64,000 bases of DNA, taken from Octopus vulgaris (taxonomy: Eukaryota). A program made the translations under genes and the position numbers. The stretch is from NCBI GenBank assembly GCA_951406725.2, contig OX597817.1:170314001-170378000 (forward strand). The letters are read 5' to 3'. Positions 1 to 64,000 of the stretch are shown one piece after another. The first letter of the stretch is position 1, and every line of letters starts with the position of its first letter. The notes under the pieces are model-generated. The model saw only the letters and a program-made list of their open reading frames with translations. It was not told the DNA's origin and ran no database searches.

Positions 1-12791: not shown

Positions 12792-15700
12792 TCATCATCA
12801 TCATCATCATCATCATTTAGCGTCCGTTTTCCATGCTAGCATGGGTTGGACGGTTCTGCTGGGGTCTGTGAAGCCAGAAGGCTTCATCAGGCCCAGTCAA
12901 ATCTGGCAGTGTTTCTACGGCTGGATGCCCTTCCTAACGCCAACCACTCCGTGAGTGTAGTGGGTGCTTTTTACGTGCCACCCGCACTGGTGCCAGCCAG
13001 AGCTGGCAAACGGCCACGAACGGATGGTGTTTTTTTATGTGCCACCGGCACGAGGGCCAGGCGAGGCTGGCAACGAACACGAAACGGGGCGGTGCTGGCA
13101 ACGGTCGCGAAACGGAAGGTTCTCTTACATGCCACCGGCACTGGTAACACATCTGCAATTTCCATTGATCGATTTCCATTGATCGATTTCGATTCTGATC
13201 CTCACTTGCCTCAATGGGTCTTCACAAGCAGAGTTTCGACATGCCACCGGCACTGGTAGCACATCCGCAATTTCCATTGATCGATTTCGATTCTGATCCT
13301 CACTTGCCTCAACACGTCTTCACAAGTAGAGTTTTGTGTCCCAAGAAGGGAAGGTATGCATACGTAGGCTGGCTCCATCCCATGTAGAAGGCCACGGGTT
13401 GTGGACTCACTTGTCCTGCCGGGTCTTCTCGCGCACAGCACACTTCCAGAGGTCTCGGTCTCTAGTCATTTCCTCGGTGAGACCTAAAGTTCGAAGGTCG
13501 TGCTTCACCACCTCGTCCCAGGTTTTCCTGGGCCTGCCTCTTCCACAGGTTCCCTCAACCGCTAGGGTGTGGCACTTTTTCACACAACTATCTTCATCCA
13601 TTCTCGCCACATGACCATACCAGCGCAAACGTCTCTCTTGCACACCACAACTGATGCTTCTTAGGTCCAGCTTTTCTCTCAAGGTACTTACACTCTGCCG
13701 AGTGTGAGTACTGGCATTACACATCCATCGGAGCATACTGGCTTCATTTCTAGCGAGCTTACGCATATCCTCAGCAGTCACGGCCCATGTTTCACTGCCA
13801 TGTAGCATGGCTGTTCGTACACACGCATCATACAGTCTGCCTTTCACTCTGTGCGAGAGGCCTTTTGTCACCAGCAGAGGTAAGAGCTCTCTGAACTTTG
13901 CCCAAGCTATTCTTACTCTAGCAGTTACACTTTCAGCACACCCGCCCCCGCTGCTGACTTGGTCACCTAGGTAACGGAAACTATCAACTATTTCTAGTTT
14001 TTCTCCCTGGAAAGTGACAGAAGTTGGTCTCAGAGCATTTTCAGTGTTTATTGTTCCTGAGCATCTGCCACATACAAAAACCATCTTCCTAGTTAGCCTT
14101 CCTTTGACATTGCTGCATCTCTTATGTGTCCATAGCTTACACTTGGTGCATCTTATAGAGTTTCTACCTACACCTTTTCTACAGATCGAGCAGGGCCATC
14201 TACCTGAAGGTGTTTGTGATTTGTCTACCTTCCTACTGATTACGACTTTGGTTTTAGCTAGATTGACTCTGAGGCCCTTCGATTCTAATCCTTGTTTCCA
14301 CACCTGAAACTTCTCCTCCAGTTCTGATAGCGACTCAGCAATTAGAGCAAGGTCATCAGCATAGAGGAGCTCCCAAGGGCATCCTGTCTTGAATTCCTCC
14401 GTTATTGCCTGGAGGACTATGATAAATAGGAGGGGGCTGAGTACTGAGCCTTGGTGGACCCCTACCTCTACCCGGAATTCTTCACTGTACTCATTTCCAA
14501 CCCTCACCCTACTAGCGGCGTCCCTATACAAGGCCCGCACAGCTCTCACTAACCATTCATCTATCCCTAGTTTTCTCATTGCCCACCAGATAAGGGATCG
14601 GGGGACCCTGTCGAAGGCTTTCTCCATGTCAACAAAAGCCAGGTACAGGGGCTTATCTTTGGCTAGGTATTTCTCCTGCAGCTGCCTTACCAGGAATATA
14701 GCATCAGTAGTACTTTTCCCTGGCACAAACCCAAACTGCATCTCATCTAAACTAACTCTCTCTCTAATTAGTTGGGCTATGACCCTCTCCGTAACCTTCA
14801 TCACCTGGTCCAACAGCTTGATACCTCTGTAGTTGTTTGTATCTAGGGCATCACCTTTACCTTTGTAGCAGTTGACTATTATACTGCTACACCAGTCATT
14901 GGGTATGACCCCTTTGTGTATCACCTGATTAACTATATGGGTGACTAGGCTATAGCCGACACTACCAGACATTTTGAGCATCTCTGCAGTGATTCCTGAT
15001 GGGCCTGGGGCTTTCCCTGTCTTCATGCTTCTAATTGCCTTAGCTACCACAGAACTATCAACTCGGATAGCTGGTCCCTCTGTTGGGTCAACATTCGGCA
15101 GACTCTCTTTATCCCATTCATTTTCTTCATTCAGCAACCTTTCATAGTGGCATCTCCAAACCTCTCTCTTTGCATCCTCATTTAGCGCAAGTGAACCATC
15201 TTCCATGCGAACACACTTCTCTCCTACCACATCACGATTCTCTCTCACACACTGTCTTGCAACACGAAACACCTCCAGTCTTTGGTCCTCACGGCGCAGA
15301 ACATTGGCAAATTTTTTCTTATCTGCTTCCCCTCTGGCTAAATAAACCTGTCTCCTAGCTTCTCTTTTGGCAGTCTGATACAATTCCCTGCTACCCCCAT
15401 TTTTCCAGACCTTCCAAGCCTGTCTCTTTTCTCTAATAGCCCTGTCTACAATATTGTTCCACCACCACGTTATTCTAGGTCGAGAGGGGACTTTGCACCA
15501 GCCACAGATCTGGTCAGTGGCTCTCAGCAGGTTGTCCCTTAGAAACGTCCAGCTGTCTTCTACCCCCTGTGATGCTCTATCCCCTTCTACTTCGTCAGAG
15601 GCTTCAAGTAATATGTCCCTAAATCTCTGTCCATTTGCAGGATCTTTAAGCTTCCAGATCCTTCTTCTCCATATTTGTCGTCTTCTGGTTGTCCTCCTAG

Positions 15701-16592
15701 TCCTGATCCTAAAGTCACTAACTACCAGTCTATGTTGTGGGGTACATTCTTCACCTGGGAAGGTTTTGGCATTTATAAGCAGCCATCTCTCCCTTTGCCT
15801 TGTAAGGATGTAGTCAATTTGGCTGGTATGTTGGCCCGATTGGTAAGTGACTAGGTGGCTGGTAGGTTTCCTGAAGTTAGTGTTGCAAATCATAAGATTA
15901 TTTGCATCGCAGAACTCCAGCAGCCTGGTTCCCTCCTCGTTGCGGGAGCCATAGCCGTAGCCTCCATGTACGCCATGGAAGCCCCCAGCATGTCGTCCAA
16001 CGTGACCATTGAAGTCACCAGCCACAAAGATAAGGTCTCTGTCGTTCGTCAATGAGGTAGTCTGCAGTAGAGTGTCATAGAATCGGTCTTTCTGTCCATC
16101 GGGTAGCCCCGACTGAGGAGCATAGGCTGATATAATGGTTGCTAAACTATGATGAAGCACTAATCTAATCTTAAGTATTCTGTCACTTACTCTGATTACC
16201 TCAATTACTTTATCTACCCATTTCTCAGCGATAAGTATACCCACGCCACCAACCCCGTCAGTATTCCCTGCCCAGAAAATCTTGTACCTGCGTTCCTTGC
16301 CTGTGAGGAACCTAGCTGATCCTCCTCTCCACCTTATTTCTTGCATGCAACATATATCCACACATCTCCGTTCAAGCATCTCGACTATCTCACCAGACCT
16401 ACCTTTCAGAGTGCCAACGTTGAGGGTGCCAACCCTGAGGGTGTGGAAGGCATGGGCTCTAGAGACCCTGGGACGGTGGACAGTAGCTTCGTGTACCTGA
16501 AAAGAAAGATAGAAATCATTATTTAGTGGTACTCTGTTCAATAACACCACTATCCATGACAAAACAAAAAAAAAAGCAACCCTCTGTTTTAA
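12792..16592 (-). mobile_element. Near full-length RTE LINE with hairpin-rich 3' UTR and (ATG)n tail
   Basis: Contains the ORF above. The 3' UTR (12792-13406) has the GGATGCCCTTCC motif, an internal ~110-bp duplication (13128-13335) and a (CAT)n tail on +. The 5' boundary is uncertain (16496-16592) and abuts another RTE tail. Confidence 0.9.
13407..16496 (-). CDS. RTE-clade LINE ORF: AP endonuclease + reverse transcriptase + PHD-type zinc finger
   Basis: Uninterrupted frame of about 1030 codons. APE motifs TLNVGTL, MQEIRW, AYAPQ, GDFNGH, IDYIL; RT motifs KAPGPSG, YRGIKLL, QFGF, FVDMEKAFD, GVHQGSVLSP, YADD, FRYLG; RTE C-terminus RRLRWYGHV..RGRPRKTW. The track start at 16562 is TTG, not ATG. 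Confidence 0.95.
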   Translation of the reverse strand, partial: VHEATVHRPRVSRAHAFHTLRVGTLNVGTLKGRSGEIVEMLERRCVDICCMQEIRWRGGSARFLTGKERRYKIFWAGNTDGVGGVGILIAEKWVDKVIEVIRVSDRILKIRLVLHHSLATIISAYAPQSGLPDGQKDRFYDTLLQTTSLTNDRDLIFVAGDFNGHVGRHAGGFHGVHGGYGYGSRNEEGTRLLEFCDANNLMICNTNFRKPTSHLVTYQSGQHTSQIDYILTRQRERWLLINAKTFPGEECTPQHRLVVSDFRIRTRRTTRRRQIWRRRIWKLKDPANGQRFRDILLEASDEVEGDRASQGVEDSWTFLRDNLLRATDQICGWCKVPSRPRITWWWNNIVDRAIREKRQAWKVWKNGGSRELYQTAKREARRQVYLARGEADKKKFANVLRREDQRLEVFRVARQCVRENRDVVGEKCVRMEDGSLALNEDAKREVWRCHYERLLNEENEWDKESLPNVDPTEGPAIRVDSSVVAKAIRSMKTGKAPGPSGITAEMLKMSGSVGYSLVTHIVNQVIHKGVIPNDWCSSIIVNCYKGKGDALDTNNYRGIKLLDQVMKVTERVIAQLIRERVSLDEMQFGFVPGKSTTDAIFLVRQLQEKYLAKDKPLYLAFVDMEKAFDRVPRSLIWWAMRKLGIDEWLVRAVRALYRDAASRVRVGNEYSEEFRVEVGVHQGSVLSPLLFIIVLQAITEEFKTGCPWELLYADDLALIAESLSELEEKFQVWKQGLESKGLRVNLAKTKVVISRKVDKSQTPSGRWPCSICRKGVGRNSIRCTKCKLWTHKRCSNVKGRLTRKMVFVCGRCSGTINTENALRPTSVTFQGEKLEIVDSFRYLGDQVSSGGGCAESVTARVRIAWAKFRELLPLLVTKGLSHRVKGRLYDACVRTAMLHGSETWAVTAEDMRKLARNEASMLRWMCNASTHTRQSVSTLREKLDLRSISCGVQERRLRWYGHVARMDEDSCVKKCHTLAVEGTCGRGRPRKTWDEVVKHDLRTLGLTEEMTRDRDLWKCAVREKTRQDK

Positions 16593-16948
16593 TCATCATC
16601 ATCATCGTCCACTTTCCATGCTAGCATGGGTTGGACTGTTCAACTGGGGTCTGGGAAGCCAGAAGGCTGCATCAGGCCCAATCTGATCTGGCAGTGTTTC
16701 TACGGCTGGATGCCCTTCCTAAAGCCAACTACTCAGTGAGTGTAAATCATCATCATCGTTTAAAGTCCGTTCTCTATGCTAGCATGGCTTGGACGGTTCG
16801 ACCGGGGATCTGGGAAGCCAGAAGGCTGCACCAGGCTCCGGTCTTATCTGGCAAAGTTTCTACAGCTGGATGCCCTTCCTAACGCCAACCACTCCGAGAG
16901 TGTAGTGGGTGCTTTTTACGTGCCAACTGCACAGGTGCCAGGTGGCAC
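16592..16948 (-). mobile_element. Two stacked RTE 3'-end copies
   Basis: (CAT)n tails at ~16592 and ~16746, each followed by the same RTE 3' UTR. Confidence 0.85.
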
Positions 16949-17502
16949 GTTAGACATTATTATTTACTATTAACCTTTTTGATACCCACCTGCCTAAAAC
17001 TGCTTCTAGTTATGTGATACAAACTTCCTTTTTAAATTAAAACCCTCAATTAAAATTTCATGTTAATTCATGTTCCAAACATCAGCTTAATAATAACAAT
17101 TATTTTACTAAATTCTTCATTGTTTTCTAAATTACTTGAAAAAAAGACAGTGTATACCAAGAGAAATATGGTAACAAAAGAGTTAAAAGGTGCGAGGAAT
17201 GATTGAGTTAGTAGAAAGTTGCATATGTAATTAGACATGTAATACAATAGACTCAATTATCATCATCATCATTATCATCACTTTTCCAATCTTGCATGAG
17301 TCAGAGTTTGTTGAGGCAGATTTTCTACTGCTGGATGCCTTCCCTGTCCGTGACCCTCACCTGTTTCCAAGCAAGGTAATATTTCTCCATGGCCAGACAT
17401 ATTCTTGCAGAATATTGGAAATCAATGAATCGGTTTATATGACAGTGACAACCGTTTTACAACTATCACATGATGTCAAGACAAGACAAGGAAGGCACAA
17501 AC

Positions 17503-17919
17503 GACGGCGGCGAGCTGGCAGAAACGTTAGCACGCCGGGCGAAATGCTTAGCGGTATTTCCTCTGCCATTATGTTCTGAGTTCAAATTCCACCGAGGTCG
17601 ACTTTGCCTTTCATCCTTTCAGGGTCAATAAATTAAGTACCAGTTACGCACTGGGTTTGATGTAATCGACTTAATATCTTTGTCTGTCCTTGTTTGTCCC
17701 CTCTATGTTTAGCCCCTTGTGGGTAATAAAGAAATAGGTATTTCGTCTTCCGTTATGTTCTGAGTTCAAATTCCACCGAGGTCGACTTTGCCTTTCATCC
17801 TTTTGGGATCGATAAATTAAGTACCAGTTACACACTGGGGTCGATGTAATCGACTTAATACCTTTATCTGTCCTTGTTTGTCCCCTCTATGTTTATCCCC
17901 TTGTAGGTAATAAAGAAAT
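17503..17919 (+). mobile_element. SINE family B, head + 2 x 184-bp units
   Basis: Units at 17553 and 17737; TSD AAGGAAGRCACAAAC at 17488-17502 and 17920-17934. Confidence 0.9.
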
Positions 17920-19099
17920 AAGGAAGACACAAACATGTACACAGCCACACACACATCCATGTACAGGATGGCCCAAAAGTAGATTTACCCTTATCACGTA
18001 GGCACTTTAAATTTCTTTTAAAACATTTTATTACATTTAAATTTCTCTCTTACAAACTGAAAGGGAACTTGGTAAAATTAACTAAATTAGCATAGAATAA
18101 TGGTTTCAAATTTTTTCATAATTAAGATCTAATCTGTTAATATATGAATGCGAAAGAGATCGTTTTGGGCCACCTTATATACATATCTTATATGACAGGT
18201 TTCTTTTAGTTTCTGTCTACCAAATCCACTCATAAGACTTTTGTTGGCTCAGGGCTATGACAGAAGACAGTTGCCCCAGATGGAATTGAAACCAGAACCA
18301 TGTGGTTGGGAAGCCAACTTTTTACGATACTGCCATGCATGTCCTTCTTCATAAATTCACTTTAGGTTTTAATGCAAATCTGCATTAACATTTCAATATT
18401 CTGCTAGTATTTTTATATTTTATACTTCATATTGTATCATACATGAACTCATTTTGTAATCACAACCTTAATTCCTGCTATCCATTTGACCACCATTGAG
18501 CATGTCCGTTTATAATATACTCAAATGTAGTTGTTTCAAGTTAAATAAGATAATTATCTAGTCAAGGATTAAAATATAATCTGCTGTAATGAACATTTTG
18601 AAGTCCTTCTCTTCTATTAATGACAGCAATGGAAAACTATCTTCCTTGCTCTATTGGAAGTATTTTTAACCAACATGAAACACCTGGGTACTTTACCTAA
18701 CCAACAACTGTTATACTAATAGCCACACTATTAACTCACACACACACAGATCATCATCATCGTTTAACGTCTGCTTTTTCTGTGCCACCTGCACTGGTGC
18801 CAGGCGAGGCTGGCATTGGCCACGGTCGGATTGGTGCATTTTACGTGCCACCTGCACGGAAGCCATATATTGTATAAATATTGTATAAATCTATACTCTA
18901 TTGTATAAATCAAACACACCATTTATAACTACATCTCGTTGACAATTCTACAGTCTGAATATTCCCAGCTCACAATGAAACCATTGTTACCATGGGTATT
19001 CACTAATAATAATAATGATAATATGGCATAAGGCCAGCAATTTTGAGAGGAGGGGGTGAGTTACATTGACCCCAGTACTCAACTGGTATTTATTTTATC

Positions 19100-19695
19100 G
19101 GCGAGCTGGCAGAGACGTTAGCACGCTGGGCGAAATGCTTTGCGGCATTTCGTCTGCCACTACGTTCTGAGTTCAAATTCCGCCGAGGTCGACTTTACCT
19201 TTCATCCTTTCGGGGTCGATTAAATAAGTACCAGTTACGCCCTGGGGTCGATATAATCGACTTAATCCATTTGTCTGTCCTTGTTTGTCCTCTCTGTGTT
19301 TAGCCACTTGTGGGTAGTAAAGAAATAGGTATTTCGTCTGCCACTACGTTCTGAGTTCAAATTCCACTGAGGTCGACTTTACCTTTCATCCTTTCGGGGT
19401 CGATTAAATAAGTACCAGTTACACCCTGGGGTCGATATAATCGACTTAATCCGTTTGTCTGCCCTTGTTTGTCCTCTCTATGTTTAGCCCCTTGTGGGTA
19501 GTAAAGAAATAGGTATTTCGTCTGCCCCTACGTTCTGAGTTCAAATTCCGCTGAGGTCGACTTTACCTTTCATCCTTTCGGGGTCGATTAAATAAGTACC
19601 AGTTACGCCCTGGGGTCGATATAATCGACTTAATCCGTTTGTCTGTCCTTGTTTGTCCCCTCTGTGTGTAGCCCCCTGTGGGCAATAAAGAAATA
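19100..19695 (+). mobile_element. tRNA-derived SINE family B (Meta-like core), head + 3 x 184-bp units
   Basis: A-box-like head, B-box GAGTTCAAATTCC, core CCTTTCATCCTTTCGGGGTCGAT; units start at 19144, 19328 and 19512; TSD GTATTTATTTTATCG at 19086-19100 and 19697-19711. Confidence 0.9.
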
Positions 19696-20289
19696 TGTAT
19701 TTATTTTATCGACTGATTTATTTTAATGACAAAATGTCAGCCTTGGCACAGTTTAAACTCAGAATGTAAACAGCCAGGAAAATGTTGCTAAGTATTTTGA
19801 CAGCGCAGAAATAACTCTGCCAGCTTGGCAACTTATGAGTACTCACTAATTATAATAATAATTCTTTCTACTATAGGTACAGGGCCTGAAAGTTTCGGAG
19901 TGAGGGCCAGCTGATTACATCAAACCCAGTGCTTGACTGATACTTATTCCACTGACTGCCAAAGGAATGAAAGGCAAAGTTGAGCTTGGTGAAATTTGAA
20001 CTTGGAATGTAAAGATATAGAAAATGCCACTAAATATTTTGTCTGGCGTGCTAATGCTTCTACCAGCTTGCTGCCGTAATTATCATCATAGTTTCTGATT
20101 TGGCATGGTTTTCTACAGCTTGATGCCCTTCCTAATGCCAACCACTCCGAGAGCGTAATGGGTGCTTTCACGTCCCACCAGCATGGGTGCCATTTGTGTG
20201 ACACTGGTATATGCCATGAAAGTGATTTTGCTTGGCTTCTTCTTGGGTCTTCTCAAGCATGACATAATGCCAATGATGCTGATTTCAAC

Positions 20290-20677
20290 TTTTGGCACAA
20301 GGCCAGCAATTTTAAGGGGTTTGGTAAATCAGTTATATAGACCCCCCCCCCCAACACTCAACTGTTACTTTCGTTCTCGACTCTGAAAAGATGAAAGGTA
20401 AAGTTGATTTTGAACTTAGAATACAAAGGCGGATTAAATACCTATTTCTTTATTACCCACAAGGGGCTAAACACAGAGTGGACAAACAAGGACAGACAAA
20501 GGGATTAAGTCGATTACATCGACCCCAGTGTGTAACTGGTACTTATTTTCAATCGACCCCAAAAGGATGAAAGGCAAAGTCGACCTCGGCGGAATTTGAA
20601 CTCAGAACGTAACGGCAGACGAAATACCACTAAGCATTTTTCCTGGTGTGCTAATGATTCTGCCAGTTCACCGCCTT
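20290..20677 (-). mobile_element. SINE family B: young unit fused to an older copy
   Basis: Minus-strand junction GAAATA|GGTATTTA at ~20442. Confidence 0.8.
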
Positions 20678-20687
20678 AATAATGATG

Positions 20688-20725
<38 letters not shown>

Positions 20726-20736
20726 TATAATAATAA

Positions 20737-21102
20737 ACTCATTGAAATTGAGAAAATGTGGCATCTCAAGGCGGTTACAATACCAGTGATCGTAGGAGCA
20801 CTAGGAATGATCAAGAAGGGAACCGAAAATTATATGAGAATGATCCCTGGCTTACCATCCCTGCAAGAAGTGGAAAAGATTGTCTTAACTGGTACATCAC
20901 ACGTATTGAGAAGAGCATTGTCGATGTGAGAACTGTTGCTGCTCATGTATTTTAATTCAACTTTAAAAAAAAAAAAAAAAAAAATGAACGAACTACTGAG
21001 TTTGGTTTAATGGCCTACCAATGTATACTATGAGTTTCTTTGCCCTAGGAGTCGGGAAGACACTCGGCAAGAAATGGAAGCAAATTTGAAAGAAGAAAAA
21101 AA
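20737..21102 (+). mobile_element. 3' fragment of an R4/Dong-type restriction-like-endonuclease LINE within (TAA)n
   Basis: EIEKMWHLKAVTIPVIVGALG...QEVEKIVLTGTSHVLRRALS C-terminus; (AAT)n on both sides. Confidence 0.75.
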
Positions 21103-21103
21103 A

Positions 21104-21136
<33 letters not shown>

Positions 21137-21604
21137 TTAGTGTTGTTCCCATCTTGTGGTGTTAATAATGATATTTAAGAGATAAACTGAATGTTAATTA
21201 GTCTCTAACTTATTTCCTTCTCTTTTACCAAATATATCAAATAAGCATCATTCCTTGACCACGTGAAAATATCAAAGTAATTTAGGATGCTAATTCTCTC
21301 TTATTGCTTTCTTTACCTTTCCGCCCAAGAGACTGAAGCATAAGTTTTGTTGAAATGTCACTTGTTTATGACATTAAATAATGGTAAACATTGAAAGGTA
21401 AAATAAGTAATACTATTCCATTTTGGAATTGACATACTTCCTAACATATGTCTGTCTGTCTTTGCTACATATATTCTGGTGACACTCTTGTATTGAGCCA
21501 ATCATCTCTCTCTCTCATTAGTACTTGAAATTAATAATTGCTTGTGGTCAGGCTTTCAGGTATGACAAATTGGTTCTGCTTTTAGGAGTTAAGGTTTACA
21601 GTAA

Positions 21605-21800
21605 GTAATTTCTACTCTTTTCCTCTGGAAGCCATCTACTTGCAATACCAGAGGGCGCACACTCTCCTACTCTGATGTAATCTCCAGGGATACAGGCATC
21701 CAGCAACAGGACCTCCGTAATGCCATGATGGACCGTGAAGTCTGGCATAGCATGGTAAATTCCATTGTCTCGACCACGGTCGAACAATGATGATGATGAA
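21605..21800 (+). mobile_element. Short 3' fragment of the second RTE-like family
   Basis: Reverse complement of 27498-27695; (ATG)n tail. Confidence 0.8.
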
Positions 21801-23475
21801 GGTTTACAGTCAAGCATTTGATATAAGCTGTTGATTGTTATAGCCCCAGGTCAGTCTTGATTAAGCAGCCTTGTGATTCAAAGGCATTTCAGCCCTGATT
21901 AACCCTTTTTCTTTTCTTCTTTGTTTTCTTATATCTTTTCTATATTCAGTGCTATGTTGTCCAATTTTTTTTTAATGATTGTATTAAGAGGGTTGTGGTG
22001 CTGGCTGTACATCATCATCGCTATCATCATCATTATGGCAGTAATATTTTCAGTAAATTTATTTCGTCTGTCTTTACATTCAAATTCTTCTGAGGTTGAC
22101 TTTGCCTTTCATCCTTTTGGGGGTCAATAAACTAAGTACCAGTTGTGTACTGGAGTCGATCTAATTGACTTGGACCCCCCTCTCCAAAAATTTCGGACCT
22201 TGTGCCTAGAGTAGAAAAGAATTTTTCAGTAAATTTCCGAGATTCTTGTATTGTGCTAACGTCTTTAGAACCACCTGGAGTTACTGAGTGGTTACTACTG
22301 ATTACCACTCATTATCACAACTATTGATATCTCATTTTTTTCATCTTGTCTTGGATGACCGTTTGCTTGAGATAGTTGACACATCTCACTTGCATCAAAA
22401 ACTTGGTTTTTACACTTATCAGGCCCCAAATAGCTGTTTGGGAAACCTGGAAGATAATTCACCAGTTTGCTGTTGTTTAACCCCCAAGTCAAATTTGATT
22501 GAGCAGATTGATAATTAAAACTCTTCCAGTCATGACCACCTTGCTTTTTTGCTGTGTATAGGATTACATTATCCATTGTATCATGCTCTGGCTATAATAA
22601 CAGAGGTGGTAATTTGAGGGAGATTTGGCTGTTATGATTAGCTGCTTTAGCAACCATGTAGAGGCTCACTTTGCTAGTATTCAGACTGTTTATTTGTCAA
22701 GAATGTAGTACAGGAAAATCCATTTACAGTTGCAGGTTTTGGTACTGTAACTGTGCTAATAATAAATTACATGCAATACTATTTCCTGATAACCTACAAA
22801 AACAGGTATTTGATCAAGGATTGTATGTTAGTACAAATAAACTGATTATGAGAGACTCCTGATAGGTCAGTTTAGTTGACATTTCACTTTCATAGTTGTC
22901 TTTTCAGAGGTAAAAATATATCTAAATCTATATATCCAAATTAATATTGATTGAAACATTTTAAAGGGAAAACATCATCATTTCTGTTTGTTGGTAAAAC
23001 ACAATATTTTGAATGGTTTAGTCCACTGTCATGATACCATACGTGTACACACACACACACGCACACACGCACGCATGTGCACATGCACACATACACATAT
23101 CTTGAGGCAGTGAGAGAGTTCCAAGGGTGTGTATGTGTGTCACAGGTGTGGTAAGAAGTTTGCTTCCTAACCACATGGTTTCAGGTTCAGTCCCACTGCA
23201 GAGCACTTAGTCAAGTGTTTCTTCTGTAACCCTAGGCCAACCGAAGCCTTGAGAGTGGATTTGGTGGATGAAAACTGAAAGAAGCCCATTTTGTAAGCAG
23301 CGTCCCTTGTTTCTAATTTTCTGTGAGAACATGTCTAGTTATGAGGAAATGTGTTTTTACTTAGAAACAAGTGATGGTTGGTGACAAGAAGGGCATCTGG
23401 CCTTAGAAAATTCTGCTTAGCAAATTCTGTGTGACTCATGTAAGTAAAGAAAACTAGACATTAAAACAATGATGA

Positions 23476-23511
<36 letters not shown>

Positions 23512-23542
23512 GTTTCAGTTGGGATTGGACTTTTTTTAACGT

Positions 23543-23944
23543 CAGGAGTGGCTGTGTGGTAAGTAGCTTGCTAACCAACCACATGGTTCCGGGTTCAGTC
23601 CCACTGCGTGACATCTTGGGCAAGTGTCTTCTACTATTGTCCCGGGCCAACCAATGCCTTGTGAGTGGATTTGGTAGACGGAAACTGAAAGAAGCCTGTC
23701 GTATATATGAATATATGTATATATGTGTGTATGTATGTGTGTTTGTGTGTGTGTGTTTGTCCCCCTAGCATTGCTTGACAACCGATGCTGGTGTGTTTAC
23801 GTCCCCGTCACTTTGCGGTTCGGCAAAAGAGAACCGATAGAATAAGTACTGGGCTTACAAAGAATAAGTCCCGGGGTCGATTTGCTCGACTAAAGGCGGT
23901 GCTCCAGCATGGCCACAGTCAAATGACTGAAACAAGTAAAAGAA
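23543..23944 (+). mobile_element. SINE family A
   Basis: Near-identical to 5706-6107. Confidence 0.9.
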
Positions 23945-24624
23945 CATAGTCCAAAATATTGCTTTTCTTAGAAATAACTTCATTGTTTTATTGTTTCTTT
24001 TTCTTGTTTTTAAATCCTCACAAAACCCTAACTTCTGCTACAGAATGACCAAAATCTGAATTAAGCTCTACTATTACCAGCAATGTGGCACAAACATATC
24101 TAAGTCCCCAATCTTTGGTGATTCAGGGGCACTAACTACAAAAATGGGACTTCACATTCATTACCTGCTGTATATGGAAAGTTTCATAAAAAAATAAGAG
24201 CAATAATGACAGGGCTTTGGTGGGCCCCAACATGAGAGATGAGCATTTATTTACAGTAAACAGTTGACAGTGATTAATGGAGAATACCCTATTTTGGGGT
24301 CTGTAAGGTGCACCCCAATTTTGACAGGCCTAATCTGCAAGAAAAACCCTGCAGCTAACCCTGAATCCCCGAGCTGAATGTCTCACATATTTTCATGTAT
24401 CGGAACCATGGAAATTTAGACTGACAACCTTTGGTAAGCTGTTATGGTAGGCTAAGTTATAATATTTACCGTAGAACCACCAAATATTACCACTCACCTC
24501 CACTGTCACCTGTATTGTCCATCTTTAATGACACTAACCAAGTCTACCCAAAGCCTGACCATCACCATATAAAGAACAGGAGAACTCTTGGGAGGAATTG
24601 TGGGGAAATAAATACAGCACCACC

Positions 24625-25083
24625 TGACTGGCACCCGTGCTAGTGGAACGTTAAAAGCACCATCCAAGCATGATTGTTGCCAAGGCTGCTGACTGTGGCA
24701 CAGTGGCACATAAAAAGCACCATTCGAGTGTGATCGTTACCAGCGTCACCTTACTGGCACTTGTGCCGGTGGCACATGAAAAACGACATTCGAGCGAGGT
24801 TGTTGCCAGTGCCGCTGGACTGGCTCCTGTGCAGGTGGCACATAAAAAACACCATTTGAGCGTGGCCATTGCAAGTACCACCTGACTGGCCCTTGTGCTG
24901 GTGGCACGTAAAAGCATCCACTACACTCCCGGAGTTGGCGTTAGGAAGGGCATCCAGCTGTAGAAACTCTGCCAGATCAGATTGGAGCCTGGTGCAGCCA
25001 TCTGGCTCGGTAGTCCTCAGTAAAACCGTCCAACCCATACCAGCATGGAAAGCGGACATTAAACGATGATGATGATGATGATG
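24625..25083 (+). mobile_element. RTE 3'-end copy
   Basis: Near-identical to 1285-1676 over the shared part; (GAT)n tail. Confidence 0.85.
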
Positions 25084-26957
25084 AAAGGGTGCCTTATATG
25101 CCGGATAATATAGTAAATTTTGTTTTTCCCTTAATCTTTATCACCAAGCCTCTCTCACAAGAAAACCTCAATACCTTTGTTGTTATTAGTCATTTATGTT
25201 AGATTATATTAGATTAGCTGCAAGTAAACTGATGTTAGAGGCATCATTTATCACCTGGAGAAATACCTTCAAGCTTGAACTAGCATTAACAACTGGGAGC
25301 TTTAAAGAAACCCAATTGAATATTATTGATACGACATCCTCATGTCTTATTACTGGTTGACTGGGAGTGATGTTAAATAAAACCCCAGGCAAAGTAATGC
25401 TTATTGGTTTACTAAAGCACTCTTTAGTGCGGTGAGTGAATCATTATGTAAAATTCTTGGTGCTGCAATAATTTTATTCCAGCCCAAACACCAATGAAGG
25501 TTATTGTAGATTGCGTACAATGTGTCATGTGGTGTGTGTGTGTGTGTATATATGTTGTATCAGCCGTCTTCTGTGTGCTGTTTGTGGTGTGTTATATATA
25601 GATTGTGAGGTTGTGTCTTGTGCGTGTGTGTGTGTGTAGGTATGTCATACATTGAGTGATGTGCACAGGTGTGTAGTGATGTGATATGTATGTGTAGATG
25701 TGCATAAGGTGTGCGAGCTGCGTTACATCTTGTGGTTGTATCTTTCATATGTATATTGTATGTGTGTATATATTTTATTAGTGCACGTAGTGTAAATTGT
25801 GCTTTATGTATGTATAGGTATGTTTTATATGTGTGTGTGTGTGGTGTGCGTACGTGTGTGTTTTCCTTTCTGCCAGTGCTACACCTGATGCACTTCATCA
25901 ACATAATCCTGTTGTGTTTAGAAAGCTAACTTGATCTAATCTGATTTCTCTACCTCATCAAAGCTGTGAGATTTAACATCCACCCCCCCACCCCCCTGCT
26001 CTCTCCCAACTCCCAGCCATTTATTTGTTCACTATATATATTTCACCAAAATAAGTTTATGGAAAAGCAAAGCAGTTCGTATAATCCTGGGATGCAGAAA
26101 GAATTTCAAAGTCTTTAAGTCTTCAAGCTTTTCAGTTTACATCCATTTCATGTTAAAATCAAGTTAATCCTTCCATAACACTGTGGATTAACTCTTACCC
26201 CCATCTGTAGTTGTAAGCAGATGGGAGACAGATTTTCCCCTGGATGACAGTATGTCACAGATAACTTTTCTCTGCTATATTTGAAAGCTGTATCTCACAG
26301 TCGATAGACCTGAGATAACCTAAAGCAATGTTTTCGTTGTTATTTTTAGCACCAGGTCAGTACTGCTGAAACTGACCTCTGACCAAAGGTCTTCCATCTC
26401 TTTCAATCCTGTCATCCTTATTTCCAGTCATTGTGTTTTAACCCCTATTTTATGTAGTTTGTCTTTCTTTTCCTTTTTTTAAGATAGTAAGTAGTATGTG
26501 ATTTGAAAATTTAGCTGCTATTTTTTTTACTAGGAGGTTGAGCGACCTCATTATAGAGGTTCCCTAGGTGACTTGTGGGAAATGTAGAGATGTGTAGTCC
26601 CACAGTAAATGAAATATTGACATGATATGAACTCACAGCCATTGAGTTCATCTGATACATTAACCACTGATAAACCCATTTCACATTGCTTCATATTTTG
26701 CCCCTGTTTGCTAACGTGTTGGATGACTTTTGTAAAATTTAGCTATTTGCAGTGAACAAGTATATTTGCCAGTTAGATATTAAACTTTCACTATTAAAAA
26801 ATTCACATTGCCTTGTTGTTTTGATAATCTTCTTACTTGGGTCCTCCACTTCTGATAGAGTCATAAGGGAACCAGTCTTTTCCATTTGTTGGAGCTGCAT
26901 ACCAAAGCTTGGATCTTTGCAATTGATTTGCATGTCCATTTTTTGGTTTTTTTAATA

Positions 26958-28280
26958 CTGTTTCTTGCTTTCAAATGACCTTATTTTGAACATCAGAAGC
27001 CGATTTATCATTTAGCTGGTTCTCTTTTCACCCCTACTAAATAAAGAGCCAAAGTTTTAGCCTCAGACATATAGAAATATATCAAAATCAAGAAATATTC
27101 TAATTTAAGGAAATAACAAAAAGGTCCTCGAATGTTAAGTTATTACATATGTAGGTACTGGAAATTTGATGCAGCCGTGGCATTTTAAACACCTTTTTAA
27201 ACCATACGACAAACAAGGAAGTTCACAAAACATCCTAGAATCACACTGACTCCATATCTGTTCAAGTTTTCCTCTATCTGTTTTTCTTCCCCTTATTTTA
27301 AATTTCCTCGAAGAATTGGTCTTTGCCAGGCCAGATGATCTTGTTTCATGGCAATACCATCTCAGTTTTCTCAGTTTTCTTCATGACTGTTAGATCTTTA
27401 TGGAGTCAGTGTGATTCTAGGATGTTTTGTGACCCTCCTTGTTTGTTGTATGGTTTAAAAGGTGTTTAAAATGCCACAACTGCATCAAATTTCCTGTCAT
27501 CCTCATCATCGTTCGACTGTGGTCGAGACAATGGAATTTACCATGCTATGCCAGACTTCACGGTCCATCATGGCATTACAGAGGTCCTGTTGCTGGATGC
27601 CTGTATCCCTGGAGATTACATCAGGGTAGGAGAGTGTGTGCCCTCTGGTATTGCGAGTAGATGGCTTCCAGAGGAGAAGAGTAGAAATTACCTCTTTTTC
27701 AGCTCTACAACAATGTCCAGCAAACTGGACTGTCTTACCTTTCAAAAGAGATGACACAGGTGGTAGTTTCCCATATATTTGCATTTTGGTTGGATGGCGC
27801 TTCCACGAGAGATTTTGAGCTCTCATAAGGAAGCAAGTGTAGGTTCCATCCAACCGCCTCTCAAGCTTCTTTGATAACGTCCAGGTTTCTAAGCCATATA
27901 GTAGAATTAGTTCGACTGTAGCTTTGAAGATTTCAAGTTTGAAGTCTCTACTTAGATTTGATGACCAGATCTTATGCATGTCATTACGGGCTGACCAGGC
28001 CATACCCTTTCTAGTTAGAAAGTCTTTTCCAGATGTTGATATGTATGACCCAAGATATTTCCTGTGCCTACATATGTAATAGCTTAACATTCGAGGACCT
28101 TTTTGTTATTTCCTTAAATTAGATATTTCTTGATTTTGATATATTTTTATATGTCTGAGGCTAAAACTTTGGCTCTTTATTTTAGTAGGGATGAAAGAGA
28201 ACCAGCTAAATGATAAATCTGCTTGTGATGTTCCATGTCATCTACAGTACAAAATAAGGTCATTTGAAAGCAAGAAACAG
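26958..28280. mobile_element. Foldback MITE with ~300-bp TIRs and TA TSD (Tc1/mariner-type)
   Basis: TA|CTGTTTCTTGCTTTCAAATGACC...GGTCATTTGAAAGCAAGAAACAG|TA; arms 26958-27256 and 27399-28280, the right arm split by a LINE. Confidence 0.85.
27498..28056 (-). mobile_element. 5'-truncated LINE of a second RTE-like family, with 9-bp TSD
   Basis: KYLGSYI..RKGMAWSA..LLYGLETWTL peptide; (ATG)n tail; TSD ATTTCCTGT at 27489-97 and 28057-65. Confidence 0.85.
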
Positions 28281-28900
28281 TATAAAAATTAAGTCCAATT
28301 CACAAATTGTAATACCTGAATATTTTATAGATATAGACAAATTTAAATGTGAAACAATTAGGAAATGAATTCTGTTTATACATTATGGTATTTGAAAATG
28401 CATAACTTTCTGAATCTTTGATTTTAAGATGAAAAATTTAAACTTCGGTGTTCCAGTAGATATTGACTATATAAGTAGATATTGTGTTCCTGTAGATATT
28501 GACTCTTTTAAGAAATGAATGAGAAAGTGTGTGTTTGGAGAGAGAGAGAGAGAGAGAAAATGGAGTGGAGGAGAAATGAAAGGGAAACTAAAGGAGGAAG
28601 TATTTGACATTATAAATTGACTGTTTCTATACCTCACACTTACACTCCTACTCAACTATCACCTCCTTACAACTGTCAGCCTTTCACCATTCCTTTTCTT
28701 GACTCCTCTCTGTTTTACTCTGGAGGGACCTCAGATCTGGATTGCTTTCCTTGTGCTAGGGTTCAGCTAATTGCTTCACCACATATTGAATTTAGAAATA
28801 GGAGTTAAAATTCTTTTTCTGCTACTATAAAAATCTCCATGACAGTAAACATACTTTTTTACGAAGTAAAATTTAAAATTTTTAAATATAAATTTAAAAT

Positions 28901-28944
<44 letters not shown>

Positions 28945-30235
28945 CGAGGGGCGTTCAATAAGTAATGCCCCTGACCCACTTCCCATAGCAGTAGAGCAAT
29001 GAAACTTGGCACAGTTATTAGTCTTTTTCTACATAGGAACCACCCAGAGTTACGCATTTCTCACATCGTTTGATGCAGCTCTGAAGACCATTTTTGTAGA
29101 AGACCCCAGCTTGGTCCTCCAACCACGACGTGACTTCAGAAATCAAGGCTGCATCATCTGGGAAACGCTTTCCTTTCAAAAACAACTTCATGGCTGGGAA
29201 GAGGTGTAAATCAGAGGGTGCATGGTCAGGAGAGTAGGGGGGATGGGGAGGAGTTCATAGCCGCACGCCTGTGCTTCTAATCTGGCGACACGCGAGTTGT
29301 GGACTGGAGCGTTCTCCTGCAGGAGGAGGATGCCTTTGCTGATCTTGCCCCGCCTCTTGATTTTGATAACTTCTATTAATTTCCTCAAAAGTGAAGCATA
29401 ATAGGCTCCTGTAATTGTGGCACTCTTTGGCAGGAAATCTGTCGTCATTACTCCGTCCTGGTCCCAGAAGACTGTGAGCATGACCTTGCCAGCAGAGGGC
29501 TGCACCCTTGCCTTCTTTGGAGAAGGTGAGTCACGGTGTGTCCACTGCATTGACTGGGCTTTGGTCTCTTGATCATAGTGATGGACCCAGGTTTCATCCT
29601 GTGTAATCAGTCTTTTGAAAAATTTTGACTCATCTTCTTGACACATCTCCAAATTCATCCTCGAGCAATCGACACGTTTTTGCTTCTGGAAAGATGTGAG
29701 CAACCTGGGAATCCATCTGGCAGACACCTTTTGCATATGCAAATGGTCATGAATGATAGTTTCCACAGACCCGGTACTAATCTTGACCTCATGGGCTATT
29801 TGGCGAATAGTTATGCGTAGATCTTCCAAAATGGCAGCCTCAACATGACGGACAAATGCCTCATGAATGGCAGAAGGGGGCAACCAGATCTGGGAGCTGT
29901 TTCCACAGAGTTCCGACCATGTTTGAATTCACGATGCCAACGTTTTACAAGGTCATATGATGGGGCATCATCACCATAAGTTACTTTCATTTCATCAAAA
30001 GTCTCCCGTGGTGTGCGTCCTTTCAAATGCAAAAACCGGATCACTGCTCGACACTCAACAGGCTCCATTTCACACTTGACTCAGTTCAAACACCTGTAAA
30101 TCAGAAACCACAATTAGTTCAGAGCTGTAATTTGCCACTTAATCTATAAAGATATAAATAATTGTACATGCAAAATTTCAGCTAAATCAAATAACTGCAA
30201 GTGGGTCAGGAGCATTACTTATTGAACGCCCCTCG
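28945..30235 (-). mobile_element. Full-length mariner transposon (1291 bp) in a (TA)n tract
   Basis: TIRs CGAGGGGCGTTCAATAAGTAATGC / GCATTACTTATTGAACGCCCCTCG with flanking TA. Confidence 0.95.
29050..30068 (-). pseudogene. Frameshifted mariner DD34D transposase
   Basis: HTH N-terminus (29811-30068), WIPRLL, QDETW; second Asp appears as QENA; frameshifts near 29880 and 29240. The 3' end is approximate. Confidence 0.9.
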
Positions 30236-31084
30236 TATATATATATTACTAATTTTTCTATTAATTTTTCCTATGCTAACATGTTAAATTGTTCTGTAAA
30301 TTACAATATTTGCATAAATTACTGGAACCGGTGTTATGTTGCCTGATACAGTTCCTGACATTAACTAACCCACTCAAAGATGAAATAGATATGTTGTGTG
30401 TAAGTTTGGCGAATTTGTGTTAATTTTGAACTTATGGTCTTGAGGTTTGTTGTTCCAACACTTCACAGCAACTCAGTTTCTTAACTATAGTACAGTAATA
30501 AAAAATTTACTCCTTACCATTTAATCTTGTTCTTTTAGCTTCAGCTCAGAGTTGATCACAAGCAGGCCTACAATCAAGAGTGTTCCAGTTATGAGCATTT
30601 TTGTTTTATCAGGGTCTGCATTGGTTAATGCATTCTTATTTACTGAAGATAGTATAGTCTGAATTGAGGGAAATTTGGTTGCTCTTTCTTGCAGATTGAG
30701 TGATTATGTTCTTCATATTATGATGTTAGTTGTACGTAGATGAATCTGGATTTTTACAATTTGTCATTTCTATCAAAGATCTATACTTTGTGAAAATCAC
30801 AACAACCATGGCAGACTCTACTCTTTTGTCTGTAAATGTTAGGAGTTAATGCATTGGTCAAAAGAAACAAGGACCTTAATTCAGTATCCAGCTATTGTTG
30901 TTAGACATGTTTCATTGTAGGATTAACTCTTTTGATACCAAACTGCCTGGGACCGTCCCTGGTTTTGTAATAATAATTTCATGTTGATCTATGTGATAAA
31001 CACCTAGTTAGTAACGACAAAGTTATTTTACTAAATTCTTTGCTACTTTCAAAATTAATTGAAACAAACGCAGTATATTTCAAC

Positions 31085-31519
31085 ACGCTGTGCTAACCTT
31101 GGCTCGTAGAGTGACCTTCTGTTCTTGAGGAGACCTATTGAGCCAAGTACGTCAACAACAACATCAAAATAAAAATCAAATGGAAATTGTAGTTAAGACA
31201 CCTGTGCCAGTGACGCGTAAAAAGCACCATCCAAACGTGGCAGATGCCAGCGCGGCCTGACTGGCGTCCGTGTTGGTGACACGTAAAAGCACCAACCAAT
31301 CGTGGCCGTTTGCCAACCTCCCCTGGCCCTCGTGCCAGTGGCATGTAAAAAGCACCCACTACACTCACGGAGTGGTTGGCATTAGGAAAGGCATCTAGGT
31401 GTAGAAACACTGCCAGATCAGGCTAGAGCCTGGTGCAGCCTCTGGGCCTCCCAGACCCTGGTTGAACTGTCCAACCCATGCTAGCATGGAAAATGGACGT
31501 TAAATGATGATGATGATGA
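31085..31519 (+). mobile_element. RTE 3'-end copy (same subfamily as 53406-53825) inside a degenerate piggyBac-type MITE
   Basis: RTE 3' motif and (GAT)n tail. Flanks 30923-31085 and 31520-31540 resemble the MITE at 40387-40607. Confidence 0.75.
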
Positions 31520-31859
31520 ATATGGTCACTAAGTGGTTAATGTATTATGCAGCCTATCAAATGATACCCGGTTAGATAGGTTCTGGACCTTTTCAGGATA
31601 CTGGGTCATTTTTAGCTGAAATAAGGGCCTACTATGAATTAATCAATACCTCTATCACTGGGATAAAGAGTTTTAAGGAAACAAGTAAATGGTGAATTAA
31701 AACTAAGAGGATTAAATGTATTTCAAATCAGCCACCAAATTGCACTTTGAATCAGAAGTATGTTACCACGATAACACTGTTTCTGGATGAGAATAAAACT
31801 GTACAGTGATTATAGCTATGTTGTGGTGGCCACAGCTGTATTCTATTCAAAGTTATGTG

Positions 31860-33020
31860 ATGATCAAAGCTACATTGTAATCATAGCTATGTTGAGGTCA
31901 TAACCGTACCATAATCATAGCTGTGTTGAGGTCATGAATGTATTGTAATCATAGTTATGTTGAGGTCATAACTTTATTGTAATCATAGCTATGTTGAGGT
32001 CATAACTGTACCATAATCATAGCTGTGTTGAGGTCATGAATGTATTGTAATCATAGTTATGTTGAGGTCATAACTTTATTGTAATCATAGCTATGTTGAG
32101 GTCATAACTGTACCATAATCATAGCTGTGTTGAGGTCATGAATGTATTGTAATCATAGTTATGTTGAGGTCATAACTTTATTGTAATCATAGCTATGTTG
32201 AGGTCATAACTGTACCATAATCATAGCTGTGTTGAGGTCATGAATGTATTGTAATCATAGTTATGTTGAGGTCATAACTTTATTGTAATCATAGCTATGT
32301 TGAGGTCATAACTGTACCATAATCATAGCTGTGTTGAGGTCATGAATGTATTGTAATCATAGTTATGTTGAGGTCATAACTTTATTGTAATCATAGCTAT
32401 GTTGAGGTCATAACTGTACCATAATCATAGCTGTGTTGAGGTCATGAATGTATTGTAATCATAGTTATGTTGAGGTCATAACTTTATTGTAATCATAGCT
32501 ATGTTGAGGTCATAACTGTACCATAATCATAGCTGTGTTGAGGTCATGAATGTATTGTAATCATAGTTATGTTGAGGTCATAACTTTATTGTAATCATAG
32601 CTATGTTGAGGTCATAACTGTATCATAATCATAGCTGTGTTGAGGTCATGAATGTATTGTAATCATAGTTATGTTGAGGTCATAACTTTATTGTAATTAT
32701 AGCTATGTTGAGGTCATAACTGTATCATAATCATAGCTGTGTTGAGGTCATAAATGTATTGTGGTCATAGCCATATGGTGGTTAGATCTATATTAAAACA
32801 TCTATATGATGACCATAGATACATAATGGTCACATCTATATTGTTATCATGATCAAAGCTGTATTGTAATCATAGCTATGTTGAGGTCATAACTGAACCA
32901 TAATCATAGCTGTGTTGAGGTCATGAATGTATTTTGGTCATAGCCATATGGTGGTCAGATCTATATTAAAACATCTATATGATGACCATAGATACATAAT
33001 GGTCACATCTATATTGTAAT
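31860..33020 (+). repeat. 34-bp minisatellite in 102-bp higher-order trimers (array 1)
   Basis: Monomer TATTGTAATCATAGCTATGTTGAGGTCATAACTG with three alternating variants; period 102 (31921 to 32023). Confidence 0.95.
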
Positions 33021-33971
33021 CATAACAGTATCATGCTTATAGCTAGATGAGGGCTATTATTGTATGGTGGTCATTAGTGTTTTGTAGTTACTGTTACATA
33101 GCGGGAGTCATTTCTCTATAGTGATCAGTACAGTAATGACAGGTATATGGTGGTCATCTGTGTTAAATAGTAAAATACCATCACTATTTTAATAAGCAGT
33201 GTGGAAGTCCAAAGTGTTGGTGGTTTGGCCCTCATTACAGGGTGTAACTAGTGAACAGTAGGATAATTGTCAGGAAATTCTCCATAAATAGATATGGCTT
33301 GTTACTTTGACTTTCTGTTTGTGTTAAGATCACAGGCTGGAAAAGGAAAAGCATGATATGATAATGGTGATGATGATGATGATATAAATAATAATGATAA
33401 TAATAATAATAGTGTTTATCTTCTTTGTGACGGTAGAATGGGATTTATTTGAGGTTGATTTGTAATTATCAGAAGTCACAGATGGTTAGTTATTGTTGGC
33501 AAATTTCTATAATAATTGTAAAATTCTGAATCTACCTCTAGAAATAAAATTATTATATATCGAGCCAACAAATGAGTCTCTACATCTTCACTCGATCTGC
33601 TTGAAATAGCAGCCAAATCTTACTCAACCATCATAAAAGTTAAAAAAAAGTAAAATAGAAAATAGGATACAGTCAGATGGTGTAATCTATATTTAGAAGT
33701 TTGACTAAAAAAAATAAATAGATAAATAAATAGATAAATAAACATATGAATGAATAAACTTAATCATCGTGACTAAAAGGTTTTTTGATCTGCTCTTTTC
33801 AGTCAAGGTCGACTTGGGGCTAAACTACAAAAGCAAACAAAATAGCATCTGCATTTCTGGCTTTTCTATACTGAAGAATTAGTGACTAAATACTGTGTAG
33901 TGTTTCAAATCTTACTTAGGCTGACATTGCTCAGAGTTTGATAAAGTACTTACTACTTAAGTGCCAGAATT

Positions 33972-34395
33972 CATCATCATCATCATCATCATCATGGATT
34001 GGATGGCTTGACAAGAACTTGGTAAGACCAAAGGCCACACCAGGCTCCATGGCTGGATAGCCTTCTTAACGCCAACCATTCTACAGTGTACCGGGTGCCT
34101 TTAATGTAGCACCATCACAAGTGCTTTTTAATTGGAACCCGTACTTGTGCTTTTTACATGGTACCAGCACCCACACCAATACTTTTTACATGGCACCTTG
34201 ATCTTAGGATCTCATTTCTGTTGTGGTGGGCAGGTCTTCTTAAGTACAGCAATGTGCCACATCTCCTGGTCCTCTGTCACCTTTGAAAGGTTCAGCGCTT
34301 TGAGATTGGCCTTCAGTACTTTGTGCTTGATATATTTGATTAAGATCTCTTGAGATCTGTACCCTAACATGGTTGCAATCTGGTGACTTAAAGGC
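33972..34395 (-). mobile_element. Degraded RTE 3' fragment including ORF C-terminus
   Basis: (CAT)n tail; peptide KVLKANLKALNLSKVTEDQEMWHIAVLKKT parallels the end of the intact RTE ORF. Confidence 0.6.
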
Positions 34396-34424
34396 AATAA
34401 AAGATGAACGACATTTTTTTAATT

Positions 34425-34820
34425 CCTTTATTCTTTTACTTGTTTCAGTCGTTTGACTGTGGCCATGCTGGAGCACCGCCTTTAGTCGAACAAATCGACC
34501 CCAGGACTTATATTTTGTAAGCCTGGTACTTATCCTGTCTGTCTGTTTTGCTGAACCGCTAAGATACAGGGATGTAAACACACCGACATCAGTTGTTAAG
34601 CAATGTCGGTGGTGGGGATGAACACAGACACACAAACACACACACACATATACATACGACAGTCTTCTTTCAGTTTTCATCTACGAAATCCACTCACAAG
34701 GATTTCGTTGACTCGAAGCTATAGTAGAAGTCACTTGCCCACGGTGCCATGCAGTGAGACTGAACCCAGAACCATGTAGTCGGGAAGCAAGCTTCTTGCC
34801 ACACGGCCACTCCTGCGCCT
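34425..34820 (-). mobile_element. SINE family A
   Basis: Diverged copy. Confidence 0.85.
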
Positions 34821-34943
34821 ATTTTGCTGCCTGAGAGAATGTATGTTTGTGAGAAATTCTGAATAGAGACAGAATGAAGGATCAACATTGCATGAATAAG
34901 CACCACTACGTGCATTAACTACATTTTCATTTGGCTTTTGTAA

Positions 34944-34993
<50 letters not shown>

Positions 34994-35402
34994 GAGAGAG
35001 AGTGAGAGAGAGAGAATTTTTACACTTGTATCCTCTGTCTTTTACCTGTTTCAGTCATTGACCTGCGGCCATTCTGTTGCACTGCCTGGAAGAGTTTTAG
35101 TTGAACAAATCAACCCCAGTACTTATTTTTTAAAGTCTAGTGCTTATTCTGTTGATCTCTTTTGCTGAATCGCTAAGTTATGGCTTTGTAAACAAATCAA
35201 CACCAGTTGTCAAATGGTGGTGATGGAGGTGGGGAACACACAAAGACACTTTCTCTTTCACACACAAACACACATATACAAACACACATACATGCACGCA
35301 CACGACTGGCTTCCTCACAGTTTCAACTACCAAATTCAGTCACCAAGTATTAATTGGTCCAGGTCTATAAGAGAAGACAACTTGCTCAAATTGCCACACA
35401 GT

Positions 35403-35564
35403 GGCGCAGGAGTGGCTGGGTGGTAAGTAGCTTGCTAACCAACCACATGGTTCCGGGTTCAGTCCCACTGCGTGGCATCTTGGGCAAGTGTCTTCTACTA
35501 TAGCCTCGGGCTGACCAATGCCTTGTGAGTGGATTTGGTAGACGGAAACTGAAAGAAGCCTGTC

Positions 35565-35611
<47 letters not shown>

Positions 35612-35838
35612 TGTGTGTGTATGTGTTTGTGTGTGAGTGTTTGTCTCCCTAGCATTGCTTGACAACCGATGCTGGTGTGGTTACGTCCCTGCCACTTAGC
35701 GGTTCAGCAAAAGAGACCGATAGAATAAGTACTGGGCTTACGAAGAATAAGTCCTGGGGTCGATTTGCTCGACTAAAGGCAGTGCTCCAGCATGGCCGCA
35801 GTCAAATGACTGAAACAAGTAAAGAGTAAAAGAGTAAG
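35403..35838 (+). mobile_element. SINE family A nested in an older opposite-strand copy (35035-35910)
   Basis: The older copy resumes at AGTGGGACTGAACCC after the young copy's tail. Confidence 0.85.
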
Positions 35839-36260
35839 AGAGTGGGACTGAACCCAAAACCACAGAGTTGCAAATTGAGCTTCTTAACCACACATCCAAT
35901 CCCCACACATATTATTAGTGTAGTGTTTCCAGTTTTAAGTGCCATTAATATACCCCCCCCTCCGTCTCTTGCTTTCCTCAACAACATATTGTTTTACCAT
36001 TCCTGCAAATGACCTCATACTTCGCTGCCTTCTTATCTCTTCTTTTGTTGATAGTGTTTCCATTGAGAGTTGAATATTGTGCGATAGATTCTATATTGTT
36101 GCAGACAATGGACAGAGTAATTGTCAGGTCTGTTTTTAATTGTCAACCCCAGTGTCAATCCCCTTAGTCTCACTCACTTCACTGCATTGCTATTGTGTGT
36201 CACATTACCACACTTATTGGATAGTTTCAAACTATGTATTTTTTAGTTGTTAGTAAATCT

Positions 36261-36307
<47 letters not shown>

Positions 36308-36441
36308 TCCACTCTCATAAATGGAATTCCTGAGTAATTTATTCTTTAACCCTTTCGTTACTATATTTCTGACCAAAATACACCCCTTATGTGTTTCAAT
36401 TAATTTCTAACATAATCATAAATTTAGTCTGGTTTCATTAA

Positions 36442-36661
36442 CCCTTTAGCATTCAGATTACTCTGCCAAATGTAAAGCCTGTTTAATCACATTGTTTTAA
36501 ATTAATTGTACAGCATCTTGTAACTCTGAGATTTTGATGATGTCCCTGTTTATTTTTAGAATGACTTTGTAGGGTAGGTGTGAGAGGTCAGAGCTGGCTG
36601 GTTTGAGCATAAAACAGTCAGACAATTTTGGCCTGATATGGCCGGTTTAAACACTAAAGGG
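36442..36661. mobile_element. piggyBac-type MITE (family 1) nested in the piggyBac element
   Basis: TTAA|CCCTTTAG...CTAAAGGG|TTAA, 220 bp. Confidence 0.85.
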
Positions 36662-36987
36662 TTAAACAACTATAACTTTTTTATTTATCAATATATTAAT
36701 GTGATTTTTGGAAGATAATTTAATGAAATGTTCTCAACCAATTCTATAGTATAATTTTTGTCACAAAGTGACTCTAATTGCAGGTAGATACAGGTAAATT
36801 CAACAAAATATAAAATTATTAAAATTTTGTTCAAACATCGCTATAGAAAATGGGTTATTAGCTAATATTCAATTGGGTATACAACAAAATTTTATGATAG
36901 AATTTGTTATTCTGGGTAACTTTCTGATACCCATAATAATATTTATGGCAAAATAGTCTTAATTTCATTTAAGGTTGTGGGAAACCA

Positions 36988-37380
36988 CTAACTATCCTTT
37001 CTTTCGCTTTGTTTACATTTAGCGTAACGGTTCGTTTCCGCCGTAATGATTTCAAATAGGCTCATTCGAAAAAGTAAAAAGAAATAGTCTAAGGCTTTAC
37101 TCTTCTGGGAAAGTCTGTGGCTTGGTCCAGTTTCTTCAGAAAAATCACCGAAAGAAACAGTTTTTAAATTTTCACTCCATTCAGGTGCCAATTCATTTTC
37201 TTTATCGCTGTCGGAGCGCTCGGATTCACTGTTTTCACTTTCGGAAAATGAAACATCAGATTCATGATCAAATACCACGTGCTTTTTTTTTTCAGTCATA
37301 GAGTTAGATTTATGAAGGTCTTCAGTAGAAAATCCTTCGAATTCTGACTCGCTGCTTGATATAATGAAATTCATATCCAT
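36988..37380 (-). pseudogene. N-terminal fragment of piggyBac (PGBD-like) transposase
   Basis: Acidic Ser-rich N-terminus followed by FSEETGP..LDYFFLLF..LFEIITAETNRYA; catalytic core absent. Confidence 0.8.
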
Positions 37381-38439
37381 TTTTTGTCAGAATTACAAAT
37401 TTTGAAAACACAATAGGAACAAATTTCGGAAAAAAATCTCCCAAAATTCACGGAATTAAAATTACACTTCGATTGTTGTACAAAACTGTAGTTGAACTGT
37501 TTACGAAATATAATACGTGTTTTCACGAATGTACTAAAGAGATTTGCTCTGATATTCTCATTTAAATATGAATAGTTAAATACGGGCGGGTTTGGGCAGT
37601 TTGGTCACATTAACCCAAATTTTTTTCGGGCGGTTTGGTAACGAAAGGGTTAAAACACATCTTATTCTTAATGTCAACTAGCATAAAATATTTTACATCT
37701 TTATTGTGATTCTCTCATCCCAACTTCAACAAGTACAATTAAATCTGTTTCACTGAGGAATTCTAATAAGACCAAAACATGTGTTGTATTGTCTTCCATT
37801 CTTTATGGAAAAATTAAGATAACATTTATCATTGAGACTAACTAATATTGCTTTTTTTCTTATCACAGTTATTTTTAATTCATATATATATATATATATA
37901 TAAATATATATATGAATTAAAAATAAATGCGATAATATGAGAGATGTGAAATAAATCAGTTTAACAATAGAACTTGAAGTAGATAAAGCTATAAATAATA
38001 GCATGTAAATTTTGGGTTAAAAACCCCATTGAATAGAAAAGACTGAGGGCTGCCCATGGGGCATGAACCCATATCATCTATCATTTGATCTTTTCTATCC
38101 AAAAAGGTTTTTAACCCAGTTTTTACACACTGTTATTTCTAGCTTTTTCTAATTCTATGGTTAAAAATGAAAAAAATAAACAAATTAGGAAATGATTATT
38201 AAATTTCAGTTACTCCCCCCCCTTTGTGTGTATGTGTGTGTTCTTTGATAAATAAAATGCACACAGACATGTAAAAGGAGAATAACTATGTGTCAAGTGA
38301 TTTTGTGCAGCTTTGAGATGTTTGTCAATGACACTTAATGTAAATGATACTCTTGATTTCCTCCACTTCTTTATTTCTCTTTATTTTTTTATCACATTTG
38401 TTAATTCCCAACAAAACTCCTCTCTCGGAAATTTCTTTT

Positions 38440-38868
38440 CATCCCTCTCCAACAACCTTACCTCCGTTTAATGCCAAACTTTGGTATCAAAACCTACCAC
38501 TCACTGCGCCACGGAAGACGCTGCCAGCTACCACCAATCAACAAAAAGGCTGGCCAGGCAGCAAAAACCCTGCGAGAGTCAAGTCTGTTGGTTCGAGGAG
38601 CACAACTATTCAACTCCATTCCGGTACATGTCAGAAATCTATCAGGATGCAGTGTGGAATCATTCAAATTGCAGCTGGATAGATACTTAAGCACCATTAG
38701 AGATGAACCCCATCTCGCAGGATATACACAACGAGCACAAACTGACTCAAACTCGCTCCTACACATGTCAAAATTAAACAGAGAATACAACCTGGCAACC
38801 ACACCAGACTCTGAGGGTGGAGTCTTCGACTTGGCCTGAGCATGGACTCAAACTCAAATGAAATGAAA
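38440..38868 (+). mobile_element. CR1-group LINE 3' fragment
   Basis: RHGRRC..SLLVRGAQLFNSIP..FKLQLDRYLSTIRDEP..SNSL. Confidence 0.75.
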
Positions 38869-38869
38869 A

Positions 38870-40037
38870 ATAATCATAGCTGTGTTGAGGTCATAAATGT
38901 ATTGTAATCATAGTTATGTTGAGGTCATAACTTTATTGTAATTATAGCTATGTTGAGGTCATAACTGTATCATAATCATAGCTGTGTTGAGGTCATAAAT
39001 GTATTGTAATCATAGTTATGTTGAGGTCATAACTTTATTGTAATTATAGCTATGTTGAGGTCATAACTGTATCATAATCATAGCTGTGTTGAGGTCATAA
39101 ATGTATTGTAATCATAGTTATGTTGAGGTCATAACTTTATTGTAATCATAGCTATGTTGAGGTCATAACTGTATCATAATCATAGCTGTGTTGAGGTCAT
39201 AAATGTATTGTAATCATAGTTATGTTGAGGTCATAACTTTATTGTAATCATAGCTATGTTGAGGTCATAACTGTATCATAATCATAGCTGTGTTGAGGTC
39301 ATAAATGTATTGTAATCATAGTTATGTTGAGGTCATAACTTTATTGTAATTATAGCTATGTTGAGGTCATAACTGTATCATAATCATAGCTGTGTTGAGG
39401 TCATAAATGTATTGTAATCATAGTTATGTTGAGGTCATAACTTTATTGTAATTATAGCTATGTTGAGGTCATAACTGTATCATAATCATAGCTGTGTTGA
39501 GGTCATAAATGTATTGTAATCATAGCTATGTTGAGGTCATAACTGTATCATAATCATAGCTGTGTTGAGGTCATAAATGTATTGTAATCATAGTTATGTT
39601 GAGGTCATAACTTTATTGTAATTATAGCTATGTTGAGGTCATAACTGTATCATAATCATAGCTGTGTTGAGGTCATGAATGTATTGTAATCATAGTTATG
39701 TTGAGGTCATAACTTTATTGTAATCATAGCTATGTTGAGGTCATAACTGTACCATAATCATAGCTGTGTTGAGGTCATGAATGTATTGTAATCATAGTTA
39801 TGTTGAGGTCATGAATGTATTGTAATCATAGTTATGTTGAGGTCATAACTTTATTGTAATCATAGCTATGTTGAGGTCATAACTGTACCATAATCATAGC
39901 TGTGTTGAGGTCATGAATGTATTGTAATCATAGTTATGTTGAGGTCATAACTTTATTGTAATCATAGCTGTGTTGAGGTCATAAATGTATTGTGGTCATA
40001 GCCATATGGTGGTTAGATCTATACCAAAACATCTATA
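38870..40037 (+). repeat. Same 34/102-bp minisatellite (array 2)
   Basis: Same variants and same terminal segment GTGGTCATAGCCATATGGTGGTTAGATCTATA. Confidence 0.95.
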
Positions 40038-40386
40038 CTAGGCTAGTACTTATAGCATTGATCAACAAAATTTGACCATTTTGCTGTCCCATGAACTAAG
40101 GAAAGTGAACTTTATAGTACTTTTAATACAGATTCTGAATCTGTTTTTAGAATTCTTCTATCAGGCATGGTTTTTATGTGACAGAGTAATTAAATTATAC
40201 AATAAATGTACTATATTAATGCAGAAATAAGGCTGGCAATTATTATTGGTCAATAGAATTAATGAAAAATTCAGTCCCACAAACAAAAGTAGGTGAACTT
40301 AATAGCGTTTTATCTGCAGAATTCTAGGTGTTTTCAAATTTTTTCGATAAGTCAGTTTTTCTTTGATAGCATTTATTAATGGTTAA

Positions 40387-40607
40387 CCCTTTCGTTACCA
40401 ACCCGGCTGAAACCGGCTTTGGCTCATTAGTACAAATGTCTTGTTTTCATAAGTTTTGAATTAAAATCTTCCACCAAACCTTAGTCACAATTTATGTTCC
40501 TAACACTAGCTTAGTGATAACTAAGTTATTTTACTAAATTCTTTGTTATATTTAAAGTAATTAAAAGAAACACAGACCATCTCAAAATAAATACAGTAAT
40601 GAAAGGG
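40387..40607. mobile_element. piggyBac-type MITE (family 2)
   Basis: TTAA|CCCTTTCGTTAC...GTAATGAAAGGG|TTAA; same TIR as 36350-37649. Degenerate relatives at ~16971-17187 and ~54143-54320. Confidence 0.85.
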
Positions 40608-40684
40608 TTAAACAATTGTATTTCATGAATTCATGATATTACAAGGAAATTTACCTTTAAAACATAGAGGCATATGATTTTCGA

Positions 40685-41174
40685 CTATTTAGCTTCCGGA
40701 ACATTCCTTTTTAGTGACCAACAATAATCAGCCAGCATAGAAGAGCTCCACTTTCCTTGGTACCAGGTTTCCATGTTCAGAATATCCTGTTGAAAGCTGA
40801 TAACTCCAAAATTTGCTGGCAAAATGTCCAAGTGACAATTCAAGAAGTGGATTTTTGGGCTCATATTGCATCCCAAAGCCTTGTATGATGTCAGTAGCTC
40901 GTTCACAATGTCAGGAATAGTTTTCTGCTCTGTGATTCCCCAAAAAGTCTCTGCAAACTTTCTTAAATGACAACCACGCAGCTTTTTCAACATTGAGCCC
41001 TTCATCAAACTTTTGGTCTCTCATCAGCTCCCTAATCTGTGACCCAACAAAAATAACTTCCTCGATTTTTGCATCACTTACCCTTGGAAATTTAGTTTCC
41101 AAATATGTGAATCCCTTGAAATTCTTTTACTTTTGTATGAAAGTGTTTTCTTTGTTTATCTCTGTGTCATCTGT

Positions 41175-41215
<41 letters not shown>

Positions 41216-42522
41216 TGTAAATTAGGTTATCTACGAGATACCACCATGCTGAAAATAGCAGCCATGATCTGACTCTAAAACCACATTCAGTGTCCATATA
41301 GCAACACGGAGAGAAGACAAAGAGACTAGATGAAACTAGTAAAAAATTACTGGATAATTCCAGATCACGGATTTCTGGCTTTGCTCTCAATCCTGGCTTA
41401 ATATGCAACTGAGGTAGATAGATTTTCTCAGAATCAACAAGGGGAGGATTGATGATATTCTTCTGTTCAGGAGTCAGAGGTTCTTTCGGTCACACATTCT
41501 TTTCATAATAATTTTTCTTGTCCCGACTGTCCCACTCACAGAGAAAGCAACAAAACTTGGTGTAACCCAGCTGCATTCCAAGTAAAAGTGCTACAACCTT
41601 TAGGTCACCAACAAATATTCCACTTTATATTCCTCATACTTAATTTTTTGCCACAGAAGCTTCATACTCTCATATGTTTCCTTCATGTTAGCCGCATGGG
41701 GCAGAGAAACAGAAGGAAACTTATTTCCATTGTGGAGTAAAACTGCTCTCAAGCTTACTTTTGAGGAGTCAATAAACAAATGTCACTCATTTGTGCTATA
41801 TTTGTGGTTAAGTTCCTCTATAACAGAACATACATCATTACAAAACACCTCACCATCCTCAAGTGAGGAAAAATTTGCAAAATCACAATGCTGAGCATGA
41901 TAAAAACTAACTTTGGTCTCTTTCTGGAGAAGATTGCAGCCCTTTAACCTGGAACCAAGACGTTCAGCTTGTTTTTGCAACAAGTTTAAATCTCACACAG
42001 GATCACTCAGATCTCCCTGCCTCAACAAATGTGGTTCACTTGAACAGTTAGGTTCAAAGTCCATGTCTTCCGTTTCTTTTTCCATATCTTCACCATTTGA
42101 CTTGTCGTCACTAAGTGTCATTTGTTTTGGAGGGTCAGGTACAGGCAAGTGTTGACTGTGAAGTACTGGTCTCAGCAGATTGTAAATTAGGATATTTTAA
42201 GTATGCTTGGATTTTGATGTTATACCTTATATATTTGTCATGTAGAAGTAGCAATCTGAAGTGTGATATTTGGGCTCTCTCCAGATCATAGAGATGGCAA
42301 AAGGCATATGGCGTGAACCTTTGGCCCATGCAGTGAGAAGCTTGACACAGGTTACACAACGCGCATAAGGGGCCCAGCTTTTATCTTGGTCACCCATTTT
42401 GCAGTCAAAATAATGCTCATAGCACTTTTTAACCTATGGTGTGTAATGCTTTGTAACTTGAATGCTAAGTCACCACAGATATAGCAAAAGTTGTTTGCGA
42501 TGTTTATACAGTTTCTTGGCAT
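40685..42522 (-). pseudogene. Disrupted Chapaev-like transposase
   Basis: Fragments MPRNC..FCYICG, YPNLQSA, LGSRLKGCNLL, LFIDSSKVSLRAVLLHNGN, GDLKVVALLLGMQLGYTKFCCFLCEWDSR, FPRVSDAKI, MSPKIHFL, YQGKW..MLADYCW; many frameshifts. Confidence 0.75.
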
Positions 42523-42819
42523 TATGAGGATGAATGGAATATGTGAACTTAGTATACAATCGCATGCCTACACTTCAAGCACAGTACTGACAAAGCATCG
42601 GTGACTCATTGACACAGTGTTGTTAAGCTTCGGTGACTCATTGACTCAGCTCAATTTATGATTTCATTAGGTTAATTCTTTTCATAAACATTTAAATTAG
42701 CTTCACTGTTAGCTTCACATTTCAACAGCTTAACTGAAATTTATCCCACATATCAGGAACTGAGAGGGATATTGTGGAACAGAGAAATTGTGGGTGATAC
42801 AGATATTGCGACATTATTT

Positions 42820-43087
42820 GAGAGTTGCTGAAGCATGGAACAAACTGCCGGCATCAGTTGTTAGTTGTTGGAGCACTGCATCCTTCAAAACTTCCATGCT
42901 TTCTGAGATTCGCCAACACTACACCTGATTTTCTCCCCTCCATACATACACGAAGCATGTATCTGACTCATACATTGTTTGCTTTCCAGACATTATTACA
43001 TTACTGCATATACTTTATATGCACTTTCTGACAAGTCGTGGTGCACCTGAGCACTGTATACAATAATTTCATTATTATTATTATTAT
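42820..43087 (+). mobile_element. CR1 LINE 3' fragment (same family) inside the Chapaev-like element
   Basis: GAGTTGCTGAAGCATGGAACAAACTGCC...GTGCACCTGAGCACTGTATACAA(TTA)n. Confidence 0.8.
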
Positions 43088-45059
43088 ATTATTTATTTTT
43101 GAATTCTGCATGCAAAAACATATAAGATACAGGTATTCTTTTTCTTGAGACAAATTCTTTGTTGACTAATGTAGTTAACCAACGTTCATTATAGTTTCAA
43201 GGGAGACAAACCTTCCATTGACTAGATATCAGTCTATTGCTGTTGACATTGGTATATCATTAAATTGAACTGAATGGAATTTAAACTCTGAACTGAATCT
43301 TTTAGAACAAATTGTCAAGCTCAAGAACACAAAATGTTTACAGTGGATACAAACCTGTGATTCTCAGTAATTTTCTTTTTTTAAATCTCTGAACCCTTTG
43401 ATTACTGTTTTACTCTTGTGGGCCCCCATAGCCATTCAATGTTCAAAAACTAGTTTTATAGATACTTCTTTCAAAATTCCTATTTTGTTTATCATGCATT
43501 CATTTGTCTAGGCTGAACTATGTAAAATTCTAGAGAAAAAAACCTAACTGTTTCTTGTAATAAAAACATTTAAAGCAAACTTTTGTTATTGGACCCATAA
43601 AATACTATTGTGTACTCAATTTACTATTTTGCTTGTGTGGATCCCCGATCATTTCCTAATCGTATATGGAATCTGGTTGAGAACCACTGATATAAACTGA
43701 GACTAAATAGCCAAAAATCTTGTCCACTCAACTATTTTATCCACGGGTGACCATGGCTTTAATTCTTAATATAGTCCATTGGGAAATGAAATCCAGTTTT
43801 TCTTTTCTTTTCAAACATTATTATGAAGGCAATAAGAGCTTTAAAAAGACTTTAATCTAAGTGATATTAAATGGCATTTTGAGGCCATAAACAGCTTCTT
43901 CTTTCAGAGCAAACTATTCAAAGCCCTGAAGAAGTAGGGCTATGATTAAAGACATTCCAGCTCTGACCATCTTGGCTTTCTTCAAGCAAAAGTCTACTCA
44001 GAATCACATTATCCAATATGATTTTTTTTTTCAAGACAATAGAGTGTGATTTAAGATGCATTTGACTGCTATTTCTAGCAAGTTGAACAAACAGTTGCAG
44101 CTCCATTGTTTAAATCTTTAGTTTTTTATGTTCTGTTGGAAAGTCTGATTATATAACGGTTATTAACTGCAACATTTTTAAAAAGAGGATTCAGCTTATG
44201 ATGGCAAACTTAACTTGCATTCAACTCTTAGTTGATATTTCAACACTGAGGCAGTGAGCTGGCAGATTCATTAGCACACCCAACAAAATGCTTAGTGGCA
44301 TTTTGTCTGTCCTCACATTCTGAGTTCAAATTCCGCCAAGGTAGGCTTTGCCTTTCATCCTTTCAGGGTTGATAAAATAAGTGCCTTTTGAACACTGGGG
44401 TTGATATAATCGATATATATTCTTCCCTTAATTCTTGGCTTTGTGCGAAAATGTGAAACCCATATCTCTACACTAAGCAGAAAGAACTGTTTTTTTTTTT
44501 TTTTTTTTTTTTTACAAGGACACAAAATGAATACTGGTGTTATGTTATTATTTGAAATTCTACAAAAATAAATAAATAAATAAAATATGTCCCTCTAGAT
44601 AAAACCTGCATATTCTTGAAGGAGTTGACCATTTCTTCTTTCTTGGCATTAATGTAGTGGACAGAGAGATTGACCGAGTCATCTTATGAGCACCAAATAA
44701 AAGAAGTGCTTCCTAAACTCATTCATAGACACCTCTTGACTTAGAGGAAGGCATAAACAGTATTACATCTATTCAACAGCTTTGTATACCAAGTTGTAAT
44801 AGTTGATACAGTGAGAATGCAGTGGAATCTCAGACTGATAGAAAACCAATATTATAATTATATCACATACACTGTTGTACATAAACAGTTAGTCCTGCTG
44901 AAAATTATAACTACTAGTAGTAGTAGTTTGGTCTTAAGTCAGTTTTGATTAAGAAGACAAATGATCAAAAATGTTCCATCTCTGACCATCCCACTTTTTA
45001 CTTTCAGACTTCTGGTATTTGGGAATATGGTATTTAATAAATCCATTGGTGGTGGAATT

Positions 45060-45370
45060 GTGAAGGCTTAGTGGTTAGGGTATTTGGCTTGTGAGTTTAA
45101 TTGCCGGTGGTGTGTTGTGTCCCTGAGCAAGACACTTTTTTTCGCGTTGCTTCAGTTCACTCAGCTGGCAAAAATGAGTAGTACCTGTATTTCAAGGGGG
45201 TCAGCCTTGTCACACTCTGTGTCAAGCTGAATCTCCTTGAGAAGTATTGTGAAGGGGTACACGTGTCTGTGGAGTGCTCAGCCACTTGCACATTAATCTC
45301 ACGAGCAAGCTGTTCTGTCGATCGGATCAACTGGAAACCTCATCATCACAAGTGACGAAGTGCCAGTTTT
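45060..45370 (+). mobile_element. Older tRNA-derived SINE (CORE-like)
   Basis: Degenerate tRNA head, CCCTGAGCAAGACAC, CACTCAGCTG..AAATGAGTA; relatives at 4340-4490 (-) and 47575-47790 (-). Confidence 0.55.
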
Positions 45371-46679
45371 AGGTGGTGGGATGATAGAATCAGTAAAACA
45401 TCAGACAAAATGCCTTGTGGTATTTGTTCTGGCTCTTTACATTTTGTGTTCAAATTCCACTGAGGTTGGTTTCACTTTTCATTCTTCTGGGAATCAGTAA
45501 AATAAAGTACCTGTGAAGTACTGGTGTTGGTATAATCAGTTGCCTCTTCTCCCAGACTTTGTGGTCTTGTTCCTGTGTTTGAAATTATCTAATGTGTCCT
45601 CTTTTTAAGGTAATGGTTGAAGGAAATTTGACTACTAGTTGTAGCAGATCAAATAATTACATGGAAACTCTTTTGTTGGTTCAAGCTGTACTGCAGCTAG
45701 AGCTAGTGACAGTAGCTTGAATTTGAAAGATTTGGAAGGAGCTGTATGTGACTGCTGAGAGGCAATTTCTCAGTACAAAACATGATTGCAATCTATCTTT
45801 TTGGAGAGTGGTGATAGTAGAAACTGGAGTATTATAGTGACTTGTGGGGCTTAAGTTGAGTCTTACCGCTTAGATGAGTAAGTTTAGAAGTGGGTTATCC
45901 ACATGACTAAAAACCAGAATGGAAAATTTTATTTATGTTGAAGGAGATGGTGCAGAATCGTATTTCAGAATTAGATATAGTGACATTTGTAGAAATTATT
46001 ACAAAATGAAACATTTTGAACATGTTGGTTTTTCTTTATGACTCAGCATTTGATATATAAACGTTTGTTGCTTGCCATCAATTAAAAAGGCACAAATAAA
46101 CATTTAATATTTACTAATATTGATTTACAATAATATTTCACTGCTTTATATTTGAATAGCTAAGTGTTGTTGTATTTATGGAGTTAGCTCAATTTATTGT
46201 TGGCATTTTATGACGGAAAGGCAGCTAAAATACTTAATATCCTGATAAATTTAATGACAGTGCAAATAAGTTGGCCAATATTTTCAACAAGGGATTCATT
46301 TTCAGCCTTGACTTTCAAGCATATACAAGACAGGGCTTTACAAGCTCATGAGAGAGGGAACCCCCTCCCTATTACAATGGAATCATAATGTAAAGAGTGA
46401 ATCTTTCATGTCTGGAAGTATGGTGTATCTTCCACAGTTTGGCAGAATCTGTCTTGTTCTAAGTAACATTCGTGGTAAAATTTCTCTCATTAGTCACAGC
46501 TCCAATATCAACTGTTTCTGCCTGGTGAATGTGAACTAGTTTTAAATTCTGTCTGAACCAAATAAGCCTATGAGTCAAATTCTTATATGAATAAATAATT
46601 ATGGCAGAATTTGAATTCAACATTATAACAAAGTATTTGTCATTTATACAGTGTTGCCATTGTTGACCAGAGTCTACTG

Positions 46680-46934
46680 CAGTGTTTCGCAACCTATTTT
46701 CCTGCCAAGCCTTACTATAATTTTCTAGAAAAATGTATGCCCAACCAGTGGGTAGAAAAAAAGAAAATTTATTTTTAGGAGTGGCTTTTTGGTAAGTAAC
46801 TTTCTTACCAACCACATGGTTCTGGGTTCACTCCCACTGTGTGGCACCTTGGGCAAGTGTCTTCAACTATAGCCTCGGTTCGGCCAAATCCTTGTGAGTG
46901 GATTTGGTAGATGGAAACTGAAAGAAGCCCGTCT

Positions 46935-46983
<49 letters not shown>

Positions 46984-47821
46984 ATATGCTTGTGTGTCTG
47001 TGCTTGTCCCCCACAACATTGCTTGACAACCAATGCTGGTGTGTTTAGGTCCCCATCAATTAGTGGTTCGGCAAGAGAGATCGATAGAATAAGTACTGGG
47101 CTTACAGAGAATAAGTCCTGGGATTGATTTGCTCGACTAAAGGCGGTGTTCCAGCATGGCCACAGTCAAATGACAAACAAAGAAAAAGAATAAAGAATAA
47201 TTGTTTAACACACAAGAATCAACCTACATTTCTTTTAAGTACTGAGTACAAAAAAAGTACATTACTGACTAAGAGAAAATAAAGTGAATCACTTTGCCGA
47301 GAACCTTGTACGTGGTGAGTGCAGCAGATTTCTTTGATTTGAGGAGACAATTTTGTTAGCTTCAGCCATAAATCACCAAGTTTTGTAATTTCAAGTCTGT
47401 ACCCCTTGACTTGAAGCAAATCCTCAACAGCACTAAAGCCACTCAACCAAATAAGACTGAAAAAATTTTTTTAAAAATTTGAATCCCATGCCCCACCACA
47501 ATTTTCCCAGGCCCCACTAATGGAGAATATGCTAAAATTAAAGCTAAAGTTACCTTCTTGTGTGAAGCTAACTAATAAGGGCTGGTTTCCATGGCATATA
47601 ATATCCCCACCCGGATGGGACACCGGTCTGTCACAGGATTACTAATTTTTGCCAGCTGAGTGGACTGGAGCAATGTGAAATGAAGCGTTTTGCTCAAGGG
47701 CCACAGCATGTCACATAGTCTGGGAATCGAAACCACAATCTTACAATCATGAGTCGAGCACCCTAATCACTAAGCCACGTGCCTCCACAGTGGGTTGTAT
47801 TCCCCACGTTGGGAATCACTG
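46680..47821. mobile_element. hAT-type non-autonomous element carrying two SINE insertions
   Basis: GTCTACTG|CAGTGTTTCGCAAC...GTTGGGAATCACTG|GTCTGCTG (8-bp TSD, 1 mismatch). Confidence 0.7.
46776..47200 (+). mobile_element. SINE family A
   Basis: Full-length homologue with (TG)n. Confidence 0.85.
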
Positions 47822-48531
47822 GTCTGCTGTATTTTCACATCGGTGGATATGATCAGTGTTAGTTGAGTTGTTAAGGTTACTGTACTGTGCTACTCTTTTA
47901 CTTGTTTCAGTCATTTGACTGTGGCCATGCTGGAGCACCGCCTTTTAGTCGAGCAAATCAACCTCAGGACTTATTCTTTGTAAGCCTAGTTGTGGTGCAC
48001 CTGAGCACTGTATACAATAATTTCGTTATTATATATTATTATTATTATTATTTATTCTATCGGTCTCTTTTGCTGAACCGTTAAGTGAGTTGTTGACCAG
48101 ATATTAACTTTGAATATTTTGGCTTGTAGATAAACATTCTATCGAGGTGAGTTGTGCTGATTGTTAGAATATAGTTACTATTATCAGCAGTTAGAAATTT
48201 AAAGGTTGATAATTATTTAATTATCTTTTGCAAACACATAAAAGTTTGCAGTGAACTGTTTATGTAGCATTTTGAGCATTTTGGATAATTTAAACATCAT
48301 CTATCGTCTCACTGATCCATCAGTGATGTGGAACTTCTATTATGCAGCATGGAAAATACTTTTTTTTAAAAATAGTTATTTCTGAAGGTACTGCTTTATT
48401 TAGCATGGGAATATTCGGGATGACTTAACTGTAGCAACAAGAATTATCAATTAAAAAGTAACATAGATGCAGCACAGAATTTTGTCAGTGAACAGGTCGC
48501 GGTCTCAAAGCTACGAAAATATTTTGGCAAA

Positions 48532-49041
48532 TCTCTATATATATAAAGCTCCTTCGAGACCCTACAGTGCAAGTTGACCAAAATTGAGAGTATGATAGAA
48601 GAAGGCTTGCTCTTCCTTCCATAGAAGAAAAAATTCAAATCGGACCATGTTTACACCAAACATTATTTACATCAAAAGGTGCTTTTTTTTTCTATGGAAA
48701 TCCCAATTTTTTACGATATTTTTGACTGCAGTGTCGCCATTTTTCGGTGTATTTCAACCAGAAAAATGTTCACTTAAAGAGAATAACAAGCTACATAATG
48801 CAAAATTTTTACTTTTCAAAAATTCCAATTCTAAAGGGTCGAAACAAACCTGAGCAACGCCAGGTGACACTGCTAGTATAAATAAAATCTTGATGTTGCA
48901 TCTTGACTTTGAATTTGCATCACTCCTTATCCATAACTTACAGGAAAGTGTAAGATGACTGTTAGCCACCAGCCATCTTTTCAAAAATTCCAATTCTAAA
49001 GGGTCGAAATAAACCCGAGCAACGCCGGGCGATACTGCTAG
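48532..49041 (+). mobile_element. Composite Helitron with two 3' ends
   Basis: A|TCTCTATATA start; hairpin plus CTAG at 48876 and again at 49041|T. The flanks rejoin to match the repeat at 55775-55890. Confidence 0.8.
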
Positions 49042-49346
49042 TTAAATTTAAATGTTGAAGTGAATCTAACGGTTTTTGTGTGTTTCTTAAATGGCTTCTA
49101 AACACCTTCCACGCTGCAATAGTTATCTCGCTTATAGCATTGTTTCAAGGGAGATTACTCTTGTGTGATTCGTAAATGATAATTATCTTCGTTCCATCAC
49201 ACATATTCGATTGGTCATTTGAAATACTTGATACCTCGCTCGCAACATTTCTTTGATATTCTAACATGGGAGTGGAGTGTGTAGCTAATTCAGAAAGGAG
49301 TGATAAGCATTGCCCTACCTAATTAAGTCATTAAAAAAAAAAAGAG

Positions 49347-49770
49347 GGCAATCTTTCGTCTCTAGTAGACCTTTCCGTCGATTTCCGTAAAAAAAATTTT
49401 TTTTTTTACATATGGGCTTGCGGGAACTTTTGAAGTATTGAGAGCGAAAGAGACTAAGACAAAGCGATTGTATGACGAGGGAAGTTCTTTTGAAGTTACC
49501 GTCCAGGGGAAGCATTGGTGTACATGTGTGTGTGTGTGTGTTTGATGGGGTGTGGGAGACAGACAGTATGTTGTGTAAGTGAAGTGCTTCTGTTAGTGTG
49601 TGTGAAGAGACAGAGTAATGTGTGAAAGAAAGAGATAACTGACATTTTTTACTCAGTGTATGTGTATATGTATGTATATTACTTGAAAAGTTCCCGCAAA
49701 CCCATATGCAAAAAAAAAATTTTTTTTTACGGAAATCGACGGAAAGGTCTACTAGAGACGAAAGATCGCC
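49347..49770. mobile_element. MITE with ~90-bp TIRs, GG/CC ends and 8-bp TSD (Merlin-like)
   Basis: AAAAAGAG|GGCAATCTTTCGTCTCTAGTAGACC...GGTCTACTAGAGACGAAAGATCGCC|AAAAAGAG. Confidence 0.85.
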
Positions 49771-50002
49771 AAAAAGAGTTCCTGGATTCCATCCTCCCGT
49801 AACACCATGTCGAAATGGACGTTAAAATGGTGTCAGATCTTGAAATTTTGGGCTTCAAACTGATAATCCTACTTGACATTTATTAATCTTTTTGCCACAA
49901 CAACAAAATGCCTTTAAAGTTCAACTGATTCTCAAAATAAAGCTTGAATCTATATAAAATGGGATTAGTAAAAATAGATGCAACTTCTATTTTATTACTA
50001 CA

Positions 50003-50372
50003 CTAGCAGTATCGCCCGGCGTTGCTCGGGTTTGTAAGGGAAATAACTATAAAGCATTTTTAGAGAGTTATAGCCAAAAAATGGAAAAAAAATGATGTTA
50101 AATTTTTTTTAGTTAAAAAGGTCGAGTTGCGTCCCCTAGACAGTCTGTGGTTTGTGTTTCTGATTCTCGACCCCATGTCGAATTTATCGATTTTTTTCAG
50201 AACTGGGGTAACTTTTCAAAATTTTCGCTGCGTTAGTTTTGAATTATGACATTGGGCTATGTGTGTGTCAAGTTTCATCAGAATCGGTTGAAAGCCGTGG
50301 TCAGGGTGAGGGTACAACCAAACAGACACACAGATACGCACACAGACAAACTGCCGTTTATATATAGAGAGA
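50003..50372 (-). mobile_element. Non-autonomous Helitron
   Basis: 5' TCTCTCTATATATA; 3' CCCGAGCAACGCCGGG hairpin plus CTAG; A|T target. Confidence 0.85.
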
Positions 50373-50429
50373 TTAAGGTAAATTTAGAACTCACAGGTGA
50401 CAGATGTTTATTATTATCAAGTTATATCT

Positions 50430-50585
50430 CTCTCTTTTACTCTCTTTTACTTGTTTCAGTCATTTGACTGCGGCCATGCTGGAGCACCGCCTTTAGTCGA
50501 CCCCGGGACTTATTCTTTGTAAGGCCAGTACTTATTCTATCGGTCTCTTTTGCCGAACCGCTAAGTGACGGGGACGTAAACACAC

Positions 50586-50631
<46 letters not shown>

Positions 50632-50790
50632 CACACACACATATATGATAAGCTTCTTTCAGTTTCCGTCTACCAAATCCACTCACAAGGCATTGGTCGG
50701 CCCGGGGGCTATAGCAGAAGACACTTGCCCAAGATGTCACGCAGTGGGACTGAACCCGGAACCATGTGGTTGGTTAGCAAGCTACTTACC
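50430..50790 (-). mobile_element. SINE family A
   Basis: Homologue with internal deletions. Confidence 0.85.
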
Positions 50791-51358
50791 ATGAATTTTC
50801 AATAAAATTCTAATTTAAATATGAACAATAGAAATGGTTTGTATCATGGGATAAGGGATGGTAGTGGACTGGATAATATTGAAAGAACCTCAGTTATTAT
50901 TTAATTAACTCTTTCTTCTTCAACAATTAACAACTGATAGAATACCAGTGACTCGGTTGTATGTATATGACTAATCACGTTCTATTACTCTTTGTTGTAG
51001 TAAAGTAAGCAATTCAATTGGACATGTTTATAATAAAGAGTTTATATGACTTTCAAATGCAGCAACAGTATTTCTAAAGAAAAAAATATATACAATTATG
51101 GTTTAATATTCCTCATTCATACTCTTCAAAACAGAATACCAGTGGGTGGTAGTAGTTGAAGTTTGGTTTTTGTTTGCTCTGTCTCCATGCACAATTTGAA
51201 TTTAACACTCTGGATTAAACAAAGCAGTATTTAGTGCTGTATCTTCAGTAGCCGTCCAGTATGAGCAGGGTATACAATTATATGTGTTTAATTCCTTTCT
51301 CTTAGTTTATAATATTTCTGATAATGTTTCTATTTTGAGAAATATTGATATCTTACAT

Positions 51359-51753
51359 CAGGGGGGTCTCCAAAGTGGTCGATATCGCCCCCTAGGTGTC
51401 GATGGGACTATTCAAGGGGTCGATAAATGCACATCTACTTAATTATTATTACCATTTATTTATTTTAAGGTTGTGAGCTGGCAGAATCGTTAGCACGCCA
51501 GACGAAATGCTTAGCTGTATCTTGCCTGGCGCTACATTTTGAGTTCAAATTCCGCAGAGGTCAGCTTTGCCTTTCATCCTTTCTGGGTCGATAAATTAGG
51601 TACCAGTGAAACACTGGGGTCAGTGTAATTGACTAGTCCCCTTCCCTAAAATTTCAGGCCTTGTGCCTATAGTAGAAAAGATTATTTATTTTTCTTGTAC
51701 AGTCGATGAGAGGTCAAGGATTCCATGAAGGAGTCGAGGGTCTAAAAACTCTG
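51359..51753. mobile_element. hAT-type MITE containing a SINE
   Basis: TCTTACAT|CAGGG...CTCTG|TCTTACAT, perfect 8-bp TSD. Confidence 0.75.
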
Positions 51754-52792
51754 TCTTACATAGACACAAAGTCGCAGAATTTAAAGAATTTAATCATTTA
51801 AATCAACACCAATATTTGACTGGTATGCATTTTATTAATCTTTGAAAATTATTAAACCAAGTTAGCTACTGTGGAATTTAAACTCAGAACAAGAAAGGAA
51901 TACAACAAAATACCACAAATTATCATTTTGCATTATTCATTGTTCTCATAAACAGATAAAAAACAAGACAACAAACTATGACTATTTTATTCTTAGATTA
52001 AATGGATCTGTTCAATCTTTAGCTCAGATTTTCTAATTATTTTTTTTTTAACTAAGCAGTTTGAACCTTTGGATGCTGGTTGAATGTGTCATGTAGAACA
52101 TGGTTTACTCTTAGCGTTTTTGACAAAATTTTGTATTTTAGAAGTTATTTCGTGTTGAAGTTGTCGTATTTGGGTAATATCTCGGATATTAAAGTATAAT
52201 TATTATTGGGTTGTCAGATAAACTCGTTCATTTCCTTGTAATGTTATTTGAATTAACACAAAAATTATTTTTTTATCATAGTGGTATTTTTCTTACAGCT
52301 CTATTCTTCCTTTACATCTTTTGCTTATCATTTTTGCAATTTTAAATAATTTGAATAAATTTTACCTTATAGTAATTAAAATAAATAGGAAAAAAAAAAT
52401 CAATGGATTTTTCTGGCAATCCAATATCTTCTTAAATTCTTAGCTGGCTACAAGGGGGTGGTTGGGGAGGCTGTCCTCTCAACCAATGTGCTGCTGTGGG
52501 CCTGCTGGATTATATAGACTCTGGTGATGATGTTGTCCAATATAATTGCATTTGTGTGACTGATATTTCTCATTTATTCTGAGTTCTATGAAATATATCA
52601 GAAATGATGGAATTTACAAGAGCCCTCAATGAACATCTTTGGATAGACAAATGTTGCTGATGGTATCTAATTATTTTATAATATAATTTTTGTTTTTTTT
52701 ACTGGACTCATGGTTTCTTTGATACATTTCAAATTTGTCTTAAAGAAAATGATTCCTTTTTAAATTCTTTTCCTTTTTTTTCCTTTCTGCAG

Positions 52793-52858
52793 ATTGTACC
52801 AATCCGGGATTTGAATATCCTCAAAGAACCTAGAGGAATTATCAAACCTCTCCAATGG
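52793..52858 (+). CDS. Internal coding exon of a synaptophysin/synaptoporin-family (MARVEL) gene
   Basis: Long polypyrimidine tract ending ttctgcAG (52791-92), then 66 nt open in phase 0 (IVPIRDLNILKEPRGIIKPLQW), then GTAAGT donor at 52859. The peptide matches the synaptophysin pre-TM1 motif (human FRVVKEPLGFVKVLQW, recalled). No other exons were found in the window. Confidence 0.85.
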
Positions 52859-53405
52859 GTAAGTTATATTATTTGTATCTCTACTGATATGTAATGACTG
52901 GTAGACTTAGTCCCTCATTTAGTTTAACACCCCTATCAGGCACTTGAATTCCTTTTAGCAGAGTTCACCCTGTTATAAATATTTGGGTAAAGTCTCTGAT
53001 CTGAGGATTGGTTCCCTCCATACTCTGTCCCCCATTTATTGAGGCCCTGGAATAGATGCTAGCCCAACAAGCTTTAAAAGAATTCCCCCCAAAAAACTGT
53101 ACACAGAGAGACAAGCTGTAGTTATACCAGACTTCAAGAGGGGTGAAACAACATACATATGTGTGTCTGTGTAAATATTTTCAATCAATGCAGCACATTA
53201 AATATAGATTGGTTGCATGTTCTAATCTATTTGTGACCTAACCACAGATTAGATAACTGCAACTATGAGCATTTGAAATATAGATATGTATTTGTATTTT
53301 CTTTCAAATCCAATCAACTATCTTATGAAAGCTGATAATGAATTTTTTTGTTAATTTTATTTTCATTAAGTCATGATTCAGATTTTAATTTTACAAATTA
53401 CAAAG

Positions 53406-53825
53406 TCATCATCATTTAACATCCATTTTCCATGCTAGCATGGGTTGGACGGTTCGACCGGGATCTGGTAAGCTATGGAGGCTGCACCAGGCTCTAGTCT
53501 GATTTGGCAATGTTTCTACAGCTGGATGCCCTTCCTAACGCCAACCACTCCGTGAGTCTAGTGGGTGTTTTTTTACGTGCCACTGGCACAGGGGCCAGGG
53601 CAGGCTGGCAAACGGTCACGATAGGTTGATGCTTTCACATGTCACCGACACGGATGACAGTCAGGTGGCGCTGGCATCTGCCATGTTCGGACGGTGCTTT
53701 TTACGCGTCGCTGGCATGGGTGACTTAACTACAATTTCCATTTGATTTTTATTTTGATGTTGATGTACTTGGCTCAATAGGTCTCCTCAAGAAAAGCGGG
53801 TCACTCTACGATCCAAGGTTAGCAA
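53406..53825 (-). mobile_element. RTE 3'-end copy
   Basis: Reverse-complement homologue of 31085-31519. Confidence 0.8.
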
Positions 53826-54368
53826 GTAACCAAATAAAATATTTTATTGTAGTTGGTATGGCACTGAAGTATACATCTTGCGGGGTTTAATACGTGATGT
53901 TTTAGACGAGTCTGAATATGTTTTACCAGCTGTGTAGTACTGAAATATTTATGCATCTTTCATTGTAAAACATATATTCTGTGAAAATCAACACATTTAG
54001 CTGCTGTCATTTTATCCAAGGGGCGTTGTGTCTTTCACCCAAAGCTGTGGAAAACTGTAAAAGAAGCAGCTTTAGATACAAACCTCACATACGACAGGAA
54101 GAAAACAATAGCAGTTGTTACTTTTTTTTTATGTTCATTCTTTGACCCCTTTTGATAACTGAAAAAAAGGAAAAAATAAACAAATGTTGATATTTAAATT
54201 AAAACTTTCCATCATAATCTTATGTAAAACATTTTATTTTACTAAATCCTTCCAATTTCTTGTTTGACTACCCACAAAACTAATTGAAATACATAGGCAA
54301 AGTTTTTCAATAGAAAAGAGTAAATATATCTTTGTGTCTTGTATATTTTATCCCATAACAAAATAAAT

Positions 54369-54574
54369 GCATATTCTGTTGTGTCTGGGGAGAGTCATTT
54401 TCTTTTTGTGCCTTATTATGTAACACACTCACCGGTAAAATTTCCACTTATTTCTTATTTTTATTTTCATTTTCCTTATCCTTTATTTCTTATTTTTATT
54501 TTATTTACCGGTGAGTGTGTTACATTATAAGGCACAAAAAGAAAATGACTCTCCCCAGACACAACAGAATATGC
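54369..54574. repeat. ~70-bp-arm inverted repeat next to a CR1 tail
   Basis: GCATATTCTGTTGTGTCTGGGGAGAGTC...ACCGGTAAA and its reverse complement. Confidence 0.85.
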
Positions 54575-54649
54575 TTCAACACACGAACTCATATAAAGAA
54601 TCTTGCAAACCAAATCCACAAATGAAATAAAATAAATGCAGTTATAATA

Positions 54650-55170
54650 ATAATAATAATAATTGTGTACAGTGCTCAGGTGCACTACAACTCATCTAAA
54701 GTGTATATATGATCAGGTGTAGTTTCGGCGGATTTCGGAAAGCATGAGGGCCTTAAAGGATGCAGTGTCATGGCAGTCAACAACTGACGCAGGCAGTTTA
54801 TTCCATGCTTCAGCAACTCTGAGCGTGAAAAAATGTTTCCGAAAGTCATGGGAGCTGTGTTGTTTTCTGACTTTGTAGGCATGTCCACGTGTGTTAGACA
54901 CATGGAGATCAAAAAGGTGTTCAGTGTTGTTGTTGGTGAGGTGGTTAGGTGGTTATATGATCGCCATCGAGTTAATACTGAATGCAACATGCCCCTCAGT
55001 AATTTCAGAGACAGCTATTGCCGATGAACTAGCTCATGATGTCTTCAAAGTTAAATACCATAATTCTACAATGTGTTCTTATTGTGCAGAAATATTTATC
55101 AATTTTGCAATATTCTTAAAGTATAAAATGCGACCAGAGATCGTTGTTATCTCCCTTACATTTGAAAACT
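54650..55170 (-). mobile_element. CR1 LINE 3' fragment
   Basis: NTRGHAYK..RKHFFTLRVAEAWNKLP; (ATT)n tail. Confidence 0.85.
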
Positions 55171-55221
55171 TTCGTTATTTTCATTAATATTATTGGGTTG
55201 ACAAAATGACCGGTGGTATTC

Positions 55222-55500
55222 AGTTGGCAGAAACGTTAGCACGCCGGGCGAAATGCTTAGCGGTATTTCGTCTGCGTTACGTTGTGAGTTCAAATTCCGC
55301 CGAGATCGACTTTGCCTTTCATCCTTTCGGGGTCGATAAATTAAGTACCAGTTACGCACTGGGGGTCGATGCAATCGACTTAATACCTATGCTTGTCCTT
55401 GTTTGTCCCCTCTGTGTTTAGCCCCTTGTGGGCAATAAAGAAGTAGGTATTCAGTTACTGCTCTTGTTCTGTGTTCAAATCATGCCAAGGTCAATTTTGC
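55222..55500 (+). mobile_element. SINE family B inserted in an older copy
   Basis: GGTATTCAGTT duplicated at ~55215 and ~55446. Older monomers also occur at ~575-780, 19860-20075, 22060-22220, 44250-44460, 45372-45585, 51470-51680 and 62320-62490. Confidence 0.8.
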
Positions 55501-55649
55501 TCTTCCTCTCAAATTTCTGACTTCATGCTTATGTAAGAAATTATCTTCATCGTATCCAATAAAGAAAACAAACATATTACGGAGATGTACTTGCATAGCA
55601 AATGACCTGATCTGAGATCGTGTGCTGGAACGAAATCAATTGCAGTGTG

Positions 55650-55890
55650 GAAGGTGTTTCTAAGCCATTTAAGAAACACACAAAAACCGTTAGATTCACT
55701 TCAACATTCAAATTTAATTTGTCAAAATATTTTCGTCGCTTTGTGACCGCGACCTCTTCACTGACAGCATGGAGTCAGTGAACAGGTCGCGGTCTCAAAG
55801 TGAAGAAAATATTTTGACAAATTAAATCTAAATGTTGAAGTGAATCTAACGGCTTTTGTGTGTTTTTTTAAGGGCTTATAAACACCTTCT
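55650..55890. repeat. ~115-bp-arm palindrome of a Penelope-like terminal repeat
   Basis: Arms 55650-55765 and 55774-55889 with a ~8-nt spacer; third copy at 48484-49120. Confidence 0.75.
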
Positions 55891-56740
55891 AAAACAAAAA
55901 TATTATCAGTGAAAGATGTGTACTGCAAGTCAAGTAGCATTGCAATACAAGGCTGGCAATATTTAGTTCTGTCTCTTTATGTTCTGAGTTCTAATCATGC
56001 CTTTGGCTTGATGAAATGTACATAATTAAATGTGCTGACAAGGCCAGATTCATTAACAATATCCTTTCTCTACAGATTTGTAGCCTTGTGTTAAAGTTAG
56101 AAGGCTTCAGGTCCATTTCCTTTTCCTTGTCATGAGCCCTGCCATAGTTTCTCTAATCAGTGTTGTGTTACACTGATTATAAATTTGAGTTATGATACAC
56201 AGGTCATACCACTACAACCATTGTAATATGATTTCTTTTGAAGAAGACCTCTGTCTCTCAAATCTTAGAATTCATTTCATGGCACTTATTGTTCTGAATC
56301 TTGTGTTATCTAAGAATGGTTTTAGTGTAGCAGTTTTGGTTGTTTGTAATGACAGTAATGGTGTTTAATTGTTATGATGTGAATTGTGTAACTTCAGATT
56401 AATGTTCAGAGTAAGTTTTTCTGGTGTCTCGTTAGGACTAATGATGCACACAGATTTTGAATAAACAAATTGGTTTTCAGTTCATACCCAATGGTGATGT
56501 CTTAATATATGTTTTTGTAGCATTCTTGAACCTGTACATACTCATTTTCATAGCTTTACGTCTATTGTTTTTTTCCATGTTTCAATTGATAGGACAGATC
56601 TTTTGCAACGCAGTGTCTTGCCACATGTTGTGGCCCTTTCTCTCTTCCTTCATTAGGTTCAGTGTCCTGAGATCAACTTTCAGTTCTGTCCTAGTTTCAC
56701 TCCGTTTTCCTCTCACGCAAGTTCATACCAGTTCAATCTG

Positions 56741-57045
56741 GTGGAGGCACATGGATTAGTGGTTAGAGCACCGGTCTCGTGGTCGAGGGATTGCGGGTTC
56801 GAATCTCAGATCAGGTGATGTGTGTGTTTATGAGCGAAACACCTGAGCTCCACCTGGCTCCGGCAGAAGGTAATGGTGAACTTCTGCTGACTGTTTCGCC
56901 ACAACTTTCTCTCACTCTTTCCTCCTGCATCTTGCAGCTCACCTGCGACAGACCGGCGTCCTGTCCAGGTGGGGAACCTATACACCAAGGAAACCGGGAA
57001 ACCGGCCCTTATGGGCTAGGCGTGGCTCGAGAAGGAACAGACAAA
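56741..57045 (+). mobile_element. tRNA-derived SINE family C
   Basis: TGGATTAGTGG A box, GGTTCGAATCT B box; related head at 58921-59055 (-). Confidence 0.75.
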
Positions 57046-57467
57046 TAACAATACCAGTTCAATCAGCTGGTACTTCTTGTGCCTTTCATACATTACATGC
57101 ATTGTGTATCCATATCACATTGGTCTTCTCTCTTGCACACTAACGCTACATTTAATTCCTCTTGAATCCAGTTTCTCTCTTAGTTTATTTGTGCTTTGAT
57201 GTTGATGCACACGAACATTTTACATCCAACCTAGCCTGCCTGATCACTTCTTTTTAGCCTTAACACATCCTCTAGATGTATTGCTAATGTTTCATTGCCA
57301 TGCAGCATATCAAATATGCTCCATACAGAAGCACCACACAATCTGCCCTTCATTCAGAGACAGAATCCCATTGTTTCTAGCAGAGGAAACAGCTCTCTGG
57401 ATGTTTTCCATTCTGTTCTGTACTGATTTCTAGGCTTTTGTAACACCCCACTCCATTATTGATTACC

Positions 57468-57706
57468 GTACCTCGAGTATAATCTGCACTTTTTTCCTAA
57501 AATATAAAGGTCAATATCCCTAGTGCGTACTATATACGAGGTAAAAAAAAGGACGTTACCGTATACATTTTTACAAACCAAGGACATTATATAGACCTCC
57601 TTGACTCAAGTTAGAGAAAGGGGGCCGTATTATATACAAGGTTTAGGTTTTTCAGAAGTATAGCCCCCTAAAAAAAACCTGTGTATTATACTCAAGGATT
57701 TACAGT
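57468..57706. mobile_element. Tigger/pogo-like MITE
   Basis: TACCGTA..CTCGAGTATAA...TTATACTCAAGGATTTACAGTA imperfect TIRs. Confidence 0.55.
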
Positions 57707-57858
57707 ATATTGCTTAGGTGATAGAAGTTATCAACCACTTCTAGGAAGCCTCTGAGTGTTTGAAAGAATTCATTTTAAGGGTACTTTTACTGCTAAATAT
57801 TCTTGCATGTCCACAGTGTCCTTCTCTGTCGGCCTGTGTTTAATCCCATTTATAATTA

Positions 57859-58074
57859 ATATTGGATACACCATATACACATACATAGTTGATATTGGAT
57901 ACACCATATACACATACATAGTTGATATTGGATACACCATATACACATACATAGTTGATATTGGATACACCATATACACATACATAGTTGATATTGGATA
58001 CACCATATACACATACATAGTTGATATTGGATACACTATATACACATACATAGTTGATATTGGATACACCATAT
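57859..58074. repeat. 33-bp tandem repeat, ~6.5 copies
   Basis: ATATTGGATACACCATATACACATACATAGTTG, nearly perfect. Confidence 0.95.
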
Positions 58075-59082
58075 GCCATTCAAATATTCCTTTTCTACTT
58101 ATTAAGCACGGTCATTTTCAAATTGGTAGATGTCTCCTTTTCTGCTAAAACTTTTCTCTTTACTCGGTTCGTTCTAAGACCCCTGATTTTGGGCATTATT
58201 CTGGGTTTCACATTTATTCTCTGATTATTTTATAAATCCAACTATGTGAACAAGGATGTTGGCATACAGAAATTATCATTGACAGTTGCTGGAGAACTCT
58301 AGTGAACAGGAGGTGATTGAGAACTAAGTTCAGTTGTCTCCTGTTATTGAAGTAGTCTGCAATTAGGCCCCAAAGAAATGCTCCATTTATTTATTTATTT
58401 TTGTCATTAGTCAATCTTGGAGATTACTGTTTACAGTTGTGTTGGATATGACCAGCCTTGAAATTTTGCATCTGACAAGAAAATCAGACTTTCTAGTGGT
58501 GTTCTGGTTGTTAGGTGTCTGTTTGCTGCATATGCACACACACATACATGCATGTATGTGCTCATATATTTTCTTTCAATATTTGGCTCTTTCTTTCCCA
58601 CACAAAAACTGTGGGCTAACAGATCACCTAAGTTTTAACAGTGTCAGTGTGTTCAAACTGAGTCAAACTGTGTATCATCCACAGGACGGCTCAGTTATAA
58701 ATTGAAACAAAATGAAATCTAATTGTGTATATGTTGTCAGTAGTTGATCACCAAGCTTTGTCAGAATTGCCCAGCTCTATCAAGAGAGTAACTGCAATGA
58801 ATTCATGGTTGTGTAATCAATGATGGTGATAGTTATGGGGATCTGCAAAAGTAGTGCACCGAAGAAGTAGACTATAGTTTGTACTTTTAAATATGGAGTA
58901 GCTCTGTGGTAAGTAGTTTACCCCCCTGCCGGAGCCTCGTGGAGCTTTAGGTGTTATTTGCTCAATAAACACACACAACGCCCGGTCTGGGTATCGAAGC
59001 CGCGATCCTCCGACCGCGAGTCCGCTGCCCTAACCATTGGGCCATTGCACCTCCACTTGCTGATGCTGTTCTGTGCGAGATA

Positions 59083-59480
59083 TCTTTATATATAAAAGAC
59101 AGGTTGTGTGTCTGTCTCCTACGATTTAGATTCCTAACTACTCCCACATTTTGCAGTGCAGTGTAACCAAAACCGGGTATCTTATAGTCGTGATTCATAT
59201 CGAGCCCTTCTGGGTATTAGCACGTGTCTACGATGAGTCTACGATTTAAAAAAAAATTTACCATAATTTTTTTCCATTTTAATGCATTTTTTCGCTATTA
59301 TATAAGGGAAGTAACTCTCTAAAAATGTCTACGATTAGTCAACGATTTAAAAAAAAATTTACCATAATTTTTTCCCCATTTTTAATGCATTTTTTTGCTA
59401 CTTTTTGGCTATAACTCTCTAAAAATGCTTATATAGTTATCTCCCTTACAAACCCGAGCAACGCCGGGCGATACTGCTAG
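59083..59480 (+). mobile_element. Non-autonomous Helitron
   Basis: A|TCTTTATATATA...CCCGAGCAACGCCGGGCGATACTGCTAG|T; internal ~85-bp duplication. Confidence 0.85.
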
Positions 59481-59577
59481 TTAATGATAAAGAATTAAAA
59501 GTTTTGAATGGTGCAACAATGCACTATAATATAGACAACGGGCTATATACCTGTTGTAATTTAGCCATCCATAGTCT

Positions 59578-59616
59578 AATATGATATTTCGGAATAATAT
59601 TCCTTCTTCAGATATT
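59578..59616 (-). ncRNA. Minimal type I hammerhead ribozyme motif (Penelope-like terminal repeat)
   Basis: Minus strand reads AATAT-CTGAAGA-A-GGAAT(ATT)ATTCC-GAAA-TA-TC^-ATATT. Confidence 0.65.
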
Positions 59617-60044
59617 CTTAGATGGAGTCGCTGCTAGAATCGGTTCTTCCAACGGTTTTTCTTTCTTGTTTTGTGGAAGCGTCTCAGCAGTTGTCTCGCG
59701 ATGCTCCTTCCGGAATTCCTCATGAGAAGTGTGTGAGGTCGGTCATGTCTCAATCTTGTGTGTGCTGGTACATCCGTAGCGCTGCTTCTAAGTTACGTAA
59801 TTAAACGTGCAGCTTCCCCCCCTTTTTTTTAAACCTCTCTCTCTCTCTCTTTTATTTTGTTAGTTAATTCATAGCAGGTTGAACGGTAATCAAATAGCAT
59901 GGACAAATGGTTGGACAAGGGAAACAACCTTTATGGATTATTTGGCATTTACAAATGTGTCTACCAAAGTTATCTACCTTTACCCCCATTTCGATATTCT
60001 GTGCCTGTTTTACACTCGTTAATTACATTTACTAAGATCGTAAT

Positions 60045-61579
60045 CTCTTTACTCTTTTACTCTTTTACTTGTTTCAGTCATTTGACTGCGGCCATGCTGG
60101 AGCACCGCCTTTAGTCGAGCAAATCGACCCCGGAACTTATTCTTTGTAAGCCCAGTACTTATTCTATCGGTCTCTTTTGCCGAACCGCTAAGTGGCGGGG
60201 ACGTAAACACACCAGCATCGGTTGTCAAGCAATGCTAGGGGGACAAACACAGACACACAAACACACACACACACACATATACATACATATATACGACAGG
60301 CTTCTTTCAGTTTCCGTCTACCAAATCCACTCACAAGGCATTGGTCGGTCCGGGGCTATAGCAGAAGACACTTGCCCAAGATGCCACGCAGTGGGACTGA
60401 ACCCGCAACCATGTGGTTGGTTAGGAAGCTACTTACCACACATACATTTAAATACAATTTATAATGTCAGTTACTCTTTTATTTCAGATTGACATTATAT
60501 AAGGTTTAATTTTGAAATACCTCATAATAAGCAACTCAAGTTAGTCAAAATGATATTGTATTTCAATATATTTAAAGCAATTTCTTTCACAAGTGGTATA
60601 CTGTGTAAAATGGGGTGTTGTTAAGTTCATAAGTTTTTTTTTTACTAAACTGTTTAAAATCCTATGCATAGTGATGTACTCTCACGCGCATACACATGTA
60701 TATAGATATAGGCGCAGGAGTGGCTGTGTGGTAAGTAGCTTGTTTACCAACCACATGGTTCCGGGTTCAGTCCCACTGTGTGACACCTTGGGCAAGTGTC
60801 TTCTGCTATAACCTCGGACCGACCAAAGCCTTGTGAGTGGATTTGGTAGACGGAAACTGAAAGAAGCCCGTCGTATATATGTATATATATGTATGTGCGT
60901 GTATGCTTGTGTGTCTGTGTTTGTCCCCCTAGCATTGCTTGACAACCGATGCTGGTGTGTTTATGTCCCCGTCACTTAGCGGTTCGGCAAAAAAGAGACC
61001 GGTAGAATAAGTACTGGGCTTACAAAAGAATAAGTCCCGGGTCGAGTTGCTCGACTAAAGGCGGTGCACCAGCATGGCCGCAGTCAAAATGACTGAAACA
61101 AGTACAAAAAAAAAAAAGAGATATGTTTCAGTGTAAATACGAGAAGAACGTTAAAAACTCAGTGTAACCACATAACGAATCATCTTTCAATGTGTTTGTG
61201 TGGATATATGTACACACACACACACACACTGATTTTCACATACACACACGCACAGGAAGTAAATGACTATAATACCTAAACTTTCGTCATACATATCTAT
61301 ACATACAGTGCTAAATGAATAATCTTTTTGCTTACCTGAGCTGGGTCACTACCTTTGGAGGATAGGTGTTCCCACTCTAGGTTACTCTCTTTTACTTGTT
61401 TCAGTCATTTGACTGGGGCCATGCTGGAGCACCGCCTTTAGTCGAGTAAATCGATCCCTGGACTTATTCTTTGTAAGTCCAGTACTTATTCTATCGGTCT
61501 CTCTTGCCAAACCGCTAATTATGGGGACGTAAACACACCAGCATCTGTTGTCAAGCGATGTTGGGGGGAACTCACAAAT

Positions 61580-61634
<55 letters not shown>

Positions 61635-61810
61635 CATACATATATACGACGGGCTTCTTTCAGTTTCCGTCTACCAAATCTACTCACAAGGCTTTGGTCG
61701 ACCCGAGGCTATAGTAGATGCCACCTGCTCAAGGTGCCATGCAGTGGGACTGAACCTGGAACCATGTGGTTGGTAAGCAAGCTACTTACCACACAGCCAC
61801 TCCTATGCCT
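60045..61810. mobile_element. Three SINE family A copies: 60045-60442 (-), 60711-61120 (+), 61383-61810 (-)
   Basis: High mutual similarity, alternating orientation. Confidence 0.9.
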
Positions 61811-63553
61811 AGGTTGTTTTTTTCTTTGTCATGTGTTGTTGCTTTTAACTCTTTAGCATTCAGATTACTCTATTAAATGTAATACTTATTTATTTACGTT
61901 GTTTTGCATTAATCTCTCATTTTCTTGTAGCTTCAAGATTTCAATGATATGATTGTTTATCTTTAGAATGACATTGTAGGGTATGTGTGAGAGGCTAAAT
62001 CTAGTCAATTTAAATATAAAACAGGTAGAATATTTTCGCTCAGATATGGTAGGTTTAATTTGTGATTGCTACTTCTGTAACTTTGGTTTTTTTTTTCTTA
62101 GTATGGATGTCAGTGTTATGCAAACCCATTTTCACCTTTGGGAAGAAGTATGATCCATATCAGTCTGGTCTCTATTCCTTGACCTGTACAACATCAGAAG
62201 ACCTACGAGGAGCTTGCACTCTGCTTGCATAATTCTCAGAGTCATTGAGGTACACAAGCCACCACAAGCATAACAAAGGCTGGCCATTGTGATGAATTTT
62301 ACTTCTATGTTGTATATAAAAGTGGCAAGTTGGCAGAATTGTTAACACACCAGGCAAAATGCTTATGGTATTTCATCTGTCCTTACATTCTGGGTTCAAA
62401 TTCTGTCAAGACCAGCTTTGTCTCTCATCCTTTCAGGGTCAATAAAATAAGTACCAGTTGAGCACTGGGGTCGATGTAATTGACTTAACTACTCCTGGGT
62501 AAAAGTATATAAACTGAACCCATCTGTCGAGCCATGTGGCAGAGTAAGCTCATCAAACCAGTATGATCTAAAGCTCAAATTCATGGCTTCGACATCAACT
62601 GTGCCAGGTTCTCGGTGCCCAAACAGCTATGCCCTGTTGTCTCATTTCATGACAGAGGCAAAGGTGTTCACATGATCGTACATTTAAATCTGTATCTGTG
62701 TTGTGAGAAGAGAACAAGAACTTCAACTCTCTGGAATTCCCTCCTTAGAAACACTGAGCTGCAAATACTTTAGCTGAACGTATACCATGGCAACCTCACT
62801 AGATTGGGACTCTCCTCCTCTGACTCTCTTGTAAAGAGAAAATAAAAACAGAAGAAAGTAGATTGCTTAAAGAGTAGTTAATTTAGTGTTAATATAATGC
62901 AAAGGTCTTTAAAAGGTTAATAGTTATGTGGGAAAGGAACAACATGATTTAGTCTCTGACTATTATTGTAATTAATATACCAAATACAAGGGATAACTTC
63001 AGATGTGTTTCTCCATTATGATCTCTTCAGGAAAGCATAATCTTCACCATATTTTCTGAGGAAATGATGGGATTGTTATTAAATAAATATACAAGAATGT
63101 AAGCTGATTGGTGTAGAAAAGGAAAATAAGGTTTGAAAGTAAATTAATTGGAAACACAATCAGTATGCAAAAATGTTAATGGTAACGTATTTATTGTGTG
63201 TGTGTGTGTGTGTTTTCATCATTATTTAATGTCTGCTTTCTATGCTGGAATGTATTGGATGGTATGACGGAATCTGATGGGTCACACTAGGTCAGGCCCA
63301 GGGTCTACTTTGGTATGGCTTCTACAGCTGGATGCTCGTCCTTATGCCAACCACTTTACAAAGTGTCCTGGGTGTGTTTTTTAGTCCGTGTATGTGTGTG
63401 GCACCAGCACTAGTGATAATTGCCTTGTTAACTTACAAGACGAAGAGCCTACAGAAACCCCTATAACTTAGGGAGAGCGGACAGGTCTCAGCATGGCTGC
63501 TGCCCTGTGGACTGGGTTCAGGACTGAAACCAATACAAGAAAATTATATATAT

Positions 63554-63860
63554 GGAGGCGCAATGGCCCATTGGTTAGGGCAGCGGACTCGTGGTCGTAG
63601 GATCGCGGTTTCGATTCCCAGACCGGGCGTTGTGAGTGTTTATTGAGCGAAAACACCTAAAACCTCCACGACGCTCCGGCAGGGGGTGGTGATCCCTGCT
63701 GTACTCTTTCACCACTCTTTCTCCCACTCTATCTTCTGTTGGCCTGCTTGCTTAGCCAGCGGGGTGGCGTCATTCAAAGGCTAAAAGAATGCGAACGCAT
63801 TGTGACCAGCGATGTGTAAAAACATCTGATGGTCTGGTCGGTCACGTGATCATGTGATAT
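63554..63860 (+). mobile_element. tRNA-derived SINE family C variant
   Basis: GGAGGCGCAATGGCCC..GGTTTCGATTCC head shared with 58921-59055; tail differs from 56741. Confidence 0.75.
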
Positions 63861-64000
63861 ATATATATATATATATATATATGGGGCAATTCTATCGTAA
63901 CTGACACAACATTTACAAGAATTTTTTAATATTAAAAATGTTCTAGTATCTTACTCAAATTAACTGAAACGTAATGACCCATGAATATTTTAATTGCTGT

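Follow-up and report, generated by a model that had tools for sequence, protein, structure and literature searches.

Target choice by non-LTR retrotransposons is usually ascribed to the endonuclease, and crocodilian SINEs named SINEU are targeted to Mariner-N4_AMi by Tx1-Mar (PMC4494074). Tandems of a part of a SINE have been described as sSats in squamates (PMC10702118) and as arrays in the clam Scapharca broughtonii (PMC11481361), which are put down mainly to unequal recombination, and more of them are listed in a review (PMC9659126). The octopus SINEs OR1 and OR2 have been cited as CORE-SINEs (PMC4824008, PMC4758252) and SINEs constitute about 11.6% of the octopus genome (PMC13282606); surveys of octopus repeats (PMC13282606, PMC8967140) give family counts, with no such structure in the parts of them that were seen. 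Our literature search, with subscription papers, Repbase/Dfam and the 1994 and 2015 octopus papers outside its scope, returned no description of a SINE that inserts in register into members of its own family.

In this study, we analyzed a stretch of 64,000 nucleotides from Octopus vulgaris (the window) in which a young SINE is repeatedly joined to its own relatives. As in SINEU, a SINE prefers one site of another repeat and is flanked by duplications there, and tandems are frequent in SINEU as well. Unlike SINEU, whose target is an unrelated DNA transposon, the target here is the SINE's own family. SINEU tandems are whole copies with a duplication between them, whereas the joins here are in register and the 184-bp units are headless; SINEU has an snRNA head and a named partner, whereas the head here is tRNA-like and not of snRNA type. 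With the sSats and the S. broughtonii arrays, our arrays share the tandem repetition of a partial SINE, a head on the first unit only and units of about nucleosome length; the sSat layout of a tandem SINE portion with an extended terminal unit is found here as head plus two and head plus three units. Internal clam units lose part of the tail, whereas every unit here keeps a full one. In contrast to both systems, the junction here recurs between young and old families, monomers lie at the same site with duplications, and arrays have only 2–3 units.

The young SINE family and its arrays

The window is eukaryotic, has 38% GC and is rich in repeats. At 20677–20930 on the plus strand, (TAA)20 precedes a short coding fragment without Pfam support, which we take to resemble the C-terminus of R4/Dong-type LINEs. 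There are also a Mariner-type transposase fragment (29188–29928, minus strand; PF01359, E 3.8e-22) and two arrays (31837–33023 and 38870–40002) that share one 34-bp unit and show a higher-order period of 102 bp.

With head plus first unit as the BLAST query, we found 8 young units across five loci (A–E) and about ten older relatives at 72–82% identity, which have head and core in common with the young units and carry other tails. The young SINE is about 230 bp long, has a tRNA-like head and ends in AAAGAAATA; its tail is absent from the window outside the 8 SINE units. It is thus short, non-coding, interspersed and present in many copies (8 young units and ~10 older relatives per 64 kb), with target-site duplications of variable length (15, 16 and 11 bp at loci B, C and E). 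Of the 24 public sequencing runs found with copy C as query, four were mapped on 19084–19345. Two of these, X11 (organism A) and X12 (organism E), are contig sets, X11 being RNA only by guess, and their summed depth is not a copy number; contigs matching the SINE number 68,338 in X11 and 163,450 in X12.

A tree of the young units gives two subfamilies (C1–3 with A1, and B1–2 with D1 and E1; support 100/99), and its other forks are open. The tail reads AGTAAA in C1, C2 and A1 (19317, 19501 and 8767) and AATAAA in C3, B1, B2, D1 and E1; the G form makes up the majority of mapped depth in X11 and X12, a figure subject to reference bias. The heads of B and E differ at 1/39 positions. ARAGORN predicted 0 tRNA genes, and an Rfam search of 17400–20800 gave no tRNA match to E 5 and no U1 or U2 match; A- and B-box-like words were picked out by eye against the box consensus, and there is a long anticodon-like hairpin. 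Head and core presumably are those of octopus repeats, likely OK/OR1/OR2 SINEs or relatives. OK, OR1 and OR2 are the tRNA-derived octopus SINEs reportedly described by Ohshima and Okada in 1994. Neither 2 supplementary files accompanying PMC4824008 nor 1 file of PMC13282606 contained the core motifs, and pattern scans with tail and core gave 0 loci in viral, metagenome and prokaryote genome contigs. The older relatives at 608, 20071, 22079, 44256, 45408, 51475 and 62324 have a common head and core and at least three different tails. In contigs of the public runs, (TTA)nAAGG often stands before heads (58 in X11, 342 in X12); there is a suggestion that old SINE families favor (TTA)n repeats.

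The trimer, locus C, lies on the plus strand. Its upstream target-site duplication (19085–19100) is 16 bp long, starts with GGTATTT and falls in the core of an old minus-strand SINE; the downstream copy (19696–19711) is 15/16 identical. A single tRNA-like head (19100–19143, with an A-box-like word at about 19107) is followed by unit C1 (19144–19327, 184 bp), which comprises the 3′ arm of the anticodon-like hairpin, the shared core and the young-family tail and has a B-box-like word at 19171–19181. Unit C2 occupies 19328–19511, and the terminal unit C3 (19512–19695) has a C-type core, three tail positions of the other subfamily's type and AATAAA. TRF reports a 184-bp array at 19147–19702 with 3.0 copies. 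Removal of the trimer restores the old minus-strand SINE (19024–19815), whose tail side is 19024–19084 and whose head side is about 19712–19815, the end being approximate; the claim that the trimer's target was a different GGTATTT in an antisense copy is upheld. The core of the SINE RNA is itself complementary to the trimer's target strand at 19078–19102, so that RNA–DNA pairing might occur there.

Both arrays in the window, one dimer and one trimer, consist of one head and seamless 184-bp units within one outer duplication, with at most 3 units per array, 4–8% apart. The statement that the SINE turns itself into a satellite went too far, as only this dimer and trimer are present. Units C1–C3 share a C at 19241 that is absent from the 5 other units and accounts for about 2–3% of X11 and X12 depth; this variant and the single outer duplication argue that the trimer is not three independent insertions. 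The units differ from each other at 8–10 of 182–183 positions and the outer duplication at 1/16, so their divergence fits the age of the trimer duplication. Judged from its units, the trimer is of one lineage, arising through a multimeric template or local duplication, and alone it is no proof of serial self-insertion. The sequence-only reading had named one master plus unequal crossover as the pattern that would speak against it, and half of that pattern is seen here, in the shared rare variant and the one duplication. The three linked tail sites that set C3 apart from C1 and C2 point to a template switch or to a master whose last unit was distinct.

Dimer B (17504–17920, plus strand) has a head and units 17553–17736 and 17737–17920 (TRF array 17553–17920, 2.0 copies); its 15-bp outer duplication (14/15) is in non-SINE DNA and not at GGTATT. 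B1 and B2 differ at 14/182 positions, no fewer than the 11/182 that separate B2 from D1, so locus B could have arisen by in-register insertion or be a dimer of old date. That B1 and B2 are sister units is unsupported, since the tree does not resolve their fork and, of four shared states, 2/4 are at CpG and the others are common; a simple duplication by 7-bp microhomology does not explain the dimer, whose outer end is without GGTATTT. Monomer E (55215–55456, plus strand) is near full length, with the element at 55222–55445 and an exact 11-bp duplication beginning GGTATT (55215–55225 and 55446–55456), as had been claimed. Once rebuilt, the E target can be aligned to the very old 45408 copy with 20 differences over 73 positions; E lies in a very old SINE, at the position homologous to its own GGTATTT. 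Unit D1 (20443–20628, minus strand) lies between an old-type head (20629–20677) and an old body with an old tail (about 20283–20442), so that locus D is an in-register chimera of old head, young unit and old body from 20672 to 20442. Its head is far from those of other young copies relative to its body: D and E differ at 9/39 head and 13/183 body positions (Fisher p 0.006), and D and B at 10/49 and 15/184 (p 0.02). The headless unit A1 (8594–8777, plus strand) continues in register into a body of the old family (8778 to about 9005, head absent), which aligns with the copy at 62324 for some 200 bp with 37 differences; A is the weakest case because the old head is missing. At both A and D the upstream duplicate (7–8 bp) is the element's own GGTATTT, so these loci are indistinguishable from recombination. 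Matches to the old family confirm that older, diverged SINE lies downstream of 8778, 20442 and 55446.

The GGTATT junction

Searched with up to 2 mismatches, AAAGAAATAGGTATT has 8 matches in the window against 0.45 expected. Seven are SINE ends (8769, 17728, 19319, 19503, 19687, 20437 on the minus strand and 55437) and the eighth, at 61881, is not. The coordinates and motifs of the sequence-only reading agree with these tail matches, the TRF arrays and the duplications. GGTATT(T) directly follows the young tail at 7/8 ends, the exception being 17920, where the next letters are AGGAAG. The count as first given holds, but three of the seven junctions are array-internal and not independent, so the figure that bears on targeting is 4/5 outer junctions. 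With GGTATT at a site frequency of 0.00037 (0.005 within one mismatch), 4/5 is far beyond chance, for a motif picked post hoc. A target-specific retroposon has been defined by one sequence type in >20% of flanks (PMC4494074), a share that these outer junctions exceed, at small n.

The bias is not to the word as such. About 38 GGTATT sites are older than the young insertions, with 6–7 of them within SINE relatives. Young insertions occupy 4 of the 6–7 sites in SINE relatives vs. 0 of 31–32 elsewhere (p 2e-4 to 5e-4, post hoc); for this tally one site flagged in padding only was dropped and one doubtful ancient copy was counted both ways. Since the non-SINE sites, about 31 in the window, are all empty, the GGTATT word alone is insufficient, and the preference is for GGTATT within SINE-family DNA. 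Consecutive bases matching the element's own run-on number 8 at A, 7 at D, 6 at E, 7 at C and 0 at B. Likeness among the targets is downstream of the presumed nick, i.e., in the primer zone, and on its upstream side the trimer target has only a pyrimidine in common with the others. Common descent makes three of the four targets homologous, so as sequences they are not independent. On present evidence, the bias to the family's own GGTATT site is real and more specific than first stated: site preference is borne out by the outer junctions, two clear duplications, the chimera and the run-on described below, and fails only as a property of the word (0/31).

The public runs were used to ask how common the junction is. 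Depth at 19329, the second G past the tail, is 0.61 (X11) and 0.63 (X12) of that at 19320, compared with a GG frequency of 0.04. Relative to the preceding bin, the nine bases starting at 19327 hold 0.60 (X11) and 0.63 (X12), against 0.14 expected for random flanks, and the following nine 0.21 and 0.20; about 20% of tail depth continues through 19336–19344. Run-on depth includes array-internal junctions and is a rough proxy; for some 40% of the depth at the tail GG does not follow, a point against site targeting. Run-on into GG in both contig sets indicates that the junction is common under two organism labels. Among the loose ends listed for X11, the largest is the tail of another unit before 19147 (369 contigs), and the joints listed include young tails running into old-type bodies. 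The raw-read runs X23 and X24, with 14 and 223 mapped reads of 12.9 million each, were left out of these counts. Head vs. body depth in X11 and X12 was set aside as well, since several letters of the reference head are minority ones. Loose ends of X24 at 19262–19340 point to two tandems made of tail only, one of about 79 bp in which the junction is retained (47 and 15 reads) and a shorter one (13 and 9 reads).

Structure does not account for the shared site. The extended anticodon-like hairpin with GGTATTTC on its 3′ arm is present in the MFE and centroid folds, as had been proposed, and for the whole SINE RNA folding is not stronger than in shuffled sequences (z -1.10). The proposed junction hairpin GAAATA-GG-TATTTC has a 2-nt loop that cannot close; what forms is a 5-bp stem closed by a loop of 4 nt, with a stability of only -1.4 kcal/mol, absent from both 46–47-nt contexts folded, and we discarded it as a functional feature. 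Rebuilt targets fold at -0.6 to -3.9 kcal/mol, compared with -8.3 and -4.3 for the arms of E and B themselves. A cruciform as common cause was also rejected, as the four rebuilt targets are weak folds and the trimer target is not a hairpin arm; the common feature is sequence, not structure.

How the joins may arise

Target-primed reverse transcription starts from a primer strand that complements the beginning of the downstream duplication, here the complement of GGTATTT. We give an even chance to target-primed insertion that is biased to GGTATT(T) in relatives, likely by annealing of read-through RNA, with the 184-bp register set by a 5′ join at the internal GGTATTT. RNA from a copy at GGTATTT, or from any dimer, would be read from the head past the tail and carry GGUAUUU. 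No T4 run lies inside C, E or A1, and B and D have one each. We infer read-through because three of the five loci are without an internal T4 and the first T4 of the trimer lies in its flank, 9 nt into the downstream duplication. At a nicked target the extra GGUAUUU would pair with the primer strand, the complement of the duplication start. Where the target is a SINE head, its GGTATTT overhang would pair with the part of the cDNA that represents the GGTATTT inside the element; this lies 184 nt from the element's end, which would give an exact 184-bp in-register 5′ join and a dimer. One-headed dimers could then be copied whole or duplicated to give the trimer. The first pairing has its model in R2Ol, where target sequence at the RNA 3′ end pairs with the nicked target and raised insertion from 12% to 96–98%, and the second in 5′-truncated LINE inserts, where the target overhang anneals to cDNA at the join (PMC6530143 and PMC4245944). 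Unlike the SINE, R2Ol is autonomous, has its own site-specific nuclease and inserts into 28S rDNA, and its pairing is experimental, whereas here we infer it.

The junction geometry does not discriminate between pairing and cutting, since endonuclease preferences, as in L1, are also largely downstream of the nick; the RNA-annealing and endonuclease mechanisms offered by the sequence-only reading are inseparable on these data. Dimer B, at a non-GGTATT site, counts against site targeting. Something beyond the hexamer must favor SINE DNA, and longer homology between RNA and target is a likely candidate. Tethering to Pol III factors might be a cause, given that all four targets are near a B-box position, but on inspection by eye two of the old boxes seem decayed. 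A stronger form of annealing-biased insertion, in which the SINE is self-homing, the RNA and not the nuclease picks the target, and copies at GGTATTT gain run-on pairing with the same site in relatives, seems to us possible but somewhat doubtful.

Cutting may instead come first. A partner LINE with a target-specific Tx1-like endonuclease could cut the old-SINE site, with the young SINE inheriting this preference and, through the head that it shares, also hitting itself, and with RNA annealing incidental. We hold this to be rather unlikely. Duplications of 11–16 bp agree with such an enzyme, a bias to SINE over other GGTATT words suits a longer recognition site, SINEU is a precedent (PMC4494074), and L1-Tx1 families are among those given as recently active in O. 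vulgaris (PMC13282606). However, no LINE with the young tail is found in the window, and the trimer target speaks mildly against a single recognition site, being antisense, in another part of the SINE, and sharing little beyond Y followed by GGTATTT. The intact reverse transcriptase frame at 13407–16592 was rejected as the partner, as its 3′ end is (TGA)n and unrelated to the young tail. That frame (minus strand, 1061 aa, uninterrupted) has APE endonuclease and reverse transcriptase matches and a weak PHD match, with a (TGA)n run at 12792–12816 near its end. It is presumably a young RTE-type LINE.

We consider it improbable that the junction is merely inherited, without targeting, from an old multimeric master spread by retrotransposition, with units moved by unequal crossover and gene conversion. 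The trimer is where this explanation does best: the 19241 C common to its units, rare in X11 and X12 and absent from the 5 others, the near equality of unit and duplication divergence, and the three linked sites of the C3 tail, as for a distinct terminal unit, all suit it. So do the single outer duplications of both arrays and the first-head, last-tail layout, which is also that of squamate sSats (PMC10702118) and the clam arrays (PMC11481361). It leaves unexplained the 11-bp GGTATT duplication of monomer E and the outer GGTATTT duplication of the trimer. B1–B2 are no closer than B2–D1, and A, D and E always switch to target 6–8 bases past the tail, whereas conversion tracts could end anywhere in about 120 bp.

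Very improbable is a circular intermediate, in which RNA cut in the anticodon-like loop yields a 184-nt 3′ piece that is circularized and reverse transcribed by rolling circle into multimers, the circle supplying the annealing GGUAUUU: the unit does begin at the 3′ edge of the loop and the tail is complementary to its first bases, but this pairing is the -1.4 kcal/mol one lost in longer context, arrays B and C start with a head that a circle lacks, and the C3 tail, unlike C1 and C2 at three linked subfamily sites, is unlike the repeats of one circle.

Implications for SINE families

Repeat annotation will split or miscount chimeras such as those described here. Annealing-biased insertion would provide a route from dispersed SINEs to tandem arrays other than unequal crossover, and a route to the shuffling of heads, bodies and tails across SINE families. 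If a Tx1-like nuclease is the cause, this would be a second case of the SINEU type, with the SINE's own family as target. A very abundant SINE with thousands of natural insertions into old relatives of graded divergence would make the contribution of RNA–target pairing measurable from sequence alone. Self-homing, if true, would amount to a self-feeding loop in which old heads are reused as promoters for young bodies and arrays of nucleosome length are seeded, and an RNA that steers a repeat into its own relatives would be a rare case.
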